The notes beneath the pieces were generated by a model that ran no database searches, was not told the origin of the DNA, and saw only the letters and a program-made list of their open reading frames with translations. Shown one piece after another: positions 1-64,000 of a stretch of DNA of 64,000 nt (within the stretch, counting starts at the first letter, position 1; the number at the start of each line of letters is the position of its first letter). This DNA comes from Candidatus Saccharimonadales bacterium. Lineage in GTDB: Bacteria; Patescibacteriota; Saccharimonadia; Saccharimonadales; UBA10212. Where the stretch lies: the NCBI GenBank assembly GCA_035758565.1, contig DASTXL010000001.1, positions 139,242 through 203,241 on the forward strand, read 5' to 3'. The translations under genes and the position numbers were made by a program.

Positions 1-623
1 TAGTAACCACTCTGACCAAGCGGATGAGCGAAGACTTAGCCGAATATCTGCAAGAGTTAAATATCAAAGTTGCTTACATTCACTCCGAAATCGACACGTT
101 GGAACGCACCGATATTCTTCGCGACTTGCGACTGGGTGTTTACGACGTGCTGGTCGGTATTAACTTGTTGCGTGAAGGCCTGGACTTGCCAGAAGTATCC
201 CTAGTAGCTATCTTGGATGCCGACAAAGAAGGTTTTTTGCGTAGTGAGCAAGCCTTAATCCAGACAGTTGGCCGCGCCGCCCGCCACGAAGAAGGCCGGG
301 TGATTATGTACGCCGATAACATAACCGGTAGCATGAAGCGTACGATTGATGAAACATCCCGTCGCCGCGAGATTCAAAATAAATACAATAACGAGCACGG
401 CATTACGCCGCGCGGCATCCAGCGTGAGATTACTGAAGGTTATTTGCCGCGGTCGGCCAAAGAGGAAGCGCCCAAAGTTGATCTGCGCAAAATCCCTAAA
501 GACGAATATAAACATTTGGTCAAAGATCTAACGGCCCAAATGGATCTGGCGGCGGCCAACCTAGAATTCGAAAAAGCCGCCGAACTGCGCGACCTAATCG
601 AAGAAGTCAAAAGCAAATTATAA
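1..623 (+). CDS. uvrB: Excinuclease ABC subunit B, C-terminal part (5' end outside window)
   Basis: Frame open from window edge (..[15 protein letters not shown]..). Contains [35 protein letters not shown] helicase C-terminal motifs and the terminal [19 protein letters not shown]-type helix. Confidence 0.93.
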
Positions 624-700
624 AGTTTTTGTAACTTGAGGAGCGCTTGCTGCGGGGGTGAGAGTCGCCAATACTGACTCCCACCCCAACCCCTGAAGGT

Positions 701-991
701 CTACGCCGCTTTTACGGCCTTGTAGAACTTCCACCCTCGTATGGGCATGAAGGCAAGCCCGATCACGCCGAGGACGTAGGCCATGAGCGACCCACTCCAG
801 TCCTGGGCGCGAGAACGGTCAGGAAGGTTCGTCAGCATGGCAGCAAAGAATGCCACCACCCCGCAGATGTACCAGACCGCACCGGCGATCTGCCATCCGT
901 GACCGCCCCAGAAGAACGCTGCCGCTTCGACGCCAGTAATGAGCACGGCGGCGAAGACGCTAATCAGAAGATCTTTCTGATGCTGTTGCAT
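701..991 (-). CDS. Small hydrophobic membrane protein (96 aa), unknown function
   Basis: ATG preceded by GGAGGTG (complement of 997-1003) at 5 nt. GC3-rich codons. 3-4 hydrophobic segments. Confidence 0.55.
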   Translation of the reverse strand: MQQHQKDLLISVFAAVLITGVEAAAFFWGGHGWQIAGAVWYICGVVAFFAAMLTNLPDRSRAQDWSGSLMAYVLGVIGLAFMPIRGWKFYKAVKAA

Positions 992-1030
992 GTTTTCACC
1001 TCCTTTCGAGACGAGTCGATTTGCTCGGGG

Positions 1031-1357
1031 CTAGCCGGTGAGGACCGGGGCATGGCTGTCGCCTCGGCGCTCGATCGTGCTGACGATCCACATGGCGCCG
1101 ATGACGACGATGACCGCGAACGCAATGACGACCACGGCGAACAGCCAAAGGGCGTCCTGCACGTTGTCGACGCGTGGCATTCGAGCGCCAGCTTTGTCGA
1201 CCATGTGGCCCGAGACAAGGACCACGACGCCAATGATCGCCCAGAAGGCGGGGACAGCCCACCACGATAGCCGGAAAAGGCCGTACGAGACGGTGACTTC
1301 TGCGGCCAGAACGAACAGCCCGGCGAAGACGAACCATCTTGCGCCTAGGAGTTTCAC
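1031..1357 (-). CDS. Small hydrophobic membrane protein (about 108 aa), unknown function
   Basis: ORF track start at 1366 overlaps the SD itself. The GTG at 1357 lies 8 nt after GGAGG. About 4 hydrophobic segments. Confidence 0.5.
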   Translation of the reverse strand: MKLLGARWFVFAGLFVLAAEVTVSYGLFRLSWWAVPAFWAIIGVVVLVSGHMVDKAGARMPRVDNVQDALWLFAVVVIAFAVIVVIGAMWIVSTIERRGDSHAPVLTG

Positions 1358-1390
1358 TGCTTTCACCTCCTTCCCAAGGTGAGTCAGGGT

Positions 1391-1579
1391 TCATTCACCG
1401 GTGCCCAGAATGAGCACGATGGCGAACGGAACCGCGAACGAAAGGCCGCAGGCTTCCATCAGGTTGTGCGGCCACCCGAAGATGTAGTGCAATGCCGCGA
1501 AGATCGCAGACAAGGGCACTCCTACGACGATTCCCGCCGGAACTGCGACGCTCAGTACGCCCCAATCGTCAGACTCCAT
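1391..1579 (-). CDS. Small hydrophobic membrane protein (about 62 aa), unknown function
   Basis: ATG at 1579 lies 5 nt after GGAGG (complement of 1585-1589). Two hydrophobic segments. Confidence 0.45.
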   Translation of the reverse strand: MESDDWGVLSVAVPAGIVVGVPLSAIFAALHYIFGWPHNLMEACGLSFAVPFAIVLILGTGE

Positions 1580-1779
1580 CTTCACCTCCTTCCGAAGGTG
1601 GATCTAGATTTGCTCCTCAAGTTGCGTCGGCTCCGTAGCGGAGCGGTAGCTTGACGCCTTTGGGAGCACGATAAAGCAAATTATACAATTTTTATAAAAA
1701 TAGGAATACCAGGGAAGAGGGCAGAGTAGTCGCTTCTTGAGTGCCAAAGTTTCCCTTAGCTAAAAATCTAAAGACCGGT

Positions 1780-1815
1780 AAGACCGGCGCGCTCGCTCTT
1801 GAGCGCGCCGGTCTT
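1780..1815 (-). terminator. Perfect 15-bp GC hairpin downstream of the 133-aa gene
   Basis: AAGACCGGCGCGCTC-gctctt-GAGCGCGCCGGTCTT. Confidence 0.6.
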
Positions 1816-1824
1816 CGGGAAGGT

Positions 1825-2226
1825 CTACGCCGTCGCCGGCAGCGCGATGCTTGTCTGCTTGGGACGAGTCGAGAGGAACACCTTCCTCTCGAGATACATC
1901 CTGTCGGCGAGTTCCATCGCTGGCTGCTCGATGTTGCCCCAGGCGTTGAGCTCGTTGACCTCGAGCGCGAACTGCGTCTTGCTCAAGGCGAGTCTCTTGA
2001 CCGACTGGTTGGCGAACAGCGTCGCGATGAACTCGCGCACGTAGCTGTCGAGCTCCTCGAGCCGAATCGGTGCGCCACCGCAGGTCAGCTCGAGCTTGCC
2101 AGAGCCGGTGCGCTGAACGACGATCTCGTCCTTCTTGAAGTGGAAGTGCCCGACGACGGACCTCCGCAGCCCGTACCAGCGAGTGAAGTCGTCCACGCGC
2201 TCGAGCGGCATGCAGTGCTTAGACAC
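1825..2226 (-). CDS. Hypothetical protein (133 aa), GC-rich codon usage
   Basis: GTG start with a G-rich SD-like run about 6 nt upstream. Soluble-looking protein with no motif I recognise. Confidence 0.5.
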   Translation of the reverse strand: MSKHCMPLERVDDFTRWYGLRRSVVGHFHFKKDEIVVQRTGSGKLELTCGGAPIRLEELDSYVREFIATLFANQSVKRLALSKTQFALEVNELNAWGNIEQPAMELADRMYLERKVFLSTRPKQTSIALPATA

Positions 2227-2385
2227 AGCCTACCCCCCTTCTTAAGATGTTTGACTACTCTGCCAGTCATAAAGAAGCCCACTTGCCTAAAGTTAGCCCT
2301 ATGACGCATTAAATCTTAGCACCGTTCAACCAGAAATATAACAGTGATATTTACCACGCTTGTTTGTTATAATTTAAAGAAGATT

Positions 2386-2676
2386 ATGAGCAAACTTACC
2401 CGAGAAGACGTCTTGAAATTGGCGCATTTAAGCAGGCTGAAGTTATCTGAAGAAGAAATAGAAAAGTTTCGTAGCGAGTTATCAGGAATACTTAGCTACG
2501 TTGAACAATTAGATGAAGTGGACGTTGCGGACTTAGCGCCAACCTATCAAGTAACGGGTTTGAAGAACGTCACTAGAAAAGACGAAGTCAAAGATTACGG
2601 CTATAAAATTGAAACATTGTTGTCTAATGCTCCGGCCATTCAAGACAATCAGTTCAAAGTAAAGAGAGTTTTATAA
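2386..2676 (+). CDS. gatC: Asp/Glu-tRNA amidotransferase subunit C
   Basis: MSKLTREDVLKLAHLSRLKLSEEEIEKF.. is typical of GatC. Lies directly upstream of gatA. Extended -10 TGtTATAAT at 2364-2372. Confidence 0.88.
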   Translation: MSKLTREDVLKLAHLSRLKLSEEEIEKFRSELSGILSYVEQLDEVDVADLAPTYQVTGLKNVTRKDEVKDYGYKIETLLSNAPAIQDNQFKVKRVL

Positions 2677-2677
2677 A

Positions 2678-4093
2678 ATGCCAAATTCTTGGCCAAAAAT
2701 AGCGGATATAGTCGCGTCTGTGCAAAAAGGCGAAACTAAAGCTATCGATCTAATTGAAAAATCACTAACTGCCATTAAAGAAAACGAAGAGTATAAAGCC
2801 ATAATCAGTACACTAGAAGACCGCGCACGCGAACGCGCGCACGAGATAGATCATATGGTAGCCAGCGGCAAAAACCCAGGCAAACTGGCAGGTGTACCAT
2901 TTATTGCCAAGGATAATTTCTTGGTATTCGGCGGTAAAACTACAGCTGCAAGTAATATTCTTAAACCCTTTGAAGCACCATACCAGGCTACGGCGATCAA
3001 TAAACTAGAGGCCGAAGGCGCCATTTGTGTGGCTAAAGCCAACCTGGACGCTTTTGCTCACGGCAGTTCTACCGAAAACAGTGATTTCTTTACCACTTTG
3101 AATCCGCACGATAAAACCCGTGTGCCGGGCGGCAGTAGTGGCGGTTCGGCGGCGGCGGTTGTGCTCGGTATGGCGCCTTTTGCGCTCGGCACCGATACTG
3201 GCGGCTCCATTCGCTTGCCAGCCAGCTTTACCGGCAGCGTTGGCTATAAACCGACCTATGGTTTAGTCAGCCGTAGCGGTGTGATTGCCATGGCTAGCAG
3301 CACAGATGTAATCGGGCCAATTGGGAGTAACGTAGATGACGTGGCGTTGGTGCTTGATGTGATGGCTGGCAAAGACGAGCTAGATAGCACTACGATTGAT
3401 CGCCAAGATACTTATGTCGCCGGGCCAGCTAGTTTCAAGGGCAAAAAAGTTGGCGTTGTCAAAGAGTATTTTGAAGGCCTAGAAGGCGATGTTAAGCGCG
3501 TTGTAGACCAGGCTATTGAAAAGCTTCGTTCCGCAGGCGTCGAGATCAGTGAGATTAGCTTGCCAAGTTTGCCGTTGGCGCTCGCGGTTTATTATATTAT
3601 TTGTCCGGCTGAAGTTTCGTCTAATTTGGCCCGCTACGACGGCCAGCGCTACGGCTATTTTGCCGACAAAGCTAGAGATTTAAACGAAAGTTACGAGCTG
3701 GCGCGCGAAGAGGGTTTTGGCACGGAAGCAAAGCGTCGTATTATGATTGGCGCTTATGTGTTGAGCTCTGGCTATTACGACGCCTATTATAAGAAAGCGC
3801 AAACGGTGCGGACAAAAATTATCAAAGAAATGGATGAGGCGTTCGCGAAATTTGATTTTTTGGTTGGGCCGACAGCACCTATGACTGCTTTTAAAATTGG
3901 CGAAAAAACCGCTGACCCATTGCAAATGTACTTAACTGATATCATGACCGTAGCTGCCAATATTACCGGCAACCCAGCTATCAGCGTGCCGGCCGGCAAG
4001 GTTGATGGTTTGCCGGTTGGTCTGCAGATGATAGCCGACCGCCGTCATGATGCAGAATTATTATCAGCGGCAAAAGGGTTCGAGGAGCTATAG
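2678..4093 (+). CDS. gatA: Asp/Glu-tRNA amidotransferase subunit A
   Basis: Amidase signature GGSSGGSAAAV..GTDTGGSIRLPA. Confidence 0.95.
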   Translation: MPNSWPKIADIVASVQKGETKAIDLIEKSLTAIKENEEYKAIISTLEDRARERAHEIDHMVASGKNPGKLAGVPFIAKDNFLVFGGKTTAASNILKPFEAPYQATAINKLEAEGAICVAKANLDAFAHGSSTENSDFFTTLNPHDKTRVPGGSSGGSAAAVVLGMAPFALGTDTGGSIRLPASFTGSVGYKPTYGLVSRSGVIAMASSTDVIGPIGSNVDDVALVLDVMAGKDELDSTTIDRQDTYVAGPASFKGKKVGVVKEYFEGLEGDVKRVVDQAIEKLRSAGVEISEISLPSLPLALAVYYIICPAEVSSNLARYDGQRYGYFADKARDLNESYELAREEGFGTEAKRRIMIGAYVLSSGYYDAYYKKAQTVRTKIIKEMDEAFAKFDFLVGPTAPMTAFKIGEKTADPLQMYLTDIMTVAANITGNPAISVPAGKVDGLPVGLQMIADRRHDAELLSAAKGFEEL

Positions 4094-4501
4094 ATGACTG
4101 TTATTTTTCTGCTTGGCATAATCGTTTTTGGTGTTTTGGTCCTGATGTTAGTAGCCACGATTGGAAAGCGCCGCTTCGGCCCGTCCGGAGAAAAGTATTT
4201 CCAGGAAAAATGGGTTGAACTTTTAACTCGCGTCAGAACGCCGGAAGGCATGGTATTAGCCGTAATTGACGCGGATAAATTGTTAGACGAAGCCTTACGC
4301 AAAAAACATTACAAAGGCAAAACCACTGGGGAGCGGCTTGTTGCAGCTCAGCGCGACATTAAAGACAACGACTCTGTTTGGTACGCGCATAAATTGCGCA
4401 ATCGCTTGGTACATGAACCGGACGTTAAGCTCAGAAAAAATGAAGCTCAAAATGCATTGGCTGGTTTCCGTGCCTGCCTTAAAGATCTGGGAGTACTTTA
4501 G
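4094..4501 (+). CDS. Membrane-anchored protein with RNxxxH (HEPN-like) motif, unknown function
   Basis: N-terminal TM helix (VIFLLGIIVFGVLVLMLVATI). C-terminal AHKLRNRLVHE matches Rx4H. Abuts the gatA stop and the gatB start with no gaps. Confidence 0.6.
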   Translation: MTVIFLLGIIVFGVLVLMLVATIGKRRFGPSGEKYFQEKWVELLTRVRTPEGMVLAVIDADKLLDEALRKKHYKGKTTGERLVAAQRDIKDNDSVWYAHKLRNRLVHEPDVKLRKNEAQNALAGFRACLKDLGVL

Positions 4502-5929
4502 ATGAGTGATTACTTGCCGACAATCGGAATCGAAACGCACGTTCAGCTAAAGACCAAAACCAAGATGTTTTCGGCTGTGGGCAATGATGCTCGAGACGCG
4601 GCGCCAAATACTTTGATTAGCCACATTGATGTCGGTATGCCTGGCGCTTTGCCGGTTTTGAACGAAAAAGCTTTGGAGCTTGCTTGCCGAGCCGCTTTTG
4701 CACTAAATACTACTCCGCAGAAATTCTCTAAGTTTGAACGCAAGCATTATTTTTATCCGGATTTGCCCAAAGGCTATCAAATTACTCAGTATGAAAACCC
4801 AATTATTATCGGCGGCCATGTAGAATTGCCGGACGGCAAAAAGATCGGCATCACCAGGGCGCACCTGGAAGAAGATGCCGGCAAAAACACTCACCCGGCC
4901 AGTGCTGATTATAGCTTGGTGGATTTGAACCGCGCTGGTACGCCGCTGCTAGAAATTGTCAGCGAGCCGGACATTCATAGTGCCGCTGACGCTAAAGCTT
5001 ACGTACGCGAACTTTATTTACTTATGAAATATGCAGACGTTTCTGATTGCGACCTGTACCTCGGCCACATGCGTTTTGACGTGAATGTCAGCGTTAGCAA
5101 AGATCCCAGCAAACCCGGAATCCGCGCGGAAGTTAAAAACCTGAATAGTTTCCGTAGTGTAGAGGCGGCGATTGAGTACGAAATTAAAAGGCAGACTGAA
5201 CTTTTAGAAAATGGCGAAAAGGTTGTGCAGGAAACCCGCGGCTGGGACGAAGATAAGCAAGTTACAACCAGCCAGCGCAGCAAAGAAGAAGCCGAAGATT
5301 ATCGCTACATGCCCGAACCGGACATCCCCCCAACCGAACTTAGCGATGAATTCATTGAAAATATCAGAAAAGACATGCCCGATCTGCCAAGCTATTACAG
5401 AAAAACGCTGAGCGATATTGGAATTGATAAGAAAGCAACTGAAGATATTGTTGCTATTCCCGACGTAGCTAGAAATGTCGACCTTGTATATCGCTACGAT
5501 GGCAAGTTGAATGCAAAATTCGGCAGACGGATAGCGTTCTTGCTTTTACGCCCACAACCCGAAGAGCCGGACAATACTGACGCAAAAGTCGACATAAGCA
5601 TCAAGAACCTTGTTAAATTATGCCAGATGGCAGAAGACGGACTATTAAGCTCTACGGCCACTAAGGAAATTTTCGATGAGATGCTTATCTCTAAAAATGA
5701 TCCTGAGCTAATTGCAAAAGAAAAGAAACTAATTCAGGTTTCGGATGAAGGGGCGATTGAAGAAATTGTTAAACAAGTCATTGCCGAAAACGAAAAAGCC
5801 GCCAATGATGTTAAGAATGGCGAAATGAAAGCTATCAGCTTTTTGGTCGGCCAGGTCATGGCAAAATCCAAAGGCCAAGCCAATCCGGGTTTAGCTCAGG
5901 CAATAATCAAAAAACAACTGGGGGTATAA
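4502..5929 (+). CDS. gatB: Asp/Glu-tRNA amidotransferase subunit B
   Basis: IGIETHVQL..RKHYFYPDLPKGYQITQ..HLEEDAGK motifs and a C-terminal GatB/YqeY tail. Confidence 0.95.
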   Translation: MSDYLPTIGIETHVQLKTKTKMFSAVGNDARDAAPNTLISHIDVGMPGALPVLNEKALELACRAAFALNTTPQKFSKFERKHYFYPDLPKGYQITQYENPIIIGGHVELPDGKKIGITRAHLEEDAGKNTHPASADYSLVDLNRAGTPLLEIVSEPDIHSAADAKAYVRELYLLMKYADVSDCDLYLGHMRFDVNVSVSKDPSKPGIRAEVKNLNSFRSVEAAIEYEIKRQTELLENGEKVVQETRGWDEDKQVTTSQRSKEEAEDYRYMPEPDIPPTELSDEFIENIRKDMPDLPSYYRKTLSDIGIDKKATEDIVAIPDVARNVDLVYRYDGKLNAKFGRRIAFLLLRPQPEEPDNTDAKVDISIKNLVKLCQMAEDGLLSSTATKEIFDEMLISKNDPELIAKEKKLIQVSDEGAIEEIVKQVIAENEKAANDVKNGEMKAISFLVGQVMAKSKGQANPGLAQAIIKKQLGV

Positions 5930-5930
5930 A

Positions 5931-6824
5931 ATGGCGCAAAAACCAATTAGAAAAGCGGTTATCGCAGCCGCCGGCTTCGGCACACGTTTTTTGCCGCAGA
6001 CCAAAGCGATGCCCAAAGAAATGCTGCCAGTCGTAGATAAACCGATCATTCAGTATGTAGTCGAAGAACTCGTAAACGCCGGAATCGAAGACATCATAGT
6101 CGTTACCGGCTATTCCAAACGGGCGATTGAAGATCATTTTGATAATCCCAGCCAAGACCTTGTTAGCAATCTTAAAAACGGCGGCAAAGACGAGCTTTTA
6201 GATCAAATCAAAAAAATTGCCAACCTCGCGAACTTTGTTTATGTGCGCCAAAAAGGTCCATACGGCAATGCTACGCCGCTTTTGAATGCTGAACATTTGA
6301 TTGGCGGCGAACCTTTTATTTATACATGGGGTGACGATTTCATATTGTCCAGCCCGCCGAGATTTTCGCAATTAGTGAGGGCCTACGATCAGACCAAAGC
6401 TTCGGCAATTTTTGCTTGTTTGCCGGCCAAACACGAAGAAGACTATAAACGCTACGCCTTTGTGGGCGGCAGCGAGAGGCAGGGCCAGTTGTTGCGGATG
6501 GAAAGAATCATAGAAAAACCCGGTAGCCGGGAGTCCTCGCCATCCAATTTAGCCAGTCTGAGCGGTTACGTTTTTGATTCAAAAATCTTTGACTACATAA
6601 AACAGGATTTAGAGAAGCTGGAGCCCAAGCATGAATTAATTTTTCAGCCGTCGGTGCAGCGTATGATGGATGATGGTCTGGACGTTTATGCATGCGAAAT
6701 CGACGGCACGTATTACGACACCGGCAATAAGCTCGAGTACCTTAAAACGGTTGTCGACTTTGCGCTAATGCACGATGATATCAAAGATGACTTTGCCGAC
6801 TATTTGCGCCACTTGACACTGTAG
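5931..6824 (+). CDS. galU: UTP-glucose-1-phosphate uridylyltransferase
   Basis: AAGFGTRFLPQTKAMPKEMLPVVDKPIIQYVVEE N-terminal signature. Confidence 0.9.
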   Translation: MAQKPIRKAVIAAAGFGTRFLPQTKAMPKEMLPVVDKPIIQYVVEELVNAGIEDIIVVTGYSKRAIEDHFDNPSQDLVSNLKNGGKDELLDQIKKIANLANFVYVRQKGPYGNATPLLNAEHLIGGEPFIYTWGDDFILSSPPRFSQLVRAYDQTKASAIFACLPAKHEEDYKRYAFVGGSERQGQLLRMERIIEKPGSRESSPSNLASLSGYVFDSKIFDYIKQDLEKLEPKHELIFQPSVQRMMDDGLDVYACEIDGTYYDTGNKLEYLKTVVDFALMHDDIKDDFADYLRHLTL

Positions 6825-6839
6825 CGTTATACTTGGCTT

Positions 6840-7097
6840 ATGAATACAGCAGCCCTAGTCTTACTAATAATTGTTAGTTCGGTTCTGTCCGTTTTTTTGG
6901 TTTTTCTGATCGTGGCCCTCGGCTACTTTATCAGCGTGCTTAAACAAGTAAAAAGAATTACGGCGCGCGCTGAGAGCGTGGCCGATACTGTAGAATCAGC
7001 AGCCAGTGCGTTTGAACGCGCCAGCTCGCCCATCGCGGTTATTAAATTAATCGGCAAGATCGTCGAACAGACGGCCGGCTTTAAAAAGAAAGGCTAG
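6840..7097 (+). CDS. Small membrane protein (DUF948-like)
   Basis: One N-terminal TM helix followed by a helical tail. Adjacent to a YtxH-like gene, as is common in Firmicutes. Confidence 0.55.
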   Translation: MNTAALVLLIIVSSVLSVFLVFLIVALGYFISVLKQVKRITARAESVADTVESAASAFERASSPIAVIKLIGKIVEQTAGFKKKG

Positions 7098-7103
7098 ACT
7101 CTC

Positions 7104-7520
7104 ATGAGAATGCGTAAAGATCCTAAAACTGGTCGAAAAATTGCCCTTGGCGCGGCAGTCGCCGGCATAGGCGGATATTTAGCCGGTGTTTTGACAGCCC
7201 CTAAAAGCGGCAAAGATACGCGGGATGATTTACAAGCTAAAGTTAATGATTTTAAAAGCGACGCCGCCGAACAACTGCAGGCTGCCCAAGCAGAATTAGG
7301 GGATACTCTTAAAAAAGCTCAGGCCAAAACGGTGGCTTTGAGTTCCCAAGCCCGTGATGAATTTAACGAGGCAGTAATCCGCGCTAAAGACGCCCAGAAC
7401 AAGGCTAAAATGGTGCTCAAGGCCTTAAAAGCCGGCGAAGCTGACGATCCAGAGCTTAACAAAGCCGTGAAGCAGGCCCGTCAAGCTCAGAAGAATCTTT
7501 CCAAATTCCTTAAAAGCTAG
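7104..7520 (+). CDS. YtxH-like protein
   Basis: N-terminal TM helix, then a KSGKDTRDDL motif and a long Ala/Lys/Gln-rich helix. Confidence 0.6.
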   Translation: MRMRKDPKTGRKIALGAAVAGIGGYLAGVLTAPKSGKDTRDDLQAKVNDFKSDAAEQLQAAQAELGDTLKKAQAKTVALSSQARDEFNEAVIRAKDAQNKAKMVLKALKAGEADDPELNKAVKQARQAQKNLSKFLKS

Positions 7521-7552
7521 TCTATCTGGCGCCAAATACGGTTATAAGCTGC

Positions 7553-7595
7553 GGTGCGCACTCTCTGTATGTAGAATACAGTTCGTTTGCGCACC
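7553..7595. repeat. Nested hairpin (GGTGCGCA...TGCGCACC enclosing CTGTAT-gtaga-ATACAG)
   Basis: 8-bp outer stem and 6-bp inner stem read directly from the sequence. The core is shared with 22715-22734. Confidence 0.5.
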
Positions 7596-7711
7596 TCGCT
7601 TCTGCCCATATTTTGCATCCAGCTAACTCTTTCATTCTCTTATTTGTGGCGTTGTAATTTAGGGTGCTGAGCAACCGTAAAGGGCTTAAGTTTTTGTATA
7701 ATTAACTTAAG

Positions 7712-10700
7712 ATGTCCGAGAGGGTAAAACTAAAACCATCTGATTATGTGCATTTGCACAATCACACTCAATATTCTTTGCTCGATGGGTTAACCAAAGT
7801 ACCGGCTTTGATTGACCGAGTCAAAGAAATGGGCATGGAAGCCGTTGCTATGACCGACCACGGCACCATGAGCGGCGTAATTGAGTTTTATAAAGCCGCG
7901 AATGCGGGTGAGATTAAGCCAATCATTGGCATGGAAGCCTATGTGGCGCCGCGAACTTATAAAGACAAAGATCCAGGCAAAGATCGCCAGTATTTTCACC
8001 TAACATTGCTGGCTATGAATAACGAAGGCTATCAAAACCTAATGCGACTATCGAGTATAGCCAACCTGGAAGGCTTTTATTATAAGCCAAGAATCGACCA
8101 TGACTTAATAGAGAAATATAACGCAGGCTTAATTGTCTTATCTGGCTGCATTGGCGGTGAAGTCAGCGATGCCCTTCGTGAGGGCCAGTACGACCAAGCT
8201 AAAAAAACCGCCGAATGGTATAAAAAAGTTTTTGGCGATCGTTATTACATTGAGATCATGGACCATGGCCATCCGGAGCATCCGTCGAGCTGGGCCGAGC
8301 AAGACAGGGTTAACAACGACTTATTAAAGCTCTCCAAAGAATTAGATATTCCGGCGGTTCTAACATGCGACGCTCACTATTTAAATCACGAAGACCAGGA
8401 AGCGCACGAGATTTTGCTCTGTGTTCAAACGGGCGCTTTCTTAACCGACGAGAACCGGTTTAGTCTTAAAGACTTTCATTTGCATGTTGCCGACCCTAAA
8501 GAAATTATCGAACGTTGGGAAAAAATCGATCCCAACTTAATAACCAACAGCAAAAAAATTGCCGATCGTTGCCGGGTTGATATTGAGCTCGGCGAAATAC
8601 TAATTCCAAAGTTCCCAACCCCCAACGGCGAAAGCGAAAAACAAATGCTGGATAAGTTGATTTGGCAAGGTCTTGCCTGGCGCTATGGCGGCAAAACTCG
8701 AGATGAAGCAGTTAAACTTTCGATCACGCAGGCCAAAAAATTATTAAGCCCAGAAATTATCGAGCGCGCCGAATACGAAATGGGCGTGGTAGATAGCATG
8801 GGCTTCAACGGATATTTCCTGATCGTTCAGGATTTTATCAACTGGGGCAAAGACCGCGGCATCGTGTTTGGTCCGGGACGGGGCAGTGCGGCTGGCTCGA
8901 TAATGGCTTATGGTTTAAGAATTACTGAGCTAAATCCGTTGGAATTTGATTTGCTGTTCGAGCGTTTTCTGAATCCTGACCGCATTAGCATGCCGGATAT
9001 GGACATTGATATTCAGGATACTAGGCGCGAAGAAGTCATTGAATATTGCGTAGACAAATACGGCCGCGAGCAGGTAGCCAACATTGTAACTTTCGGCCGA
9101 ATGGCCGCTCGCAACTCGGTGCGAGATGTGGCCCGCGTGCTTCAGGTCCCCTATGCGGAAGCTGATCGTTTAGCCAAAATGATTCCGCCGCCAATCCAGG
9201 GCCGTCACATTCCACTGACCACATCGCTCACGGAAAATTCAGACCTAAAAACCGAGAACGAAAAAAACGAGCAATCAGCAAGAGTCTTCGACCTGGCTAC
9301 CCGACTAGAAGGCACTATTAGAAGTCACGGCGTACACGCTGCGGGCGTGGTTATCGCTCCGGAAGACATAGTTAAATACACGCCGCTTGAAGTAGCCCAG
9401 AAAGGTTCTCTTGCCACTCAGTATTCAATGGGTCCAATCGAGGAGCTCGGCCTACTTAAAATGGATTTTTTGGGTCTATCTAACCTTACAATTATTAAGA
9501 ACGCTCTTCGAATCGTTAAAAAAGTTTATGGCAAAGATATCGATATTTTGTCTATTCCAATGGACGATCCAAAAACTTTTAAACTATTCCAGAACGGTGA
9601 TACCACCGGTGTATTCCAGTTTGAATCTGCTGGCATGAAGCGTTACCTAAGGCAGCTAAAGCCTACTGTTTTTGAGGATTTGGTAGCCATGAATGCTCTA
9701 TATCGTCCTGGGCCAATGCAGTGGATCGAAGATTTTATATCACGCAAAACCGGCAAAAAAGAAATTGAATACATGCATCCTGCCATGGAGCCGGCGCTTA
9801 AAAGCACCTACGGCGTGATCGTTTACCAAGAACAAGTCATGCAAATATCTAAAGAAATGTGCGGTTTTACCGGTGGCCAAGCCGACACAATGCGCAAAGC
9901 TATCGGTAAAAAGATTCCGGAAGTCATGAAAAAGCTCAAAAAAGACTTTATCGAGGGCGGTGTTAAAACCTCTGGTGCCGAGCGCAAATTAATGGAAAGG
10001 TTCTGGGGTCAGCTAGAAGATTTTGCGGCTTACTGTTTTAATAAATCCCACGCCGCTTGCTACGCCTTGATCGCCTACCAAACCGCCTATCTTAAATCGC
10101 ATTATCCGGCAGCTTTCATGGCGGCCTTAATGACTAGCGACTACGACGATACCGATCGTTTAGCCATAGAAATCACAGAGTGCAAACACATGGGCATTAA
10201 TGTTCTGCCGCCAGATATTAATGAATCTTTCCACGAATTTGCCGTGGTTAAGGCCAAAGAACAAGTTCGTTTTGGCTTAGACGCAATTAAGAACGTTGGC
10301 CACGGCGCCGTAGAAGAAATTTTGCGGGCTCGCGAGGCCAATGGCGGTCGTTTTAATTCGCTGGAAGATTTTTGCAAGCATGTTAACGCGCGGATTTGTA
10401 ATCGCAAAGCTTTGGAAAGTTTAGTTAAAGCTGGCGCGTTTGATAGTTTTGGCGACCGCGGCGTGCTTTATAACAACCTAGAAAATATCTTGAATTTATC
10501 TAACAAGATTCAAAAAGATGCTGCCAGTGGTCAGGTGGATTTGTTTGGCGAGTCGGATGTGGTCAGTGAAATGGCTCTGAAGCTAACGCTCGATACATCG
10601 GGGCCTGTTGCTTCGGCCCACGAACAACTTGGTTGGGAGCGCGAACTGCTTGGGCTTTATTTGAGTCGCAACCCGCTGGAGGCTTATCAGGAGATTCTCG

Positions 10701-11338
10701 AGTCAAAGGCGACGCCCGTCAAAGAAATATTCGAAGGCATGGACGGACTGAGCGTGACAGTGGGCGGCTTTGTGAGCGATATACGAGAAATTACTACCAA
10801 AAACGGGTCCAAGATGGCCTTTGTTAAACTCGAAGACATCAGCGGCGAAATCGAACTCGTGCTGTTTCCTAAAACTTATTTAAAGAGCGTTGATATATGG
10901 CAACGCGATAAAGTTATTCTGGCTCGCGGCAAGGTTGGCGGCGGCCGAGCTTCCGACCGTGGATCAGAAGTAAAAATCCTGGTTGATGATGCTGTGGCTT
11001 TGTCGCCAGAAGATGCGGCGGCTTTTGCCAAGGACAAAAAATCCTTCAACTATAATCTCAAAGACAAGCCTGTAAGAGCGGCGCGGACTGGCTCCGATCC
11101 GGTGGTAATCAGCCGCCAACGTCTCTATTTGCGATTAGAAGACAGCAAGAATCAGGAACTTTTGATGTCGCTTAAAGAAAAGCTGGATGGCCACAAAGGC
11201 CGAACCGAAGTCGTGCTGGTCACCGGCCCGCAAGATAACAAACAAATTATAAAATTACCGCAAACCATTGATATTAACGAGCAATGTTTGCGCGACCTGG
11301 CCGCCATCTTCGGCTCTACGAACGTAGTGGTCCGATAA
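7712..11338 (+). CDS. dnaE: DNA polymerase III alpha subunit
   Basis: 1208 aa. N-terminal PHP domain (HLHNHTQYSLLDG) with polymerase core and OB-fold regions. Confidence 0.96.
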   Translation: MSERVKLKPSDYVHLHNHTQYSLLDGLTKVPALIDRVKEMGMEAVAMTDHGTMSGVIEFYKAANAGEIKPIIGMEAYVAPRTYKDKDPGKDRQYFHLTLLAMNNEGYQNLMRLSSIANLEGFYYKPRIDHDLIEKYNAGLIVLSGCIGGEVSDALREGQYDQAKKTAEWYKKVFGDRYYIEIMDHGHPEHPSSWAEQDRVNNDLLKLSKELDIPAVLTCDAHYLNHEDQEAHEILLCVQTGAFLTDENRFSLKDFHLHVADPKEIIERWEKIDPNLITNSKKIADRCRVDIELGEILIPKFPTPNGESEKQMLDKLIWQGLAWRYGGKTRDEAVKLSITQAKKLLSPEIIERAEYEMGVVDSMGFNGYFLIVQDFINWGKDRGIVFGPGRGSAAGSIMAYGLRITELNPLEFDLLFERFLNPDRISMPDMDIDIQDTRREEVIEYCVDKYGREQVANIVTFGRMAARNSVRDVARVLQVPYAEADRLAKMIPPPIQGRHIPLTTSLTENSDLKTENEKNEQSARVFDLATRLEGTIRSHGVHAAGVVIAPEDIVKYTPLEVAQKGSLATQYSMGPIEELGLLKMDFLGLSNLTIIKNALRIVKKVYGKDIDILSIPMDDPKTFKLFQNGDTTGVFQFESAGMKRYLRQLKPTVFEDLVAMNALYRPGPMQWIEDFISRKTGKKEIEYMHPAMEPALKSTYGVIVYQEQVMQISKEMCGFTGGQADTMRKAIGKKIPEVMKKLKKDFIEGGVKTSGAERKLMERFWGQLEDFAAYCFNKSHAACYALIAYQTAYLKSHYPAAFMAALMTSDYDDTDRLAIEITECKHMGINVLPPDINESFHEFAVVKAKEQVRFGLDAIKNVGHGAVEEILRAREANGGRFNSLEDFCKHVNARICNRKALESLVKAGAFDSFGDRGVLYNNLENILNLSNKIQKDAASGQVDLFGESDVVSEMALKLTLDTSGPVASAHEQLGWERELLGLYLSRNPLEAYQEILESKATPVKEIFEGMDGLSVTVGGFVSDIREITTKNGSKMAFVKLEDISGEIELVLFPKTYLKSVDIWQRDKVILARGKVGGGRASDRGSEVKILVDDAVALSPEDAAAFAKDKKSFNYNLKDKPVRAARTGSDPVVISRQRLYLRLEDSKNQELLMSLKEKLDGHKGRTEVVLVTGPQDNKQIIKLPQTIDINEQCLRDLAAIFGSTNVVVR

Positions 11339-11473
11339 CCTTTTTTCTTAAGAACTAGGTTTTATTTTGGCCCAAAAGCAGTGCAGCATGTTCTTTTCCA
11401 AAGAACCAAATATTACGTTACTTTGGTTCGGCCAAAGTAACCAAAACCACCGGGCTACGTTTGAAGCTGGATT

Positions 11474-11589
11474 GAAGATAAACTAAATTGGCAGGCGCCG
11501 CAACAACGGCAAGCGGCCTCACCTCCTATTCTTCAAAGAATAGGCTCGGCACAGTTGCGGCTTTAATCCTGCCAATTTAGTTTATCTTC
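11474..11589. repeat. 116-nt hairpin with perfect 22-bp terminal arms
   Basis: GAAGATAAACTAAATTGGCAGG (11474-11495) is the exact reverse complement of 11568-11589. Inner 8-bp stems at 11497-11504/11554-11561 and 11525-11532/11537-11544. Confidence 0.7.
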
Positions 11590-11727
11590 ATCTGTTCAAG
11601 CCGATGCCCGGGCCCACCGCTGCATCGATAGCATAACGTTTAGCTTGGAGCTGTGCAGCTAATCCAGGCTTGAGGAAACTGATGAGGATTGCAGCTAAGG
11701 TCGGGCATGTGGAGACGACTTGCCCAA

Positions 11728-11834
11728 GTGATGTAAAACAGTCTGTCTTTAGAGTCTTGAAGTGTTTGACGAACAAATTTGCCAGTCGGCAATTTTGCGA
11801 GGAGTTCTTCAAGCAAAGACTGGTTTTACATCAC
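11728..11834. repeat. 107-nt hairpin with 17-bp arms (one bulge)
   Basis: GTGATGTAAAAC-AGTCT (11728-11744) pairs with AGACTGGTTTTACATCAC (11817-11834). Confidence 0.6.
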
Positions 11835-11950
11835 TTGCAAGTTCGGCGGAACCTAGCCCGAGAGTTTTGGCGCCACCTTTTCGGCAAAAGGTGGTGAAAT
11901 GTTTGTTACTTTACCAAAGTAGATATGAGGGCTGGTTCTGGCTAGCCATA

Positions 11951-12847
11951 CTATTTGATAAACCCGGCGGTTTGGTTCAGCAGGAACACCAGACAAGCAA
12001 TTATTAGCAGGCAAAAATCAGTTGCCGGATGGCGCAAAATATAACGCTCGCCCTGAGCAGCCGCGGTAGCAAAATAGCGGCGGTGCTTTTCGATAAATAT
12101 ACCCAAAGCAGCCAATCCCCCAAAGAGCAATATTACCGGCAGCCACGGCGACAAAGAACTGTTAAAGGCGGCAGCGACACGGGTAGTAGAGGCTCCCAGA
12201 GTCTGTCCTGTAAAATTAGTCTTTGGATTAACGAACACGCTGGCCGGTTGGGCGTAAAAAGCCACGACTATTGTCATAGGTCCGCCACCGGCAGCTGTGT
12301 AATTTGGATTATTAGCGTAGCCAAAGCCAACCTGGCTGTAGTTTTTATCAAGAATGTTTTCGCGGTGGTGAGGGCTGGCCATCCAAGCGTTCACTACAGC
12401 ATCATCGTCGTTAAAGCCGGCAGCTAAGTTTTCGCCCATGCTTTGGTAAACATAGCCGGTGGCCGTCACGAAACTCCAAGGAGCGACTCCTTGCGGTGTG
12501 TTATGACTCCAGTAATCGCGCTTAGCCATATCGTCGGCTTTGGCCTGAGCGGCCTTGGTAAGTTCGTCGTTAATTTTAAGGTCCGACTCACCGGCTTTCT
12601 CGCGCTGAAGATTAGTATCCTTTAATAATTGATCTGAGTTTTTGCTAGTCTGGTAGCCCAGAACCTTGCCGGTTAAATGATGCAACGGCACGGTTTGGAT
12701 AGCCAAGCTGAGCAGCAGGGCGGTGGCAATAAAAACAGGAATAAACGGCCAATAGACTTTTTCGAAAGCTTTGTGGTCTATGCCCTTGGGCTTGGGCGTA
12801 GCGGTTTTTCGAGTGTCGTATTTAGGATGAGTTTTGATTTTGGCCAT
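11951..12847 (-). CDS. CAP/SCP (YkwD-like) domain protein with N- and C-terminal TM segments
   Basis: DYWSHNTPQG..GENLAAGF..AVVNAWMASPHHRENIL..VGFGYA are CAP-domain motifs. Confidence 0.8.
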   Translation of the reverse strand: MAKIKTHPKYDTRKTATPKPKGIDHKAFEKVYWPFIPVFIATALLLSLAIQTVPLHHLTGKVLGYQTSKNSDQLLKDTNLQREKAGESDLKINDELTKAAQAKADDMAKRDYWSHNTPQGVAPWSFVTATGYVYQSMGENLAAGFNDDDAVVNAWMASPHHRENILDKNYSQVGFGYANNPNYTAAGGGPMTIVVAFYAQPASVFVNPKTNFTGQTLGASTTRVAAAFNSSLSPWLPVILLFGGLAALGIFIEKHRRYFATAAAQGERYILRHPATDFCLLIIACLVFLLNQTAGFIK

Positions 12848-12920
12848 CTTAGCTAGATTTTAAAATATTAAACTGTTTATGGCAATCGATCCCAAAACTT
12901 GCAAATTACTTTGTAGGTTT

Positions 12921-13580
12921 TGGGATCGAGGAGACGCCGTAGAGGCGTCTCCGTGCTCGATCCTTCGTTCATGCTCAGGCGCCGTAGTCGGCGATCGTCG
13001 CCTTGGCGTCGGCCATCGCGGTGTACTGCTCACCCGGCTTGTTCGTGTTGCAGAACCAGCGCGGGCGTTCCTCTTGGCCCTTCAGCCACCCCTCCCGCGT
13101 CTCGCGGGTGAGATAGTTGAACGTGACGGCGGCGTGACCAGCTTCCATTGCGTCCTGTAGCTCCGACTGGCCGCTGGCACCCGCGATGGTGCCATCGACC
13201 TTGGTCGAGAAGCCGTAGGTGAAGTCGCCATCGCCTGACTGGGTGAGGTCGACGTAGACGCCGAAGCCTGCCGGCTGTCCGTGGTCGCGGTGGTAGACCG
13301 CCTTGGCGATCGCATTCGGGACAAACCGCTCGCCCTCTGGGCCGATGGCGATCGTCGCCAGCAGCGTGTCGCTGCTGGGTTACCAGAGCGGCGCCATCGG
13401 GTTCAGGAACGCCAGGCCGAGGCTGTCGCGGCTGTACTTGCGGTCGGCGAAGAGCCTCTCCACGTGCTCGGCGCGCAGGACGGAGATGCGATCGACGATT
13501 GCGATCAGCATCTCGTTGGGCACCGTGTGGCTCCATGGATTCTGGAACACACGGACTTGCCGTGCCAACATGTGCACTCT
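12921..13580. other. GC-rich island C
   Basis: 38/60 G+C at 13021-13080 against 25/60 at 13621-13680 (hand counts). Confidence 0.7.
12975..13577 (-). pseudogene. GC-rich gene of unknown function interrupted by an in-frame TAA
   Basis: A single frame with GC3-rich codons runs from the ATG at 13577 (SD AAGGAG 7 nt upstream) to the TGA at 12975-12977. It contains a TAA at 13380-13382 (..NPMAPLW*PSSDTLLATIAIGPEGERF..). Confidence 0.6.
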
Positions 13581-13620
13581 CCTTGTCGAAGGATCGAAAC
13601 GTGCATATTTTACAATAAAA

Positions 13621-14115
13621 TTAATTAAATCTCAAGTGATACAGCGCTATGGCTGCGGCGTTGGCTACATTAAAGGATTCTTTTTTGCCAAACATTGGAA
13701 TCTCTATATGGAGTTTAACTTTCTTAAGCAGATTTTTATCTACACCTTCCACTTCGCTGCCGATTAACAAGGCTATTTTCTCGGGTGGCTGATACTCATT
13801 GAGTTTAATGGAGGTATTGGATTGTTCTAATGCAGCGACATCAAATCCTTCGGCATATAAATCGGCCAAAACGTCATTAATATCTTCGCAGTGCTGCCAG
13901 TCCACACTTTCTTCGGCGCCTAAAGCAGTTTTGTTTATTTGCTTGGATATTCTGGCAGCCAAATGCGGCAAGCGTGGGTCGTCGGCTATTTTAGGAAACG
14001 GCGTATAACCTGTTAAGTAAACTTTATTTACGCCCAGGCCGTCGGCTGTTCTTAGCAGGCTGCCCACATTATGAGTGGAGCGGATATCGTTGACTATCAA
14101 AACAATTTCTCTCAT
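13621..14115 (-). CDS. SpoU/TrmH-family RNA 2'-O-methyltransferase
   Basis: IRSTHNVGSLLRTADGLGV..LLIGSEVEGV..IPMFGKKESFNVANAAAIALY motifs. Confidence 0.85.
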   Translation of the reverse strand: MREIVLIVNDIRSTHNVGSLLRTADGLGVNKVYLTGYTPFPKIADDPRLPHLAARISKQINKTALGAEESVDWQHCEDINDVLADLYAEGFDVAALEQSNTSIKLNEYQPPEKIALLIGSEVEGVDKNLLKKVKLHIEIPMFGKKESFNVANAAAIALYHLRFN

Positions 14116-14348
14116 AACATCAGCATAAACTATTTACTGCTCGCTGACTTAAACGCGCGCGTTTGGATACTATGCAAGGAACCGGCGAAGCACGGAGCGT
14201 GGCTGTATTATAGATACTGCTAGCGAGTACTGTAGCCGGTGACGCCGCAGAGTACTAAAAGCGAGGTCAGTGTTTCGGGCTCTGCCCGAAAGCAGGAGCT
14301 CGCGGCGCGTGCGTTGAAGATGGTTGTGCTTTATACTAGAGTTTGAAT

Positions 14349-15941
14349 ATGGCTCAAGACGCTAGGACCATTGAGGAGACGGCTACACAACGCCGGGCGG
14401 GGGTTCTCAATCTCGCCTATGTTGATACTACTAAGGTGCATAAGCAGTTGTACCCGAATATTCTTGGTGTGACGGAACTTTATCAGCTCAAAATCATTCC
14501 GTTAGTAGCCGATGAGCACTACATTCAGTTCGGGGTTACGACTACTACTTCTCAGCAGACTATCAATAGCTTGCGCCAGCGTTTTAGTGACCAGCGCTTA
14601 GACTTTTCGCTTATAAGTGAATCCGGCTATCGCGACTACATGAAGCTTTATGATCCGCCCAAAGAAGTTCATTACGAAAATATCGAGCTGGCTGACAAAA
14701 CAGACATAATTGCCGAAGTTAGCGCCAGCTTAGAGCGGGTTCGCCCCGATGACATGCTGGCTTATTTGGTGCAGCAAGCATACAAGCTAAAGGCCAGCGA
14801 TATTCACATCGAAAATATGCGCGAAAACGTACGCATTCGCTTTAGAGTCGACGGCGTTTTGCATCCAGTAGCTTATTTAAGTCACGACAACTACCGACAT
14901 TTAAGCGCCAGTTTGGCCAGTGCGGCTAACGTATCGACGGCCTCCAAAGAAGCGCAAACAGGCCACATTAGCCGCCAGTACCATTTGGCCACCGGCGAAG
15001 ACATAACTCTAAACCTACGTGTCGAAACGGTACAAAGCGTTTACGGCATGGACGTAGTAATGCGTCTGTTTAATCTCAAGCTGGAATTCTTCAAGCTTGA
15101 AAATCTTGGCTTAAGTCCGGACGAGGCCGAAATAGTTAATGACGTTATTAAACATCCAACTGGCATGGTGCTGGTTGTGGGTCCGACTGGCAGTGGCAAA
15201 ACTACCACGCTTTACTCTTTGATTAACACGCTTAATACATCAGAACGCAAAATTATAACTCTCGAAGATCCAGTGGAATACAATATGCCTGGCGTAGTTC
15301 AGATTCCGGTAGAAGGTAGCTTGAAAGAACAGAGCTTTGCCGAAAGTTTGCGGGCCGTTTTGCGCCTGGATCCCGATGTCGTGATGGTCGGCGAAATCCG
15401 CGACCAAGACACCGCTAAAACAGCTTTGCAGGCTGCACTTACCGGCCACTTGGTACTGTCAACTTTTCACGCTAGCAGTTCAGCAGCAGCTTTGACCCGA
15501 ATGGTAGATATGATTGGCGTAAATCCGTTGTTTGCCAGCGCCATTCACCTGATTATGGCTCAAAGATTAGTGCGGCGTCTCGATGATGCTACCAAGCAGG
15601 CTTATAAACCAGACGAAACCTTAAAGGCTCAACTTAAAACTGTAATTGATACCTTGCCGCCAAATGTCTCGCGCCCTAATATCGACGATATAACTCTTTA
15701 TCAACCAGTCAAAACCGCCGAAAACCCATTTGGCTACAAAGGCCAAATGGCCTTGCGCGAACAGTTAATTATGACGCCTGGCGTTCAAAAAATGCTGGGT
15801 TTGCCGCCGGGGCAGCTGACGACTAACGGGCTCGAGCACCAAGCCGTAAGCGAAGGCATGTTGACCATGCTCCAAGACGGCGTCCTGAAGGCTATCGAAG
15901 GGCTTACGACTATTGAAGAGGTTTATAGGGTTGTTGGCTGA
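14349..15941 (+). CDS. pilB: Type IV pilus / type II secretion assembly ATPase (GspE/PilB family)
   Basis: Walker A VVGPTGSGKTTTLYS, Asp and His boxes, Walker B DPDVVMVGEIRD. The TTG at 14343 is an alternative start. Confidence 0.9.
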   Translation: MAQDARTIEETATQRRAGVLNLAYVDTTKVHKQLYPNILGVTELYQLKIIPLVADEHYIQFGVTTTTSQQTINSLRQRFSDQRLDFSLISESGYRDYMKLYDPPKEVHYENIELADKTDIIAEVSASLERVRPDDMLAYLVQQAYKLKASDIHIENMRENVRIRFRVDGVLHPVAYLSHDNYRHLSASLASAANVSTASKEAQTGHISRQYHLATGEDITLNLRVETVQSVYGMDVVMRLFNLKLEFFKLENLGLSPDEAEIVNDVIKHPTGMVLVVGPTGSGKTTTLYSLINTLNTSERKIITLEDPVEYNMPGVVQIPVEGSLKEQSFAESLRAVLRLDPDVVMVGEIRDQDTAKTALQAALTGHLVLSTFHASSSAAALTRMVDMIGVNPLFASAIHLIMAQRLVRRLDDATKQAYKPDETLKAQLKTVIDTLPPNVSRPNIDDITLYQPVKTAENPFGYKGQMALREQLIMTPGVQKMLGLPPGQLTTNGLEHQAVSEGMLTMLQDGVLKAIEGLTTIEEVYRVVG

Positions 15942-16064
15942 TTAAAGAAGCCTGCCCCGCACTAAATCCTGAGCGGAGAAGAGAATGAATAGTTCTATTT
16001 TGGAGCGTCAAGATTTTAGTGTCGGGGTCTACCGCGTCGTCGGCTAGCCATCAGTCAGCTGAAA

Positions 16065-16463
16065 CTAGGATTCGATTTGCCCTAGGGCCTTAGCCACTAG
16101 AACCGCTCTAACGGCTCCAGGAATAACATCTTCGCGTGAATAATAGCGAGGCAGTTCAACTACGACAGGCTTGTCTCGACCATCTAAAGGGTAGACTTCC
16201 AGGGTTTGCCCCGCCGCTTGGTGATCTGAAGTAAATATTTCGACGTCTAAAATTGGATTATCGCCCCGCATCACTCTAGCCCCATAAGAAGCGTTGCTGG
16301 CCCTGACTAACTCGCCGTCTCCAATGATCTCATCCGGAATAATGGCTTCATCCGTTACTACTATATTTTCACCTAATAAACTCATTTGTTCGCCGTCTGT
16401 TTCCGGGTTATAGAATATCTGGTCTTCACCAACCATCATGCTCATATTATTTAAATATAGCAA
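16065..16463 (-). CDS. Hypothetical acidic protein (132 aa)
   Basis: TTG start with AGGAGG 5 nt upstream. No recognisable motif. Confidence 0.55.
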   Translation of the reverse strand: MLYLNNMSMMVGEDQIFYNPETDGEQMSLLGENIVVTDEAIIPDEIIGDGELVRASNASYGARVMRGDNPILDVEIFTSDHQAAGQTLEVYPLDGRDKPVVVELPRYYSREDVIPGAVRAVLVAKALGQIES

Positions 16464-16521
16464 AGATGCCTCCTAAATAGTTGATTTATAGGGGTTTTTA
16501 AGGTAATATGATCTTTGACTT

Positions 16522-17106
16522 ATGCAAAGTTTAGCTCAGAAAATTAGTGACAAGCACAAGAAAAGCGCCGTAGTGACAATCAAGAGCGGTGACACCGTTC
16601 GCGTTCACCAAAAAATTGTCGAAGGCGGCAAAGAGCGCGTTCAGATTTTTGAAGGCCTAGTAATTCGCGTCAGCCGTACCAATTCCCTAACTAGCACCTT
16701 TACTGTTCGCCGCATTGCCAGCGGCGTAGGGGTTGAAAAGACTTATTTGATTCACTCACCAAATGTTTTGAAAGTAGAAGTTACCAAACGCAGCAAAGTT
16801 CGCCGCAACTACCTGACCTACATGCGCGCCCGCACCGGCAAGAGTGCCCGCTTGACCAGCGTTGATTTTGACCGCCGCGCCGTAAACGATGTTCACGATG
16901 CTGCTACTACCGCCGAAGAAGAGCGTATTGTTCACGAACACACCGAAGAGCACGAACCTCTAGCCGCAGAGGCTAAAGAACAAAAAGCCGAAGCTGAGGC
17001 AGAAGCCAAGGCCGAAGCGCCAAAAACCGAAGCCGAAAAACTAGAAGCCCAACCCCTAGAAAGAGCGGAAGCTAAATCTCCCGCTCAACAGCAAAATAAG
17101 GAATAA
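16522..17106 (+). CDS. rplS: 50S ribosomal protein L19 with C-terminal low-complexity extension of about 75 aa
   Basis: GDTVRVHQKIVEGGKERVQIFEGLVI..RRIASGVGVEKTYLIHSP core, then an EAKAEAEAEAKAEAPK-type tail. Confidence 0.9.
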   Translation: MQSLAQKISDKHKKSAVVTIKSGDTVRVHQKIVEGGKERVQIFEGLVIRVSRTNSLTSTFTVRRIASGVGVEKTYLIHSPNVLKVEVTKRSKVRRNYLTYMRARTGKSARLTSVDFDRRAVNDVHDAATTAEEERIVHEHTEEHEPLAAEAKEQKAEAEAEAKAEAPKTEAEKLEAQPLERAEAKSPAQQQNKE

Positions 17107-17131
17107 GTTTGCTTTTATTACAAAAACATTG

Positions 17132-17160
17132 TTGACAATGTTTATTAATTTTGTTATTAT
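17132..17160 (+). promoter_or_regulatory. Strong sigma70-type promoter
   Basis: TTGACA (17132-17137), a 17-nt spacer, and an extended -10 TGtTATTAT (17152-17160). Confidence 0.65.
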
Positions 17161-17166
17161 ATCGCC

Positions 17167-17760
17167 AACGTCGTGACTTCCGGAGAGCCACGTCTACCCG
17201 GTAGGGTCTAATCTCCGGCGGGTTTGGGAGCCTGATCACCATCAAGGGAGCCAAAACCTGGCCATAACGGAAGATTCCCACTGGCAAGACTTCGGTCTAC
17301 CAGATCTCCGTTCCTGTTAAAGTCGCGAGCTCAGCGCGCAAACATCAGGGTCCTTCGGGATGAGATGCGCCTTCGGGCACTGTCTGAGACGGGTCTTGAG
17401 GAAGACTCGCATTCGCTAGTGCGATATCGAGGGCATCGGCGCGGTGAACCGCAGTCGATGGTCGCACACAGTTCCCGCTGTCCTCTAGTCGTTTTACGGC
17501 TAGGCAGGAACTATTCCTCCTACAAAGCCGGGTTCCACCGAGTGGCGTCGCCTGAGGGCGGCCCGGACGTCCAAGACGTCACTCAACGTGTTCGGGTCGG
17601 TCGGCCTCCAAAGCTGATCGCACAAAAAAGCCGGGGCAAAGGTCCCTCCGGACTCCGCAAGAGAGATCCGGGAAAACCTAGGAGAGGATTGTAGCGACCC
17701 GACGCTGCGAACCTACCTCCCCCCGCTTGGTCTTCGGACCGAGCGGGGCTCTTTTCTTTT
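17167..17760 (+). ncRNA. Unclassified large structured RNA (about 590 nt)
   Basis: Bounded by the promoter above and the terminator at 17721-17760. GC-rich relative to its flanks. Many local stems and four C(UUCG)G tetraloops (17290-17295, 17353-17358, 17371-17376, 17732-17737), plus the stem CATCG..GCGG-tgaa-CCGC..CGATG (17434-17460). The only ORF is an Arg-rich shadow. Confidence 0.6.
17721..17760 (+). terminator. Rho-independent terminator
   Basis: CCCCGCTTGGTC-ttcg-GACCGAGCGGGG (12 bp including one G-U pair) followed by CTCTTTTCTTTT. Confidence 0.8.
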
Positions 17761-17776
17761 AGGCTATAATTCAAAT

Positions 17777-18454
17777 ATGAAAACGGTCGTTATAACTGGT
17801 TCTAGCAGGGGCATTGGCTTGGCTACGGCCCAACTATTTTTAGATAAAGGTTGGCGGGTTATAGGTACTTTTAATAAAACCGCCATTCCGCTTCAACACA
17901 AAAATCTGATTAGAGTTAGACTTGACTTGTCCCAGCCCAAAGATATTGCTGGAACCGCAAAATCTATCACCGAACATTCGTCGCATATTGACGCTTTGAT
18001 AAATAACGCCGGCGTAGCTCTGGACCAAAAAAGCGAAGGCATAGATATAGACGTTATTAGAAAGACTTTTGAGGTTAATTTATTTAACCTTGTTGATTTG
18101 ACTCAGCGACTCGTCCCGTTAATGGCCAAAGGCGCCCATGTCATAAACATAGACTCCAACTATGGAGCTCAATCATTACCAATCGATGATGACACCCATG
18201 TTGGCTACAGATTGTCAAAAGCGGCGCTCAATATGTATACGCGTATCCTAGCCTTCCATCTAAAAGGTCAAGGGGTAATTATTTCGTCTCTGGATCCGGG
18301 CTGGGTAAGGACGGACATGGGCTACGAAGCCGGTGATGATGTGTTCCAGCCAGATAGGGAAGCAGACGAGGTCGCTCAAGACATCTACGATATCGTGCAA
18401 ACGGTGAAAGAATCCGGCTTTTTTTGGCGCTTTGGCCAAAAACGTGAGTGGTAG
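17777..18454 (+). CDS. Short-chain dehydrogenase/reductase
   Basis: VVITGSSRGIGLATA cofactor motif, NNAG, and a YxxxK-type YRLSK. Confidence 0.85.
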   Translation: MKTVVITGSSRGIGLATAQLFLDKGWRVIGTFNKTAIPLQHKNLIRVRLDLSQPKDIAGTAKSITEHSSHIDALINNAGVALDQKSEGIDIDVIRKTFEVNLFNLVDLTQRLVPLMAKGAHVINIDSNYGAQSLPIDDDTHVGYRLSKAALNMYTRILAFHLKGQGVIISSLDPGWVRTDMGYEAGDDVFQPDREADEVAQDIYDIVQTVKESGFFWRFGQKREW

Positions 18455-18460
18455 CGCTAG

Positions 18461-19018
18461 TTAGCTTATTTGTATTTGAGGGGTGTCGATGTCCATCAGA
18501 GCGATGCGTTGCTCGTCTGGGTTGAAGGTCAACTTATTATAAACACTCGGTCGACTTCCGGCCTGATATTCTATAACCTCTGCCTGTGGCACAAAGAGCA
18601 AATCTTCGTCTTGAGCGGCGCTTAAACAAATAGAATCAAATCGGACCAATGATCCTATCGGTTTGGTGCCTGCGCCTACTGTCACCGGCTTATTGTCTGC
18701 CGGATTTAATGTGAAGGATTGATAGTCTATTGGGCTGTCTACTATCAAAAGAGCCTCATCCAGAATGTCGATAGTTAAACTATTGAACATAAGGGGCGCC
18801 TTGGCACCTACCAAACGTGAGTGTTCGGCGATGTCGTCGGCTATTTCTGCCATTTTAGTAACCGCTCTGATATATTTGCCCAAAATTCGATTAGCCTCGA
18901 TTACCTGAACTTCATAAACAGGAAAAGTGTAGTCGTTATCTAAATAAAGCTGAGCGGCTACCGGTTCGGCTTGTCGATCGGCCTGCCGGCGGTCAAATCT
19001 TCTTCTTCGAAAACTCAT
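18461..19018 (-). CDS. Hypothetical protein (186 aa from the internal ATG)
   Basis: The longer ORF (to 19165) would overlap rnhB. The ATG at 19018 gives MSFRRRRFDRRQ... No recognisable motif. Confidence 0.5.
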   Translation of the reverse strand: MSFRRRRFDRRQADRQAEPVAAQLYLDNDYTFPVYEVQVIEANRILGKYIRAVTKMAEIADDIAEHSRLVGAKAPLMFNSLTIDILDEALLIVDSPIDYQSFTLNPADNKPVTVGAGTKPIGSLVRFDSICLSAAQDEDLLFVPQAEVIEYQAGSRPSVYNKLTFNPDEQRIALMDIDTPQIQIS

Positions 19019-19061
19019 TAGCGGTATAATTGTAAATATCAATAGAGCGGGGGACTGTAAA

Positions 19062-19628
19062 ATAATTGGCATTGATGAAGTCGGTAGGGGCTGTTTGGCG
19101 GGGCCGCTTTTAGTGGTTGCCGCCCGGTCAAAAGGCGAATTGCCGCCAGGGCTTAAGGATTCCAAATTATTAACTCGTGCCCAGCGCGAAGCTTTTTATA
19201 AAAACTTAATTGAAGTCTGCGACTTTGGCGAAGGCTGGGTAAGCGCGGCCGAAATTAACAAACTTGGACTGGGCCGGTGCCTGAGGCTGGGAGTGAAGCG
19301 GGCAATTGATGATTTGCAGGTTGAATTAGACGAAGAGATTATGATGGACGGCATCGTCAATTACATTCCCAAAAAATTTATCAACCGTCGGTGCGAAGCT
19401 AAAGCCGATAATAATTATCCAATTGTTAGTGCGGCCAGCATACTGGCCAAAGTCAAACGCGATGATTATATGCGCAAACTAGCTATAAAATATTCCGAAT
19501 ATGGGTTCGAAAGCCACGTCGGCTACGGAACCAAGGCGCATTATTTGGCAATTCAAAAACTTGGCCCGCTTAAATTTGTTCATCGCACCAACTTTGCTCC
19601 GTTTCAGGAATTACCACAGCAGCTATGA
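19062..19628 (+). CDS. rnhB: Ribonuclease HII (start codon apparently non-canonical)
   Basis: The catalytic motif IGIDEVGRGCLAGP is encoded at 19065-19106. That is upstream of the first in-frame ATG/GTG/TTG (19095). GGGGGA at 19049-19054 could act as an SD for ATA 19062 or ATT 19065. Confidence 0.8.
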   Translation: MIGIDEVGRGCLAGPLLVVAARSKGELPPGLKDSKLLTRAQREAFYKNLIEVCDFGEGWVSAAEINKLGLGRCLRLGVKRAIDDLQVELDEEIMMDGIVNYIPKKFINRRCEAKADNNYPIVSAASILAKVKRDDYMRKLAIKYSEYGFESHVGYGTKAHYLAIQKLGPLKFVHRTNFAPFQELPQQL

Positions 19629-19963
19629 AAACTACCGAGCAAGGCAGGGCGGCGGAGGTAGCTGTCGCTAATCAATTAAAATCTCAGGGCTATGAAATTA
19701 TTGCCCAAAACTGGCGGACTCGCTTGTGCGAGATCGATATTGTCGCCAAAAAGAAAAAGACCATTTATTTTGTTGAAGTTAAGTACCGTGCCTCCAGCTT
19801 ACAGGGAGACGGGTTTGACCACATAACTGCTCGTAAACTACAGCAGATGACATTTGCGGCACGAAATTGGGTGGCCGAAAACGACTGGCGCGGCGACTAT
19901 TGCTTGCTGGCCGCAGCGGTCAGCGGCATTGATGCTAGCAAAATTGAAATGATCGAGCTTTAG
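19625..19963 (+). CDS. yraN: YraN-family (UPF0102) endonuclease-like protein
   Basis: GRAAE..A..YL..GYEIIAQNWR..CEIDIVA....IYFVEVKYR pattern. 4-nt overlap with rnhB. Confidence 0.8.
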   Translation: MKTTEQGRAAEVAVANQLKSQGYEIIAQNWRTRLCEIDIVAKKKKTIYFVEVKYRASSLQGDGFDHITARKLQQMTFAARNWVAENDWRGDYCLLAAAVSGIDASKIEMIEL

Positions 19964-22519
19964 CTATCGCTCTTTAAAGAAATCTTGGACTGAATCAAAG
20001 TCTCGCTTGCGCCAAGCGGCTTGCCACTCAATAGTTTCGAGTGCTTTTTTGTATTCGCGGCGGATACTTGGTGTTAGTTGTGGTTCAAAAAACTTTACGA
20101 AGTCCTTTTTAAATTCATCATCAGAAAATGAGCGAGCGGCGTAGGCTGGCATGCGGGCAAAGCCTAACTCTGCGCCCAAACTATTTTCTAGCCACTTCCA
20201 GTTTTCTTTCAGCCATTGCCAGGTAGCGTGCTTGGCGTGACGGTTAGCAAAGCTGTAGCCTACCCAGTAGCCAATGTCCTGCGCCCGCACTACCGGACTT
20301 TTAATCAGAGACAACGCTTCTTTATATAGTTCGGGCTGCTTAAAGCCGGTTAGGGCGCTGGCTAAAGTGACTTTTTCGCTGGCCGAGTTAGAGTCTTCGT
20401 AAAATTTCTTTAGTTTTTTAAATTCCTTATCGCCGCCCTTTCTTACCGCCGTGGCATAAATAACGCCTCGGATATCGGGTCGTTCGTCCTCTGGTTTGGT
20501 CATTTTTTCAAAACGGCTTAGCGCTTCTTTGACTACCTCTTGATTATTTCCAAGAGAAGCTAGCCCCAGTACGGTTGGGCGCAGCAAGCTATCGAAGTGC
20601 GTCTCTTTTTTGGCCTGTTCCCAGCCTAGCCGTTCAACCTGTTCGGCAGTTACCCGGGCAAGATATGGTTTCATTGCTTCAATCAACTCGTCGCTGCCAA
20701 ACACGCGGCGAATATCGGCCAAAACCATAGATATGGTGTCCCAGACGGGCGAACTGTGTTCGCTGTGGTAAAAACTCAGTAAATTAAGCGCTTGAGCGGT
20801 AGGTAAATAGCCAGAGCGAGCGGCGGAAAAACTATCGAAGAGTAAACCTAACCGCTCAGCTTCATTTAAACTACCCGCTTCAACGAGCGCTCCAAAGCGG
20901 GCATAAGTCTCTTTGTCGTAGGTTGTTAAATAAAAACCGCTGTGACCCTGATTTAGTAGAGGAGTATCAGAAGACCATTCGATAGAAGTGGATTTATCTG
21001 TGAGGGCGTCTAGTCCAATCATTGGGCAGTTCAGTGGTATTTGCCAGACTGTATCGGAGTTGTGTCCGGCACCATGGAGGGCAAAAAAGCGCTGTTGATG
21101 CAAGACTAGTTCGTCGTTATGATGCTTAACCGATAGCACCGGATAACCCGGTTCGCCAACCCATGTGTGCATAAATTCGCGAACTGGTTTGCCACTAATT
21201 TTGGCTAGTGCTGCCCAAAGGTCGTTAGTTTCTGTGTTGCCGTAGGCGTGAGTTTTTAAGTAATAGCGCAGACCGTCACGAAAAGCTTCACCGCCCAGAT
21301 AGGCTTGGAGCATGTGAATTACAGCCGAGCCTTTTTGGTAGCTAATGTCGTCAAAGATGGTGCGAATTTCGTCCGGGTGGTTGATTGGCACTTCTATTGG
21401 GTGAGTGTTTGCTAGTGAATCACTTCGAAGTCCTAAGAACTGATCGTCAACAATGTACTGAGCCCACATATCCCACTGAGGGAACAGCTCGTCGCAGGCC
21501 AGATATTCAATCCAGCTAGCAAAGCCTTCGTTAAGCCATAAATCAGTCCACCAACGCATAGTCACTAAGTTGCCAAACCACTGGTGAGCTAGCTCGTGAG
21601 CAATCACCATGGCGACGTATTGTTTCATTTCAATCGACGTGTTGGCCGGATCAACCAACAGAGCCTGTTCGCGGTAGGTAACCAGTCCCCAATTTTCCAT
21701 AGCGCCGCTAGAAAAGTCCGGCAGAGCTATCATGTCGAGTTTGGGCAGAGGATAGGGAATATCAAAATATTCGTTATAAAACTCCAGGCAGCGTACGCCG
21801 GTTTCAGTGGCGAATTCTGTAAATTTAGCATTGTCTGGCGTGGCGTAAGACCGAACGACCACACCGCTGTTGGTTTTTGCCTCGGTATAGGCCAGTTCTC
21901 CAAACACAAAAGCTACCAGGTAGGTGCTCATTTTGGGCGTGGTTTCAAATTCGGTTAATAATCCACCGCTTTTTTTAATTTGTTTTTTAACCGGCGTGTT
22001 GGCCAGTACGGTTTCGTTTTTACCGGCTGGTGTGAGCAGGCTCAAATCAAAAGTCGCTTTGGCTTCGGGTTCGTCAATGCACGGAAAAACCTCGCGGGCG
22101 TAATGGCTTTCGAATTGGGTAGCGATAAGTTTTTTATCCTGGCCGTTATGAGTAAAGTAACAAGGGTAAATGCCGTGCATTTGATCTGTTATTTTGCCGC
22201 TGAACTCCAGCTCGATCTCGTATTCACCTGCGTAAACCATCTCGGTTGAATGCAGGCGGACTTCGTCGTAAGTTTCGTGGCGGTTAATGCGGTCTATTTC
22301 AATTTGTAGTTCACCGCGTTTTTTATCAAACTTAGTGACTTTGGCCGACGTAAATTTAAGACCTTTTTGATGAAAGGTAAGCCGCTGGCTGGGCTTGCCA
22401 TGCCTGCGCCCGCGGATTTTGATAGTTCCAGCAAACGTCATGGCCTCTCGATCCGGGGCCAAATAAAGGGAATAATGTTCCGGCCGAAACTCCGCAACCA
22501 GTCGTTTTACTTTCTTCAC
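19964..22519 (-). CDS. pepN: Aminopeptidase N (M1 family)
   Basis: GAMENWG and HELAHQWFGNLVTMRWWTDLWLNEGFA zinc-binding motifs. Confidence 0.95.
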   Translation of the reverse strand: MKKVKRLVAEFRPEHYSLYLAPDREAMTFAGTIKIRGRRHGKPSQRLTFHQKGLKFTSAKVTKFDKKRGELQIEIDRINRHETYDEVRLHSTEMVYAGEYEIELEFSGKITDQMHGIYPCYFTHNGQDKKLIATQFESHYAREVFPCIDEPEAKATFDLSLLTPAGKNETVLANTPVKKQIKKSGGLLTEFETTPKMSTYLVAFVFGELAYTEAKTNSGVVVRSYATPDNAKFTEFATETGVRCLEFYNEYFDIPYPLPKLDMIALPDFSSGAMENWGLVTYREQALLVDPANTSIEMKQYVAMVIAHELAHQWFGNLVTMRWWTDLWLNEGFASWIEYLACDELFPQWDMWAQYIVDDQFLGLRSDSLANTHPIEVPINHPDEIRTIFDDISYQKGSAVIHMLQAYLGGEAFRDGLRYYLKTHAYGNTETNDLWAALAKISGKPVREFMHTWVGEPGYPVLSVKHHNDELVLHQQRFFALHGAGHNSDTVWQIPLNCPMIGLDALTDKSTSIEWSSDTPLLNQGHSGFYLTTYDKETYARFGALVEAGSLNEAERLGLLFDSFSAARSGYLPTAQALNLLSFYHSEHSSPVWDTISMVLADIRRVFGSDELIEAMKPYLARVTAEQVERLGWEQAKKETHFDSLLRPTVLGLASLGNNQEVVKEALSRFEKMTKPEDERPDIRGVIYATAVRKGGDKEFKKLKKFYEDSNSASEKVTLASALTGFKQPELYKEALSLIKSPVVRAQDIGYWVGYSFANRHAKHATWQWLKENWKWLENSLGAELGFARMPAYAARSFSDDEFKKDFVKFFEPQLTPSIRREYKKALETIEWQAAWRKRDFDSVQDFFKER

Positions 22520-22544
22520 TTATTCTATTGTACCAGGCTAAAAT

Positions 22545-22572
22545 TTGCAGGAAGTTAGAAATTTGCTATAAT
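22545..22572 (+). promoter_or_regulatory. Putative nusA promoter
   Basis: TTGCAG (22545-22550), a 16-nt spacer, and an extended -10 TGcTATAAT (22564-22572). Confidence 0.5.
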
Positions 22573-22616
22573 TAGAGCTAATGTCCGGCCGAATTGGTCG
22601 GATTTTTCATTCAGAA

Positions 22617-22784
22617 CAGAACTTTCACAACGCGTCAGCCTGCTTTCCGGTGAAGCCGGAAACTCCGCCGACGCTTTTGGCAAACTGCAGTGTTGTCGGC
22701 TGCGATACTCCGTCACTGTATTACAATACAGTTCCGTCCGTTTCTCGCCGACGCCTTGCAGTTTATCCAAATGTGAAACTTCTG
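22617..22784 (+). promoter_or_regulatory. Structured 5' leader of nusA (closing helix plus three hairpins)
   Basis: Closing stem 22617-22629/22772-22784 pairs at 12 of 13 positions. A second stem is GCGTC/GACGC (22632-22636/22750-22754). Hairpins at 22644-22662, 22667-22700 and 22715-22732. Confidence 0.45.
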
Positions 22785-22820
22785 ATTGGGTAACCTAAGA
22801 AAGGAAAAAACATCGTGGAA

Positions 22821-23987
22821 ATGGATTTTAAACAACTAGCCCAGGCTATAAAACTGATCGCCGAAGAAAAAAACCTACCGGAAGAGCAGGTGCAGGACGT
22901 TGTGCAGCAAGCTTTGGCTGCTGCCTGGCGCCGCGACTACGGCGACCGCGAGCAAGAAGTTCGCGTGACTATGAACTTAAACACCGGCGAAGTTACGGCT
23001 TATGTAACTAAAGAAGTCGTCGACGAAGTCGAAGACGAGCATACTCAAATTAGCCTTAGCCAAGCTCAGGTTATTCGCAAGAACGCCAAGGTTGGCGAGA
23101 CCGTTGAGCTAGAACAAAAGGTGGAAGACTTCGGCCGCGTGGCCGCTCAAACCGCCAAGCAGGTTATTATGCAGCGCTTGCGCGAAGCCGAGCGCGAAAT
23201 TGTTCTGGCTGAGTACGAAGACAAAATAGGCACTTTGGTTAATGGTGTCGTTGCCCGCGTAGAGGGCCGTGTAGTTCGCATGGAGCTCGGCCGCGCCCAA
23301 GGTTTATTGCCAGCCAGCGAGCAAATTCAAGGTGAACGCTACTACCCTGGCCAGCGCCTCAAACTATTTTTGAAGGACGTCGAAAAAGGCTTCCGTGGCC
23401 CACAGCTGATTGTCAGCCGCGGCTGCAAGGAATTTATCGAAGAGCTGTTTAAGGCCGAGGTTCCAGAAATGGAGGGCGGTGCGGTTGAAATTAAAGCCAT
23501 CGCCCGTGAAGCTGGTGTCCGTAGCAAAATCGCCGTTGCCAGCAATGTGCCTGGAGTTGACCCGGTTGGCACTTTTGTTGGTGGTCACGGTACTCGTATC
23601 AATGCGGTCCGCGACGAAATCGGCAACCAAGAAATGATCGATATTGTCGTTTGGGATGAAGACAAGGCCACTTTTGTTGCCAATGCCATGAAGCCGGCAA
23701 ATGTCGTTCGCGTTCAGCTTGGCAAAGAAGGAAAGGCTACTGTTGTTGTGGCCGAGGATCAGCTAAGTATAGCTATTGGTAAATCAGGTCAAAACGTCCG
23801 TTTGGCGGGCAAATTGACTGGCTATGAGCTGGATGTCGAAGCCGATAAAGCCAACTCTTCAGTGCCAGCTAGCGATGAAGAGCAGCCCGTTAGCACTGTT
23901 GAATCTAAGCCGGTAGTTCAGAAGCTCAAAAAGAAGACCGAGCTGGAAAGCAGCTTGCTCGAAGCTATCGAAGAACACGGAGAATAA
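22821..23987 (+). CDS. nusA: Transcription termination/antitermination factor NusA
   Basis: N-terminal domain, S1 domain and two KH domains (..GVDPVGTFVGGHGTRINAV.. and ..LSIAIGKSGQNVRLAGKLTG..). The GTG at 22815 is an alternative start. Confidence 0.95.
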   Translation: MDFKQLAQAIKLIAEEKNLPEEQVQDVVQQALAAAWRRDYGDREQEVRVTMNLNTGEVTAYVTKEVVDEVEDEHTQISLSQAQVIRKNAKVGETVELEQKVEDFGRVAAQTAKQVIMQRLREAEREIVLAEYEDKIGTLVNGVVARVEGRVVRMELGRAQGLLPASEQIQGERYYPGQRLKLFLKDVEKGFRGPQLIVSRGCKEFIEELFKAEVPEMEGGAVEIKAIAREAGVRSKIAVASNVPGVDPVGTFVGGHGTRINAVRDEIGNQEMIDIVVWDEDKATFVANAMKPANVVRVQLGKEGKATVVVAEDQLSIAIGKSGQNVRLAGKLTGYELDVEADKANSSVPASDEEQPVSTVESKPVVQKLKKKTELESSLLEAIEEHGE

Positions 23988-24386
23988 ATGGGCGAACCAC
24001 TGCGAATTGGTTCTGAAGACGAAGAGCCAGCCTCGTACCAAGTGCAAGACCCCCAGACGGGACTAAATTTTTATCGTTCTGTCAGTGGAGTAAACGGCGA
24101 AATCTCTGAAGACGCAGCTTCAAAAAGAGATTTTGACGACCAGGTCAATGCCGCCAAGTGTCGTACGCGAGCCCGCTGGCTCATGGTAATGGCCGACTAT
24201 GGCATTGAACCAAGGATGGCCAGCGAGCGCGAAGCTCTGGTGGATGCTTCTAAGCGTGGCTATAGGATGAACGGTTATGACCCAGAAAAGGCAGACTTAG
24301 TCGTGCATCCTCAAGAGGAGTATATTCGCTTGTTTGCCGGAAGCTTGGAAGCTATTGCTAAAAAATTAGACGGACGTCGAAAGTAA
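23988..24386 (+). CDS. Hypothetical protein (132 aa) in the position usually held by ylxR/infB
   Basis: ATG overlaps the nusA stop (TAAATG). No recognisable motif. Confidence 0.5.
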   Translation: MGEPLRIGSEDEEPASYQVQDPQTGLNFYRSVSGVNGEISEDAASKRDFDDQVNAAKCRTRARWLMVMADYGIEPRMASEREALVDASKRGYRMNGYDPEKADLVVHPQEEYIRLFAGSLEAIAKKLDGRRK

Positions 24387-24402
24387 AGACGCCAAGACGC
24401 AA

Positions 24403-24429
24403 TTAGCACTCTTGACTCGTGAGTGCTAA
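24403..24429. promoter_or_regulatory. CIRCE operator (HrcA-binding inverted repeat)
   Basis: TTAGCACTC-ttgactcgt-GAGTGCTAA is an exact match to the consensus TTAGCACTC-N9-GAGTGCTAA. The spacer carries a TTGACT -35-like hexamer. Confidence 0.88.
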
Positions 24430-24575
24430 TTTATGGTATTATTGGAGTACTGAATTAAAGCGATTCCGTTAAAGTCATTACAGCTAGCTTTAAGAAGTAA
24501 GAAATACAATAGCGGGTATAAGAACGATATAGAAAGGAGAAGTAACCAACAAACCCTATTGGTTACAAAAAATAG

Positions 24576-27071
24576 ATGATTCCAAACTCTCCAGACTTTC
24601 AAGAATTTTTAAGCCATTTAACTAATAATGCGTTGCACAGCTTAAAGCATGCTGACGCTATTGCCCGGGCCTCGGGCAGTGCTTATATTGGCACCGAACA
24701 TTTACTTTTGGGCGTGCTCGCTCAAGAGGGTTCAATGGCCTCTAAAATTTTGGAAAACCAGGGCATAACTCTGGATAGGGCACGTCTCGCCCTGAATCTT
24801 ACTCCTAAAACCTTAGTTATAAATATGGGCGGTAAGGGTTTGAGTGAGACTGCCAAGTTAACACTCAAAATGGCTTGGGAAATTGCCCAAGAGTTCAGTC
24901 AGGATTACTGCGGTACCGAACATATCCTCTACAGTATTTTGAGCCAAAAGAACGCCCGTGCTACCACGCTTTTGCGTGATATGAGCATTGATGTTGATCA
25001 ACTGTCTGCCGAGGTTGAACAATTCCTAAATCGCCAACAGTACGAGGGCGACCAAATGGCCGGCGCTGGCACTCGCCGCCGCGGCAAAAATGGCAAAAAG
25101 ACCGCTTTAGAGCATTTTGGCTCAGACCTAACCAAGCTCGCTCGCGACGGCAAACTCGATCCGGTAGTCGGCCGAGAAGCTCAAATCAAGCGCGTGATTA
25201 CTATTTTGAATCGCCGCACCAAAAACAATCCGGTACTGATTGGCGAGCCCGGCGTGGGCAAGACCGCTATTGTTGAAGGTCTGGCGCAGCGAGTCGTCAA
25301 CGAAGAAGTGCCTGACAGCCTACTGGACAAGCGTATTGTTACGCTTGATCTCGCTGGCATGATCGCCGGTACTAAATACCGTGGTGAATTTGAAGAGCGA
25401 CTCAAGAAAGTTATTGCAGAGCTCGAAGAAGACGCTAACACTATTGTTTTTATTGACGAACTGCATTTGATTGTCGGCGCTGGTGCCGCCGAAGGCAGTA
25501 TGGATGCCGGAAATATCTTAAAGCCAAGTTTGGCCCGGGGCAAAATCCAACTGATCGGTGCAACCACCACTGACGAATACGCCCGTTATGTAGAAAAGGA
25601 TGCTGCTCTAGAACGCCGATTCCAGCCGGTTCAGGTTCCAGAAACCAACATTCCAGAAACTATCGCCATCCTCAAAGGTCTTCGTGGCCATTACGAGGAA
25701 TATCATAATGTTAAAGTCAGCGACGAGGTTTTAGAGGACACTGTCCAATTTGCCAAACGCTATATTAATGACCGCTATATGCCCGACAAAGCCATTGACC
25801 TTTTGGACGAAACCGCTGCCTACCTGCGCGTTAACAAGGGTAAAACTCCACCACAGTTGCGCCAACTACAAAAAGAGCTAAAGCTCATCAATACCCGAAT
25901 TGAGGATGCTGTCGACAACGAAGACTACGAGAAAGCCGCTCAGCAGAAGCAAAAGGCCAGCCAGGTCAACGAAAAGATCAAGTCTTTAGAAGAGACCCTG
26001 CATGCCGGCAAGGCCATTACTTTAACTAGCGATGATGTGGCTGAGACCGTAGCCCGTATGACAGGCGTGCCGGTTACTAAAGTTATCAAGAGTGAGGCCA
26101 AGTACTTGATTAATCTTGAAAAGAATCTTGGCAAGTATGTCATTGGTCAGGACGAGGCGGTAGAAACTGTCGCCAAAGCAGTCCGCCGCAGCCGCTCAGG
26201 AATCTCTAGCGAAAAGCGTCCAATCGGCTCATTTATATTTCTTGGTCCAACCGGCGTTGGTAAGACTGAGCTTGCCCGCGTACTCGCCCGCGAGTTCTTT
26301 GGCAGCGAAGACGCTCTGGTTAAAATCGACATGAGCGAGTTCGGCGAACATCACAATGTTGCCCGTTTGGTGGGCGCGCCAGCCGGCTACATTGGCTACG
26401 ATGATGGTGGACAGCTAACTGATAAAATTCGCCGCCAGCCGTATAGCGTAGTCCTGTTCGATGAAATCGAAAAAGCTCATCCAGAAGTGTTCAACATGAT
26501 GCTGCAGATTTTGGAAGACGGAACACTATCGGATGCCAAGGGCCGCAAAATTGACTTCACTAATACGATCGTCATCATGACGAGCAATATTGGCGCCGAA
26601 AAGCTGCAAAAAGAAGCCAGCTTTGGTTTTGGCGCGGTTAAAGAAATTGATTTAGATAATTTAGACGAACTGCACAAGACCAACAAAGACAAAGTTTCCG
26701 ACGAGCTCAAGAAAATGATGCGCCCGGAACTATTGAACCGCATCGACAAAGTTGTTATCTTCCGTGCTCTAACTAAGAGAGACGCTCTTAGAATCTTGGA
26801 CCTGCAGCTTGACGATCTGCGTTCACGCTTGGTCAAAAAAGGTATTGGGCTGGAAGTCGACAAAACAGCCAAGGATTACTTGCTTGAACACGGTTACGAT
26901 GCTCACAATGGCGCCCGTCCGATGCGCCGCTTGCTACAAGAAACCCTAGAAGACGCCGTAGCTGCTGGTCTGCTGGACGAAAGCTATCATAAGGGCGACG
27001 TTGTTAAGGTAACCACTCACCAATCCAGAAATAAAACGCCCGAACTCGCTTACGCCGCTATCGCCGAATAG
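24576..27071 (+). CDS. clpC: ATP-dependent Clp protease ATP-binding subunit ClpC
   Basis: Two Clp_N repeats and two AAA+ modules ([15 protein letters not shown] and [15 protein letters not shown]). Confidence 0.95.
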
Positions 27072-27098
27072 TTCCCGGAACTGTATACTTTAGAGGCA

Positions 27099-28079
27099 AT
27101 GAAGCGGATACAAAAAGCTTTTAATGTCGTCTTGGCGCTTGCTTTGTTGTCTTTGCCATTTATTGGCTGGTGGCGGGCTCAGGCTATTGAAGATTGGTGG
27201 AAGTTGCGTGGCTACACGCCGCCGCCCAGCATAACGGAACTGGCTCAGCGCGATACAATGACGCCGCAGGCTACCCATGATTTTTATGTTAACCACCCCC
27301 AGTTGATTAACGGTGTCTCTAACTTCCGCCAGGATTGCCCCGAGAGCGAGCAGGCGATTGTTCTAGGATGTTACCATCCGGTGCAAAATGGCATTTTTGT
27401 TTATGTGGTTAACGACACTCGCTTAAATGGTGTCGAAGAGGTTACGGCCGCCCACGAAATGTTGCACGCCGCTTACGATCGCCTGTCTAGCGGCGACAAA
27501 AAGTACATCGATGGTCTGCTTGAAGATTACTACAACAAAGACCTGACCGACCAACGTATCAAAGATGAAATTAACGGCTACAAAAAGACCGAACCAAATG
27601 ACGTGGTGAACGAAATGCATTCGGTGTTTGGCACGGAAGCTTCGGATTTACCAGCACCGCTCGAGAATTATTATAAGCGTTACTTTAGTGATCGATCGGC
27701 GGTGGTGTCGCTAGCCGACAACTATCAAGAGGCCTTTACCACTCGAACTACCGAGCTAGATGCGTATAAAGTCAAGCTAGACGACCTAAAAGGTAAGATT
27801 ACATCCGAAGAGAATTCGCTGCAAAAACAGCTGAATCAAATTAACTCGGATCGTGCACGGCTAGACAGCATGGCTAACGGCGGTCAAACGGATGAATACA
27901 ACGCGGCTGTGCCCGGCTTTAATAACGAAGTAGACATTTATAACCAAGGTGTTAAACAACTTCAATCAGATATTAGCGAATACAACTCGCTGGTTAGCGA
28001 ATACAACTCTTTAGCCGGTGAGCTGCGTAGCTTGCAAGATTCGATCGACACCCGCCTGGCGCCTCAACCCGCTCAGTAA
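27099..28079 (+). CDS. Membrane-anchored HExxH protein with C-terminal coiled coil
   Basis: N-terminal TM helix, AAHEMLHAAY motif, and heptad-like repeats (SEYNSLVSEYNSLAGELRSL). Confidence 0.6.
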   Translation: MKRIQKAFNVVLALALLSLPFIGWWRAQAIEDWWKLRGYTPPPSITELAQRDTMTPQATHDFYVNHPQLINGVSNFRQDCPESEQAIVLGCYHPVQNGIFVYVVNDTRLNGVEEVTAAHEMLHAAYDRLSSGDKKYIDGLLEDYYNKDLTDQRIKDEINGYKKTEPNDVVNEMHSVFGTEASDLPAPLENYYKRYFSDRSAVVSLADNYQEAFTTRTTELDAYKVKLDDLKGKITSEENSLQKQLNQINSDRARLDSMANGGQTDEYNAAVPGFNNEVDIYNQGVKQLQSDISEYNSLVSEYNSLAGELRSLQDSIDTRLAPQPAQ

Positions 28080-28088
28080 CGCTTAAGC

Positions 28089-28973
28089 TTGCAATTATTC
28101 CTTGAAAAAGTGGAGAATACTGAGGTAATGGCCGAGCATTCCCCGCAAATTACCTATAACCTAGAAACCGACTCTCTGGAAATCAACAGCCAGCTTGATG
28201 AGGACATTAAAATTAGTGCCAGGCAGCAAATTATAGCCGAGGCGCTGGCTCGCGAACCGGGCGTAGAGGCCGAGGTCGAAAATGGCACCGTGAACACCAG
28301 AATAGAAGTTCTCAAACTAATGGCCGATGCCTTTAAAAATAAAAAAGACGCCGAGATCGCCTCGATAATCAATCGGATGGAATCATTGGTATTTGCCGAC
28401 CCGTTTAGTTCGGACCGCGTTATATCTCTTAGAGATTGGTTTGATCGGGCGGCCAAAGGCTATATTTTCCCTAGTTTTCAAAGATATATAAATGCCGGCA
28501 TTTCGGATGACGTGGCCAAAGAAACGCTAACTGCGATGGCTAGATCTTTTGGAAGTGAGCTAGAAAAAAGGGCAATAAGTGACTATAGCGGCTACTACGG
28601 CAAGCACACAACATGGTCTTTTGATCTGGGTTTGGCGCCAGCCAAGTTCGGCCTGGATAAGCTAGAAGAAACTCCTGAATTCTATGTAGAAACAACCGGC
28701 GAAGTGGCATGGAATAACCTAAAGCTAACCACTCTAGGGGATTGTGCTTGCTGGGGAGCCTTAGGCGAAGACAGAGGCCATATTCCGCTACGAAGTGATC
28801 GATTGCAGCTTTATCATCTGAATGCGCATAACTGGGATTACGCCAGGCAATCGCTGAGCATGGTTCTTGGGGTTGGCGTGTTGGCTCGGCACGCCGCGCA
28901 GTATGAGGGTCAAGAAGATATTTTCGCGGGCGTAGAGTGGACAGAGCCCCGCGAGATACCTAAAAGCTGGTAA
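28089..28973 (+). CDS. Hypothetical protein (294 aa)
   Basis: Long ORF with native codon usage. No recognisable motif. The ATG at 28128 is an alternative start. Confidence 0.55.
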   Translation: MQLFLEKVENTEVMAEHSPQITYNLETDSLEINSQLDEDIKISARQQIIAEALAREPGVEAEVENGTVNTRIEVLKLMADAFKNKKDAEIASIINRMESLVFADPFSSDRVISLRDWFDRAAKGYIFPSFQRYINAGISDDVAKETLTAMARSFGSELEKRAISDYSGYYGKHTTWSFDLGLAPAKFGLDKLEETPEFYVETTGEVAWNNLKLTTLGDCACWGALGEDRGHIPLRSDRLQLYHLNAHNWDYARQSLSMVLGVGVLARHAAQYEGQEDIFAGVEWTEPREIPKSW

Positions 28974-28992
28974 CTTAGGTAAAATGTAAATA

Positions 28993-30339
28993 ATGGCAAA
29001 GAAAACACTGGGAGTTCGGTACGTTTGCAGCAATTGCGGGGCGGAATATTCAACTTGGACAGGTAAGTGCCAAAACTGTGGTGAATGGAATACTCTAACT
29101 GAACAAGTCGAGATTACCACGGCTACTGCCGGCGCCAGCGGCAATCAACTCAAAATCCAATCAGTTACGGCCGCGGCCGCCGACAAAATGACTCGAATCA
29201 AAACTGGCATCGAAGAAGTTGATACGGTTTTGGGCGGCGGCTTGGTTGCCGGTAGCGTTAATCTGGTAGCCGGCCAACCCGGCATTGGCAAAAGCACCTT
29301 ATTGCTGCAACTTGCTTATCTTGCGGCTGACAAAAACAAGGTTTTATATGTCAGCGGCGAAGAGTCAGCTCGCCAGGTGGCCTTGCGTGCTGAGCGTCTT
29401 GGCGCCACTCGACAATCTTTGCAGTTGGCGGTATCTACGGTGGCTAACGACATCGCGGCTACTATTTCCGGTGGCGAATTCGATCTGGTGGTTGTGGATT
29501 CTATCCAAGCAATAGCCGTCAACGAGATAAACTCCGCAGCCGGCAATATCAGCCAAATAACTAACAGCACTCAACTACTAACAGCCGCCGCCAAAGCCAC
29601 TAATACAGCTCTGGTCTTGGTTGGCCACGTTACCAAAGAAGGTTCGATCGCCGGACCAAAGGTACTGGAGCATATTGTCGATGTGGTCATGCAGCTCGAG
29701 GGGGATCGCTACGGCGGATTTAAAGTTTTGCGCGGAGTAAAGAACCGCTACGGCTCAACCAACGAAGCCGGTATTTTTGAAATGACAGATACGGGCCTAA
29801 AGTCGGTACCCAACCCATCAGCGGCTTTGCTAGCTGAGCGTCAAGTTAGCGATGGTTCAATAGTACTGGCTACTATGGAGGGCAGCCGGCCGTTATTAGT
29901 TGAAGTCCAAGCTTTGGTTAATCCGACAAGCTATGGTTATCCAAAGCGCACAGCTAGCGGTATAGACCTCAACCGCGTTAATTTATTAGTCGCCATGCTT
30001 GAACGCCGTACTAAATTAAGGCTCGCTGAACGTGATATTTATATAAACATTGTTGGCGGTATTCGCTTAACCGAACCAGCGGCCGATCTAGCGGTCTGCA
30101 TGGCGATCGCCAGCGCGGCTAAAGGGATGCAGCTCAAAAAGAATGCCGTAGTGTTTGGCGAAGTTGGTTTAAGTGGCGAGGTTCGCCACGTACCCTTCCT
30201 TGAAAAACGTTTGGCCGAAGCCAAAAAACTCGGTTTTGAAGCAGCTATCGGACCAAAAGTGCGCTCTGGCAAAAAACCGGCATTCTTAACGAGCGTCTCT
30301 GATATTCGCAGCGCTCTTAACAGTTTTTTAGAAAACTAG
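28993..30339 (+). CDS. radA: DNA repair protein RadA/Sms
   Basis: Zinc finger CSNCGAEYSTWTGKCQNCGEWNT, Walker A GQPGIGKST, KNRYGST motif, and a Lon-like C-terminus. Confidence 0.95.
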   Translation: MAKKTLGVRYVCSNCGAEYSTWTGKCQNCGEWNTLTEQVEITTATAGASGNQLKIQSVTAAAADKMTRIKTGIEEVDTVLGGGLVAGSVNLVAGQPGIGKSTLLLQLAYLAADKNKVLYVSGEESARQVALRAERLGATRQSLQLAVSTVANDIAATISGGEFDLVVVDSIQAIAVNEINSAAGNISQITNSTQLLTAAAKATNTALVLVGHVTKEGSIAGPKVLEHIVDVVMQLEGDRYGGFKVLRGVKNRYGSTNEAGIFEMTDTGLKSVPNPSAALLAERQVSDGSIVLATMEGSRPLLVEVQALVNPTSYGYPKRTASGIDLNRVNLLVAMLERRTKLRLAERDIYINIVGGIRLTEPAADLAVCMAIASAAKGMQLKKNAVVFGEVGLSGEVRHVPFLEKRLAEAKKLGFEAAIGPKVRSGKKPAFLTSVSDIRSALNSFLEN

Positions 30340-30371
30340 TCTAAATTTTATCTCTATCGCCAGCGTGGCTT

Positions 30372-33300
30372 TCAAATACCGCCGTTACCACTGCCGTTGC
30401 CGTTGTTCCCGCCGTTGGTATTGCCGTTGCTCCCGCCGTTATTGTTGCCAGACGGCGCAGTAGAGGCGGTTACGGTTGTTTGATCGGTGCCCTGATAGAG
30501 CACGCTGTCTGTCACCGTTGCCGTAATTGTCAATGATCCGCTACTTGTTGGCGTGTAGGTAAATGAGTACGGACCTCCAGAAGCCGTCGGTATAGTTTTA
30601 ACAGTCTGTCCATTGACGCTGAAGGTGACCTCGCCTGGATACTGGGCATATTGGGCGTCGTCTAGAGGGTGAGTGCCTGGTGTAATAGCCGCTGAAATCG
30701 TACAGCTGGAATCACAATTGTTAGGATCGCCGTTAGGATCATTATTAGAAACAGTTAAGGTTATGGCTGGCTTAACGTCGCTACAATTATGAACATCATC
30801 GGTCGCCGACGATCCGCCACTACTGACAGCGCTGCTGCCTACACTTTGTTTACCGCCGTGGAAGATGTCTATGTTCCAGCTATCGGCGTTGCCATTGCTC
30901 ACTACCTGGCGAGCTTGGTCGGGCGTACAAGCTGTGGCAACCTTGCCTGAAACCTTATCGATTGTCTGGGAAGTACTAGCGCCAGTGCTTTTACCGCCCA
31001 CGTACCAAGACGGGAATAGGTCGTTGCTTGGGCTTGGTTCAATATCTCCGTAGTGAATGTGGTTGCGCACCACAAAGGCCGGCAGAGTTTTAATATCGGA
31101 AGGCTGCGTCCAGTTGGTTGGCTTGAGGTTGGCATGGGCGGCTTCCATCATGCCGCGAGTCAAAGGCTCGGTTAGCTGTTCCATAGAAGCGCCGCGGGCA
31201 GCAGATAGGTCGACGTTGCGGTTGTGGTTGCCCACCCAAGACACAACTGCGAATTGGGTTGACCAGCTAGCCATTAAGCCGTCATAGCCGTCGTTGGTCG
31301 TACCGGTTTTGACCGCAAAATTCCATCCATTGTCGTGCTGGAACTTATAGCCGCCTCGGGAAAGCGGAGTACAGGTCGTAGCGCTACAGCTCCCCGGCAA
31401 ATAACTAGCGTTCGGATCTGATAGCATATTATCTACTATGTATGCGGAATCCTGCTTAACAACCTGGTTGCCTTTAGGTTGCTTCCATTGATAAACAGTT
31501 TTACCGGCAGCATTGGTAATCTTTAAGATATAGGTTCTGGGAATAGCGCTACCAAGACGCCCTAGCGTAGAAAGACCGTTTACGTGATCATCTAGGTGCA
31601 GGAAAGCGCCATCGCCAATGGCCGAAGCGGTGTAGCACTGAGTAGTTTTGGTTAGGGCTTCATCGGAATAACAATTGTAGGTTTTCTTGTTTTCGCTTTG
31701 CAGGTAGGGGTTGTCCATCATTGCCGAGGCAGTAGATATGACCTTGTTAATCGAAGTAGTATGGCCGACGCTGGTGTCGTTTGGTACGGCTTCTAGCATG
31801 GCTTTCATGGCTGGTACGTTGCGCGAGCCGCCCAAGGCGTAGCGCAGGGTTAATGGTCCTGGGAAGATGTTGTCGTAATCGTATGCAGCTGGAGCAGTTC
31901 CGGCCGGGCACGGTGCAGAGCCGCGGACGTTCGGATTGTGGTTGCAGGTGTTTGGATAACCAGGAATAGCTTCTTTGACGTCGTATAGAACTGATCCGGC
32001 GCCCACATTGTTATTGTTATTAATCAACGTGGTGTAGTCATAGGGTTTAAAGCTTGAGCCTGGTGGAATCAAAATACCCGAAGCATAATTGTCCTGGCCG
32101 TGATCTGTATTTGTAAAATCGGTTCCGCCCACCAAAGCTTCAATCTGGCCAGTGGGTACGTTCTCTAACACGGTGGCTTCTTCGTCGGCCGCGCCGCCGG
32201 TCAGTCGCTGAACGCTCGACAGGTTAGAGGCGACTATATCTTCAGCTTTCTTTTGTAGGTCTAAATCAAGGGTGGTGATTACTTTCCAGCCACCGATTTT
32301 GGCCGAACCATTGCCGTCGCTGGGTACAAACTGGGTATCTAGCTGGTTTTTAGCGGCCAACACAAAGTAGGGTGCTTGGATCCCGGCGTACTTAGTTTGC
32401 TGCGGCTGAACCATGGCCAGAACATCTACTTTCTTAGCAGCCGAAGCCTGAGCTTTGGTTATCATGCCGTAATTCACCATTTGATCTAGCACATAGTTCT
32501 TGCGGCTTAGCAAAGCTTGCTTATCAAAGTTCACGGTGTCATACGGCGAATAATATGACGGGGATTGGGGAATTGAAGCCAAGAAAGCTGCCTGGGCAAG
32601 CGTTAGATCTTTAGCGCTCTCATGAAAGTAGTCGCTGGCAGCGGCCTGTACGCCATAATCCACACCGCCGTATGGCGCGGCGTTTAGATAGCCTGTTAGA
32701 ATTTGGTCCTTGGTGTAAGTTCGTTCTAGCTCAACTGCCAAAATTAATTCTTTGACTTTTAAGGCTATGGTGCGATTTTGGTTGAAGTCCTGGGTTAGTT
32801 TAACCAGCTGTTCGGTAATTGTTGAGCCACCTTGGCGTTTGCCGCCATGAACAACATCAACAACCGCGGCGCGAGCCACGCCTTTAATATCGAAGCCCTT
32901 TTCTTGATAAAAGTTGTGGTCTTCGATGGCTACCGTGGCCTGCTTCATGTAGTTAGATATAGAGCCGGATTGTACGGGAACGCGCTTAACGGCGCTGTAG
33001 TCCTGCCATAGCAAGTTCTTTCCGGTGCGGTCGTAATAACTGATACTGCCGCCTAGGTTATCGCCAGATATGTCTGTGATATGCGGCAAGTCCTTGCGGA
33101 AATACGCAAAGACGGCCAGCGTGAACACAAATAAGAAAAGAATGCCGATGCCGGCAACTTTAAGAGCCATAATGGCACCGTCTCGGCTCCACCAATATTC
33201 TTTAAGATGCTTAGGCTCAAGATGCCACAAAAGGCGCTTAACGCGCGATTTAGGCAGCCCCCGCAAGCGGTCGGCTTTTCGCAAGTATTTAGCCTCTCTC

Positions 33301-33398
33301 ATTGCCGTCCATTTTTGACCTAGCGATCGGTTTACCTTAATGGTTCGGCCGCTTCTTGTGGTCACGGTCTTATTGGTGCGGCTGGGTCGCTTGCTCAT
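30372..33398 (-). CDS. Class A penicillin-binding protein (glycosyltransferase plus transpeptidase) with Ig-like region and Gly/Asn-rich tail
   Basis: GT51 motifs (EDHNFYQEKG, GGSTITEQL), an SxxK-type SSFKPY, and the C-terminal tail GNNNGGSNGNTNGGNNGNGSGNGG. Confidence 0.9.
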   Translation of the reverse strand: MSKRPSRTNKTVTTRSGRTIKVNRSLGQKWTAMREAKYLRKADRLRGLPKSRVKRLLWHLEPKHLKEYWWSRDGAIMALKVAGIGILFLFVFTLAVFAYFRKDLPHITDISGDNLGGSISYYDRTGKNLLWQDYSAVKRVPVQSGSISNYMKQATVAIEDHNFYQEKGFDIKGVARAAVVDVVHGGKRQGGSTITEQLVKLTQDFNQNRTIALKVKELILAVELERTYTKDQILTGYLNAAPYGGVDYGVQAAASDYFHESAKDLTLAQAAFLASIPQSPSYYSPYDTVNFDKQALLSRKNYVLDQMVNYGMITKAQASAAKKVDVLAMVQPQQTKYAGIQAPYFVLAAKNQLDTQFVPSDGNGSAKIGGWKVITTLDLDLQKKAEDIVASNLSSVQRLTGGAADEEATVLENVPTGQIEALVGGTDFTNTDHGQDNYASGILIPPGSSFKPYDYTTLINNNNNVGAGSVLYDVKEAIPGYPNTCNHNPNVRGSAPCPAGTAPAAYDYDNIFPGPLTLRYALGGSRNVPAMKAMLEAVPNDTSVGHTTSINKVISTASAMMDNPYLQSENKKTYNCYSDEALTKTTQCYTASAIGDGAFLHLDDHVNGLSTLGRLGSAIPRTYILKITNAAGKTVYQWKQPKGNQVVKQDSAYIVDNMLSDPNASYLPGSCSATTCTPLSRGGYKFQHDNGWNFAVKTGTTNDGYDGLMASWSTQFAVVSWVGNHNRNVDLSAARGASMEQLTEPLTRGMMEAAHANLKPTNWTQPSDIKTLPAFVVRNHIHYGDIEPSPSNDLFPSWYVGGKSTGASTSQTIDKVSGKVATACTPDQARQVVSNGNADSWNIDIFHGGKQSVGSSAVSSGGSSATDDVHNCSDVKPAITLTVSNNDPNGDPNNCDSSCTISAAITPGTHPLDDAQYAQYPGEVTFSVNGQTVKTIPTASGGPYSFTYTPTSSGSLTITATVTDSVLYQGTDQTTVTASTAPSGNNNGGSNGNTNGGNNGNGSGNGGI

Positions 33399-33635
33399 AA
33401 AGTTTTTATATACTCCCTTTGCCAACAATTATAGCAAAATGCTTGTGTAAGCCAGCAGAAAAACACGGTAAATTTAAGGTATACTGGTGTTTAAAGAATA
33501 TGAAAACTTTCCTGAAAGGATGCTGATGAATTCCGTTAGACTTCACTTAACTCCCGTCCCTCGGTTGACGATTGAACCTCGGAGCTTGCTTCAAGACGCC
33601 ATTATAGCTTCTGATAATCTTTGGAGTCTAACGGG

Positions 33636-34883
33636 ATGAAATTATCCGAGGAACTGAGCTGGCGCGGGTTCGTCAACCAGACTACCTATAAAGACATTTC
33701 TGTTCTAGACAAGAAACCAATTAGTTTTTACTGGGGAGTGGACCCTAGCGCCGATTCTATGACGGTAGGCAACCTGGCTATAGCTATGATGGTTCGCCAT
33801 TTTATAAATCACGGTCATAAAGCTTATCTTTTGGTGGGCGGCGCCACTGGCATGATTGGTGACCCTGACGGCAAAGCTCAGGAACGTGATTTATTAACTC
33901 TGGAGCAACTCGCTAAAAACAAGCAAGCCATTGCGGGTCAATACGAGCGAGTTTTCCAAGGTTTAGATTTTGAAATAGTAGACAATTATGACTGGTTTAA
34001 GCATATGAATTATCTGGAATTTTTACGGGATGTCGGAAAGCACGCGCCAATGCGGCAGATGCTTGGTCGCGAGTTTGTTCAGAGTCGCCTGGGAGAAGAT
34101 GGGACTGGCATCAGCTATGCCGAATTTAGCTACTCGCTTATTCAGGGATACGACTTTTTGCATCTTCATCGCGAGAACGGCGTAGATCTTCAGGTTTGCG
34201 GAGCCGATCAGTGGGGCAACTGCATCGCTGGAGTCGATCTGATACGTCGTATTACCGGCGACGAGGCGCATGTGTGGTCAGCACCTTTGGTAGTTAATAA
34301 AACTACCGGTGTTAAGTTTGGCAAAACCGAAGCCGGCGCCGTCTGGCTTGATCCGGCCAAGACTAGCCCAACCCAGTTCTATCAGTTCTGGATTAATGTC
34401 GAGGACGAAAACGTCGAAGATTATTTGAAGATTTACACTTTACTATCCAAAACAGAAATAGAAAAAGTTTTAGAGGAACACGCCAAAGACACGGCGGCTC
34501 GAGTGGCCCAAACGGCTCTGGCCCAATCTGTGACCGAAGTAGTTCACGGCAAGGAGCTGGCTCACACAGCCGCCGTAGTCACCAAGATTCTTACTGGCGA
34601 GACGAATGTTGGCGATGTCAGCGAGGGTGTGATCGCCGAGGTCCGCAAGGAACTGCCTAGCGAAACTTTTCCAAAGCTGCCGACTGTTGTCGAGGCGTTA
34701 GTCGCCACTGGCCTAGCGTCATCAAATTCCGAGGCTCGCCGCCTAATAGCCAGCGGCGCCGTCTACATTAACGGCGAAGGCATGGCCAATCCAGAGCTCG
34801 AAAAAACTGATTTTAAAAACGGCCGCTTGCTTATCCGCCGCGGCAAAGCCTTCAAAGATTCAGCACTAATAGAAATTAAATAG
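33636..34883 (+). CDS. tyrS: Tyrosyl-tRNA synthetase
   Basis: A HIGH-region equivalent, the KFGKT (KMSKS-type) motif, and a C-terminal S4-like domain. Confidence 0.95.
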   Translation: MKLSEELSWRGFVNQTTYKDISVLDKKPISFYWGVDPSADSMTVGNLAIAMMVRHFINHGHKAYLLVGGATGMIGDPDGKAQERDLLTLEQLAKNKQAIAGQYERVFQGLDFEIVDNYDWFKHMNYLEFLRDVGKHAPMRQMLGREFVQSRLGEDGTGISYAEFSYSLIQGYDFLHLHRENGVDLQVCGADQWGNCIAGVDLIRRITGDEAHVWSAPLVVNKTTGVKFGKTEAGAVWLDPAKTSPTQFYQFWINVEDENVEDYLKIYTLLSKTEIEKVLEEHAKDTAARVAQTALAQSVTEVVHGKELAHTAAVVTKILTGETNVGDVSEGVIAEVRKELPSETFPKLPTVVEALVATGLASSNSEARRLIASGAVYINGEGMANPELEKTDFKNGRLLIRRGKAFKDSALIEIK

Positions 34884-34892
34884 GGATAATTA

Positions 34893-35666
34893 ATGGCAAA
34901 GACAACCACTGGTCAAGTTAGGCGCGCAGATCAATATAACGACCCAAAACATAACTACAAAGATTACTGGATCGGCCGTGATTATGAACACGCGGCCGAA
35001 GAAATGGCGATTACGCGCTTATTAAAAGGCAAGCACTTCGGGCAGGCTGTCGATGTCGGTGGCGGCTACGGCCGACTGAGCAAGTTTTTGACCAAGTTTG
35101 CCGATAAGGTGACCTTGGCTGAGCCCAGCCAGCAGCAACTCGATATCGCCAAAGATTTTCTAAAAGATACACCGCAAGTTGAACGCAGGCTTTTGCAAGC
35201 CGCTGATTTGAAGTTCAAAGATGGTGAAGTCGATCTGGTTCTGGTCGTGCGAGTTCTGCACCATTTGCCGGACCCTTCAGCCGAATTTGCCGAAATCGCC
35301 CGAGTGCTTAAATCTGGTGGCACATTTTTGCTTGAATTTGCTAACGACGCTCATTTTTTGAACCGCGTCCGCTACGGCCTACGCGGTAAGCGTGTGCCAA
35401 AAACTCCTGTAGATATCCGTAGCGCCGAGCACCGCCGCGAAGACGAGATTCCTTTCGTAAACCACCATCCAAAAACAATTATCAAGCAATTGCAGGCAGC
35501 CGGTTTTGAGGTAGAGAAAACTCTGAGTGGCTCCAACCTACGCTCCACTACTCTTAAGAAAACCCTTGGCGTTCGCCCGCTGCTGGCCGCCGAAAAGCTA
35601 ATGCAACCCATGCTGGCGCCGTTCTACTTTGGCCCCAGTGTCTGGCTCCGCCTCAAGAAGAAATAG
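34893..35666 (+). CDS. Class I SAM-dependent methyltransferase
   Basis: VDVGGGYGRL motif I with the downstream motifs. Confidence 0.8.
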   Translation: MAKTTTGQVRRADQYNDPKHNYKDYWIGRDYEHAAEEMAITRLLKGKHFGQAVDVGGGYGRLSKFLTKFADKVTLAEPSQQQLDIAKDFLKDTPQVERRLLQAADLKFKDGEVDLVLVVRVLHHLPDPSAEFAEIARVLKSGGTFLLEFANDAHFLNRVRYGLRGKRVPKTPVDIRSAEHRREDEIPFVNHHPKTIIKQLQAAGFEVEKTLSGSNLRSTTLKKTLGVRPLLAAEKLMQPMLAPFYFGPSVWLRLKKK

Positions 35667-35686
35667 CCACGCTATACTATTAATTA

Positions 35687-37723
35687 GTGGAACTTAATTC
35701 TCCGGTAACTGAACTTAAAGGCGTGGGGGATGAGCTGGCTAAGAAGCTGGCTATTTTACGCATTCAAACTGTTAACGATCTTATAGATTATTACCCTCGC
35801 CGATACGAAGACTATTCGCTTGTCACTAAGATAAAAGATTTAAAACCCGGCGCAATTACTATAGAAGCTACAATCACCCAAGCCACTGGCCGTTACGTGC
35901 GCCGCGGGATGCATATTACCGAAGCAATTGCCTCGGACGACACTTCTAGCGTGCGACTAGTTTGGTTCAACCAGCCTTATCGAGCCGGTGCGATCAAAGG
36001 CGGGCAGAAGTATTTCATCGCGGGTGAATACCAACTCAGCCGCAACCGTTTCAGCATCCTAAATCCCAGCGTCGAGCTAGTTAGCGATTTTCCGGTAAAT
36101 ACCGCCCGGATAATCCCGGTCTACCGCGAGACCAAAGGCCTCAAATCCTCGCAGATCCGTAAACTGGTCCGCGAGGCGATTATGCAAATTAAAGATCTGC
36201 CAGAGCACTTGCCAAAATGGATCTTGGAGCAGGAAAAACTGGTTAATTACGCTCGGGCAGTGACCGAAATGCACTTTCCTAGCGGTAACAAAGCCTTATC
36301 TATGGCCCAGAAACGCCTTGGCTTCGAGGAAGTTTTTGAGCTCAGCTTGGCGGCGCTGCTTAATAAGAAAGAGTTTGCCCAGGAAAAAGGCTTGCCGATT
36401 ACTTTTAATGAGCAGCTAGCCAAGGATTTCGTTAGCAAGCTGCCTTTCAAACTTACGAACGCCCAGCGCAAAGTCGTCTGGCAGATTTATCAGGATATGG
36501 AAAAATCCCAGCCGGCCAACCGGCTAATTGAAGGTGATGTTGGGTCTGGCAAGACGGTCGTTGCAGCCATGGCGGCTCTCATGGCTATGGAGCAAGGTTT
36601 TCAGGTGGCTTTGATGGCGCCGACAGAAATCTTAGCCCGCCAGCACGCCGAGACGTTATATAAACTTCTGGACAATGTTGGCTACGGCGGCCAGGTGGGT
36701 CTGCTTGTCGGCAGCCTAAAACCCAAAGCCAAAAGTTTAATGCACGAAAAGATCAAAAGCGGTGAAGTCCGCTTGATCGTCGGTACGCACGCGCTTATCA
36801 GCGAGAAAGTCGATATGCACAACCTCGGCCTGATAATCGTCGACGAACAGCATCGTTTTGGTGTGGATCAGCGCAAAAAACTACAGGCCAAAGCCGGACA
36901 CATGCCGCACGTGCTTCACATGACGGCTACGCCGATTCCCCGCAGCTTAGCCTTGACTCTCTATGGTGAGCTTGATATCTCTGTTCTGGACGAGTTACCT
37001 CCTGGCCGACAGCCGATAGAGACTAAAATAATCTCGCCTAATTCCAAAAGGCCTATTTACGAAAAGATCGATAAAGAACTCGCAGCCGGCCGGCAATTGT
37101 TTGTTGTCTGTCCGCTAATTACCGAAGACGATGCTAAAAGCGGCTTATCAGCCGAAGAAACATTTAAGCAACTATCCGAGCATGAATTTAAGCATCGAAA
37201 AGTTGCACTTTTGCATGGCCGTATGAAGTCAGCAGAAAAAGAGCAGGTAATGCAAGATTTTCTAGATCATAAATACGACATTCTGGTCAGTACAACGGTT
37301 ATAGAAGTCGGCGTGGACGTGCCGAACAGCACGGTAATGTTGATAATGGGTGCCGAACGTTTTGGCCTGGCCCAAATCCATCAGTTGCGCGGCCGGGTTG
37401 GACGCGGCGCTCACCAAAGCTACTGCTATTTAATGATGAGTGATTCTAAAGCACCGGGTCAGCGTTTACGAATCCTAGAAACCACAACCGACGGCTTTAG
37501 ATTAGCCGAATATGACCTAGAGTTGCGCGGCCCAGGCGCAATTTACGGCACCATTCAACACGGTGCCCTTGATCTGCGCGTTGCCAAATTAACAGATGTG
37601 AAGTTGATTGCCGCCGCCCGTAGAGCCGCCCAAGAGTTTATCGACAAAAAAGAAAATCTTAAAAAATATCCGCACCTAGAGCATCGTGTTTCGGACTTGC
37701 GATCTATAACCAATTTAAATTAG
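35687..37723 (+). CDS. recG: ATP-dependent DNA helicase RecG
   Basis: Wedge domain, GDVGSGKT, the DEQH box, and HQLRGRVGRG. Confidence 0.95.
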   Translation: MELNSPVTELKGVGDELAKKLAILRIQTVNDLIDYYPRRYEDYSLVTKIKDLKPGAITIEATITQATGRYVRRGMHITEAIASDDTSSVRLVWFNQPYRAGAIKGGQKYFIAGEYQLSRNRFSILNPSVELVSDFPVNTARIIPVYRETKGLKSSQIRKLVREAIMQIKDLPEHLPKWILEQEKLVNYARAVTEMHFPSGNKALSMAQKRLGFEEVFELSLAALLNKKEFAQEKGLPITFNEQLAKDFVSKLPFKLTNAQRKVVWQIYQDMEKSQPANRLIEGDVGSGKTVVAAMAALMAMEQGFQVALMAPTEILARQHAETLYKLLDNVGYGGQVGLLVGSLKPKAKSLMHEKIKSGEVRLIVGTHALISEKVDMHNLGLIIVDEQHRFGVDQRKKLQAKAGHMPHVLHMTATPIPRSLALTLYGELDISVLDELPPGRQPIETKIISPNSKRPIYEKIDKELAAGRQLFVVCPLITEDDAKSGLSAEETFKQLSEHEFKHRKVALLHGRMKSAEKEQVMQDFLDHKYDILVSTTVIEVGVDVPNSTVMLIMGAERFGLAQIHQLRGRVGRGAHQSYCYLMMSDSKAPGQRLRILETTTDGFRLAEYDLELRGPGAIYGTIQHGALDLRVAKLTDVKLIAAARRAAQEFIDKKENLKKYPHLEHRVSDLRSITNLN

Positions 37724-37738
37724 GCGTACAATTAGATC

Positions 37739-37930
37739 ATGTATTTTCTGACCGCCTTCTTACTGTTTTTAGTCTCTCTCGGTTTAGCGAAACTATCAGT
37801 CAGAATCAAATCGCCGAAGCTTCAAAAGGCCGCGATTGTTATATATGTAATTCCGGCGCTTTTTGGGCTTTACATCATCTTTACTTCGCTGTTTGGTCTC
37901 GGACTAGTCTTTTCTGGTTGGAGCTTTTAA
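37739..37930 (+). CDS. Small membrane protein (63 aa)
   Basis: Two hydrophobic helices. TACAAT (37727-37732) lies 6 nt upstream of the ATG. Confidence 0.45.
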   Translation: MYFLTAFLLFLVSLGLAKLSVRIKSPKLQKAAIVIYVIPALFGLYIIFTSLFGLGLVFSGWSF

Positions 37931-37984
37931 TTACGCCGGACTTGGTGGCCATAATGCCGTTTTTTAGGTATATTTCCAAGAGCT

Positions 37985-38443
37985 ATGGCAGCGGAGCTTA
38001 GGCCAAGGAACAATGATGAGTCATGTGTGCATGATGCTTTTGTGCATTCTTATAATGCGGGCCTGCTCGTGCCGTCGGTGAGCGAGATAATCCAACATGT
38101 CCCAGACAACTTTCCTATAAATTCACTGCGGCAACTCTGCTCTATGCTCAGAACAGAACTCCATGTTAACTGCAGCTCAATGGTTCCGTCTCGCGAGCCG
38201 TTAATACAAATCTTCGCCAACCCCATTAACCCTAAACTTAATGGCGAAATGGGTGGACATTTCGAGTTCCTGCGGCCGGTAGACCTCGATAGTTACCGGG
38301 TAGAACTTCCACACCTTATCCTAGTAGGCTTTATAGCTTTCAGGGAAATTGAGTGCACGCCCCTTAAACATGCGCCCGAAAAGCACCATATACCTAAGGA
38401 TATGAGTACAATGCAAGCCAGAGAGGAGGCTTTGGCGGCATGA
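37985..38443 (+). CDS. Hypothetical protein (152 aa)
   Basis: 4-nt ATGA overlap with rsmD suggests co-translation. No recognisable motif. Confidence 0.5.
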   Translation: MAAELRPRNNDESCVHDAFVHSYNAGLLVPSVSEIIQHVPDNFPINSLRQLCSMLRTELHVNCSSMVPSREPLIQIFANPINPKLNGEMGGHFEFLRPVDLDSYRVELPHLILVGFIAFREIECTPLKHAPEKHHIPKDMSTMQAREEALAA

Positions 38444-38967
38444 GAATTATTGCTGGCAGTTTAAAAGGCCGAGAACTTAAAAGCCCTCACGGGCATAAAA
38501 CCCACCCGATGAGCGACAAGATCCGCGGCGCGCTTTTTAACGTACTCGGCGATATTGAAGGACTTACTTTTTTGGATGCCTTCGCCGGTAGCGGCGCGAT
38601 AGCTTTTGAAGCCATAAGCCGCGGAGCAGAGCATGTCGTAGCGATCGATAACGACAAAAACGCTCAAGTGGCCATGATAGATAATGTCAAAGATCTAAAC
38701 ATCGGAAACATGCATGTAGTGCGGGCTGGAGCCAGCGCTTGGAGCGAAAACAACCTAGATAAACAATTCGATATAGTTTTGCTCGATCCGCCTTACGATA
38801 ATTTGCAAGTTAATCTTTTAGAAAAACTGGCAGATCGCCACGTAAAGCCCGGCGGATTGGCGGTATTATCCTTCGCCGGTAAAATCGAACCACCGGACCT
38901 GGGCCTAGAAATAGCGGCAAATAAAAATTATGGCGATTCGCAACTTATTTTTTACAGACGCGCCTAA
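38440..38967 (+). CDS. rsmD: 16S rRNA (guanine966-N2)-methyltransferase RsmD
   Basis: RIIAGSLKGR..P....RP...IR.ALFN..LDAFAGSGA..LDPPY motifs. Confidence 0.85.
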   Translation: MRIIAGSLKGRELKSPHGHKTHPMSDKIRGALFNVLGDIEGLTFLDAFAGSGAIAFEAISRGAEHVVAIDNDKNAQVAMIDNVKDLNIGNMHVVRAGASAWSENNLDKQFDIVLLDPPYDNLQVNLLEKLADRHVKPGGLAVLSFAGKIEPPDLGLEIAANKNYGDSQLIFYRRA

Positions 38968-38989
38968 CCTTATTTTTTAAGTTAATAGT

Positions 38990-39205
38990 GTGGAAGGCGG
39001 TAGATTTCCTGAATTTAACTGGCAAAACGAATCCTGGCTGCGCAAACTTGCCGGCTCGTTGCTAAAGCTCGTTAGGCACCAAGAACCACCCGAGCACGAC
39101 CCGTTAAATATACCGGACGCGCCTTATGATCCCCATAAGCCTGTTATTAGAGTTATCAGAAAAGAAGATCTAAAAGACCCGGATGACTGGGGATTCCCCG
39201 AATAG
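38990..39205 (+). CDS. Hypothetical protein (71 aa)
   Basis: ORF only, GTG start, no clear SD. Confidence 0.35.
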   Translation: MEGGRFPEFNWQNESWLRKLAGSLLKLVRHQEPPEHDPLNIPDAPYDPHKPVIRVIRKEDLKDPDDWGFPE

Positions 39206-39206
39206 A

Positions 39207-39235
39207 TTGATGATTCTTGACTAAGGAGGTAAAAT
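39207..39235 (+). promoter_or_regulatory. Putative tRNA-Leu promoter
   Basis: TTGATG (39207-39212), a 17-nt spacer, and TAAAAT (39230-39235). Confidence 0.5.
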
Positions 39236-39256
39236 AGCCTCTGTTCTGCACGACGC

Positions 39257-39341
39257 GGGGATGTGGTGAAATTGGTATACACGCGTGCCTTAGGAGCACG
39301 TGCCGCGAGGCGTGAAGGTTCAAGTCCTTTCATCCCCACCA
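39257..39341 (+). tRNA. tRNA-Leu (anticodon UAG), CCA encoded
   Basis: Acceptor stem GGGGATG/CATCCCC, 3-bp D stem, anticodon stem CGTGC/GCACG with loop cTTAGga. Long variable arm, T arm GAAGG-ttcaagt-CCTTT, and discriminator A followed by CCA. Confidence 0.9.
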
Positions 39342-39370
39342 TCACTTTAAAATCATATAGATACTACTTT

Positions 39371-39398
39371 AAACGGCCTCTGTAACAGAGGCCGTTTT
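39371..39398 (+). terminator. Rho-independent terminator after tRNA-Leu
   Basis: CGGCCTCTG-taa-CAGAGGCCG followed by TTTT. Confidence 0.75.
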
Positions 39399-39444
39399 GG
39401 TTTTAGTCGATTTTTGGTTTGTATTATACTTATGGTTAAGAGCT

Positions 39445-40458
39445 ATGAGAAAGATAAAAATACATTTCGTGTGCCTGGGGAATGCCTACCGCAGTCGATT
39501 GGCCGAGGCTTACGCGAAGTCCCTAAACCTAAAAGGCTTTGAGTTTAGCTCTAGCGGGGTTGCTGCGCATTTATTTGAGCAGCGAAAGCCATATTACGCC
39601 GATTTATTGGCTAAAAACCACATGCTTTTGCGTTTTTTGAGCGCTACCCAAGTGCAAACTTCTTCTAAGCTGCTCGATGAGCAAGACATGATAATTTTTA
39701 TGCATCCGGACGTGCTCGAGCAGGCTAAAAAAGAATACCAAATCAATATGTTCAAAGTTCATTGTTGGAATATCGACGATCTTTGGCAGATTTGCCTGGA
39801 GCGAAAGGTCAGCGAGTCTGACCTTGATAAGACCGTTAAGTTGGCCGAAGAGACTTTCCAGAAAATTAAGCGCGATGTAGACCGGTTGGCTAGTCAAATA
39901 ACCAAATCTAGTTGGGTAGATGTTATTAATTCCGATAACCAAGATGTTGGCTACGCCCAGTCGCTTGATACAGCCAACAAAAAAGGCCTGTGGCATCGTT
40001 CGGTGCACGCCATGATTCGCTTGCCCGATGGCCGCTACGTAGTAGAAAAGCGCTCTAATAAGATTATTTTTGCTCCCGGATTGCTTGATATAACCGTCGG
40101 CGGCTCCTTAGATCCTGGCGAAACGCCGGAGCAAGCGGCGATCCGCGAAATAAAAGAAGAAATCAACGTAGAAATCCGGCCCGATCAGCTCAAACTTTTG
40201 AATATCACAAAAGGCTCCCACTATCGTCCGAAATACAATCGCTATAGCCGGGGTTTTTCTTATAACTATTTTGTGCAGCTGGAGCCGGGCCAGGGGCTGC
40301 TAAAACCGCAACAGAGCGAAGTCGCCCAGCTCATGTTGGCCACGCACCCGCAAGCCAAAAAACTGGTGCGCAACCACCGGCTAAAACATTTTGGCCGGCT
40401 AAACTACGCCTATAAGCTTTACCGCGACAACCTGAAATTGGCCGAAGAGCTGGCTTAG
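39445..40458 (+). CDS. Fusion protein: LMW phosphotyrosine phosphatase/ArsC-like domain plus Nudix hydrolase domain
   Basis: CX5R(S) P-loop IHFVCLGNAYRSRLAE. Nudix box GGSLDPGETPEQAAIREIKEEINV. Confidence 0.75.
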   Translation: MRKIKIHFVCLGNAYRSRLAEAYAKSLNLKGFEFSSSGVAAHLFEQRKPYYADLLAKNHMLLRFLSATQVQTSSKLLDEQDMIIFMHPDVLEQAKKEYQINMFKVHCWNIDDLWQICLERKVSESDLDKTVKLAEETFQKIKRDVDRLASQITKSSWVDVINSDNQDVGYAQSLDTANKKGLWHRSVHAMIRLPDGRYVVEKRSNKIIFAPGLLDITVGGSLDPGETPEQAAIREIKEEINVEIRPDQLKLLNITKGSHYRPKYNRYSRGFSYNYFVQLEPGQGLLKPQQSEVAQLMLATHPQAKKLVRNHRLKHFGRLNYAYKLYRDNLKLAEELA

Positions 40459-40459
40459 C

Positions 40460-41179
40460 TTAGGGCAATTTTTTGAGCTGCTGGTAACGGATAGCCGGGG
40501 CTATGGAATAAAGCGCGCCTAGGATAAAGCTGGCCAGACTGCCTATGATCGGCACAATCCCAACTATGCTTAGCAAGAACATTACGCCAATAACGCCCCA
40601 AACAGCGCCTGTATTCTTGTTGCTGAGCTCGTGGCTGCCCTCTAGCGCTTCTTTGACGCCACACTTTTTATCTAGCATTACGTAAGGTGCGAACATGTAG
40701 CGCTTAATCATAAACAGGCCAGGAATTATTAATAAAACAAACCCAATGCCAATAATGATAATCATCGCTATGAATAGTTTGACCATGTTCGGCCACATTT
40801 CTTTGACGGTTTGCCAGGCGCGATCTAGTGTTGGCTCTTTGTCTTCGGCGGCGTCGAGCTGGGCGCGCTGGGTCATAATCTGCACAATAGTTCCGCCGAT
40901 TATGGCGATCAAAAACCACAAAATCGAAAAACCTATAAAGGCTGCGTTGTAGCCGCCTGGCAGCGTCCAGCCGTAGTTGGCGTCGGAGGTCCTGGTCCAG
41001 TAATGGTGGCCATGAGCGGGCGTATCAACCCAGCTGTGTAGCCAAAATAGTAAGGGCAAAATATAAAGTATGCCAAAAACGTTGAAGTACTTTATAAACA
41101 AATCTTTGCTTGGCGTAAATAACTCAAATGCGCTAGGCAGATATAAGGGCGATGATCGGCGAGCTCTATGTTTGGCCAT
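40460..41179 (-). CDS. Polytopic membrane protein, unknown function
   Basis: 5-6 hydrophobic helices. TATAAT (complement of 41190-41195) lies 10 nt upstream of the ATG at 41179. Confidence 0.6.
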   Translation of the reverse strand: MAKHRARRSSPLYLPSAFELFTPSKDLFIKYFNVFGILYILPLLFWLHSWVDTPAHGHHYWTRTSDANYGWTLPGGYNAAFIGFSILWFLIAIIGGTIVQIMTQRAQLDAAEDKEPTLDRAWQTVKEMWPNMVKLFIAMIIIIGIGFVLLIIPGLFMIKRYMFAPYVMLDKKCGVKEALEGSHELSNKNTGAVWGVIGVMFLLSIVGIVPIIGSLASFILGALYSIAPAIRYQQLKKLP

Positions 41180-41238
41180 TTCAACAACCATTATACTACT
41201 AGCGGTTAAGTTTACGGACTGTATAATTAAGGCAGATT

Positions 41239-42474
41239 ATGAGTTTAAATACCCAACCCTATAAAGGGACGCGCGATTTTTACCCCGAAGACAAACGCAT
41301 TCAAAAATACATGTTTGGCAAGATTCGCTCGGTGGTCGAAAGTTTCGGCTATCAGGAGTACGACGCGCCCATTTTAGAAAGCTTTGATATTTATGCCGCC
41401 AAGACTGGTGAAGAAATCGTTAACGAGCAGCTTTATTATTTTGAAGATAAAGGTGGTCGAAAAGTAGCTATTCGACCAGAGATGACACCGTCTGTTAGCC
41501 GCATGGTAGCCGCTAGGCGCCAAGAATTAGCTTATCCACTGCGCTGGTACAGTATTCCTAACTTATGGCGGTACGAACAGCCGCAGCGCGGTCGCTTGCG
41601 CGAGCACTGGCAGTTAAACGTCGACATTTTTGGGGTGGAAGGTTTGGAGGGCGACGCCGAAATTATTCAGGTTGCTGACGCTGTATTACAAGGCTTTGGC
41701 GCCAGCCGAGATATGTACGAAATCCGCATTAATTCTCGCAAGTTATTGCAAAAAAGAATCGAAGCGGCCGGTCCAAAAACAGACGTTGCGGATATAACTA
41801 GGTTGATCGATCACTTCGAAAAGTTGAGCCAGGACGAATTTAAAGCAAGCTTGGCCGATAAGGTTGAGAACCCAGGCGAGTTATTCGATTTTTTGACTAA
41901 AGATGGTGGTTCGGAAGAGACCAAGCACCTAGAAGAGCTCTTAAATTCCATCGGAATTACTAATGTAAGGTTTGTGCCATCGCTGGCGCGCGGCTTTGAT
42001 TACTACACCGATATCGTGTTCGAAGTCTTTGATACCAACCCAGAAAACAACCGCTCGATGTTTGGCGGCGGCCGTTACGACGGCCTGGTTGCATTATTCG
42101 GCGTCGAACCGGTTCCGACTGTTGGTTTTGGCATGGGCGATGTAACTCTGCGTAATTTCTTAGAGAGCCACGACTTATTGCCAAAATTATCACCAGAAAC
42201 TGACGCTATCGCGATTTTGATTGGTGATGTTTATAACTCAGCTCAAAAGGTCTTGAGTGAACTTCGCAGCAAAGGCGTGAATATTGCCGTAGATTCTAGC
42301 GGACGCAAACTCGATATGCAGCTCAAGCACGCTATTAAATCCGGCACGCGATATGCGCTATTTATCGGCGAGGCGGAACTCTCCAGCGGCCAATTTAAGC
42401 TACGCGACCTAGAAAAGGGAAGAGAGCAGCAATTGCCACTAGACCAAGTTGCCGAAACGTTAGGCGTTCGCTGA
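41239..42474 (+). CDS. hisS: Histidyl-tRNA synthetase
   Basis: GTRDFYPED, the class II motifs (RPEMTPSVSR, YEQPQRGRLREHWQ, GGGRYDGL), and an anticodon-binding domain. Confidence 0.95.
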   Translation: MSLNTQPYKGTRDFYPEDKRIQKYMFGKIRSVVESFGYQEYDAPILESFDIYAAKTGEEIVNEQLYYFEDKGGRKVAIRPEMTPSVSRMVAARRQELAYPLRWYSIPNLWRYEQPQRGRLREHWQLNVDIFGVEGLEGDAEIIQVADAVLQGFGASRDMYEIRINSRKLLQKRIEAAGPKTDVADITRLIDHFEKLSQDEFKASLADKVENPGELFDFLTKDGGSEETKHLEELLNSIGITNVRFVPSLARGFDYYTDIVFEVFDTNPENNRSMFGGGRYDGLVALFGVEPVPTVGFGMGDVTLRNFLESHDLLPKLSPETDAIAILIGDVYNSAQKVLSELRSKGVNIAVDSSGRKLDMQLKHAIKSGTRYALFIGEAELSSGQFKLRDLEKGREQQLPLDQVAETLGVR

Positions 42475-42747
42475 TAGTGATTCTTCGTAGCGGCTCTTTA
42501 ATTTAGGGATGTCGTCCGGGTGCATTCCGCCGGCTTCACCTTGCCAGAAAATTCTCTTAGGATGAGTTGGCTGTTCATCGTCAAATCCGGTGGCGCGTAA
42601 GCCGTCCGCTAGACGATGTATTATAGGCCTAGCCTTGTCCCAGGACATACCGAGTGCGAGGGCTGCGACTCTATGGTGATTGGGCCAGACCATTAATTCC
42701 CTAGAGCCGGGGGATACGTGGTTAGGATCGTAAAATTCTTTATGCAT
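42460..42747 (-). CDS. Hypothetical protein (95 aa)
   Basis: ORF only. The 3' end overlaps the hisS 3' end by 15 nt. Confidence 0.35.
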   Translation of the reverse strand: MHKEFYDPNHVSPGSRELMVWPNHHRVAALALGMSWDKARPIIHRLADGLRATGFDDEQPTHPKRIFWQGEAGGMHPDDIPKLKSRYEESLSANA

Positions 42748-42799
42748 TTCTGATTGTTTATAGCATTTTTCTATTATTCAGGCTATAATCGCACATCGT

Positions 42800-44080
42800 A
42801 TGCAAATAACCCGTACAGATATATCACCAACCAAAATAAACCTGAACATCAAAGCTAGCGCTGACGAGCTCGAGCCTATTAAAAAGCACGTTTTAAGTAG
42901 TCATTTTTCAAACGTTAAGGTGCCGGGTTTTCGTGCCGGCAAGGCCCCAACTCATCTTATAGAAAAAAACATTAACCAGCAGCTGTTCCTCGATGAATTC
43001 ATGGAGCACGCCATCAACGAGCTTTATCGCCGTGCGGTCGAAGATCAAAAGTTCCGCCCGGTTGGCCAGCCCGAGATTCAGCTCAAAAAATTCGTGCCTT
43101 ATACCGATTTAGAGTTTGAGACCACCCAAGAAGTGATCGGCAAAGTAACCCTGCCAAATTATAAAACCATCAAGTTGGCTAAGAATAAGGCCAGCGTAAC
43201 TGCTAAAGACGTTGACGAAGTTATCAAATCGCTGCAAGGTCGCATGGCCGAGCGCACCGAAGTTGCCCGTCCGGCAAAAGATGGCGATGAGGTTACGATT
43301 GATTTTGCCGGCAAAGACGAGAGTGGCGAACCGGTTGCCGGTGCCGACGGCAAAGACTATCCGCTGGTTTTGGGCAGCAAAACCTTTATTCCCGGTTTTG
43401 AAGACAATCTAATCGGTATTAAAACTGGCGACTCCAAAGAATTCCAGGTGACATTTCCGGCCGATTATGGCGCCAAAGAACTACAAAGTAAAAAAGTTAC
43501 TTTTTCTGTCACGGCCAAGAAAATCAGCGACCTGGTCGAGCCTAAAATCGATGATGAATTCGCCGCCAAAGCCGGACCATTCAAGACTCTGGCCGAGCTT
43601 AAGGCGGATGTTAAAAAGCAGCTGACCAGCGAGCGCGAATGGCAGGTCGAACAAGATTACCAGAATGAACTTATTAAAAAGATCGCCGCCAAAGCCAAAG
43701 TTGAAGTTCCAGAAAGCCTGGTTGAAACAGAGTTGCAGCGCATGGAAGACGAAGAGCGTCGAAACTTAGCCTACCGTGGCCAAACCTGGCAAGAACACCT
43801 CAAAGCTGAAGGCGTGACTGAAGAAGAGCACCGTGATCGTCTCAAGCCCGACGCTGCAGAAAGAGTCAAGGCTGGACTGGTTTTGAGCGAAATTTCCGAA
43901 GCCGAAAAGATTGACGTCACGGCCGAAGAGTTGGCGGACCGCATTCAGATCTTAAAGTCTCAGTACCAGGATCCAACCATGCAAGCCGAGCTGGATAAGC
44001 CGGAGAGCCGCCAGGATATCGCCAATCGTCTGCTAACCGAAAAAACTATCCTGAAACTCGTCGACTACGCCACGTCGTAG
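42800..44080 (+). CDS. tig: Trigger factor
   Basis: N-terminal ribosome-binding region (GFRAGKAP), an FKBP-like domain, and a C-terminal arm. Confidence 0.9.
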   Translation: MQITRTDISPTKINLNIKASADELEPIKKHVLSSHFSNVKVPGFRAGKAPTHLIEKNINQQLFLDEFMEHAINELYRRAVEDQKFRPVGQPEIQLKKFVPYTDLEFETTQEVIGKVTLPNYKTIKLAKNKASVTAKDVDEVIKSLQGRMAERTEVARPAKDGDEVTIDFAGKDESGEPVAGADGKDYPLVLGSKTFIPGFEDNLIGIKTGDSKEFQVTFPADYGAKELQSKKVTFSVTAKKISDLVEPKIDDEFAAKAGPFKTLAELKADVKKQLTSEREWQVEQDYQNELIKKIAAKAKVEVPESLVETELQRMEDEERRNLAYRGQTWQEHLKAEGVTEEEHRDRLKPDAAERVKAGLVLSEISEAEKIDVTAEELADRIQILKSQYQDPTMQAELDKPESRQDIANRLLTEKTILKLVDYATS

Positions 44081-44102
44081 CCATCATATTTAATAAAATA
44101 GA

Positions 44103-44129
44103 TTAGCACTCTTGACCCGTGAGTGCTAA
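44103..44129. promoter_or_regulatory. CIRCE operator (second copy)
   Basis: TTAGCACTC-ttgacccgt-GAGTGCTAA is an exact consensus match. It differs from the clpC copy by 1 nt in the spacer. Confidence 0.88.
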
Positions 44130-44147
44130 TTTTAGTATCATATAAGC

Positions 44148-44303
44148 ATGGCTTTGCCTAAATATCCTCGCCCAACTAAAAAGACAGACGATTACGGACC
44201 GTCCGAGCAAACCAGAGAAGAGATTAAGCAAGGAAAAAGGCAGCGCAATCGAAGACTGATAATAAACTTTTTTATGAATTTGTTTGTAAATTCAGGGAGG
44301 TAA
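44148..44303 (+). CDS. Possible 51-aa basic small ORF between CIRCE and clpP
   Basis: ATG lies 6 nt after TATCAT (44136-44141). The stop lies 1 nt before the clpP ATG. Below the ORF-track threshold, with no homology evidence. Confidence 0.3.
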
Positions 44304-44304
44304 A

Positions 44305-44934
44305 ATGAGTAACCCGTCCAACCAAATTTTAGTCCCGACTGTTATCGAGCAAGAAGGCCGCGTGGAGCGCGCTTATGATATTTACAGTCGCTTGCTTCGT
44401 GACCGGATCATCTTCTTGGGCGACGACGTCAACGAACACACAGCCAATCTCGTGGTTGCTCAAATGCTATTTCTTGAAAACCAAGATCCCGATAAGGACA
44501 TTATTCTTTATATAAATAGCCCAGGCGGGAGTGTGTACGACGCGATGGCTATTTACGACACCATGCAGTATGTGAAGAGTGATATTCAAACAGTCGGTAT
44601 TGGTGTTCAGGCCAGCGCGGCGGCGTTTTTGCTAAGCTCTGGCACCAAAGGCAAACGATTCTTATTACCGCACGCAACTGTAATGATTCACCAGCCGTCC
44701 AGCGGGACTCGCGGTAAGGTTACCGACCAAGAAATTGATCTGCGTGAAGCTTTGCGCGTCAAGAAAATGATGGAAGAAATCATGGCTCGTAACACCGGTC
44801 GGAACCCTAAAAAGGTTCACGAAGACATGGAGCGCGACTTCTGGATGACCGCCGAAGACGCCAAAAAGTACGGCTTAGTTGACGAAATCATTGATACCCG
44901 CAAGCTGGCCGACTCCATTCCCAAAGCAGCCTAG
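44305..44934 (+). CDS. clpP: ATP-dependent Clp protease proteolytic subunit
   Basis: [40 protein letters not shown] catalytic Ser/His context. SD GGGAGG. Confidence 0.95.
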
Positions 44935-45162
44935 TTGACTATTCTACAACAGATTTTTAAACGCTACTGCTTGTAGCCTTGTGGAAAACCCTTTAATATT
45001 AATCTCAAGAAGTAGTGTACTTTGGTGCTTGCTAACGTTTATAAATTTTATAAATCCTCCCGCATGTCTCCAGGTAGTGGGCTTCGCTAACAGGCAAAAA
45101 AGCGAAAGAAATAAACAAGAAGTAACTATCAACTAAATCTATATAGGGAGTATTGCTCGCGC

Positions 45163-48100
45163 ATGGCAAAATTAGTGGCAACAACTGCAAAACGCACGTA
45201 CTTTACAAAATCAGACGACATTATCAACCCACCAAACCTGGTCGACCACCAGAACAAATCGTTCCAGTGGTTCGTAGAAGAGGGCCTTGGTGAGTTGCTA
45301 GCCGAAATCAGCCCGATTGACGATTACACCGGCGGAAAACTCAGCATTAAGTTCAAGGATTATCACTTTGAGGATCCAAAGATTACCGAGACTGAGGCCC
45401 GTGAGAATAACGTCAGTTTTGAGGCGCCTTTGAAGGCTAACGTCGAACTGACCAATAAAGTTACTGGCGAAGTAAAAGAACAAGAGATTTATCTTGGTGA
45501 CTATCCGTGGATGACATCCCGCGGTACTTTTGTAATTAACGGAGCTGAGCGCGTAGTAGTATCTCAGCTGATCCGCTCAAGCGGTGTCTTCTTTACTGCC
45601 GAACCGCATGGTGGTACCAGTCTGTACGGCGCCAAAGTCATTCCAGTTCGCGGTGCTTGGCTAGAATTTGAAACGGCCGCTAACGGCGCTCTTTATGTAA
45701 AGATCGACCGTAAGCGCAAAATTGCCGTTACTACCTTGCTTAAGGCTCTTGGCATGGACGAAACTCAGATTAAAGAAGCCTTTGCCCACGTTGACCAAGG
45801 CTCGGTTAATCATATTCAGGCTACATTAGATAAAGACCCAGCCCGCTCTCAAAGCGAAGCTTTGATTGAGGTTTACCGCCGCTTGCGCCCAGGCGATCTA
45901 GCTACTGTCGATAATGCCCGTAGCTTGCTAGAAAACATGTTCTACAACTTCAAGCGCTTTGACTTTGGTCGCGTTGGCCGCTACAAGATCAACAAGCGCC
46001 TGGATCTGGACGTTCCAAATACTACCGACAATCGGGTTATGCGCATTGAGGATCTCATTGCCATCGTTGCTGAGCTTATTCGCTTGAACAATACTCAAGA
46101 GCCGGCTGACGAAATCGACTCACTGGCCAATCGCCGCGTCAAATTAGTCGGCGAGCTGGTTCAACGCCAATTCCGCATTGGACTGCTGCGCATGGAGCGC
46201 AACGCCAAAGACCGCATGAGTATGAGCGAAATCGAGACCGTAACTCCGGCTCAATTGATCAACGCCCGCCCGGTTGTGGCGGCTGTGCGCGAATTCTTCG
46301 CCTCCTCCCAGCTTTCGCAGTTCATGGATCAAATCAACCCACTTTCCGAACTGGCTCACAAGCGCCGTCTTTCCTCAATGGGTCCTGGCGGTCTTAGCCG
46401 CGAGCGCGCCGGTTTCGAAGTTCGTGACGCTCACGCTACCCACTATGGCCGCATTTGTCCGGTAGAAACCCCGGAAGGTGCCAACATTGGTTTGGTACTT
46501 AACCTGGCCGGTTTTGCCCGCATTAACGAATACGGCTTTGTTGAGACACCTTACCGTAAGGTAATCAACGCAGTAACCCCTAAGGAAGCTGCCGGTCATA
46601 TCGCCCGCGCTGATCTGGTTGACGAAAAAGGCAAAGTTATTGTTAAAGCTGGCGCCGTAATTACCGACGCCGCCGCTAAAAAACTGGCTACAGTTAAATC
46701 GGTCGCTACTTGGCCGGTTAAAGCTAAAGTTACCGACAAAGTGGTTTATCTTGATGCCGCCGAAGAAGAACAGGCTGTCATCGCTGGTGCTGGTGTAGAA
46801 ATAGACGACAAAGGCTACTTCACAGAAGCCCGCGTCAGCGTCCGTAACCGCTTGGAGCCAGGTGAAGTCGAAGCCGACGAAGTTACCCACATGGACTCCA
46901 GCCTTGCTCAAACTATCGGCTCAAGCGCCGGTTTGATTCCGTTTATCGAAAAGAACTACGTGCTTCGTTCGCTGATGGGCTCTAACCAACAGCGTCAAGC
47001 CGTACCGCTGATCAAGCCGCAATCGCCAATTGTTGGTACTGGTATGGAGTCGATTGTTGCCCACAACACTGGCCAGCTGATCGTTGCCGAAGAAGACGGC
47101 GAAGTATCAAAAGCTACTGCCGACGAAGTCGTCGTTAAGTATAAGAGCGGTCGCAGCGCTAAGTATGAACCTGTTCACTTTGCCCGCTCTAACGAAGGCA
47201 GCTCTATCAATCAAACTGTCGTAGTCAACAGCGGTGATAAGGTTAAAGCCGGCCAACCGCTGGTTGAAGGCATGAGTATCGAAGGCGGCGAATTAGCTCT
47301 TGGTAAAGACCTTTTGACTGCTTTCATGCCATGGGGCGGCTACAACTTCGAAGACGCTATCATTTTAAGCCGCCGCTTAGTCCAGGACGATACGTTAACG
47401 TCAGTTCACATTGTTGACTACATGACCGAAGTTCGCGAGACCAAGCTTGGCCCAGAAATTGTTACACGCGATATTCCAAATGTATCCGAAGAATCACTGC
47501 GCCACCTAGACGAAGACGGAATTGTGCGCATTGGTGCCGAAGTTCACCCCGGCGACATCTTGGTTGGTAAAATTACGCCAAAAGGCGAGCAAGAACTTTC
47601 TAGCGAAGAGCGCTTACTGCGTGCCATCTTCGGCGAAAAAGCCAAAGAAGTCCGCGATACCTCTCAGCGCATGAGCACCGGCCGTCACGGCAAAGTCGTT
47701 GGCGTCAAGGTATTTAGCCGCGCCAACGGTCACGAGCTAAAAGCCGGTGTGATTATGCAAATTCAGGTGTTTGTTGCCCAAATGCGCAAGATTAGTGTTG
47801 GCGACAAGCTTGGTGGCCGCCACGGCAACAAGGGCGTCATTGCCCGCATTTTGCCGGTCGAAGACATGCCATTTACCGAAGACGGCACTCCAATCGATAT
47901 CGTTTTGAACCCACTGGGCGTTCCAAGCCGCATGAACATCGGCCAGCTGTTCGAGACGCACCTTGGCATGGCCGCCCGCGCCTTAGGCTTTAAGGTTGCT
48001 ACACCGCCATTTAACGGTGTTCCTATAGAAAAAATTCAGGATCTATTAAAAGAAGCTGGCTTGCCGCAAGACGGAAAACAGCAACTTTACGACGGCCGCA

Positions 48101-48702
48101 CCGGCGAACCATTCGCCGAGCGCACGACTGTCGGAAGCATGTACATAATTAAGCTAAACCATATGGTTTCCGATAAGATTCACGCCCGCTCGACTGGTCC
48201 ATACACCATGGTTACTCAGCAGCCACTCGGTGGTAAGGCGCAAAACGGTGGCCAGCGCTTCGGCGAAATGGAAGTCTGGGCACTCGAAGCTTACGGCGCC
48301 GCCAATACTCTTCAAGAAATGCTGACTATTAAGTCCGACGACGTTTACGGCCGCGCTAAGGCTTACGAATCCATCATTAAGGGCACCGAAATCCAGGGTC
48401 CAAAGGTTCCAGAAAGCTTCAACGTGCTTGTCAAGGAATTGCAAGGCCTTGGCCTTAAGGTAGACCTTCTGACCGAGGGCAAAGTTGTCGACGCCGAAGA
48501 AGTTTTGGCCGAACACATCAAAGATGAGTCCAAAAACGCTCCATCTACGGAGTCTGAGCCGACTACTGTTCACGACGCCGAAGTCACAGAAGAAGCTGTT
48601 GAGCACGAAATCATGCTCATGGACGATGAAGCCGAAAGTATTCCAACCGTAGGCTCGGAGGAATTAGAAATTACAAATGCCATAGAAGGGGAGGAGGCTT
48701 AA
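45163..48702 (+). CDS. rpoB: DNA-directed RNA polymerase beta subunit
   Basis: 1179 aa with conserved beta-subunit blocks (GDKLGGRHGNKGV, NPLGVPSRMNIGQ, and others). Confidence 0.97.
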   Translation: MAKLVATTAKRTYFTKSDDIINPPNLVDHQNKSFQWFVEEGLGELLAEISPIDDYTGGKLSIKFKDYHFEDPKITETEARENNVSFEAPLKANVELTNKVTGEVKEQEIYLGDYPWMTSRGTFVINGAERVVVSQLIRSSGVFFTAEPHGGTSLYGAKVIPVRGAWLEFETAANGALYVKIDRKRKIAVTTLLKALGMDETQIKEAFAHVDQGSVNHIQATLDKDPARSQSEALIEVYRRLRPGDLATVDNARSLLENMFYNFKRFDFGRVGRYKINKRLDLDVPNTTDNRVMRIEDLIAIVAELIRLNNTQEPADEIDSLANRRVKLVGELVQRQFRIGLLRMERNAKDRMSMSEIETVTPAQLINARPVVAAVREFFASSQLSQFMDQINPLSELAHKRRLSSMGPGGLSRERAGFEVRDAHATHYGRICPVETPEGANIGLVLNLAGFARINEYGFVETPYRKVINAVTPKEAAGHIARADLVDEKGKVIVKAGAVITDAAAKKLATVKSVATWPVKAKVTDKVVYLDAAEEEQAVIAGAGVEIDDKGYFTEARVSVRNRLEPGEVEADEVTHMDSSLAQTIGSSAGLIPFIEKNYVLRSLMGSNQQRQAVPLIKPQSPIVGTGMESIVAHNTGQLIVAEEDGEVSKATADEVVVKYKSGRSAKYEPVHFARSNEGSSINQTVVVNSGDKVKAGQPLVEGMSIEGGELALGKDLLTAFMPWGGYNFEDAIILSRRLVQDDTLTSVHIVDYMTEVRETKLGPEIVTRDIPNVSEESLRHLDEDGIVRIGAEVHPGDILVGKITPKGEQELSSEERLLRAIFGEKAKEVRDTSQRMSTGRHGKVVGVKVFSRANGHELKAGVIMQIQVFVAQMRKISVGDKLGGRHGNKGVIARILPVEDMPFTEDGTPIDIVLNPLGVPSRMNIGQLFETHLGMAARALGFKVATPPFNGVPIEKIQDLLKEAGLPQDGKQQLYDGRTGEPFAERTTVGSMYIIKLNHMVSDKIHARSTGPYTMVTQQPLGGKAQNGGQRFGEMEVWALEAYGAANTLQEMLTIKSDDVYGRAKAYESIIKGTEIQGPKVPESFNVLVKELQGLGLKVDLLTEGKVVDAEEVLAEHIKDESKNAPSTESEPTTVHDAEVTEEAVEHEIMLMDDEAESIPTVGSEELEITNAIEGEEA

Positions 48703-48703
48703 A

Positions 48704-52546
<3,843 letters not shown>

Positions 52547-52567
52547 ATTTGCTAGAATCGAGTACTG

Positions 52568-52981
52568 ATGCCTACAGTTAACCAACTTGTAAGAAAACCA
52601 CGCAAAAGTGCCAGCGACAAATCTAAGTCGCCAGCCCTGCTTCGCGTGACCAATAACCTAAAGACCAAAAGCTATGAGAAAGCTGGTCCATTCAAGCGCG
52701 GCGTTTGTATCCGCGTGACGACCAAAACTCCAAAAAAACCTAACTCCGCGCTTCGTAAGGTTGCTCGCGTGCGCCTGACCAACGGCCACGAAGTCTGGGC
52801 CTATATTGGCGGCGAAGGCCACAACTTGCAGGAGCATGCTGTTGTTCTAGTTCGTGGTGGCCGCGTAAAGGACCTTCCTGGTGTGCGTTACCATATTGTC
52901 CGTGGTTCGCTCGACCTTCAGGGCGTAGCTAACCGCAAACAAGGCCGCTCTAAGTATGGCGCCAAGAAAGAGAGCAAATAG
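52568..52981 (+). CDS. rpsL: 30S ribosomal protein S12
   Basis: [28 protein letters not shown]. Confidence 0.97.
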
Positions 52982-52998
52982 TGCGGTCCGCAATTTTG

Positions 52999-53089
52999 GC
53001 ACAACGCTGCGTCAGCACCTCCAGTACGCACTCGCAGTACGTTTCTGGTACAGCTCGCTTGCGTGCTTCGGTGCTTCCTTGCGCTGTGC
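52999..53089. repeat. Imperfect hairpin of about 90 nt in the rpsL-rpsG spacer
   Basis: GCACAACGC/GCGCTGTGC (8 of 9 positions paired), an inner GCACC/GGTGC stem, and a central CAGTACG..CAGTACG. Contains CTCGCTT. Confidence 0.4.
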
Positions 53090-53122
53090 TCAAACTAGCG
53101 AACCTTAAATTGGAGAGCTATC

Positions 53123-53602
53123 ATGCCTAGGAAGACTACCAAAGCCCTGGTCCGCGAAGCCGCTCCTGATCGTCTATACAACAGCACGCTCGTTGCTAAA
53201 CTCATCAACCGCGTTATGCTGGACGGCAAAAAACAGGTTGCTGAGCGCCTAGTTTACGGTGGCATGCAAAAAGCCGCTGACCGCCTAAAGGTCCAAAATC
53301 CTTTGGAGGTTTTCGAGCAGGCATTCTCTAATATTCGCCCGCATCTTGAGACTCGCTCGCGCCGTGTTGGTGGCGCTAACTACCAAATCCCATTTGAAGT
53401 TAAGGGTCAGCGTCAGCAACACCTAGCAATCATGTGGTTCGTGCAAGCTGCTCGTGCCCGCTCAGGCATGAGCATGGAAGACCGCATTGCTCTTGAACTG
53501 GTTGACGCCTATAACAACGGTGGCGCTGCAGTCAAGAAGAAGGAAGATACTCACCGCATGGCCGAGGCCAACCGTGCCTTCGCTCATTTCGCCAGAGGTT
53601 AA
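53123..53602 (+). CDS. rpsG: 30S ribosomal protein S7
   Basis: PDRLYNS..V.K.IN..M.DGKK..AE..VY, and the tail ..[13 protein letters not shown]. Confidence 0.97.
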
Positions 53603-53605
53603 CTA

Positions 53606-53884
53606 ATGCCTCCACTAAAAAAATTTCCAGAGTCACGGTTTGCCCGCGCTGGCTCTGATGAGGCGCGAGAGTTAGTAGATCAAGCACATAGCTCCGGTGA
53701 ATTCACTGTTTTTGAGATAACAGCAATGGAGGATTACGAGTCTCCACCCAATGAGCAGTATGATCCGTCGTTCTTGCTTTTTGTGCATAAAGAAGACGAT
53801 CTGGAACCCGTCGTAGATACTTTCATCGCGGAAAATGGGTTCATGGATGCTGAACTAGGTCACGAGTTAAAGATTGAACATTAA
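53606..53884 (+). CDS. Hypothetical acidic protein (92 aa) embedded between rpsG and fusA
   Basis: Starts 3 nt after the rpsG stop and ends 11 nt before fusA. No recognisable motif. Confidence 0.5.
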   Translation: MPPLKKFPESRFARAGSDEARELVDQAHSSGEFTVFEITAMEDYESPPNEQYDPSFLLFVHKEDDLEPVVDTFIAENGFMDAELGHELKIEH

Positions 53885-53895
53885 AGGAATAAATA

Positions 53896-55986
53896 ATGGC
53901 AGGGAAATTAGATTTAGAAAAACTCAGAAATATCGGAATTATCGCTCACATCGACGCTGGTAAAACCACCACCACCGAAGGCATTCTTTACCGTACCGGT
54001 TTGAAGCATAAGATTGGCGCTGTGCACGAGGGTGAGACCACTACCGACTGGATGGCTCAAGAAAAAGAGCGCGGCATTACTATTACTGCCGCCGCTGTTA
54101 GCTGCACCTGGAAAGGCCACGCTATTAACATTATCGACACCCCAGGCCACATCGACTTCACCGTTGAAGTAGAACGCAGCTTACGCGTTCTAGACGGTGC
54201 TGTGACCGTGTTTGACGGCAAAATGGGTGTAGAGAGCCAAAGTGAAACCGTTTGGCGCCAAGCCGACAAATATCACGTGCCACGCATCTGTTTTATTAAC
54301 AAGATCAACCAAACTGGCGGTGATTTCTATAAGTCTTTGGAATCAATCCACAATCGCTTAAACAAGCGCGCTTTTCCTATTCACCTGCCAATTGGTTTTG
54401 AGCAGTCGGTCAACGGCGTAGTCGATCTGATTACAATGAAGGCCTACACCTATAAAGAATTTACCGATCACGAGCTGATCGAAGGTGAAGTGCCGGCCGA
54501 CATGCTTGACCAAGCCAAGAAATACCGTTCACTTTTGATCGAAAACGCTGTTGCCGAAGACGAAGCCCTGCTCGAAAAGTACTTTGAAGTCGGCGAAGAT
54601 GGTCTATCAGAAGACGATATTCGCCTGGCTATCCGAAAAGCCGTGTTAACTGGTAATTTCTTTGCTGTAACCGGCGGCGACGGCCGTGGCGTAATCGTAG
54701 AAAAACTGCTTGATGCCATTACTGATTTCTTGCCCAATCCTTTGGATATCGGCTCTGTTTGGGGCACTAACCCTAAGACTGGCGACGAAATTGAGCGCAA
54801 ACCAGATTCAGCCGAACCCTTCGCCGCACTGGCCTTCAAGATCGCTACCGACCCTTTTGTTGGTAAGCTGGCCTTCTTCCGCGTTTATTCCGGTAAGGTT
54901 CAGGCCGGCAGCTACATCTTGAATAGCTCGACTGGCGAGAAAGAGCGCGTCGGACGTATCGTGCGTATGCACGCCGACAAGCGTGAAGATGTTACTGAGG
55001 TTGAGGCCGGCGACATTGCCGCCATTGTAGGCCTTAAAGGCACTACTACCGGCAACACGCTTTGTGACCAAAATAGCCCGATTATCTTAGAAAGCATCAC
55101 CTTCCCAGAACCACCGGTTTCTATCGCTATCGAGCCCAAGACCAAAGCTGACCAAGAAAAAATGAGCCTAGCTTTGCAGCGCCTGGCCGAAGAAGACCCA
55201 ACCTTCCGTGTCCGCGTTGATCACGAAACCGGTCAGACCATCATCTCTGGCATGGGTGAGCTTCACCTAGAAATCATCGTCGACCGCATGAAGCGCGAAT
55301 TCACCGTGGAGGCCAACATTGGCCAGCCGCAGGTCGCTTACCGTGAAACCATTCGTAAAGACAACGTTGAGCAAGAGGGTAAGTTCGTCCGCCAGTCTGG
55401 TGGCCGCGGTCAGTACGGCCACGTTTGGATTCGCCTTTCTCAAAACGAAGCCGGCAAGGGCTTTGAATTTATCGATTCTATCAAGGGTGGCGTTGTGCCT
55501 AGCGAATACGTTCCAGCCGTTCGCGCTGGTATAGAAGAAGCTATGAGCAACGGTGTTATCGCCGGCTACCCGGTTGTAGACATTAAAGCCGAGCTTTACG
55601 ACGGCAGCTATCACGAAGTTGACTCTTCCGAAATGGCCTTCAAGATCGCTGGCTCGATGGCCTTGCAGGAAGGCGTTAAAAAAGCCGCTCCAGTGCTGAT
55701 GGAGCCAATCATGAAAGTCGTAGTCGTGACTCCAGAAGAATTCATGGGCGACGTAATTGGCGATCTAAACGCTAAGCGCGGCCGAGTTGAATCTATGGAT
55801 GATCTCCAAAACGGCATTAAGCAAATCACTGCTTTTGTGCCGCTTGGCGAAATGTTTGGCTACACCACCAACCTTCGATCTATGACCCAGGGCCGGGCTA
55901 GCTCCAGCATGGAGCTCGACCACTATGCCGATGTTCCTGGCAACGTCACTCAAGACATCATTGCCAAATCCGGCAAATCGGCTTAA
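53896..55986 (+). CDS. fusA: Elongation factor G
   Basis: [27 protein letters not shown]-type NKINQ. Confidence 0.97.
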
Positions 55987-56055
55987 GTTTTCAAAAGCCT
56001 GACCTCTGCGAAATAAATCACTGCTCGCTTCTCCTATAGCTTGGATGATAAAATA

Positions 56056-57576
56056 ATGCCAAGGATAGGTGGTGTGATTAAGAAAAAAGTCAGCGAGGCT
56101 TCTCCTAAACGTTTGCTTCCAGAGCAAGCGCTTCGTTCGGTTACATCTAAAAGCGGCCTGGGCGTTTACGCTAGTTCGGATACTTTATTCAAAGATGCCG
56201 TCTTCGGCCGTGACTCTTTGGAGGTGGCCGAAGACTTGTTATATACCAAGCCAAAGTTGGTCAAGAACATAATACTGACGATTGCCAGCCTGCAGGGCGA
56301 AAACCGCCACAGCGCCAACGAAGAAGAGCCTGGCAAAATCATCCACGAATACCGAACCACCACTATTGACGGTAAACCCATTGACCAAGTATCGTTGCAG
56401 ATTTTTGACCGCCTAAGCCAGGAATGGGGCGGCTCGAGTACTGTTATGGCTTACTACGGCTCGATCGACTCCACGCCGCTATTCATTAGATTGTTAATAA
56501 GATACGTCCAAAAATACGGGCCCGGCATTTTGCTTGAGCGTGTCAAGCTCAGAAGCGGTGAGCTAGTATCGGTTTTAGAAGTCCTCGACAGAGCCGTTCA
56601 ATGGATGCTTGATAAGCTTAGTGAGTCAAAGTGCGGATTATTAGAATACGTCCGCATAAATCCTCACGGGATTAAAAACCAGGCCTGGAAAGATTCTGAC
56701 GAGTTTTACATGCACGCCAACGGCCGTCATGCCAACCACGAAAAGCCCATTGCTTCTATAGAAGTCCAGGCCCTGGCTTACGACGCACTGGTATTAACGG
56801 CGGAGCTTTTGCCATCTTGGTCAAAGTTAAAGCCAGTAGCCGCTCGTCTGCAAAAAAACACCGTAAAGCTGCTCTGGATGGAAAAAGAGCAGTATTTTGC
56901 CCTGGGATTTGACCACTCGGCCCGTAGTAGACGCCGTGTGCTTAAGGTTAGCACCGCGAATCCTGCCGAAATGCTTAATAGTCGTTTCTTTTTAGATATG
57001 GAAGAGACGGATCGTCAAAAATATGTAGGCGCGATTATCATGCACATTATGAGCTCGGATTTTTTGACCGATGCCGGTATCCGCAGCCGCTCACTCAGTG
57101 AAGCGAATTTGGTACACCACTGGGATTACCACGGCTCATTTGTTAGCTGGCCCAAAGAAACTTACGACATAGCTAATGGGCTACGGCTGCACGGTTTTCC
57201 CAGATTAGCGAACGAACTATTCAACCGCATCCTAAACATAACTCACGCTTCGCGCTCCTACCCGGAGTTTGTGTACGTCGACAGGCAAGGCCGGGTGCTG
57301 GGCACTGGCTTAGTTTCTAGCCACCACGGCGAGATTATTTTGGTCGAGGCCCAGAATCGCCCAGAAAGAATCCAGGCCTGGACGGTTTCTGCCGCTCTAG
57401 GCATTCTGGCCAGAGACAAAATGCCCAGACCTGATGCCGCCAGTGAATGGCAGAAGAAGCTCGAGAGTCAAATTCTAAAGTCAATTCCTCACGTGAACTT
57501 ACTGAAATCCAAAAAGGAGCTTAACGCTCGCTACCCGTCATATCCTTACGAGCTAAAAGGCGGATTAACAAGATGA
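56056..57576 (+). CDS. Amylo-alpha-1,6-glucosidase (GDE_C-like, six-hairpin glycosidase) family protein
   Basis: FGRDSLEVAE, GKIIHEYR, YYGSIDSTPLFI, NQAWKDS and IEVQALAYDAL blocks are typical of archaeal-type debranching-enzyme-like proteins. Confidence 0.75.
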   Translation: MPRIGGVIKKKVSEASPKRLLPEQALRSVTSKSGLGVYASSDTLFKDAVFGRDSLEVAEDLLYTKPKLVKNIILTIASLQGENRHSANEEEPGKIIHEYRTTTIDGKPIDQVSLQIFDRLSQEWGGSSTVMAYYGSIDSTPLFIRLLIRYVQKYGPGILLERVKLRSGELVSVLEVLDRAVQWMLDKLSESKCGLLEYVRINPHGIKNQAWKDSDEFYMHANGRHANHEKPIASIEVQALAYDALVLTAELLPSWSKLKPVAARLQKNTVKLLWMEKEQYFALGFDHSARSRRRVLKVSTANPAEMLNSRFFLDMEETDRQKYVGAIIMHIMSSDFLTDAGIRSRSLSEANLVHHWDYHGSFVSWPKETYDIANGLRLHGFPRLANELFNRILNITHASRSYPEFVYVDRQGRVLGTGLVSSHHGEIILVEAQNRPERIQAWTVSAALGILARDKMPRPDAASEWQKKLESQILKSIPHVNLLKSKKELNARYPSYPYELKGGLTR

Positions 57577-58700
57577 GAGTTGCCATTATCGCCCAACCGT
57601 ACGTATCTGTTCCGCCAAAGAAATACGGTGGCACCGAAAGAGTTATTTTTAATCTTATAAACGGTCTTTTAGAGGCTGGCCACGAGCCTATTTTGATTGG
57701 TCCAGGCGACTCTAAGGTTGAGTGTGAGCTGATACCCACAGTCGAAAAATCAATTTTTTTCCCGCGCACCAAGTCCGGACTTGCTAAATTTAATAAAGAA
57801 ATAGCCAAGATTAGTAGACGAACCGATAGGCTAATTAGGCAAACGTTGCCCAATGTCGACGTGATACACTCGCATGGTTTTGACATCCGCAAGTTTCAAG
57901 ATTTTCCGAACGTTACCACCTTGCACGGCCCGATACTTTTTGACGATATAGAAGACTTGTTATCGCCAAAACGCAAAAACATGAATTATGTTTCGATATC
58001 AAAAAACCAGCAAACTGTTTTGCCGCAACTTAGTTATCTTGGTGTTGCCTACAACGGCGAGGATCCTAAAGATTTTCCGATAGTTAAAAAGCCGCAAAAT
58101 TATGTCTGTTTTGTCGGCCGGTTTGACCGCGAAAAGAATCCTCATCTGGCTATACAACTGGCTATCCATTACGGCATCAAGATCAAGCTGGGTGGAAAAA
58201 TAGACTATCTTGGCAACGACTATTTTGAATCTGAAATTAAGCCGTACATCAAACACCCTCTCGTTGAATACTTAGGCGAGCTCGGGCCTAAGGAAGTCGT
58301 AGAAGTTCTCAGCAAGGCAAAATGCAACTTGCACCCCACAGGTTTCAGGGAGCCTTTTGGTTTGACAGTGGTTGAGGCCGCCTACTGCGGTACGCCAACA
58401 CTAGCTATTGCTCGCGGCTCAATGGCCGAGCTTATCGAAGACGGCCGAACAGGAATCTTAGTTGAAGATTTGATCGAGGGCTATAATCGCCTAGACGAAT
58501 GCTTCGCGATGGATAGGGATTATATTGCGCATCGCGCCAGAATGTTATTTAACTACCAAGCAATGACCAGAAGCTATATTGAAGCCTATGAAAAAGCGAT
58601 TGATATAGATAAGCGGCGCCGATCAGAAACTAATGCGCTGCGCAGCTTTGTTAAAAAAATTAGCCGCAATCCTTTTACGGATTACACCGTTATTCCTTAG
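57573..58700 (+). CDS. GT4-family (GT-B) glycosyltransferase
   Basis: PKKYGGTERV N-terminus and the C-terminal EPFGLTVVEAAYCGTPTLA..G.MAELIEDGRTGILV motif. 4-nt overlap with the upstream gene. Confidence 0.85.
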   Translation: MRVAIIAQPYVSVPPKKYGGTERVIFNLINGLLEAGHEPILIGPGDSKVECELIPTVEKSIFFPRTKSGLAKFNKEIAKISRRTDRLIRQTLPNVDVIHSHGFDIRKFQDFPNVTTLHGPILFDDIEDLLSPKRKNMNYVSISKNQQTVLPQLSYLGVAYNGEDPKDFPIVKKPQNYVCFVGRFDREKNPHLAIQLAIHYGIKIKLGGKIDYLGNDYFESEIKPYIKHPLVEYLGELGPKEVVEVLSKAKCNLHPTGFREPFGLTVVEAAYCGTPTLAIARGSMAELIEDGRTGILVEDLIEGYNRLDECFAMDRDYIAHRARMLFNYQAMTRSYIEAYEKAIDIDKRRRSETNALRSFVKKISRNPFTDYTVIP

Positions 58701-58799
58701 GTCTCTTAAGTTGACCAGTGCGCAAGAATATTAGAGCAATATAAGAGGTTTATCGTACAGAATTAGCCACAACTCTTTCTTCGAGCAGGCGATAATTCG

Positions 58800-58827
58800 T
58801 TGACAACAGAGTGAAAATCGTTAAAAT
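58800..58827 (+). promoter_or_regulatory. Promoter of the FabD-like gene
   Basis: TTGACA (58800-58805), a 16-nt spacer, and TAAAAT (58822-58827). The ATG lies 9 nt further on with no SD. Confidence 0.55.
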
Positions 58828-58836
58828 CAGGCCCAA

Positions 58837-59778
58837 ATGAGTATCGAATGTGGAGCTAGCGAAAAGGCCTCGATAGAAATCCCTGGTCAAGGTGCTCCTT
58901 TTTATGAACTCGTCCGTGACCTGTCTGACCCCAATGTAGTCGGGAGTGAGGCCAACGAAGTTGTCCAAGAGGTGTTCGAGGAGGTCCAACAAGCCACAGG
59001 TATAGACGTAGAAGCGGCTGCCCGCGAAATGGCCGAAGGTAAGCTGGTTACCCCAAGCATCGCCCAGGTTGTACTCTATGCAGCCGGATATGCTGGCGGA
59101 CGGGTACTTTTTAAGAAAGGCGTTAAAGCGGAATATTATCGGGGGCACAGCGCCTCGGCAATGGTTGCCGCCGGGTTGGCGGGCGTGATAGCCGTGCACG
59201 AAGGTGCTAAGTTAATGCAGAGGCGGGGCGAACATATGGCTGAAGCTGCTCATAACAACCCAGGCACGGTGGCGGTAACCGATCTATCGCTAGAGAAGTT
59301 GGCCGAAATTTGTAAAGCTTGCGGCGTTTATATGGCTAACCTCAATTCACCGGTGCAGACAATGATATCCGGACGAGTGCCCAACATTGTCCAGGCTCGA
59401 AAAATGATAAAGAGTCTAGGCTCAAGAGCGACAATTTTCAGGGATTGGAGCCAGGGCCCGGTGCATACGCCTTTTTTTCAAGAGGCCGAAGACAGATATC
59501 GCGCTGATCTGGCGGTACCGGAGGTGTCTGATCCGCAGGCGGGCTTCGTTAGGAACATCGATGGCGAGATAACGAATGATGCGGAAAGCATACGCGAAGA
59601 CCTGGGCGGCATCGCTCAACAGGTTAACTGGACCAAAGGCGGTCTGGCTCTGCTTGCCTCTGGCGTGCGCAGGTTTGTAGAAATCAGTCCGAAAAGCCGC
59701 AAAATTACGTCCGGCTTAGCCCAAGATCTAAGTCCAGATCACGAAATCCAAACCGGGCATCTTTTTGACTACCTATAA
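58837..59778 (+). CDS. FabD-like acyltransferase (malonyl-CoA:ACP transacylase family)
   Basis: Alignable by eye to FabD: PGQG.., GHSASAMVAAG (GHSxG), QRRG (Arg117 equivalent), NLNSPVQTMISG, GPVHTPFF, VNWTKG. Confidence 0.7.
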   Translation: MSIECGASEKASIEIPGQGAPFYELVRDLSDPNVVGSEANEVVQEVFEEVQQATGIDVEAAAREMAEGKLVTPSIAQVVLYAAGYAGGRVLFKKGVKAEYYRGHSASAMVAAGLAGVIAVHEGAKLMQRRGEHMAEAAHNNPGTVAVTDLSLEKLAEICKACGVYMANLNSPVQTMISGRVPNIVQARKMIKSLGSRATIFRDWSQGPVHTPFFQEAEDRYRADLAVPEVSDPQAGFVRNIDGEITNDAESIREDLGGIAQQVNWTKGGLALLASGVRRFVEISPKSRKITSGLAQDLSPDHEIQTGHLFDYL

Positions 59779-59794
59779 GCAGAGCTTTACCTCT

Positions 59795-59823
59795 TTACAA
59801 ACGGCTTGTCTTTACCTTATAAT
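59795..59823 (+). promoter_or_regulatory. tuf promoter
   Basis: TTACAA (59795-59800), a 17-nt spacer, and TATAAT (59818-59823). Confidence 0.6.
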
Positions 59824-59910
59824 TAACTGGTATAACCGCATGGTGGCTATTGCTGCTATGCACTAAACAAGTAAATCAATTAACAAGTAACTAATTTAAG
59901 GAGTCCGAGA

Positions 59911-61092
59911 ATGGCAGATTTTGATCGCAGTAAGCCGCACGTCAACGTTGGTACTATGGGCCATGTTGACCACGGTAAAACCACTTTAACCGCAGCTATT
60001 ACCACTGTTTTAGCTAAAAAACTTCCAAGCGACGTAAACAAGCCGATCGCTTACGACCAGATCGACAACGCACCCGAAGAAAAACAGCGCGGTATTACCA
60101 TCGCTACCTCACACCAGGAATACGAAAGCGAAAAGCGTCACTACGCTCACGTCGACATGCCTGGTCACGCTGACTACATCAAGAACATGATTACCGGTGC
60201 CGCCCAGATCGACGGCGCTATTTTGGTAGTTTCTGCCGCTGACGGCCCGATGCCTCAGACTCGCGAGCACGTGCTTTTGGCCCGCCAGGTTGGCGTTCCT
60301 AAAATCCTTGTTTTCTTAAACAAGATGGACCTTGCTGATCCAGAACTGGTTGAGCTTGTTGAAGAAGACGTTCGCGACCTGCTGGCCAAGAACGACTTCG
60401 ACCGTGACTGCCCAATCATCAAGGGTTCTGCTACTAAAGCTTTGGAAGGCGACGCCGCTAACGAAGACGCTATCATGGAGCTCGTTCACGCTATGGATGA
60501 CTATATTCCAGAGCCACAGCGCGACCTCGATAAGCCATTCCTAATGCCGGTGGAAGACGTTTTCTCAATCAAAGGCCGCGGTACTGTTGCTACCGGCCGT
60601 GTTGAGCAAGGTGTCGTAAAGGTTAACGAAGAAGTCGAAATTGTTGGTATCCGCCCAACTACCAAATCTGTCGTCACCGGTGTTGAAATGTTCAAGAAGA
60701 ACCTTGACCAAGGTCAGGCTGGTGACAACGTTGGTGTTCTGCTCCGCGGTGTTGAGCGCGATGACATTGAGCGCGGCCAGGTTCTTTGTAAGCCAGGCTC
60801 TATCACTCCGCACACTGAATTTGACGCTGAAGTCTATATCCTCACCAAAGAGGAAGGCGGCCGCCACACTCCTTTCTTCAAGGGTTACAAGCCGCAGTTC
60901 TACTTCCGTACCACGGACGTAACTGGCGAAGTTGAGCTCCCTGCAGACAAAGAAATGGTTATGCCAGGTGATACTGTAACCTTCAAGGTTAAGTTGATGG
61001 CTCCAATTGCTATGGACCAAGGTTTGCGCTTCGCTATCCGCGAAGGCGGCCGGACGGTCGGCGCTGGGGTTGTTACCAAGATCGACAAATAA
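59911..61092 (+). CDS. tuf: Elongation factor Tu
   Basis: [33 protein letters not shown]. Confidence 0.98.
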
Positions 61093-61110
61093 GCAGCAAC
61101 TACTGCAACG

Positions 61111-61145
61111 AAAAAGCCTCGGATAAAACCGAGGCCTTTTCTTTT
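61111..61145 (+). terminator. tuf terminator
   Basis: GCCTCGG-ataaaa-CCGAGGC followed by CTTTTCTTTTT. Confidence 0.7.
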
Positions 61146-61295
61146 TGGCTATTTTCGCAGTTTTTGCTCCGAGGCTCGCTCATCGTACCATTACGTACGA
61201 CTCGCTCGCTTCTCGCAAAGAACTACAAAACTATCTCAAAATGCAGCACTTGCTTGAACGAACCACTAAACTAGCTGTAATATAGAGGATAAGCG

Positions 61296-61964
61296 GTGGG
61301 CAGAAGGGTTGTCATGGACAGCATCGTCCACTTTTTTAATTCCAATTTTTTTATAGCCATCGTTACGTTAGCAGTAGGGTCTGCCGCCTATTTCGTTTAT
61401 AAAAAACAGCAAAAGGATCACAAAAAGGATGCAGCGAATATAATTTTGCTGGAAATTCAAAACGCTGAGAGAGAAATTAAAAAGGTCAAGTCTTCAATTG
61501 CTAACGAACAGCTCAAGCAAGACCTTCAAGTAATGCCCCTGGAAAGCTGGAGCAAATACAAGTACTTATTTGTTAGAGACTTTGACCGAGATGAATGGGA
61601 TGCAATATCTGATTTTTACAGCAGATGCCTGCTCATAGACGAGGCGGTCAAATATAATAACTCTGCCTTCTGGGACGATGTGGCACAAATTCGTGTCAAT
61701 AAACAACGAGCACTAGCATATTATGCTAAGACAGCGGTGGACGAATTAGACACTTCTCCCGAGGATGATGTTAAAGCTGAGTACATAAGAAAGTCAGATG
61801 CTTTTAACCTTTTTTACGCTGATTTAGAGCGGCAAGGAAAGTTTGGCTACGCTCCCGTTAAGCCAATTAACGATACAAAACTATACCTAGACGATCTGCA
61901 GATTAATTTATCTCAAACCACAGTCGGAACAAAACTAAAGCAACTGGCGAAAGTTAACATTTAA
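61296..61964 (+). CDS. Hypothetical membrane-anchored protein (222 aa; alternative ATG at 61314)
   Basis: N-terminal TM helix (FFIAIVTLAVGSAAYFVY). No other motif. Confidence 0.5.
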   Translation: MGRRVVMDSIVHFFNSNFFIAIVTLAVGSAAYFVYKKQQKDHKKDAANIILLEIQNAEREIKKVKSSIANEQLKQDLQVMPLESWSKYKYLFVRDFDRDEWDAISDFYSRCLLIDEAVKYNNSAFWDDVAQIRVNKQRALAYYAKTAVDELDTSPEDDVKAEYIRKSDAFNLFYADLERQGKFGYAPVKPINDTKLYLDDLQINLSQTTVGTKLKQLAKVNI

Positions 61965-62075
61965 CACTTTCTTTAAACTCAACTCTATTGTATAATCGCC
62001 TCTGTTAACTAATCGCGTGCGAGAACTTGGCGGTCACTCATAATCCCGTTCAAGATTACGCCGCAAGGAGAACCA

Positions 62076-62396
62076 ATGGCGGCGGTAAGCCCCAACCAGT
62101 TCCAGGAAGTCTATTCTGATATGGGCAGCAATCCGCTGATCAGAGAGGTGTATCACGCTCAGTTCGGCTTTATTCAAATCGAGGTGCCGGAAGGTACCGA
62201 CGAAACCAAGGCTGAGGTGCGTTTTTTGGAGCAAGGCTGGGAACCCTACCAGGCCAATGCCGTTGGTATATCAAGAGAAGGCTTTGTGGCTTCCCTGTCG
62301 GACGAGGGCAGGGTGAGGCAGTTTGCTGCTCTTGTGTTGCACGATCAGTTACAACAACTAGCTAACAATGAACAAAATGAAGAAAGGATTCATTAA
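62076..62396 (+). CDS. Hypothetical protein (106 aa) translationally coupled to rpsJ
   Basis: SD AAGGAG 6 nt upstream. The stop TAA overlaps the rpsJ ATG (TAATG). Confidence 0.5.
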
Positions 62397-62728
62397 TGGC
62401 TGAAGCCAAAGAACAAAACGATGGTAAGCAGCGGATTCGCATTCGCCTGAAGGCTTACGACCACAAAGTAATCGACCAAAGCGCCAAGCAAATTGTAGAT
62501 ACCGCCTTGCGTACTGGCGCCAAGATTGCCGGGCCGATTCCGCTACCGACTCGCAAGAGTACTTTTACGGTGGTTAAAAGCCCGCATGTCTATAAAAAAG
62601 GCCGCGAGCAGTTCGAGATGCGCGTGCACAAACGCCTTATCGACATTACTGATCCAACGCCCAAAACCATCGACAGCCTGATGAATCTCAGCCTGCCGGC
62701 TGGTTGTGACGCCGAAATCAAAATGTAG
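62396..62728 (+). CDS. rpsJ: 30S ribosomal protein S10
   Basis: [36 protein letters not shown]...FTV.KSPHV.K..REQFEMR.H.RLIDI. Confidence 0.97.
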
Positions 62729-62730
62729 TC

Positions 62731-63057
62731 ATGAAGATTGAAGACTTAGGCAGATCGTTTTCAGGGGATGGTGACGTAGTCCTGAGGCGGTTTGCTACTT
62801 CGTCGCCACTTAGCGTAGGACTTCTATCAACCGAGTTAGACAATCTAGTGGACACTCCTGCGGAAGTTACTGCGCAAACAGATGATTCCACATGGATTAT
62901 CGGATCCATAAGTTTGGGCAAAATATTCATCGATTTTGTTGATGTACGCACTGAAAGCGAAAGGTTACCAATTGAAATAGTGGCCTCACGCGATAAGATC
63001 AAGCAAGTGTTTACTTCTGATGAATCGGTCGTAGAGCTTGTGACCTCGCTGATGTGA
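62731..63057 (+). CDS. Hypothetical acidic protein (108 aa) where rplC is expected
   Basis: ORF starting 2 nt after the rpsJ stop. No SD and no motif. Confidence 0.4.
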
Positions 63058-63145
63058 GGAAAGTCACAGCGACGATTCAGCTTCGTAAGGTTAAATATAA
63101 GCGTGGGCGGAACTAAAAAACTGAGACATGTTTATAAGTCCGCTG

Positions 63146-63175
63146 AAAAAGAACCCGAGATGACGGGTTCTTTTT
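63146..63175. terminator. Bidirectional terminator
   Basis: AAAAAGAACCCG-agatga-CGGGTTCTTTTT forms a perfect 12-bp stem with A/T runs on both sides. Confidence 0.75.
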
Positions 63176-63379
63176 AGTTTTAATTTATCTATTAAAAAAT
63201 TAGCAACTATCCCGTGAGCGTGGTCACAGCTTAATGGTTTTAAGCTTTTAAAATAATAGGTTGCTCTGGAGATAGTTCAGAGCAAAGGTAGCCGAGCTTT
63301 ATCAACCGAAAGGAGGATTTTGCGGCTACAACACAAGCTATCGTTTCTCAACCATCTACCCTGTAAGGAGGGTATAGAC

Positions 63380-63940
63380 GTGAGTGAAGGAAGACTGGCC
63401 GGGATCCTGGGCGTTGCCTGCCGCGATCTGCGTGAGGGTCGCAACCTGCACGCCCTGCAGCTGTTCGGTTCGCTGGTGGGGGTGGAGTTCACCTACCAGC
63501 GGGACGCCCGACTGGGCGAGGCAACGGCCTTGGCTCGCATGGGTCGCTTCTCGGAGGCCGAGGACAAGCTCCAGCAGATCGTGAACGACTACTCGGAGCG
63601 GACGGTCTTCAAGGCCGACTCGCTCCGGGCACTGGCCGAGGTGCGGATCGTTCTGGGCAACCTCGAGGGGATCGACGACATCCTCGAGGAGGCCGCCCAG
63701 ATCTACCAGATCCACAGCTTCACCCGGCCCTGCGGTGCGATCGTGCATCTGCAGGCCCTGGTGGCCATGCGCCGCGGTGACATGGACGAAGCCGTGGAGA
63801 AGATCCGGTGGGCCACGACGCTCACCGAGATCAAGATCCCCGACGTCGTGCCGGCGGGCTTCGGCAGCATCGAGCCCCTGCACGACGGAACCGTGTCCGA
63901 GTCGACCGAGCTCATGACGCTGGTGACCAGCGCTGGCTAG
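63380..63940 (+). CDS. GC-rich helical-repeat (TPR-like) protein, island D
   Basis: GTG start 8 nt after AAGGAGG. GC3-rich codons. ALARMGRFSEAEDKLQQIV-type repeats. All overlapping ORFs look like shadows. Confidence 0.55.
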   Translation: MSEGRLAGILGVACRDLREGRNLHALQLFGSLVGVEFTYQRDARLGEATALARMGRFSEAEDKLQQIVNDYSERTVFKADSLRALAEVRIVLGNLEGIDDILEEAAQIYQIHSFTRPCGAIVHLQALVAMRRGDMDEAVEKIRWATTLTEIKIPDVVPAGFGSIEPLHDGTVSESTELMTLVTSAG

Positions 63941-64000
63941 GAGGCGGTAGCCCTAAAAACCCGGGTGGGATGGCGACCGCGGCTTTTACATAGCGCGGCA

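Follow-up and report, generated by a model that had tools for sequence, protein, structure and literature searches.

A GC-rich membrane-protein cassette bracketed by inverted repeats, and candidate relatives of it, at the uvrB-gatC slot of soil Saccharimonadales

Results

A GC-rich three-gene cassette lies antisense to uvrB

We analysed a 64,000-nt stretch (the window) of contig DASTXL010000001.1, which belongs to a Candidatus Saccharimonadales metagenome-assembled genome (MAG), in agreement with the Saccharibacteria-type genome supposed in a preliminary description made from the letters alone. Positions 645-1660, here called block 1, lie antisense to and convergent with uvrB, and the minus strand carries the three consecutive ORFs of 62, 108 and 96 aa that had been described there (p62, p108 and p96, Table 1). 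The cassette had been placed between uvrB and gatC, which holds for its uvrB side but not for its gatC side: positions 1661-1789 form an AT-rich spacer, and beyond it comes another GC-rich unit (1790-2235, in block 2).

The reported jump in composition stands at 37/60 G+C for 1081-1140, with a mean of 35.9/60 for block-1 lines, but native lines in the window average 29/60 rather than the 25/60 first given. GC3 of the three genes ranges from 0.73 to 0.81, compared with 0.51 ± 0.04 in native genes (n=41), and block 1 differs from the remaining window by a tetranucleotide distance of z=8.1, so that its composition marks it as foreign. With p128 of block 2 included GC3 spans 0.73-0.90, and the two tetranucleotide values are z=8.1 and 6.8.

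Hydropathy predicts two transmembrane (TM) segments in p62 and three in both p108 and p96, consistent with the hydrophobic products first proposed. An annotated 111-aa form of p108 begins at 1366, and the exact p96 protein was also called on a Logan contig. Each ORF does follow a near-identical, strong ribosome-binding module, a perfect 9-10-nt Shine-Dalgarno sequence (SD, AAGGAGGTGA) compared with no more than 6 nt at 40 native starts; the SD complement TTCACCTCCTT occurs three times on the plus strand. The GC hairpin at the end of the block was also confirmed, its 12-bp stem (655-666 / 676-687) containing one G-T position and no T-run following it; two relatives, L002 and L005 (L numbers denote relatives compared in this analysis), carry analogous hairpins of different sequence. 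Other long ORFs had been dismissed as shadows, and we agree for the 132-aa Arg-rich ORF (GC3 0.44), although one gene caller annotated it. Searches of Pfam, PHROGs, NCBIfam and PADLOC with p62, p108, p96 and p128 gave nothing above noise. The three membrane proteins may form a small accessory complex, with a possible envelope, host-interface or toxin/immunity-type role.

A 25-nt direct repeat of the uvrB end flanks block 1 (610-634 / 1673-1697), its copies identical at 22 of 25 positions, compared with at most 18/25 for the best match when 2000 segments of 1751 nt were drawn at random from the window. The preliminary description had overlooked both this repeat and the 12-nt inverted repeats around the two blocks.

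An abrupt change of composition in a short-read MAG could arise from high-GC reads mis-joined to a Saccharimonadales contig. We consider such a chimera barely conceivable: an independent Logan assembly is base-identical across 10,991 nt covering all junctions, over 10 MAGs, produced by different projects with different assemblers, show this architecture at the locus, and the arms of the inverted repeats, which at 12 nt are well below assembler k-mer sizes, join native and GC-rich sides.

Table 1. Features of the uvrB-gatC region and sister islets, in window coordinates
Feature	Position	Strand	Basis or remark
uvrB 3' part, native, convergent with the cassette	24-623	+	ORF; Pfam UvrB families on the full gene of the Logan contig
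Direct-repeat copy 1, true uvrB end plus 11 nt, AAAGCAAATTATAAAGTTTTTGTAA	610-634		22/25 identity to 1673-1697
Block-1 bracket arm AACTTGAGGAGC, 3' arm of minus-strand transcript	633-644		10 nt past uvrB stop
12-bp GC hairpin downstream of p96, no U tail	655-687	-	Read from sequence
p96, 96-aa membrane protein, 3 predicted TM segments, basic C-terminus	701-991	-	GC3 0.73; SD AAGGAGGTGA
p108, 108-aa membrane protein, 3 predicted TM segments, GTG start	1031-1357	-	GC3 0.81
p62, 62-aa two-TM protein	1391-1579	-	GC3 0.73; motif WPH[ND]L..AC..F.VP conserved
Block-1 bracket arm GCTCCTCAAGTT, read as 5' arm AACUUGAGGAGC in the minus-strand transcript	1612-1623		27 nt upstream of p62 SD
Block-1 leader with hairpin GGCTCCG..CGGAGCC (conserved in L005)	1624-1697	-	Sequence; L005 comparison
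Direct-repeat copy 2, relic uvrB end, TAA to TAC	1673-1697		Within leader region; repeat comparison
Putative extended -10 TGTATAAT of the presumed block-1 promoter	Reverse complement of 1680-1687	-	Sequence
Block-2 bracket arm GGCAGAGTAGTC, 3' arm of minus-strand transcript	1720-1731		Perfect 12-nt inverted repeat with 2253-2264
Perfect 15-bp GC hairpin downstream of p128	1780-1815	-	Inverted repeat
p128, soluble 128-aa orphan protein	1825-2211	-	GC3 0.90; alternative GTG start at 2226
Block-2 bracket arm GACTACTCTGCC, 5' arm of minus-strand transcript	2253-2264		121 nt upstream of gatC ATG
Predicted divergent promoter region: block-2 minus-strand promoter and U-rich leader; gatC promoter	2265-2385		Prediction
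gatC, native	2386-2676	+	ORF
Islet 2, 11-nt bracket TCGATCCTTCG	12957-13597; arms 12957-12967 / 13587-13597	-	Inverted repeat
Islet 3, GC3-rich 186-aa TPR-like gene between rpsJ and rplC	63380-63940	+	No bracket of 8 nt or longer

Inverted repeats bracket the GC-rich islets and co-vary across genomes

Both blocks are bracketed by sharp-edged, perfect inverted repeats (633-644 / 1612-1623 and 1720-1731 / 2253-2264). For random pairs of 120-nt segments of the window, the probability of a perfect inverted repeat of at least 12 nt is 0.0003, and of at least 11 nt 0.004. Across the islet class the arms measure 10-15 nt, and in this genome 12, 12, 11 and 13 nt, with four distinct sequences within about 70 kb. 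Among 17 islets defined by GC only, with the bracket not used as a criterion, 12 have a bracket of at least 10 nt; those lacking one are islet 3 of the window, where a search for repeats of 8 nt or longer found none, and four others. Of 26 inserts with native composition in this slot, not one is bracketed (best 6-9 nt), and we rejected on this count the idea that the bracket is a property of the slot itself.

The arms co-vary. Both sides had changed, in a compensatory manner, in 13 of 21 pairs across genomes, a result that none of 500 shuffles matched and for which slid controls gave 2-7; orthologous, co-varying block-2 arms are present in L008, L011, L016, L040 and L054. Folding of full-length RNAs predicts arm pairing with a probability of 0.86-0.99 and in every minimum free energy structure, the value for block 1 being 0.98 in a 1051-nt RNA.

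Anatomy is uniform in 14 islets, which share one orientation with the 5' arm and SD always promoter-proximal. Relatives have aligned minus-strand TTGACA-17-TAnnnT promoters upstream of the 5' arm, of which the window's predicted copy is degenerate (TTGAAC), and a gatC promoter is predicted on the plus strand at 2344-2373. The 3' arm lies 8-50 nt past the GC hairpin, and would fall outside the mRNA if these hairpins terminate efficiently. In L040, L054 and L082 an arm overlaps the stop or last codons of uvrB. The bracket helix does not overlap the SD, and no simple translational switch is therefore evident. Promoters, RNA ends and the closing helix are predictions throughout.

Several further candidates were discarded. 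G.U extensions seem more frequent on the uvrB/gatC strand (17 versus 1 extra pairs), a bias that flank base composition predicts and that was dropped as evidence of strand; extension of the arms to helices longer than 20 bp was rejected for inconsistent duplexfold output. In L066, a 14-nt inverted repeat lying between uvrB and the coding sequence of the cargo is within chance expectation for 900 kb. The left flank of type-2 islets gave no significant tblastn match that would make it a relic of the 290-aa plus-strand gene of L014, L026 and L027.

Toxin-like, mobile and split-hairpin readings of the bracket

Small hydrophobic products between complementary transcript ends recall a killer module, either holin-like or of type I toxin-antitoxin kind, whose mRNA a long-distance 5'-3' interaction would hold inactive until its 3' end is trimmed. 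Class I holins have three TM segments and a basic C-terminus, a topology that p96 resembles. The perfect 12-bp complementarity and high predicted pairing of the block-1 arms also fit, as do the anti-SD-like 3' arm (GCUCCUC) and the SD-like 5' arm (GAGGAG) of type 1. Long-distance 5'-3' interactions with activation at the 3' end are documented for hok and aapA mRNAs (PMC6733600, PMC5416894), and in the islets, as in hok/Sok and aapA/IsoA, co-variation keeps the pairing. However, block 1 is polycistronic, with three cistrons encoding proteins of 62-108 aa and two or three TM segments rather than one peptide of under 60 aa, 27 nt separate the end of its 5' arm from the p62 SD downstream, which is left free, and the same bracket type elsewhere encloses soluble cargo of 94-207 aa. 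Promoter prediction gave no convincing plus-strand promoter for an antisense RNA inside block 1, and no Rfam family matched in 560-2420. Neither endolysin gene nor phage context is present nearby, and PADLOC, PHROG and Pfam returned no match. A killer module is improbable in our view.

The arms could instead act in DNA, as recombination sites that make the islet an invertible ON/OFF segment or a non-autonomous mobile cassette of MIC/MITE-like or integron-like kind. Mobile insertion cassettes (MICs), MITEs and mycobacteriophage MPME are short, with terminal inverted repeats of about 11 bp, few small ORFs and no recognisable transposase, all of which the islets share, and the repeats are tied exclusively to cargo of foreign composition. 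Integron cassettes are likewise units of 0.4-1 kb with orphan ORFs. In attC sites the R boxes are conserved and the L boxes variable, and type-2 arms similarly join variable complementary extensions to a core (GCAGAG/CTCTGC) that is conserved; in both, complementarity is conserved rather than sequence. The direct repeat around block 1 would also be in keeping with recombination.

We nevertheless find this reading improbable. The repeat differs from site to site, with the four arm sequences noted above in one genome, no target-site duplication abuts the arms, and an arm can be native coding sequence, as in L027. All 14 islets have the same promoter-proximal orientation, unlike invertible segments, and no integrase or invertase was found within 10 kb on either side; Pfam likewise found no recombinase, transposase or reverse transcriptase family within 10 kb of the block. 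IntI, attI and Pc are absent nearby. In contrast to attC, a compact site of about 57-141 bp (R''-L''...L'-R') at the 3' end of a cassette, the arms are separated by 0.4-1 kb, one at either end of the cargo, and each islet has its own predicted promoter instead of joining a like-oriented array that shares one site type.

Some insertion sequences enter hairpin loops, and IS1397 targets palindromic units. By this precedent the arms might be the halves of a native hairpin, such as a uvrB terminator, into whose loop foreign DNA was inserted; an arm 0-50 nt past the uvrB stop is where a terminator would be expected, and arm co-variation could then be older than the insertion. In L027, however, the arm GAGCAATACAAC is inside the conserved ..AEQYN.. 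coding sequence, and L026 has the same 12-mer in its coding sequence with neither cargo nor a partner arm nearby. Because the L027 arm belongs to a conserved native gene, the opposite arm must have been matched to native sequence. Furthermore, 10-15-bp hairpins were absent from all 17 empty sites inspected, and within the arms the cargo is flanked on either side by AT-rich native-like sequence. A split hairpin is very improbable on these grounds.

Related cassettes occupy the same slot, and no donor was found

Comparison of the uvrB-gatC junction among relatives, as first suggested, found the slot empty (26-94 nt) in many and occupied by varied genes in others. In L002 a homologous GC-rich cassette of three membrane-protein genes (GC3 0.77-0.81) converges on a UvrB C-terminus and shares a flanking 14-mer with block 1, and L005 carries a related cassette between the same arms; the arm at 633-644 recurs in both. 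p62 matches p71 of L002 with E=2e-17, and p51 of L002 matches p45 of L005 with E=1e-3. These three genomes are the only ones known to contain this cassette family. The cargo genes of L008, L011 and L054 are mutually related, and Pfam gave nothing for 10 further cargo proteins. Homologous cargo has a GC3 of 0.64-0.81 in genomes whose native GC3 is 0.35-0.56, and cargo GC stays at about 0.59-0.68 whatever the GC of the host genome (0.37-0.54).

HMMER searches of 1.84 billion representative proteins with all four islet proteins returned only the queries themselves, three artefacts caused by repeats, and two relatives of p62. These two are 71-72 aa long and lie on low-GC contigs, one of them in the homologous cassette at the uvrB end. 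Word-indexed searches of 5.8 billion proteins gave self matches only. We found nothing by blastn of the whole region against phages (50,697 records) and plasmids (72,556), by tblastn of p128 and other cargo proteins against phages, by tblastn of p62, p108, p96 and p128 against the 72,556 plasmids, or in four IMG/VR scans. A metagenome protein-pattern scan for the p62 family was also negative, and a metagenome DNA scan for the type-1 leader and arm gave eight chance matches within coding regions of unrelated contigs, of which six are high-GC. An exact GatC look-up matched only the same contig and yielded no population variants. For p128, the AF2 model has a pLDDT of 57 and Foldseek found no significant match in the PDB.

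The preliminary description had proposed a transfer from an actinobacterial host or its phage; in this view the transfer was recent, and GC3, GGAGG sites and the U-less hairpin are unameliorated donor signals. High-GC Gram-positives typically have GGAGG sites and U-less 'I-shaped' terminators, the composition and expression signals of the block are indeed strongly foreign, and the cargo GC is independent of that of the host genome. The islet-2 gene (12975-13577; about 200 aa, GC3 0.86-0.88, with an in-frame TAA at 13380-13382) has distant homologues in Streptomyces and Streptantibioticus (28-33% identity, E=2e-10), and an ultimately actinobacterial origin of the islet class is possible in light of these. 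For block 1 itself the proposed donor found no support: no homologue of p62, p108, p96 or p128 was found in Actinomycetota or other high-GC organisms among the 1.84 billion representatives, or among the phages (searched with p128 by tblastn and with the whole region by blastn), plasmids and IMG/VR sequences, and the sole p62 relatives are those on low-GC contigs. Homologous cassettes at the same locus with no closer match in the donor group, which the preliminary description had held to speak against transfer, do occur in L002 and, as a related form, L005, although with three known genomes the family cannot be called widespread and many relatives are empty. The p62 family retains high GC3 at 39-49% amino-acid identity, which fits one recent transfer poorly, and such a transfer leaves the co-varying brackets unaccounted for. 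We consider it unlikely.

Discussion

These data lead us to favour, tentatively and at somewhat less than even confidence, the reading that block 1, together with block 2 next to it, belongs to a class of micro-islands that recurs in soil Saccharimonadales: accessory transcription units, endemic to the lineage, with an RNA closed from 5' to 3' end. On its own strand, each unit runs from a predicted sigma-70-type promoter through a leader of about 50-70 nt to the 5' bracket arm and, 10-35 nt later, a very strong SD, followed by between one and three orphan ORFs rich in GC3, a GC hairpin lacking a U tail, and the 3' arm, an exact reverse complement of the 5' arm. The arms would pair in the transcript to close a 5'-3' panhandle, which together with GC3-rich codons, the 10-nt SD and the GC hairpin may yield an unusually stable and strongly initiated mRNA, shielded from convergent uvrB transcription. 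Recombination at the 3' end of uvrB may have brought in block 1; another Saccharimonadales is its most likely source, in preference to direct transfer from an actinobacterium.

We found no description of this bracketed GC-rich layout in the literature, and the known systems closest to it differ from it. Long-range complementary flanks form a closing stem around 0.5-3-kb RNAs in the processing stalks and intervening sequences of rRNA operons, as complementary flanks are predicted to do in the islets, whose stems are however only 10-15 bp and enclose protein-coding RNA; we know of no RNase III dependence of islet stems. Phage morons are independent transcription units added between conserved genes (PMC3594210), and like them the islets combine a promoter, one or more genes and a terminator-like hairpin (signals that are predicted for the islets) in a self-contained unit between conserved syntenic genes, with composition unlike that of the neighbours and orphan accessory cargo. 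In contrast to morons, the islets lie in a bacterial chromosome, flanked by uvrB, gatCAB, dnaE and pentose-phosphate genes and giving no phage matches, recur at an orthologous chromosomal slot across genomes, and have co-varying inverted-repeat brackets, which morons lack.

A more far-reaching interpretation, to which we give little credence at present, is that soil Saccharimonadales have an undescribed way to install or maintain foreign-type genes, placing GC3-rich ORFs with a maximal SD behind resident promoters and closing each unit with sequence copied in inverted form from its far flank. The copy would arise by templating at insertion, as a 'target-site inverted duplication' that would amount to new integration chemistry, or else be selected for hyper-stable panhandle mRNAs. 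In its boldest version, codons, SD and terminator may be tuned to a high-GC host in which the closed RNAs or their products act.

Saccharibacteria are episymbionts with tiny genomes, and the genes they add and keep therefore inform on life on their hosts. For such genes, the call that GC-rich sequence means horizontal transfer from the host can be replaced by a reproducible structural rule, namely a micro-operon of foreign composition that has a promoter of its own, an extremely strong SD, a hairpin lacking a U tail and a co-varying inverted repeat that joins its two ends, and that recurs at one conserved slot in more than 10 genomes. Homologues that share less than 50% amino-acid identity keep a GC3 of 0.7-0.9, and 15 billion proteins yielded no high-GC reservoir; this persistence challenges the logic of amelioration, the standard means to date and source transfers, although a hidden high-GC reservoir is possible. 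If the closing helix is functional, it would allow the closure of a whole mRNA from 5' to 3' end to be tested outside toxin-antitoxin systems, and would offer a new, easily searchable signature for the accessory genes of the candidate phyla radiation (CPR).

GC-rich units between uvrB and gatC

Between the end of uvrB (623) and the start of gatC (2386), GC content rises to 0.59-0.64 over approximately 650-1600, which confirms and extends the preliminary description of a GC-rich block at this position (block 1, about 645-1660, encoding the minus-strand proteins p62, p108 and p96). A repeated count returned the same 37/60 G+C at 1081-1140, although native lines averaged 29/60 and not the 25/60 first given. 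Block 1 is compositionally foreign, as had been claimed, with GC3 of 0.73 for p62, 0.81 for p108 and 0.73 for p96 compared to 0.51±0.04 across 41 native genes, and a tetranucleotide distance of z=8.1. GC3 periodicity picks out the three ORFs as genuine coding frames, and the long competing ORF (132 aa, Arg-rich, GC3 0.44) behaves as the shadow it was taken for, though one gene caller annotates it. The products are as hydrophobic as described, with 2, 3 and 3 predicted TM segments for p62, p108 and p96, and the stronger ribosome-binding sites were likewise borne out: a perfect 9-10 nt AAGGAGGTGA precedes each ORF, versus at most 6 nt in 40 native genes. Beyond block 1, an AT-rich spacer leads to a second GC-rich unit, block 2. 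Word-indexed protein searches matched the islet proteins only to the NCBI records of this Candidatus Saccharimonadales MAG itself, VFT49_00805, _00810 and _00815, on a 483-kb contig. The genes for p96 and the block-2 protein p128 are unrelated apart from a 14-nt direct repeat at their stop codons.

Features of the GC-rich islets and neighbouring regions (window coordinates unless L085, the DNA just beyond the window, is named)
Feature	Position	Strand	Description
Block-1 bracket	633-644 / 1612-1623		AACTTGAGGAGC and complement; perfect 12-nt inverted repeat
Block-1 hairpin	655-687		12 bp, without U tail, as described earlier (read from sequence)
Block-1 candidate promoter	1680-1687	minus	TGTATAAT, the reverse complement; ~50 nt upstream of 5' arm
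Direct repeat	695-708 / 1819-1832		GAAGGTCTACGCCG, identical 14 nt; stop-codon regions of p96 and p128
Block-2 bracket	1720-1731 / 2253-2264		GGCAGAGTAGTC; differs from block-1 bracket
Block-2 hairpin	1780-1815		perfect, 15 bp
Block 2	1790-2235	minus	GC3 0.90; tetranucleotide z=6.8; soluble 128-aa protein (p128)
Hairpin beside islet 2	12886-12928		perfect 11-bp native hairpin, GATCCCAAAAC...GTTTTGGGATC
Islet 2	12,957-13,597		11-nt bracket
Islet-2 gene	12975-13577	minus	~200 aa; single in-frame TAA at 13380-13382
ORF-free region	17150-17750		between rplS and SDR gene; ~600 nt, GC ~0.60
Islet 3	63,380-63,940		GC-rich, TPR-like
Islet 4	L085 2616-3026		13-nt bracket TTCGGCAAGTAGC; very small TM ORFs (29 and 43 aa)

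The in-frame TAA means that the islet-2 gene is either a pseudogene or read through; four copies of the heptamer TCGATCC/GGATCGA lie around the boundaries of this islet. Islets 3 and 4 fall between rpsJ and rplC, which are normally adjacent and here lie approximately 2.8 kb apart (window 62396-64000 and L085 1-3460), together with a 108-aa orphan ORF, a KGG-repeat stress protein and a 190-aa minus-strand gene. The ORF-free region probably encodes a divergent structured RNA; no Rfam family reached its gathering score (best Atu_C7, 24.8 bits versus 45).

Relatives of the cassette and the question of a donor

The preliminary description had proposed that block 1 was transferred from an Actinomycetota host or its phage, and had named orthologous GC-rich cassettes widespread at the same locus in related Patescibacteria, without closer actinobacterial or phage homologues, as evidence to the contrary. 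p62, p108, p96 and p128 matched nothing in Pfam, PHROGs, NCBIfam or PADLOC. Run in full against 1.84 billion representative proteins, HMMER with the four proteins concatenated returned four self matches, three repeat-driven artefacts and two true p62 relatives of 71 and 72 aa (45-49% identity), and a p62-family profile found no further member among 5.8 billion clusters. The region had no blastn match in 50,697 phage and 72,556 plasmid records; tblastn matched neither p128 and other cargo proteins to phages nor any of the four proteins to plasmids, and relatives of the block-1 and block-2 proteins were absent from four IMG/VR scans. An actinobacterial or phage donor for the block-1 cassette is unsupported by these searches, in which no high-GC reservoir was detectable.

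The surroundings of the two p62 relatives decide the matter. L002, a contig of 900 nt that comes from another run, encodes p71 (E=2e-17 to p62) followed by a 51-aa one-TM protein (E=1e-3 to p45 of locus L005) and a 106-aa protein with three TM segments; GC here is 0.60-0.67 and GC3 0.77-0.81. Its 3' flank codes EFEKAADLRDLISEIKAKI*, a UvrB C-terminus, convergent on the cassette, and it shares with the window the 14-mer GCGCTCCTCAAGTT 10 nt past the GC hairpin. L002 shows, in another Saccharimonadales, that a homologous cassette occupies this site and has stayed GC-rich while diverging, in essence the contrary evidence that had been named, with the cassette family seen in only three genomes. 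The p72 relative (L003 and L004) is a locally GC-elevated gene with GC3 of 0.64, compared to 0.35-0.39 for the other genes of its contig. Homologues of the p62 family keep GC3 of 0.64-0.81 at only 39-49% identity. Islet cargo is diverse and orphan overall, with partial homology within one site type; for example, proteins of 207 aa (L008), 114 aa (L011) and 124 aa (L054) are mutually related (E between 1e-20 and 1e-5). Only the islet-2 protein has homologues outside the lineage, and these distant Streptomyces and Streptantibioticus (megaplasmid) proteins (28-33% identity, E=2e-10) count against a purely endemic view; an actinobacterial or phage donor may still lie behind the islet class as a whole.

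The recurrence of this architecture at the equivalent locus in more than 10 MAGs, which come from other projects and other assemblers, makes an assembly chimera very unlikely. The independent Logan assembly of SRR25158471 also agrees with the window without a single difference throughout their 10,991-base overlap, which takes in all of the junctions described here.

Inverted repeats bracket GC-rich islets

The order uvrB-gatC is kept in approximately 70 of 80 Saccharimonadales loci. In about 22 the gap is 26-94 nt, comprising the stop codon, a TATAAT/TATACT promoter and gatC, and in the remainder 0.2-4.7 kb are filled with varied genes, none homologous to the window's four proteins. L050 and L066 (~5560-6000) have a gene of native composition (~120 aa) behind the minus-strand TTGACA promoter that diverges from gatC, and the promoter therefore predates the GC-rich cargo.

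The brackets of the window, each a perfect short inverted repeat with one arm on either side of an islet, are far above chance expectation (P=0.0003 for 12 nt or more and 0.004 for 11 nt or more, from random 120-nt segment pairs 0.5-1 kb apart within the window). When the window and 83 loci, together 900 kb, were scanned for every perfect inverted repeat of at least 11 nt, the pairs with the largest enclosed GC excess fell almost entirely between uvrB and gatC, and their arm on the promoter side lay 113-137 nt before the gatC ATG; a direct-repeat control gave no such enrichment. Bracketed junction loci include L040 and L054 (15 nt), L005 and L082 (13 nt), L027 and L034 (12 nt), L008 and L016 (11 nt) and L011 (10 nt). 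Among 17 islets chosen by GC alone, a set that leaves out a natively GC-rich gatA stretch and an RNA-like region, 12 carry brackets of at least 10 nt and five carry none, compared to 0/26 native-composition inserts at the same slot with an inverted repeat above 9 nt (p ~4e-7, hypergeometric).

On the cargo strand, the 14 bracketed islets are all laid out alike: a sigma-70-type promoter divergent from the gatC promoter (TTGACA-17-TAnnnT in L011, L016, L054, L040, L034, L027 and L008); a U-rich leader of ~50-70 nt and the 5' arm; 10-35 nt, a GGAGG-type SD and GC3-rich ORF(s); a GC hairpin without U tail; the 3' arm 8-100 nt on; and, 0-50 nt past it, the stop codon of a convergent native gene. 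The window's own islet promoters are predictions, on which a simple promoter scanner made no call; the position in L005 homologous to the block-1 candidate has TTGACA and GATAACAAT.

Arms are matched to native sequence

Arm sequence is conserved by site type, with type-1 arms in the window, L002 and L005 and type-2 arms (core GCAGAG/CTCTGC) in the window, L008, L011, L016, L040 and L054. Type-2 extensions vary by genome in both arms together (TAGTC, CATAC, TTAA, or outward TAAGAAAA / TAAAACGTA), and an A to C core change in L054 is also compensated on the opposite arm. In an anchored alignment, 13/21 pairs had both-sided changes, a count reached by 0/500 column shuffles and compared to 2-7 in slid registers, the tested structure having come from the very sequences tested. 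In thermodynamic folds of full-length islets (470-1050 nt), arm pairing probability was 0.86-0.99 and the arm helix was in the MFE for 13/13 islets tested, on either strand. An apparent G.U excess on the uvrB/gatC strand, considered as a sign of the helix strand, was traced to the base composition of the flanks.

Neither transposon termini nor the halves of an ancestral hairpin fit the arms well: the arms differ among the four islets of a single genome, and no target duplication abuts them. One L027 arm (GAGCAATACAAC) falls within a native gene, in its conserved ..AEQYN.. coding sequence, and L026 carries the identical 12-mer with neither cargo nor partner arm. In L040, L054 and L082, an arm runs into the stop or final codons of uvrB. 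Because these arms sit inside native coding or stop sequence, the unconstrained arm, beside the cargo 5' UTR, has been matched to the constrained native one, pointing to selection for pairing or a templated copying step. Inversion of the islet between its arms, as a switch, is unlikely given the promoter-proximal orientation of 14/14 units and the absence of recombinase families within 10 kb.

How block 1 may have arrived at the uvrB end

The last 14 nt of uvrB together with the next 11 nt (610-634) have a second copy at 1673-1697, identical at 22/25 positions, compared to at most 18/25 in random 1751-nt window segments (2000 trials). Measured from the type-2 arm, this second copy occupies the position of the uvrB end in L011, L016 and L008, and it has lost the uvrB stop (TAA to TAC). 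The stop region (616-623, ..AAATTATAA) already contains a -10 box, TTATAAT, in antisense, and on the minus strand the same change supplies the TG of the extended -10 facing the cassette. In L005, the closest relative, a relic uvrB-like end lies beside the type-1 arm, and a native-composition trypsin-like protease gene (4214-5293) separates relic and type-1 unit from the real uvrB, which indicates that insertion at the 3' end of uvrB has happened more than once. Most simply, a unit already tied to a uvrB end would have integrated by recombination within this short shared sequence, which suggests exchange between Saccharimonadales genomes.

A possible role for end-closed messages

Tentatively, we favor a view of the islets as accessory transcription units endemic to the lineage, with arms that would close each RNA 5'-to-3'. 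Their GC3-rich codons, maximal SD, GC hairpin and end-closure would add up to a coherent plan for a message that is very stable and strongly initiated, placed convergent to an essential gene. The closest documented analogue is the long-distance 5'-3' interaction of the hok and aapA toxin mRNAs (PMC6733600), a resemblance that would fit block 1 as a type I toxin module; however, this is improbable, because the islet helix, unlike that of hok and aapA, leaves the SD uncovered, and the same bracket elsewhere encloses soluble cargo. The Patescibacteria HGT literature, as far as searchable, holds no account of such islets, which are akin to known morons, end-paired mRNAs and cassette systems. The islets are of interest mainly for their architecture, a GC3-rich micro-operon closed by an inverted repeat, and in block 1 the products would be three small polytopic membrane proteins, probably acting jointly in the envelope.

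Follow-up and report, generated by a model that had tools for sequence, protein, structure and literature searches.

An insertion between dnaE and a convergent CAP-domain gene

The stretch of DNA analyzed here (64 kb, referred to throughout as the window) belongs to a metagenome-assembled genome of Candidatus Saccharimonadales (candidate phyla radiation). It carries dnaE, whose product is identical to a protein of an NCBI MAG, and, convergent with it, a gene for a CAP-domain membrane protein. The stop codons of these two genes are separated by a gap of 612 bases (11339-11950), most of which is a 533-base insertion (11390-11922) that contains no genes and has inverted-repeat ends and long hairpins. 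The order of its parts is alpha end, element 1, spacer, element 2 and beta end, and their positions are given in Table 1 together with those of the neighboring features.

Table 1. Positions of the features at the dnaE / CAP-gene junction of the window; L010 is the second locus described in the text.
Feature	Position	Strand	Description
dnaE	7712-11338	+	upstream flank of the gap
dnaE-side intergenic remainder	11339-11389	.	51 nt; not part of the element (L010 alpha-end similarity begins exactly at 11390)
Alpha end (terminal inverted repeat)	11390-11461	+	small hairpin, hairpin A, box
Alpha small hairpin	11390-11406		GTTCTTT-tcc-AAAGAAC
Hairpin A	11417-11441		GTTACTTTGG-ttcgg-CCAAAGTAAC; flagged terminator-like on the - strand
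Alpha box	11441-11461		CCAAAACCACCGGGCTACGTT
Element 1	11473-11590	.	118 nt; 23-bp perfect stem with nested 8-bp and 9-bp stems
Middle spacer	11591-11717	.	weakly structured; without homologue
Element 2	11718-11842	.	~125 nt; hairpin, conserved module adjoining the beta end
Beta end (terminal inverted repeat)	11850-11922	-	inverted copy of the alpha module: box, hairpin B, small hairpin
Beta box	11850-11870		AACCTAGCCCGAGAGTTTTGG
Hairpin B	11871-11896		flagged terminator-like on the + strand
Beta small hairpin	11907-11921		TACTTT-acc-AAAGTA
CAP-side intergenic remainder	11923-11950	.	small hairpin GGCTGGT-tctg-GCTAGCC (11930-11947); outside the L010-homologous region
CAP-domain membrane protein gene	11951-12847	-	other flank, convergent with dnaE
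GC-rich cassette (not part of the gap)	12884-13620	-	65% GC, GC3 0.87; ~198-aa conserved protein ORF

We compared this junction with that of the nearest relatives, whose DnaE proteins are 73-78% identical to that of the window. Where the relatives could be fetched past the junction on long enough contigs, the gene order GatCAB / YtxH-like / dnaE / CAP / SpoU / T2SSE / L19 is kept, and dnaE and the CAP gene are separated by 4 bp (L004), 0 bp (L006), 80 bp (L007) and 24 bp (L008), versus 612 bp in the window. Because four syntenic relatives have only 0-80 bp at this position, the gap is a lineage-specific insertion between two intact convergent genes. The C-terminal residues of the window DnaE are the same as those of L004, and the alignment of the CAP protein reaches within 2 residues of its end. 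The 51 nt and 28 nt that lie outside the element add up to 79 nt, in line with the 0-80-nt gaps of the relatives. At the same junction in L005 (9634-9901) we observed an unrelated hairpin-dense gap of at least 268 nt with a fold z-score of -6.1, which suggests that the site tolerates or attracts such DNA, and structured non-coding DNA may have landed at this junction repeatedly.

A preliminary description, made by reading the sequence, had called the gap the largest non-coding stretch of the window. This is incorrect, as the region between rplS and a short-chain dehydrogenase gene (17107-17776) comprises 670 nt without a plausible gene. This second region is a candidate for an unannotated structured RNA of ~590 nt, with a near-consensus promoter (TTGACA-17-TATTAT, ~17134-17162), a strong intrinsic terminator (CCCCGCTTGGTCTTCGGACCGAGCGGGG followed by a T run, ~17723-17760), several CUUCGG-type hairpin loops that we read from the sequence, and a fold z-score of -3.2. 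It matched no Rfam family (the best was Atu_C7, at 24.8 bits versus a cutoff of 45 and over the terminator part only), and it is missing beside rplS in the relatives. Lineage-specific insertions also occur elsewhere in the window: gatB is followed by an NTP-transferase gene, and rplS by a dehydrogenase gene and a 185-aa gene. Between uvrB and gatC, at ~700-2210 (L003 2990-4500), there are three small ORFs of unknown function on the - strand (96, 132 and 128 aa), with a 15-bp perfect hairpin in the same region (1780-1815); this trio is absent in L004 and L005, where uvrB and gatC are ~40-60 bp apart, and thus represents a further insertion of this kind.

The ORFs of 74-81 aa that can be found in the gap had been considered spurious, and our results support this view. 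When codon usage was tested with 31 window genes as the training set, they scored like out-of-frame sequence, below ~98-100% of real 75-codon gene chunks, and they had no significant match in Pfam, PHROG or NCBIfam. The best candidate, an ORF of 75 aa with a GAGG motif before an internal ATG that ends at hairpin B, had no match among 1.84 billion protein representatives. For annotation, the element accounts for the odd gap and cautions against calling the 74-81-aa ORFs. A decayed gene or a local duplication was rejected, as neither blastn nor tblastx showed similarity of the gap to other parts of the window or to the loci of the relatives, and BLAST comparison of the gap with phage and plasmid collections returned only short chance matches of 26-35 nt. 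Searches for known RNAs were also negative for the gap. In a comparison with Rfam, which the preliminary description had advised, families including 6S, ROOL, GOLLD, OLE and group II intron domains gave no gap match when the whole window was searched at the gathering threshold, and when the gap was searched at E-values up to 10 they gave only snoRNA, miRNA and sRNA noise of 12-22 bits, versus cutoffs of 30-100. The sole result of a tRNA/tmRNA scan was a tRNA-Leu at 39257. A pattern scan for promoters in the gap found none, and a relaxed scan reached 8 of 12 matches at best. The possibility that the gap is a replication site, which had also been raised, was not borne out: GC skew is positive on either side of the gap without a sign change and falls below zero only at ~14-18 kb and 44-58 kb, and most genes on either side are on the + strand.

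Hairpins, inverted ends and a second copy

The hairpins of the gap are real and far beyond chance. Fold z-scores of the whole gap were -6.8 on the + strand and -7.9 on the - strand, and those of element 1 were -10.8 and -10.5. The arms of element 1, previously given as 22 bp and perfect, proved to be 23 nt long and 100% complementary (11473-11495 / 11568-11590), whereas perfect 23-bp inverted pairs are expected by chance only ~3e-7 times in 64 kb; 100 shuffles yielded no match to the arm. Two nested stems are indeed present inside element 1, as described, but they differ in size, with 8 bp for GCCGCAAC/GTTGCGGC and 9 bp for CCTATTCTT/AAGAATAGG. Element 2 is likewise a hairpin (z of -5.6 on the + strand and -6.6 on the - strand), though its perfect arms are 15 nt (11725-11739 / 11823-11837) rather than the 17 bp first reported, with the stem extending with bulges over the full element. 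The long arms of the two elements have no second occurrence in the 64-kb window and none in shuffled sequence, and both folds are equally stable on the two strands, as expected of DNA palindromes. The stretch between them (11594-11716) is not significantly structured (z of -1.7 / -0.6), and the spacer shows no similarity to element 1, element 2 or L010. We also considered the gap as a tandem array of three homologous ~120-nt hairpin units and rejected this, as TRF found no repeat, the alignments were noise and the middle unit was not significantly structured.

The two ends of the insertion are imperfect inverted repeats of ~72 nt, each with a small hairpin, a 10-bp hairpin and a conserved box, and the two boxes form a 21-nt long-range inverted repeat with 81% identity. 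Each end has a strong hairpin followed by a T-rich tract in the outward direction. A stem noted earlier at 11874-11893 was recovered at 11873-11894, and a repeat at 11398-11446 that had been proposed to form two mutually exclusive hairpins is present, with both pairings found; a terminator/antiterminator switch at this repeat was rejected, since the alternative pairing is not conserved in L010.

L010 is a locus of the Saccharibacteria MAG GCA_016234585.1 ("Candidatus Saccharibacteria bacterium"), which was fetched via its member of a GC-rich gene family that is also represented next to the gap in the window. It contains an element of 1,307 nt (4632-5938) located between rpsT and an unrelated 563-aa gene, a site that is not orthologous to that of the window, and both types of end as well as the element 2 hairpin are present there. 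Window positions 11390-11456 match L010 5871-5938, downstream of the GC-rich gene, with 81% identity over 69 nt (E-value 1e-9), and the terminal stretch of the alpha end is identical at 23 of 23 nt. When the gap was reverse-complemented, ~190 nt comprising the beta end and box through element 2 matched the upstream flank of the same gene (~4632-4821). This beta/element 2 alignment had a local score of 72 and that of the alpha end on the downstream flank a score of 67, while shuffled sequences scored 19.5 +/- 2.2. In L010 the GC-rich gene, which encodes a 198-aa protein of unknown fold, is thus bounded by the ends of a 1.3-kb element and flanked by a 59-nt inverted repeat with 92% identity (4656-4714 / 5857-5915). 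As cargo the L010 element carries the GC-rich cassette, along with a different 105-nt hairpin (z -6.2) at the place taken by element 1 in the window.

The four ends (alpha and beta of the window and of L010) have 73% column identity in an alignment, and an nhmmer profile made from them gave E-values of 1e-17 to 1e-21 at exactly these four sites (1.4e-17 for the window alpha end and 2.5e-18 for the window beta end), with no further site in ~110 kb of related loci or elsewhere in the 64-kb window. Secondary structure is also preserved. Three of the 10 pairs of the end hairpin are compensatory (double substitutions) between the alpha ends of the window and L010, and the apical hairpin of element 2 is kept between the two copies via 2 compensatory pairs. 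The hairpin of the L010 alpha end was, like those of the window, flagged as terminator-like facing outward. Just beyond the beta end, at a distance of 6-7 nt, each of the two copies has a short hairpin (L010 4608-4627; window 11930-11947), which may hint at a target preference, albeit from two cases only. L010 also has a near-consensus promoter facing rpsT (TTGACA-17-TATAGT, 4591-4619), 13 nt from the beta end.

The most conspicuous feature of the gap, element 1, is not accounted for by this homology, having no homologue in L010, the rest of the window or the loci of the relatives. Its arm had no exact match in JGI metagenomes or viral contigs, and among 185,579 genomes (a set that excludes the source MAG) it had one 22-nt match, within a 1,009-aa ORF of a Richelia MAG, which we judged to be chance because a 20-mer match is expected about once by chance. 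Element 1 therefore appears to be private to this genome, and could be either a secondary palindromic insertion or a palindrome perfected locally.

Origin and possible role of the insertion

We consider it reasonably probable that 11390-11922 is a non-autonomous, MITE-like or BOX-like relic whose outward-facing, terminator-like hairpins now probably end both convergent transcripts. A mobile origin is suggested by the presence of homologous ends at non-orthologous sites in two genomes, by the empty sites in relatives, and by the existence of a short gene-less form along with a longer form that carries cargo. Several properties of the insertion are those of MITEs: its alpha and beta ends are terminal inverted repeats made of inverted copies of one module, it is small (533 nt) and contains no transposase gene, with all of its ORFs non-coding and without homologues, and it is polymorphic, with empty sites in four relatives and a second copy elsewhere. 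A MITE-like element was one of three options put forward in the preliminary description, along with structured sRNAs and a replication or recombination site, and it is the best supported of the three, given the insertion, the long imperfect terminal inverted repeats and the recurrence of the ends and element 2. The unit is nonetheless the whole 533 nt rather than the 116-nt element 1 then proposed, and we found neither a target-site duplication nor, within the 64-kb window, multiple copies.

No target-site duplication was seen at either copy, with the boundaries set where the homology of the two copies ends. The window flanks (...GCAGCAT / ATATGAG...) have at most "AT" in common and the L010 flanks (...GATGAGC / TTTTGAA...) have nothing in common. 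There is one copy in the 64-kb window and there are two in all sequence searched. Exact end and arm motifs were not present in the genome collection described above or in metagenome and viral collections; in viral contigs the alpha/beta end and element 2 arm motifs gave no match, or 16-mer chance matches that did not extend. No transposase or recombinase gene was found in or beside either copy (no transposase within 5 kb at L010), nor did we find an autonomous relative with the same ends and a transposase, the larger L010 form carrying only the 198-aa protein.

According to the model that we favor, the insertion would be a derivative or relic, devoid of genes, of a Saccharibacteria mobile element with terminal inverted repeats at its boundaries, and it would have inserted at the tail-to-tail junction of dnaE and the CAP gene. 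It was presumably moved in trans by an enzyme encoded outside it, for which the end hairpins may have been the recognition feature, and today it is probably mainly passive. The hairpin and outward T-rich tract of each end are consistent with dnaE transcripts stopping at hairpin B (11871-11896) and CAP-gene transcripts at hairpin A (11441-11417), a prediction drawn from pattern matches. Both mRNAs would then have overlapping, highly structured 3′ tails of ~480 nt, in which the perfect long stems of elements 1 and 2 could be natural targets of double-strand RNases, as with Correia and ERIC elements.

The feature most likely represents a new family within a known class of elements, a class undescribed in this phylum. 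Among known systems, the Correia (NEMIS) elements of Neisseria are bacterial MITEs with 26-bp repeats and a TA target duplication that occur in hundreds of copies, often between convergent genes, where they supply terminator or processing sites, and that are present or absent between related genomes. The gap element resembles them in being small (100-600 nt), gene-less and intergenic, with terminal inverted repeats that would form a long hairpin in transcripts, but its repeats are ~72 nt long and imperfect and each hold two hairpins, no duplication was seen, and one copy per genome is known. BOX elements of Streptococcus pneumoniae (boxA-boxB(n)-boxC) have modules of 45-59 nt and more than 100 copies. 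Like the gap element, they combine two distinct end modules, complementary in part, with a middle that varies; they are predicted to fold strongly, encode no transposase and show no clear duplication of the target. In contrast to BOX, the middle of the gap element is formed by unrelated long hairpins and that of the L010 element by a whole gene cassette, and there is no sequence similarity between them. Elements 1 and 2, as imperfect palindromes of 118-125 nt in a probably transcribed intergenic region, have the size and shape of an ERIC element (127 nt) or a REP doublet; however, these families are multicopy, and REPINs depend on a RAYT (Y1 HUH) transposase, while element 1 is single-copy in everything searched. 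Finally, hairpins A and B are similar to Rho-independent bidirectional terminators, as GC-containing stems with T-rich tracts between convergent genes. They differ in that each is found at the end of the element more distant from the gene whose transcript it would stop, that they belong to a repeated module present elsewhere, and that ~390 nt of additional hairpin DNA lies between them.

Alternatively, the gap may contain one or more structured non-coding RNA genes, for example a + strand RNA of ~190-250 nt made of element 2, the box and hairpin B as terminator, or a multi-branched RNA of ~430 nt closed by the 11441-11461 / 11850-11870 helix. The gap does fold very stably, the segment formed by element 2, the box and the terminator-like hairpin is common to two genomes with compensatory pairs, and hairpin B, with a T-rich tract after it, contains a G-U pair that would become an A-C mismatch on the opposite strand. 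We nevertheless regard this explanation as rather unlikely. The promoter and Rfam searches described above were negative, the long stems are perfect, without wobble pairs, and equally stable on both strands, so that strand asymmetry is lacking, and the insertion is missing in four close relatives. Moreover, L010 has more than 1 kb between the two halves, including a protein gene that has a promoter of its own, and the unit therefore cannot be one RNA.

An explanation that we find somewhat less plausible still is that the gap is intergenic DNA that expanded locally and became palindromic by template switching during replication, without ever being mobile, and that the similarity to L010 reflects a common type of terminator. 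The single copy, the gradual fading of the element 1 palindrome past its 23-bp core without a sharp end, the small indels between the arms of element 2 and the unrelated hairpin-dense gap of L005 are all consistent with such an origin. Yet convergence would not be expected to produce ~260 nt of collinear homology to a non-orthologous locus, including 23 of 23 terminal bases and ends in the same order and orientation, and the origin of the 533 nt would be left unexplained.

A third possibility, to which we assign a low probability, is that alpha and beta serve as targets of a site-specific recombinase, through which the intervening DNA is swapped or inverted, an activity that could explain both the different cargo in two genomes and the lack of a target-site duplication. 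The ends are conserved while the interiors are unrelated (element 1 and spacer versus the GC-rich gene and 105-nt hairpin), and the GC-rich cassette is inside the element in L010 and 1 kb away from it in the window. Against this, no recombinase or invertase gene adjoins either copy, inversion of a unit with a whole gene and its promoter would have no effect, and there are two instances only. The arms also lack, on reading of the sequence, the integron attC core sites R'' (RYYYAAC) and R' (GTTRRRY): those of element 1 end in GATAAAC / GTTTATC and those of element 2 contain GTAAAAC / GTTTTAC, neither of which fits the consensus, and the element 1 stem is perfect and has no extrahelical bases, whereas attC is an imperfect palindrome with extrahelical bases.

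The window derives from short-read metagenome assembly, and artefacts of assembly are known to include perfect inverted repeats, but we consider an inverted chimeric join made by the assembler very improbable. Over 1,012 nt that span the gap, a Logan assembly of SRR25158471 shows 100% identity, and since the window is longer than the Logan contig, the two are different assemblies. In addition, the hairpins lie within the contig and enclose unique loops of 72-83 nt, and the ends and element 2 have homologues in an independent genome.

Genomes of the candidate phyla radiation are small and tightly packed, and their mobile and repetitive non-coding DNA is little known; our literature search on this subject found nothing relevant. 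A family of repeats whose ends carry hairpins would be useful for tracking genome plasticity in Saccharibacteria, and it would also be a candidate natural terminator and insulator module. Its position beside or around a compositionally foreign cassette may also provide a handle on gene acquisition by these epibionts.

The GC-rich cassette and its relation to the element

In the window the CAP gene lies between the gap and the GC-rich cassette, which is 1 kb from the gap, while in L010 the cassette is inside the element bounded by alpha and beta; in the relatives the spacing between the CAP and SpoU genes is only 21-145 bp. The cassette is ~735 nt long and includes its own promoter region, the 198-aa ORF and 3′ hairpins. 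The GC content of the ORF is maintained at 59-66%, and its GC3 at 0.72-0.88, in genomes with 46-51% GC; in the window copy the ORF is broken by an in-frame TAA at 13380-13382, where L010 has CAG. Copies of the protein are 53-79% identical and have many invariant Asp/His residues, with HRDHG and DGDF motifs. The window copy has a weak Pfam match below the cutoff (DUF4454, E-value 7e-4), and the family is without a precomputed Pfam domain. A PDB sequence search gave no match, and a confident AlphaFold model, with a pLDDT of 89.4, had no fold match in Foldseek, where the best E-values were 0.26 (PDB) and 0.51 (viral).

We found the cassette at a different genomic site in each of seven contexts (window, L009, L010, L058, L059/L060, L062). 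As the alpha and beta ends are missing from five of these, the cassette appears to move on its own. The other two contexts are within 1.5 kb of the only two alpha/beta elements seen. One speculative reading, which we think improbable, is that the alpha/beta unit and the GC-rich gene together represent an undescribed Saccharibacteria mobile system, in which hairpin ends would be recognized without target duplication, the protein would act in mobility or maintenance, and the gap would be a cargo-less form.

In L058 an IS1595-family insertion sequence (2076-3924; DDE_Tnp_IS1595, 26-bp inverted repeats with 88% identity) lies 77 nt from the cassette. We rejected a link between the two, since this sequence is beside and not around the cassette and its ends are unrelated to alpha and beta. 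Downstream of the GC-rich ORF of the window there are two hairpins (12886-12929 and 12930-12952). Both mismatches of the 20-bp hairpin after the ORF are G-T/T-G on the + strand and A-C on the - strand, and this hairpin would therefore be more stable antisense to the preceding GC-rich gene. The motif TCGATCC / GGATCGA is present at both cassette ends.

Follow-up and report, generated by a model that had tools for sequence, protein, structure and literature searches.

Base pairing between the 5' and 3' untranslated regions (UTRs) of one mRNA is known for icaR of Staphylococcus aureus (PMC3868564) and hbs of Bacillus subtilis (PMC5737220), and islands of horizontally acquired DNA are reported to be common in Patescibacteria (PMC12455944). 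The locus described here lies within the window, the stretch of 64,000 nucleotides from a Candidatus Saccharimonadales bacterium that was analyzed. Like other horizontally acquired islands that contain a young pseudogene, it shows a compositional island, an empty site in a relative, a patchy distribution, a substitution bias directed toward AT, and one inactivating substitution in an otherwise constrained open reading frame (ORF). Unlike an ordinary island of this kind, it comprises one gene with conserved regulatory flanks of its own, and the combination recurs in many contexts.

We consider the locus to be a unit of about 750 bp that carries one gene and was acquired horizontally, and whose ORF has recently turned into a pseudogene, a reading to which we assign a probability of roughly 0.8. 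The foreign, inactivated gene is ordinary. The noteworthy parts are the promoter-to-hairpin architecture, the complementarity of the 5' and 3' ends, and the array and hotspot behavior. What is new beyond the initial annotation of this DNA is that the gene belongs to a conserved promoter-to-hairpin unit that is found in many contexts.

The interrupted gene and its protein family

Translation of the minus strand from 13577 to 12975 gave a frame of 201 codons with TAA at 13382-13380 as its sole internal stop and TGA at 12977-12975 as its terminal stop. This result and the GC content at third codon positions (GC3) of 0.866 bear out the single GC3-rich frame of the initial annotation. The Shine-Dalgarno (SD) sequence and the upstream -10 element that it had named were also present (Table 1), the latter as part of a promoter-like TTGAGA-17-TAAAAT. 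The frame is not a product of chance. The coding sequence is real, with a best homologue (E 2.4e-100, over 98% of the length) that covers both sides of the TAA. Homologues open with 'ML...', and the true start is therefore taken to be the ATG at 13571. Counted from there, the premature TAA is codon 64 of 199, so that the position first given for the stop was right but its numbering as codon 66 of 201 was not. GC3 is 0.89 before the TAA and 0.86 after it; codon bias is unchanged past the stop, as had been noted.

A search of 5.8 billion proteins returned 35 homologues, all of which except two fragments are single proteins of 196-231 amino acids. The 33 intact homologues align across the stop, which disposes of the possibility, raised at the outset, that homologues are naturally two separate genes. 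The best two are 79% and 78% identical to the window copy. Membership in the family is evident from the full-length alignment and from the retention of the invariant columns (I, G, N, K, A, H, G, G, D, G-D-F, G, and others); HY857_00495 from Candidatus Saccharibacteria and VLA88_01700 are examples of other members. With a profile search of 1.84 billion representatives, 101 members were recovered, nearly all of about 200 amino acids. Pattern scans found at least two loci in species-representative genomes, both from Saccharimonadales or Saccharibacteria, and at least one in metagenomes; estimates of distribution rest on the protein searches instead. The gene product belongs to a small unnamed family that is found mainly in Saccharimonadales and that has distant, mostly broken relatives in high-GC actinomycetes.

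The column of the family alignment in which the stop falls is mostly Gln. The codon is CAG in L001, L002, L009, L012, and L019 and CAA in L016, and across 13 of 13 other loci the aligned position holds a sense codon (CAG, CAA, AAG, CGC, or other), so that only the window copy has a stop. The initial annotation had proposed a search for intact homologues and the ancestral codon; intact, single-ORF homologues were found, and the ancestral codon is CAG for Gln. Because the closest copies have CAG, TAA requires two GC-to-AT transitions. Both may have arisen under the AT-biased mutation pressure that appears to be eroding GC in all copies.

One possibility is that the stop is programmed and that read-through, recoding, or a deliberately split gene yields a functional product. 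The base following the TAA is C, and C after TAA is a weak termination context. Lesions in two other members, an insertion directly after codon 67 in L011 and a frameshift near codon 63 in P0096, are close to the same place. However, these three nearby lesions differ in kind, further copies are interrupted at other positions, and the stop is not conserved at the aligned position in any of the 13 other loci, as expected from the initial view that recoding is unlikely. TAA also serves many genes of the window as a genuine stop, as had been claimed, and it is in fact the commonest; it ends 18 of 41 long ORFs, compared with 15 for TAG and 8 for TGA. A single tRNA, Leu(tag), is encoded in the window, and no suppressor tRNA was seen there. 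The first in-frame ATG, GTG, or TTG after the TAA is at 13148, 78 codons on, and there is no restart before codon 144. Thus, the conserved core cannot be reinitiated, and residues 65-143, which include nearly all of the invariant positions, cannot be made. The N-terminal fragment of 63 amino acids is the only product that ribosomes can still make. A programmed stop is scarcely credible on this evidence. Public annotation splits the gene into P0097 (HEU5004623.1, VFT49_00870) and P0098, a C-terminal product of 57 amino acids, which are identical to the fragments in the window; the pseudogene is currently listed as two 'hypothetical proteins'.

Apart from the stop, the window copy retains every residue that is invariant in the family. 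The ratio of nonsynonymous to synonymous divergence (dN/dS) between the window copy and L001 and L002 is 0.2-0.24 and is similar on both sides of the stop; for the intact pair L001-L002 it is 0.18. The intact invariant residues, the dN/dS of about 0.2 on either side of the stop, and the lack of reinitiation of the core suggest that the break is recent. We read the inactivation as a single, very recent knockout, with nothing else in the gene damaged.

An alternative explanation for so clean a lesion is that the TAA is an error of assembly or consensus, or a minority strain allele, and that the gene is intact and functional in most cells of the population. The sequence is a metagenome-assembled genome, the TAA is the sole defect in a gene that keeps its invariant residues and a normal dN/dS, and a single C-to-T change would suffice if the intermediate was CAA. 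These points are to be set against the rarity of substitution errors in consensus assemblies and the fact that two positions differ from the CAG of the closest homologues. Furthermore, independent assemblies hold other broken members. L012 has one in-frame stop, L011 has the +1 insertion mentioned above, P0096, P0109, and P0117 are frameshifted, and P0112 (the same as L024), a distant family member, is frameshifted as well. We regard an error or minority allele as improbable.

At least six other members in independent assemblies thus bear stops or frameshifts, which indicates that loss of function is common in the family. Three of seven lesions fall inside codons 62-68 and the remainder at about codons 100, 105, 124, and 136. 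The chance of finding three of seven within 5 codons is roughly estimated at p of about 0.06, and the types of lesion differ. We considered this clustering as a signal of recoding, but with such a p value and three different kinds of lesion it is suggestive only. The window copy is best described as a putative ordinary young pseudogene, disrupted by a nonsense codon. The pseudogene itself is of little weight, as one more foreign gene lost from a reduced genome.

The product of an intact copy is predicted to be a cytoplasmic alpha/beta protein of about 198 amino acids. An AlphaFold2 model based on the alignment of 33 sequences had a pLDDT of 91 and a pTM of 0.85, and the predicted fold is an alpha/beta sandwich with the order beta-alpha-beta-beta-alpha-beta-beta-alpha-alpha. 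Foldseek comparison with the PDB and BFVD gave a best E of 0.17, with nothing under 0.1, and its weak top matches were generic alpha/beta sandwiches (a LuxR ligand domain, MglB, and profilin). Searches of the protein against Pfam, NCBIfam, PHROGs, and PADLOC gave no family match, and a sequence-profile search against PDB sequences gave no match. The protein family was unrecognized in the initial annotation, and these searches likewise found no known family or fold.

Three resemblances were followed and rejected. Pfam DUF4454 scored 19.8 bits against a gathering threshold of 25, and among the 33 homologues one scored (E 0.076). A likeness of the segment 'DGxIAGASG..QD' to GlcG/HbpS/DUF336 had an hhalign probability of 0.3%, and no DUF336 structure appeared among the Foldseek PDB matches. 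A 41-residue match to a viral contig (L014, contig GC 67%) shared only a DGDF(T)YGF motif and was treated as chance.

Invariant residues include N, K, H, several D, S, and E, with another H, R, and Q nearly invariant; they are grouped in 'NAIAKAVxHRDHG', 'DGDF', and 'ELQDAxEAGHA'. The protein lacks a signal peptide. The clustering of invariant Asn, Lys, His, Asp, Ser, and Glu leads us to a best guess, held with low confidence, that the protein may be a small soluble enzyme or a ligand-binding protein. The family is of interest as a rare one, of about 200 amino acids and predicted to fold well, that has no known relatives and is shared by Saccharimonadales and, more distantly, actinomycetes, whose phylum includes known hosts of cultured Saccharibacteria.

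Composition, insertion site, and origin

The GC content of the gene is 0.653, in a window with a GC content of 0.49. GC3 of the 41 long ORFs of the window is 0.52 +/- 0.066, which places the disrupted gene about 5 standard deviations above them, and a GC profile has a sharp island at about 12940-13590. The window contains a second GC-rich ORF (63320-63940), which is not a paralogue.

The unit is situated between trmH (13621-14115) and a gene for a CAP-domain protein (11951-12847). The same gene order is found in L025 (GCA_025927415.1), which shares with the window a block that comprises M1 peptidase, RNase HII, L19, PilB, TrmH, CAP, and DnaE, and in which the TrmH homologue (P0157) has 67% identity. 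The TrmH-CAP spacer is 38 bp in L025 and 773 bp in the window, where it is fully taken up by the unit. The empty site in syntenic L025 indicates that the gene is an insertion. In a nucleotide alignment, the empty site and the window junctions were too diverged to fix the ends of the insertion or a target duplication. No integrase, transposase, or tRNA target was found near the unit.

The family is rare, with 35 clusters compared with at least 4890 for TrmH (E < 1e-20). Comparison of GC content among the genomes in which homologues reside, another proposal of the initial annotation, revealed that all copies inspected form GC islands (gene GC 59-66%, GC3 0.70-0.90, flanks 42-58% GC) and that the lowest GC3 values are in the hosts with the lowest GC. 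On the terminal branches of the three closest copies, the ratios of GC-to-AT to AT-to-GC changes were 29:8 (the window branch), 33:5, and 22:8; at third positions on the same branches they were 15:3, 20:1, and 11:4. This excess on every terminal branch indicates that the GC richness is eroding and not at equilibrium.

L001, L002, L007, and L012 have the gene at the same locus. Their flanking proteins are 77-90% identical, whereas the GC-rich gene is 52-63% identical in most pairs (83% for L001-L002). In L002 the gene is preceded by a further GC-rich unit, with a GC3 of 0.93. Because the flanks are far more identical than the gene, and because of the extra unit in L002, the pattern among these four looks like replacement at a hotspot rather than descent.

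It might be argued that the gene is native and vertically inherited, with selection, perhaps for mRNA structure or for particular codons, keeping GC3 high, in which case the stop would still make it a pseudogene. The AT-rich promoter of host type and the conserved UTRs present in all copies would fit this explanation, as would the presence of the gene at one locus in four related genomes and the GC3 of 0.7-0.9 maintained across copies with synonymous divergence (dS) of up to about 1. However, a native gene is difficult to reconcile with the empty site in L025, the very patchy distribution, and the discordance between gene and flanking proteins at the shared locus, with its extra L002 unit. The 3- to 7-fold excess of GC-to-AT changes on terminal branches also signifies a composition that is out of equilibrium. 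Vertical inheritance is distinctly improbable.

Foreign origin of the gene is supported by four independent lines of evidence, which are the GC3 outlier, the empty site, the rarity of the family, and the GC-to-AT excess. With respect to the source, the distant member P0112 is located on a 1.8-Mb contig of 67% GC, next to an aldo-keto reductase that is 84-88% identical to proteins of Streptomyces and other actinomycetes. Cultured Saccharibacteria live on actinobacterial hosts. Together, the context of P0112 and this host relationship make an actinomycete source for the gene plausible.

The nearest known copy is at a dS of about 0.6, and the relative with the empty site is distant, as its TrmH identity indicates. 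Therefore, the initial description of a recently acquired gene that is already decaying stands with respect to foreignness, decay, and recent inactivation, but the acquisition is recent only in a relative sense. Copies about 1 dS apart still have GC3 of 0.7-0.9, which would be expected from several transfers out of a GC-rich pool or from slowed amelioration and is a misfit for one old transfer.

Conserved flanks and proposed pairing of the transcript ends

Conserved noncoding flanks accompany the gene in 11 loci that represent at least eight gene contexts. The order of the unit, from 5' to 3', is promoter, box A, SD, ORF, box A', a GC-rich hairpin (hairpin 1), and a second hairpin (hairpin 2) with boxes A2 and A2' (Table 1).

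Table 1. Positions of the gene parts and flanking elements in the window
Feature	Position	Strand	Remarks
Promoter-like TTGAGA (13635-13630), 17-nt spacer, TAAAAT (13612-13607)	13607..13635	-	10/12 matches
Box A, TCGATCCTTCG, start of 5' leader	13587..13597	-	11 nt, 100% complementary to 12957-12967; conserved in 11 loci
Shine-Dalgarno AAGGAG, 7 nt before ATG 13571	13579..13584	-	Predicted pairing with UCCUU of box A
N-terminal part of coding sequence, 63 codons (ML...APLW)	13383..13571	-	Annotated in part as HEU5004623.1 (VFT49_00870)
Premature stop TAA, in place of Gln	13380..13382	-	CAG in five close homologues, CAA in one
C-terminal part of coding sequence, 134 codons plus TGA	12975..13379	-	Carries nearly all family-invariant residues
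Box A', CGAAGGATCGA, 8 nt past stop codon	12957..12967	-	Complementary to box A
Hairpin 1, GC-rich 9-bp stem GGAGACGCC / GGCGTCTCC	12930..12952	-	Perfect stem at every locus
Hairpin 2, boxes A2/A2' TCGATCCCAAAAC ... GTTTTGGGATCGA, AU-rich top	12886..12929	-	Covariance-model matches, compensatory changes
Promoter-like site of downstream CAP-domain gene, TTGCCA-17-TAAAAT	12857..12885	-	Abuts cassette end, marks outer limit

The first hexamer of the promoter-like site lies within the last codons of trmH. The motif 'TTTATTGTAnnAT' was found again upstream of homologues in other loci, and the promoter type across loci is TTATTGTATTAT. Box A takes the form TTCGATCCTTC across loci, and box A' takes the form GAAGGATCGA, 0-16 nt after the stop codon. 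Hairpin 1 has a different sequence in each locus, always with its stem preserved. Boxes A2 and A2' take the forms CGATCCCAAAG and TTTTGGGATCG, respectively, with compensatory changes in L013 and L018. The 3' region of the window copy has a minimum free energy of -44.6 kcal/mol (z -7.55) in a structure in which both hairpins are formed and box A' is unpaired. An Rfam search of the cassette and of the whole window returned nothing beyond one tRNA.

The arrangement of the boxes suggests a 5'-3' design for expression of the mRNA, inferred from sequence and covariation. The mRNA would start with box A (UCGAUCCUUC), which is expected to fold onto the SD sequence. Box A is expected to pair far more stably with box A' (GAAGGAUCGA), just past the stop codon, so that once the whole mRNA has been made its two ends could anneal, which would free the SD and might protect both termini. 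The SD would stay masked by the 5' end until the 3' box was transcribed and paired, and two stable hairpins would follow A'.

Several predictions are consistent with this design. A leader hairpin in which UCCUU of box A covers the SD was predicted in 11 of 11 loci, at -2 to -11 kcal/mol, and the predicted A:A' duplexes are of 8-13 bp and -12 to -23 kcal/mol. For the duplexes, RNAduplex was run on short anchored segments; long flanks over-extend the helices. An anchored alignment of the 13-pair A:A' helix had 84% of its cells paired. Double changes occurred in 5 of the 13 pairs, compared with 2.5 +/- 0.9 in shuffled alignments (five were reached in 4 of 500), and the covariation score was reached by 2 of 500 shuffles. 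The clearest compensation is in L015, in which CAAUCCUCC is opposite GGAGGAUUG. The core 9 bp of the helix hardly vary, so that support comes mainly from the doubly compensated L015 and from the helix ends. It is just as possible that the conserved inverted boxes are bound by a protein or serve as sites of recombination. If the pairing design is correct, the unit could serve as a simple and testable example of UTR-to-UTR control in an uncultivated lineage.

Possible cassette-like behavior and comparison with known systems

The covariance model of the 3' element recovered all of its training copies, gave weaker matches beside the gene in L019 and L015, and found two further copies in L013 (24-25 bits, E of about 1e-5). 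L013 has four consecutive GC-rich ORFs on the same strand. The first is a member of this family and the next three encode 153, about 215, and about 135 amino acids; each of the first three is followed by a two-hairpin element ending ...CAGGGGTCGCAAGACC. No Pfam match was obtained for the other three ORFs or their neighbors in 8.6 kb of this contig.

It is possible that the unit is an undescribed small mobile cassette of Saccharimonadales with a GC-rich ORF as its cargo, a proposal that we regard as tentative and rather unlikely. Such a cassette would be bounded by GGATCGA/TCGATCC boxes, of which A would mark the 5' end and the other three (A', A2, and A2') would lie in the two-hairpin 3' element. 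It would insert into intergenic spacers of housekeeping blocks, stack in arrays as in L013, and be swapped at hotspots as in L001, L002, L007, and L012. The boxes might be recombination sites for some enzyme or, alternatively, a 5'-3' RNA switch carried along with the cargo. If the GC-rich units are exchangeable cassettes, they would constitute a route of gene flow into these epibionts.

Integron cassettes and CALINs are similar in many respects. They too are small, mostly single-ORF units of foreign composition, in which a structured imperfect palindrome comes after each ORF and the beginning of the unit is complementary to that of the 3' element. The tandem of three elements between four GC-rich ORFs in L013 and the variation in content at one locus among close relatives are further points of likeness. 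Unlike integron attC sites, the 3' element here consists of two separate hairpins, and most units have their own promoter. An attC identity was rejected because no RYYYAAC/GTTRRRY core sites were present on either strand of 11 3' elements and the L013 array. Neither an intI integrase nor an attI site was found, and the genes within +/-10 kb of the window cassette are all housekeeping genes. A transposon or insertion sequence was likewise rejected, as the protein had no family match in Pfam, NCBIfam, PHROG, or PADLOC.

REP and BIME palindromes, extragenic sequences by which the mRNA upstream is stabilized, resemble the 3' element in that they form stable hairpins right after ORFs and between cistrons. 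Unlike them, the 3' element is not dispersed. The 64-kb window contains a single copy, and in roughly 185 kb searched every copy was next to a GC-rich ORF.

With respect to the proposed pairing of transcript ends, the closest parallels are icaR and hbs. The unit shares with these systems a conserved element immediately downstream of the stop codon that is complementary to one in the 5' leader beside the SD, with compensatory changes among homologues; for the unit, the comparison is one of sequence only. The polarity is unlike that of icaR, in which the 3' UTR holds the anti-SD and blocks the SD. In the unit the anti-SD is in the 5' leader instead, and the 3' box, which looks like an SD decoy, would free the SD. 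A further difference from both icaR and hbs is that the boxes of the unit occur four times, in alternating orientation.

Lesions in the gene family

Family members are disrupted independently three times within codons 62-68, once by the in-frame stop at window positions 13380-13382, once by a +1 insertion, and once by a frameshift. These codons correspond to the 'APxWQPSSE' segment, in which short CAG/AGC repeats occur. The segment may be a mutational hotspot, or the lesions may have clustered there by chance. The high-GC distant members that were found, namely the gene at locus L024 and proteins P0094 and P0109, are degraded as well. Of these three, one carries a frameshift, another carries two, and the third forms a fusion with the N-terminus of the neighbouring aldo-keto reductase. 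The long alternative-frame ORFs that overlie the interrupted gene in the window were rejected as genes and should not be annotated. Such ORFs typically arise as by-products of GC-rich DNA.

Features discussed in this section, with coordinates in the window or in loci (L) and proteins (P) carrying other family members
Feature	Location	Strand	Details
GC-rich (60-64%) units	window 700-1600 and 1825-2226	-	one three-ORF operon and one single ORF
Alternative-frame ORFs over the interrupted gene	window 13030-13536	-	168 aa; others of 115-154 aa on + strand
Clustered lesion sites	L011 about 380-420; P0096; window 13380-13382		codons 62-68
ORF-less GC-rich stretch	window 17290-17760	+	~450 nt, ~60% GC; between L19 and SDR gene
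Second GC-rich island	window 63320-63940	+	GC3 0.86; likely CDS 63380-63940
Four GC-rich orphan ORFs in a same-strand array	L013 4001-6650		contig Ga0265338_10000311
IS1595-family DDE transposase	L015 3949-4833	-	directly upstream of cassette
Degraded distant family member	L024 4001-4700		1.8-Mb, 67% GC actinomycete contig

Arrangement of the cassette at other loci

At four loci (L001, L002, L007, and L012) the family gene occupies the same site, with a 135-aa gene on one side and a 543-aa gene on the other. Identity is 77-90% for the flanking proteins but only 52-63% for the GC-rich gene in most pairs, with the L001-L002 pair higher, at 83%. L002 has an additional unit there, encoding a 146-aa membrane protein (GC3 0.93), and L007 lacks the canonical 3' element, having instead a terminator that resembles the one following the L002 extra unit. 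In the L013 array the two-hairpin element follows each of ORFs 1-3, and only the first ORF has a promoter (TTGACA-17-TATCAT). L015 is the only locus at which a transposase adjoins the cassette; its A2' box is shifted ~75 nt downstream, and matching sequence changes are found across all four of its boxes.

Other GC-rich units in the window

Besides the interrupted gene, the sole GC3 outlier among the 41 long ORFs was the ORF of the second island. Its likely CDS encodes 186 aa with sub-threshold TPR matches, and only ~60 nt follow its stop before the window ends. Kinship with the interrupted gene's family was rejected (hhalign probability, 0.6%). Like that of the cassette, the leader of this ORF has an anti-SD/SD hairpin, here ACCCTgtaAGGAGGGT.

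Near the start of the window, the operon encodes three small membrane proteins (64, 111, and 96 aa), each preceded by the ribosome-binding site GGAGGTGA, with a host-type promoter (TTGTATAAT) and an SD-sequestering leader upstream. The single ORF (133 aa) is separate and has its own terminator. With these additional units in the window, the genome therefore contains several foreign-looking GC-rich units.

A probable structured RNA

The genes for L19 and RNase HII are adjacent in the syntenic relative (L025), so the window has ~2 kb extra at that place. No plausible ORF was found in the GC-rich stretch at 17290-17760, which is probably a structured ncRNA. It contains several UUCG-type loops, has a fold z of -3.4 on the + strand, and ends in a clear intrinsic terminator. 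Nothing in Rfam matched this stretch at gathering score, the best hit being Atu_C7 (24.8 bits; E, 0.001). Two of its motifs, GAGGAAGAC and ACAAAGCCGGG, bear a faint likeness to RNase P RNA.

Follow-up and report, generated by a model that had tools for sequence, protein, structure and literature searches.

What is encoded by the GC-rich stretch at positions 17132–17760 (+ strand) of this window, by which we mean the whole 64-kb stretch of DNA analysed? A first-pass annotation, made from the sequence alone, had proposed an unassigned structured RNA of ~590 nt between rplS and an SDR gene, and had guessed at a patescibacterial host. The host belongs to the Saccharimonadales (a soil or groundwater Saccharibacteria genome), as guessed, and the proposal of an RNA was borne out by homologues, by compensatory changes and by the lack of a matching Rfam family. 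We consider it likely that the locus is a genuine novel structured RNA gene acting in trans.

Transcription signals and limits of the gene

The signals that delimit the gene are as follows.

17132–17160, + strand: promoter with −35 box TTGACA (17132–37), 17-nt spacer and extended −10 box TGtTATTAT (17152–60).
17167–17760, + strand: inferred transcript of ~595 nt, its 5′ end deduced from the −10 box and its 3′ end from the terminator; the ends are unmapped.
17721–17760, + strand: intrinsic terminator, a 12-bp UUCG-capped stem with a T-run.

In a scan of the whole window on both strands, the promoter scored 11/12 as a sigma-70-type site and was ranked first, which agrees with the earlier claim that it is the best of the window; two further sites also scored 11/12, neither of which combines the TGn extension with 17-nt spacing. 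The terminator stem (17721–17748) consists of 12 pairs, 9 of them G-C, with a TTCG loop, and is followed by CTCTTTTCTTTT. Since rplS has no terminator of its own ahead of the RNA, this one also stops read-through from rplS. The sequence CTTCGG, which underlies the four C(UUCG)G hairpins recognized at first pass, occurs four times within 600 nt (17290, 17353, 17371 and 17732), compared to 0.125 occurrences expected from base composition, and the GC content of the stretch is 0.59 versus 0.49 elsewhere in the window. The generic criteria for an independent, sigma-70-transcribed and intrinsically terminated ncRNA gene are met, where transcription itself is inferred from these sequence signals in the absence of expression data.

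Homologues and the predicted conserved fold

Members of the family were obtained through an L19 protein search (the L19 of the source genome, the product of rplS, is HEU5004627.1), after which the contigs of 12 proteins were inspected. Two homologues were found in other Saccharimonadales contigs, L085 (~725 nt, nhmmer E-value 1.5e-22) and L123 (~660 nt, 1.5e-12), the latter being present as an identical sequence in three datasets. Both copies occupy the rplS–rnhB spacer with promoter and terminator laid out as in the window, and the RNA lies directly 3′ of rplS in 3/3 members; the gene 3′ of the RNA is the SDR gene in the window and rnhB in L085 and L123, and the neighbours over the loci are T2SSE ATPase, L19, SDR, RNase HII and UPF0102. 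The promoter counterparts (TTGACG-17-TGcTATTCT in L085 and TTGACG-17-TGcTATTAT in L123) differ in spacer sequence, and terminators equivalent to the capped stem and T-run of the window, which had been described correctly, were found in both. All three RNAs have ~60% GC and their loci ~48%, and the L19 proteins of the carrier lineages are 81–85% identical. A covariance model (CM) of the core scored the three members at 196–216 bits, where the next-best match in 746 kb reached 11.8 bits.

The RNA was not found in the syntenic rplS–rnhB spacer of 11 close relatives from the same L19 clade (spacer only, other genome sites not covered), and both the L19 tree and downstream synteny place these RNA-less relatives in among the carriers. 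Neither nhmmer nor blastn detected a homologue at 80 GTDB Saccharibacteria rplS loci (loci only, not whole genomes), where just three GC-rich ORF-free gaps were present, none of which fits the RNA model. Phages and plasmids gave no match to the RNA by blastn in distant mode, and no member was found in IMG/VR by using the back-translated 109-aa ORF of the stretch, an 18-mer, a 16-mer (21 chance matches only) or a family signature pattern. The signature of the family reads TCGCRCAC-N5-8-GCTGTCCTCT-N16-34-TTCCTCC. In metagenomes, the 19-mer CAGGGTCCTTCGGGATGAG matched six times by chance, in sequences otherwise unlike the RNA; this 19-mer is too strict as a pattern because its block is not conserved in L123. 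As most close relatives have this spacer without the RNA, the RNA is dispensable, and since it is missing there in the 11 relatives and at the 80 GTDB loci, it is an accessory and not a housekeeping RNA. As far as sampled (three distinct members, with searches covering loci and contigs but not whole genomes), the family is confined to one Saccharimonadales clade (Patescibacteria/CPR).

The 5′ 360 nt have a common predicted architecture, composed of a 5′ domain (H3 and H4/H4a/H4b) and a central domain (Hc1, Hc2, Hc3, HcE, Hc4/Hc5 and Hx/Hy). The elements of the map are listed below, in which pairs altered on both sides are those changed at both positions yet still paired.

17180–17218, + strand: H1, CCGGAGA/TCTCCGG around a hairpin; the 5′-most domain, with the lowest sequence conservation.
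17219–17234, + strand: H3, hairpin with conserved loop UUGGGW; its stems covary.
17246–17315, + strand: three-way junction H4/H4a/H4b, from hand and computed alignments.
17246–49/17312–15, + strand: H4 closing helix; 3/4 aligned pairs altered on both sides (hand alignment).
17250–62, + strand: H4a, loop AAA(U)CC; 3/4 pairs altered on both sides (hand alignment).
17267–17311, + strand: H4b, conserved 5′-side bulge (C)UCCCR and UUCG/UGCG cap; 8/11 pairs altered on both sides (hand alignment).
17324–17338, + strand: Hc1, CGCG/CGCG with a 7-nt loop; stem invariant, hence no covariation test.
17343–17367, + strand: Hc2, conserved asymmetric internal loop AGG/RA and UUCG cap.
17369–17378, + strand: Hc3, GCC-UUCG-GGC hairpin; a 29-nt hairpin in L123.
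17390–17409, + strand: HcE, hairpin with conserved purine-rich loop UGAGGAA; two pairs altered on both sides in L123.
17419–24/17462–67, + strand: Hc4, GUGCGA/UCGCAC; both bases of a U-A pair replaced in L123, giving C-G.
17425–33, + strand: junction enclosed by Hc4, conserved UAUCGAGGG.
17434–60, + strand: Hc5, hairpin inside Hc4; C-G to G-C change.
17471–78/17504–11, + strand: Hx, 4/8 pairs altered on both sides (hand alignment); Hx/Hy partly recovered by RNAalifold.
17479–86, + strand: strand enclosed by Hx, invariant UGUCCUCU.
17487–17501, + strand: Hy, hairpin inside Hx; 3 pairs altered on both sides (hand alignment).
17514–17532, + strand: single strands closing the conserved core, with invariant UUCCUCC (17514–20) and CCGGG (17528–32).
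17540–17584, + strand: Hz, 10-bp helix (17540–49/17575–84) with an inner hairpin and conserved CCCGGNGUYCCAA; common to L123 only.
17585–17720, + strand: variable 3′ region, rich in hairpins and unalignable among the three members.

Several of these helices had been proposed at first pass and were found again in the homologues: the hairpin at 17281–17303 together with its extension (17267–17311, H4b), the nested stem at 17434–17460 (Hc5), and CCGGAGA..TCTCCGG (H1), whose position is taken by an analogous closing helix in L085 (GAUCUGU/ACAGAUC) and L123 (CCGGG/CCUGG). From the proposed CTAGTCG..CGGCTAG stem, the inner AGTCG..CGGCT pairs (17487–17501, Hy) are kept, and the local hairpin TCGCA..TGCGA received no support from the homologues, GTGCGA (17419–24) pairing with TCGCAC (17462–67) instead. 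The H3 stem occurs as CGGGU/GCCUG, AGGAGC/GCUCCU and UCAGGGC/GCCCUGA, and the outer Hc2 stem changes from CAUC/GAUG to UAUC/GAUA in L085 and GUGC/GCAC in L123, with 5/6 Hc2 pairs altered on both sides in the MAFFT alignment and 4/5 in the hand alignment. For Hz, 10/10 pairs form in the window and in L123, of which 2 are altered on both sides. The invariant loops, bulges and junctions comprise UUGGGW, AAAUCC, CUCCCR, AGG/RA, GAGGAA, GAGGG, UGUCCUCU, UUCCUCC and CCGGG. Global-alignment identities of the 3′ region were not used, as gap-friendly scoring inflates them. The Hc2 internal loop was also considered as a kink-turn and found to lie outside the consensus, and palindromic loops were rejected as dimerisation sites, their positions not being fixed and chance sufficing to explain them.

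Folding of the RNA in the window gave a z-score of −2.84 on the + strand, matched in 0/100 shuffles, whereas the − strand (z = −1.05) was no better than shuffles; the value for the window itself is modest, and those of the homologues were −8.97 (L085) and −7.41 (L123). In the MAFFT alignments, 28 of the 84 predicted pairs were altered on both sides yet still paired, which none of 500 shuffles reached and for which slid controls gave 0–4. By RNAalifold, the core had 59 pairs, 16 of them altered on both sides, with 93.1% of cells paired (shuffles 5.7 ± 1.9, 0/500 reaching 16; slid controls 1–4), and the 5′ domain had 25 pairs, 11 of them altered on both sides, or 12 in the count set against controls (shuffles 5.8 ± 1.7, 0/500; slid controls 0–1). 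The alifold energies favoured the forward strand over the reverse complement in both the core (−51.3 versus −40.8) and the 5′ domain (−18.4 versus −13.8). The hand-anchored alignment contained 71 pairs, 32 altered on both sides and 2 mismatches, part of which ‘covariation’ is built in because each sequence's own hairpins were paired. With three distinct members only, the covariation statistics carry little weight in absolute terms, and related sequences may beat every shuffle without any structure. Within these limits, the homologue and covariation check called for at first pass supports a conserved structure, as predicted, with compensatory changes.

Known families and rival explanations

None of the three copies matched any family of Rfam 15, even at E ≤ 10 (matches down to ~10 bits listed), the check by which a known family could have been recognized. 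The first-pass statement that the hallmarks of RNase P, tmRNA, SRP and group II introns are missing was confirmed by Rfam 15 and by a motif search tolerating one mismatch for fixed-sequence motifs. RNase P RNA (RF00010/RF00011) gave no CM match in the three members at the gathering score or at E ≤ 10 (below ~10 bits not covered), and its universally conserved P4 motifs GGAAAGUCC and ACAGAA..CCGGCUUA were absent from all members at ≤1 mismatch, apart from one match in L123 described below. For tmRNA (RF00023 and relatives) there was neither a CM match nor a T-loop motif, and ARAGORN found no tmRNA, its sole call in the window being a tRNA-Leu at 39257, 21 kb from the RNA. SRP RNA and 6S RNA gave no CM match, and the AGCA/GGAA motif of SRP domain IV was absent; nor did OLE (RF01071), ROOL (RF03087) or GOLLD (RF01998) match by CM in the three members. 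Group I and group II introns (RF00028, RF00029, RF02001 etc.) showed no CM match and no D5 motif, and the element is bounded by promoter and terminator, not by exons, and has no RT or homing-endonuclease ORF. Models of HEARO and IscB-TnpB omega RNA, retron msr-msd and CRISPR tracrRNA likewise gave no CM match, and no IscB/TnpB, RT or Cas effector gene flanks any of the three loci. Riboswitch and leader models had no match in the RNA, the sole leader-type match being a 16-bit L20_leader on the opposite strand over the end of rplS.

A lone P4-like match (CGGGCUUA) is located in L123 within a 5′ hairpin stem and was judged irrelevant. An RNase P RNA read from the minus strand, to which GAACCCGGCUU and GGACGUCCGGGC in the reverse complement had pointed, was rejected: a mere 20 nt separates the two motifs, the folding of this strand is on a par with shuffles, and neither strand has a CM match. 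Hairpin P2, present in L085 and L123, was rejected as a group II D5 element, its bulge being on the wrong side, its length wrong and the hairpin not conserved in the window.

Regarding explanations other than an RNA gene of a new kind, the stretch could be a protein-coding ORF, namely the 109-aa ATG ORF at 17365–17694 (+ strand), or a decayed pseudogene, and gene callers indeed stretched rnhB of L123 to 316 aa over the region homologous to the RNA. However, a search of 5.8 billion proteins returned no relative of the ORF, Pfam gave no match either, and gene calling on the source contig had passed it over; the rnhB extension equally lacks protein relatives. The ORF is not kept in L085 and L123, where as in the window no reading frame is conserved (3–9 stops in each + frame of each member); the similarity is at the level of nucleotides and structure, being equally weak in six frames when translated, and the core indels are not multiples of three and include those of 1–2 nt. 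This reading is refuted so far and retains next to no credence, and the ORF is a shadow, as first judged. A highly diverged housekeeping RNA missed by Rfam (RNase P RNA, tmRNA, SRP RNA or 6S RNA) would fit the size and the strong promoter, which suit an abundant RNA, and no rnpB, ssrA or ffs was found within the 64-kb window (the rest of the source genome not covered). CPR bacteria are known for diverged RNase P RNAs and for introns in structured RNA genes: RNase P RNA lay below Rfam thresholds in 10/35 complete CPR genomes, in some with large helix extensions, and diverged forms were recovered only with thresholds as low as 5 bits (Lui et al. 2021, PMC8172020), and Patescibacteria tRNA and tmRNA genes carry group I introns (PMC13011429). 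Such an origin is nonetheless very improbable in our judgement, given that even at E ≤ 10, with matches down to ~10 bits listed, none of the three members hit a model for RNaseP, tmRNA, SRP, 6S or introns, and given the missing P4, T-loop, AGCA/GGAA and D5 motifs, and covariation-supported helices that give no P1–P4 layout and no tRNA-like domain. In addition, the retention expected of RNase P RNA as an essential single-copy gene is not met at the syntenic spacer of the 11 interleaved relatives or at the 80 GTDB loci, and patchy presence among close relatives is hard to square with an essential single-copy gene.

The RNA might also belong to the flanking operon as a cis-acting element, being either an extended 3′ UTR of rplS, whose transcripts run into it without a terminator in between, or a riboswitch-like leader or attenuator acting on the downstream gene via the terminator, which in L085 and L123 lies immediately 5′ of rnhB. 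The RNA has, however, its own conserved near-consensus promoter, and the downstream gene is inconstant (SDR or rnhB) and in each case has its own TATAAT box 5–10 nt 5′ of the start codon, as at empty sites. Most relatives have rplS and rnhB without the RNA, and 600–725 nt with a multi-domain fold far exceeds known leaders, of which no model matches, so that we give a cis-acting role little weight. We rate no higher the possibility that the RNA is what remains of a mobile or selfish element, or its non-coding part (for instance an island at an insertion hot spot, an intron in decay, or a guide RNA or retroelement whose protein gene is gone), with a fold that is still stable but has lost its function for the host. 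Its patchiness among close relatives, a GC content ~11 points above the flanks and a spacer that takes other insertions too (unrelated minus-strand ORFs and the SDR gene) would be in keeping with this origin, but site and orientation are identical in 3/3 carriers, flanking repeats and integrase, transposase, RT or nuclease genes are lacking, no second copy exists within the window or loci, and neither the phage, plasmid and IMG/VR collections nor the intron, HEARO and omega-RNA models gave a match. Compensatory changes and invariant loops across the carrier lineages moreover point to ongoing purifying selection on the fold.

Proposed role and comparison with known large RNAs

For the preferred reading, a structured RNA gene acting in trans, we propose the following mechanism, which is inferred throughout. 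Invariant single strands, some rich in purines and others in pyrimidines, would pair with each other, UUCCUCC and CCGGG being candidate partners of the GAGGAA loop and the H4a loop, and a loop-bulge UGGG:CCCA pairing may add to these; the resulting pseudoknots would hold the two domains together in a compact tertiary fold. The pairings envisaged are GAGGAA:UUCCUC, GAGGG:UCCUC, UGGG:CCCA and AAAUCC:GGAUUU. These candidate pseudoknots are beyond covariation testing because their sequences are invariant, and several are mutually exclusive. Our best guess is that the RNA would act in trans as a folded particle along the lines of OLE, ROOL or GOLLD, be it a ribozyme, a scaffold that binds proteins or an RNA that assembles with itself, and that the variable 3′ hairpins would serve chiefly stability and termination; it would act neither by antisense pairing nor by coding, nor as a leader for the downstream gene. 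Neither a partner protein nor a target was identified. A compact pseudoknotted particle working as scaffold, assembly or ribozyme remains a tentative idea, possible but on balance doubtful. A bolder version is unlikely as it stands: that these are founding members of a class of large (600–725 nt), multi-pseudoknotted RNAs specific to Saccharibacteria/CPR, with a catalytic or self-assembling 360-nt core (a ribozyme or RNA-only particle) that has no kinship with RNase P, OLE, ROOL and GOLLD, serving as an accessory gene of ultra-small episymbionts.

Very few bacterial ncRNAs exceed 500 nt and have conserved, intricate folds, the main ones besides rRNA being RNase P, tmRNA, group II introns, OLE, GOLLD and ROOL, and nearly all of them proved to be ribozymes, RNP machines or unexpected RNA assemblies. 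To our knowledge, no large ncRNA specific to Patescibacteria/CPR, whose tiny genomes are thought to retain little that is dispensable, has been described in the literature. The present RNA, matching no described family, seems to represent a new class of large ncRNA in bacteria. If it does, it would add to the known large RNA architectures, provide a compact, GC-rich and well-behaved target suited to cryo-EM or structure prediction, and raise the question of what use an episymbiont has for an accessory 600-nt RNA. For annotation, such RNAs now go unlabelled or appear as bogus N-terminal extensions of neighbours, as with rnhB in L123.

Compared with known systems, the RNA resembles bacterial RNase P RNA in being large; RNase P RNA is also pseudoknotted and strongly expressed, both of which are only inferred for the new RNA. 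It differs by having no P4 core sequences, no sub-threshold RNaseP match (down to ~10 bits) and another helix layout, and by not being kept at the locus in close relatives. CPR forms of RNase P RNA may likewise evade Rfam thresholds and carry helix extensions (Lui et al. 2021, PMC8172020). With OLE RNA (RF01071), it shares a length of ~600 nt, a stand-alone gene, a GC-rich multi-domain conserved fold, a narrow phylogenetic range, dispensability and a function not evident from context. The hosts of OLE RNA are extremophilic and anaerobic Firmicutes, in which it is linked to oapA/B/C genes, in contrast to the new RNA with its Saccharimonadales host, no consistently linked protein gene (no oapA, oapB or oapC in the flanks) and no sequence or structure match to OLE. 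ROOL and GOLLD usually lie in prophages or beside tRNA genes, whereas the flanks here are rplS and rnhB without phage genes, the nearest tRNA is 21 kb off, there is no CM match, and the phage collection and IMG/VR contain nothing similar. Like ROOL and GOLLD, the RNA falls in the size class of 580–800 nt, is ornate with many hairpins, is patchy among close relatives and has no associated protein; ROOL and GOLLD are reported to assemble into homo-oligomeric cages made of RNA alone (Kretsch et al., Nature 2025, PMC12286853). Membership in OLE, ROOL or GOLLD is not met, by CM match or by context, and what stands of the first-pass placement in their size class is a resemblance in size and style.

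The RNA gene and its homologues

The first-pass annotation had described a GC-rich RNA segment with its own promoter and terminator between rplS and an SDR gene, and this description was borne out for the forward strand at the following positions.

17132-17760 (+): RNA gene
17721-17748: terminator of 12 pairs with a TTCG loop, followed by CTCTTTTCTTTT
17777-18454: SDR gene, 3' of the RNA

In a scan of both strands of the whole window, the promoter (TTGACA, 17-nt spacer, TGtTATTAT) scored 11/12 and ranked first; two other sites also scored 11/12, neither with the TGn extension plus a 17-nt spacer. The four C(UUCG)G hairpins were recovered as CTTCGG (4 per 600 nt versus 0.125 expected), GC was 0.59 versus 0.49 in the remaining window, and folding beat shuffles on the (+) strand (z = −2.84, 0/100) and not on the (−) strand (z = −1.05). 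Since the interval from the rplS stop (17106) to the promoter holds no terminator, transcripts of rplS also run on into the RNA element.

Direct searches for RNA homologues returned no members. The productive route was a search of a large protein collection with L19, the rplS product, followed by inspection of the contigs of 12 relatives at 78–88% identity, in which a homologue of the RNA occupied the same rplS-rnhB spacer in two lineages, represented by contigs L085 and L123. Homologues, whose absence would have refuted the proposal, thus exist, and only three members are known, across five datasets.

Homologues of the window RNA
L085: Logan SRR22868775; 4650-5374; ~725 nt; nhmmer E 1.5e-22
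L123 (the same sequence as L124 and L125): ERZ27256510 (ENA), 3300032893 (JGI), SRR8879131 (Logan); 3552-4212; ~660 nt; nhmmer E 1.5e-12

Both have promoters (TTGACG, 17-nt spacer, TGcTATTCT or TGcTATTAT) and end in a long hairpin terminator followed by a T-run; the next gene is rnhB, not SDR. All three RNAs have a GC of ~60% versus ~48% in their loci, and shuffles were far outdone by the folds of L085 (z = −8.97) and L123 (z = −7.41). Because an open frame crosses the 3' half of the RNA, rnhB is over-called in L123 (3833-4783; also L124 and L125) to 316 aa instead of the normal ~188 aa; this annotation artefact masks the RNA.

Secondary structure, covariation and candidate tertiary contacts

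One architecture is common to the 5' 360 nt of all three members.

Helices of the common architecture
5' domain: H1; hairpin H3, loop UUGGGW; three-way junction
Three-way junction: H4; H4a, loop AAAUCC; H4b, 5'-side bulge CUCCCR and tetraloop cap
Central domain, first part: Hc1; Hc2, internal loop AGG/RA; Hc3; a variable hairpin missing in the window; HcE, loop UGAGGAA
Central domain, second part: Hc4 around UAUCGAGGG and Hc5; Hx around UGUCCUCU and Hy
Central domain, end: invariant UUCCUCC, then CCGGG

The same helices were found independently by RNAalifold on plain MAFFT alignments (core, 59 pairs, 16 with both sides changed; 5' domain, 25 pairs, 11 with both sides changed), and the loop-anchored hand alignment gave 71 pairs, 32 of them with both sides changed, and 2 mismatches. 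These counts, and the comparison with controls below, come from three sequences only and are indicative rather than a formal test.

Paired cells and covarying pairs against controls
Core: 93.1% cells paired; 16 pairs with both sides changed; shuffles 5.7 ± 1.9 (0/500); slid controls 1-4
5' domain: 84.7% cells paired; 12 pairs with both sides changed; shuffles 5.8 ± 1.7 (0/500); slid controls 0-1

Variants were seen, for instance, in the Hc2 outer stem (CAUC/GAUG, UAUC/GAUA, GUGC/GCAC), in Hc4 (GUGCGA/UCGCAC versus GCGCGA/UCGCGC) and in Hx (GUUCCCGC/GCAGGAAC, GACCUGC/GUAGGUC, GAGUGUGC/GUGCAUUC). Consensus energies were better on the forward strand than on the reverse complement, and many G-U pairs would become A-C on the opposite strand. 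3' of the core, a 10-bp helix Hz and CCCGGNGUYCCAA are common to the window and L123, L085 being different, and the last 150–300 nt of the RNA could not be aligned among members.

Invariant single strands are complementary to one another in all three members, from which the following contacts are inferred.

Candidate tertiary contacts (inference)
H3 loop UGGG(A) with H4b bulge (U)CCCA/G
HcE loop GAGGAA with UUCCUC
GAGGG at the Hc4/Hc5 junction with UCCUC of UGUCCUCU
H4a loop with the nucleotides 3' of CCGGG

The H4a contact changes in a correlated manner (AAAUCC/GGAUUU in L123, AUCC/GGGU in L085, AACC/GGUU in the window). Several contacts are mutually exclusive and three sequences cannot decide any of them; the complementary strands suggest, as an inference from sequence alone, that the core may be compact and pseudoknotted.

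Distribution and the rplS-rnhB spacer

In 11 further L19 lineages of this clade, the same spacer lacked the RNA (spacers only, not whole genomes): 17–60 nt after rplS comes either a small terminator with rnhB behind it or an unrelated (−) ORF. RNA carriers are interleaved with non-carriers in the L19 tree, and downstream synteny likewise mixes them, the Peptidase_M1 arrangement being common to the window and RNA-less loci and the Peptidase_M29 arrangement to L085 and the RNA-less locus L088. It follows that the RNA gene is accessory, its absence having been seen at the syntenic spacer only. The window and 90 Saccharibacteria loci (746 kb) were scanned with a covariance model built on the core (R1, 222 positions), which found only the three members (196–216 bits). 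The next match (11.8 bits, E 0.14; window 46324-46415 (−)) is weak, lies within a coding region and was judged to be chance.

The window gene order is T2SSE ATPase, small (−) ORF, rplS, RNA, SDR, Pfam-less (−) ORF, rnhB and UPF0102. The flanking L19 assigns the window to Candidatus Saccharimonadales, and an identical L19 is deposited at NCBI (HEU5004627.1, TPA MAG). L19 proteins of the clade (window 16522-17106; relatives P0001-P0120) total 191–197 aa, including an Ala/Glu/Lys-rich C-terminal tail of ~70 aa. The spacer is an insertion hot spot whose content varies by lineage: empty, RNA, SDR gene (window only) or unrelated (−) ORFs.

Coordinates at the rplS-rnhB spacer (L-handles are other Saccharibacteria rplS loci)
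Window: 17107-19094
L009: 4523-5040
L087: 3582-4064
L088: 3029-3559
L128: 756-1247
L001: 4597-5109

For the (−) ORF of the window, the gene caller's 185-aa version (18461-19018, without Pfam domain) fits better than the mechanical 234-aa ORF (18461-19165), which overlaps the rnhB start. The 185-aa ORF shares 61% identity with the spacer ORF of L128, those of L087 and L001 are 24% identical, and those of L088 and L009 are unrelated to these four. Genes after each terminator start 5–10 nt 3' of a TATAAT-like box without a Shine-Dalgarno sequence (window 17767-17779; L085 5377-5393; L123 4210-4226; empty sites in loci L083 and L126), which suggests leaderless or near-leaderless mRNAs with the −10 box directly after the T-run of the preceding terminator.

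Elsewhere in the window, a block at 640-1610 (GC ~0.58) holds three tandem small (−) ORFs, each with a strong AAGGAGGTGAA Shine-Dalgarno sequence ahead of it (TTCACCTCCTT when read on the (+) strand, at about 1000, 1360 and 1585); they may encode small membrane proteins and may belong to a foreign island.

Explanations and comparison with known RNAs

The explanation with the best support is a structured RNA of a new family that is transcribed on its own and acts in trans, and in which selection would act on the fold and not on a reading frame or an antisense target. For the 109-aa ORF (17365-17694 (+)), suspected from the outset to be a shadow, a search of 5.8 billion proteins returned no relative; it has no Pfam domain and is missing from the gene calls of the source contig. 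Every (+) frame of the three members contains 3–9 stops, the six frames are alike in their weak translated similarity, and core indels are 1, 2, 10–12 and 16 nt long. A cis-regulatory role is unlikely: members differ in which gene lies downstream, that gene has in each case retained a TATAAT box of its own, and most relatives dispense with the RNA. A mobile-element remnant is not excluded, although the surroundings contain nothing mobile and purifying selection on the fold continues.

The search against Rfam 15 (4227 models) proposed in the first-pass annotation gave a tRNA-Leu at 39257 as the sole gathering-level match in the 64 kb, and only noise at E ≤ 10 in the RNA region, the best match being an alphaproteobacterial sRNA model (24.8 bits) across the RNA 3' end including the terminator; the L085 and L123 RNAs likewise gave only noise. 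No tRNA other than this tRNA-Leu (39257-39341, anticodon TAG, long variable arm) is present in the 64 kb. ARAGORN detected no tmRNA, and the hallmark motifs previously reported missing (RNase P P4, T-loop, SRP domain IV, group II D5) were absent from all three members. Diverged RNase P RNAs do occur in CPR genomes (PMC8172020), so such a form had to be weighed here; it was rejected because of the missing P4 motifs and the lack of a sub-threshold match at E ≤ 10, and also because of a differing helix layout and patchiness at a syntenic locus.

Searches of the literature for large or structured ncRNAs of Saccharibacteria/CPR yielded nothing relevant, and we rate the RNA as a new class, with the caveat that it has three members in five datasets and an unknown function. 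Membership tests failed for every Rfam family, including OLE, ROOL and GOLLD, to which the RNA had been likened at first sight; what stands of that comparison is a likeness in size and GC richness, in the ornate style with many hairpins, in patchy occurrence and in the lack of an obvious partner.
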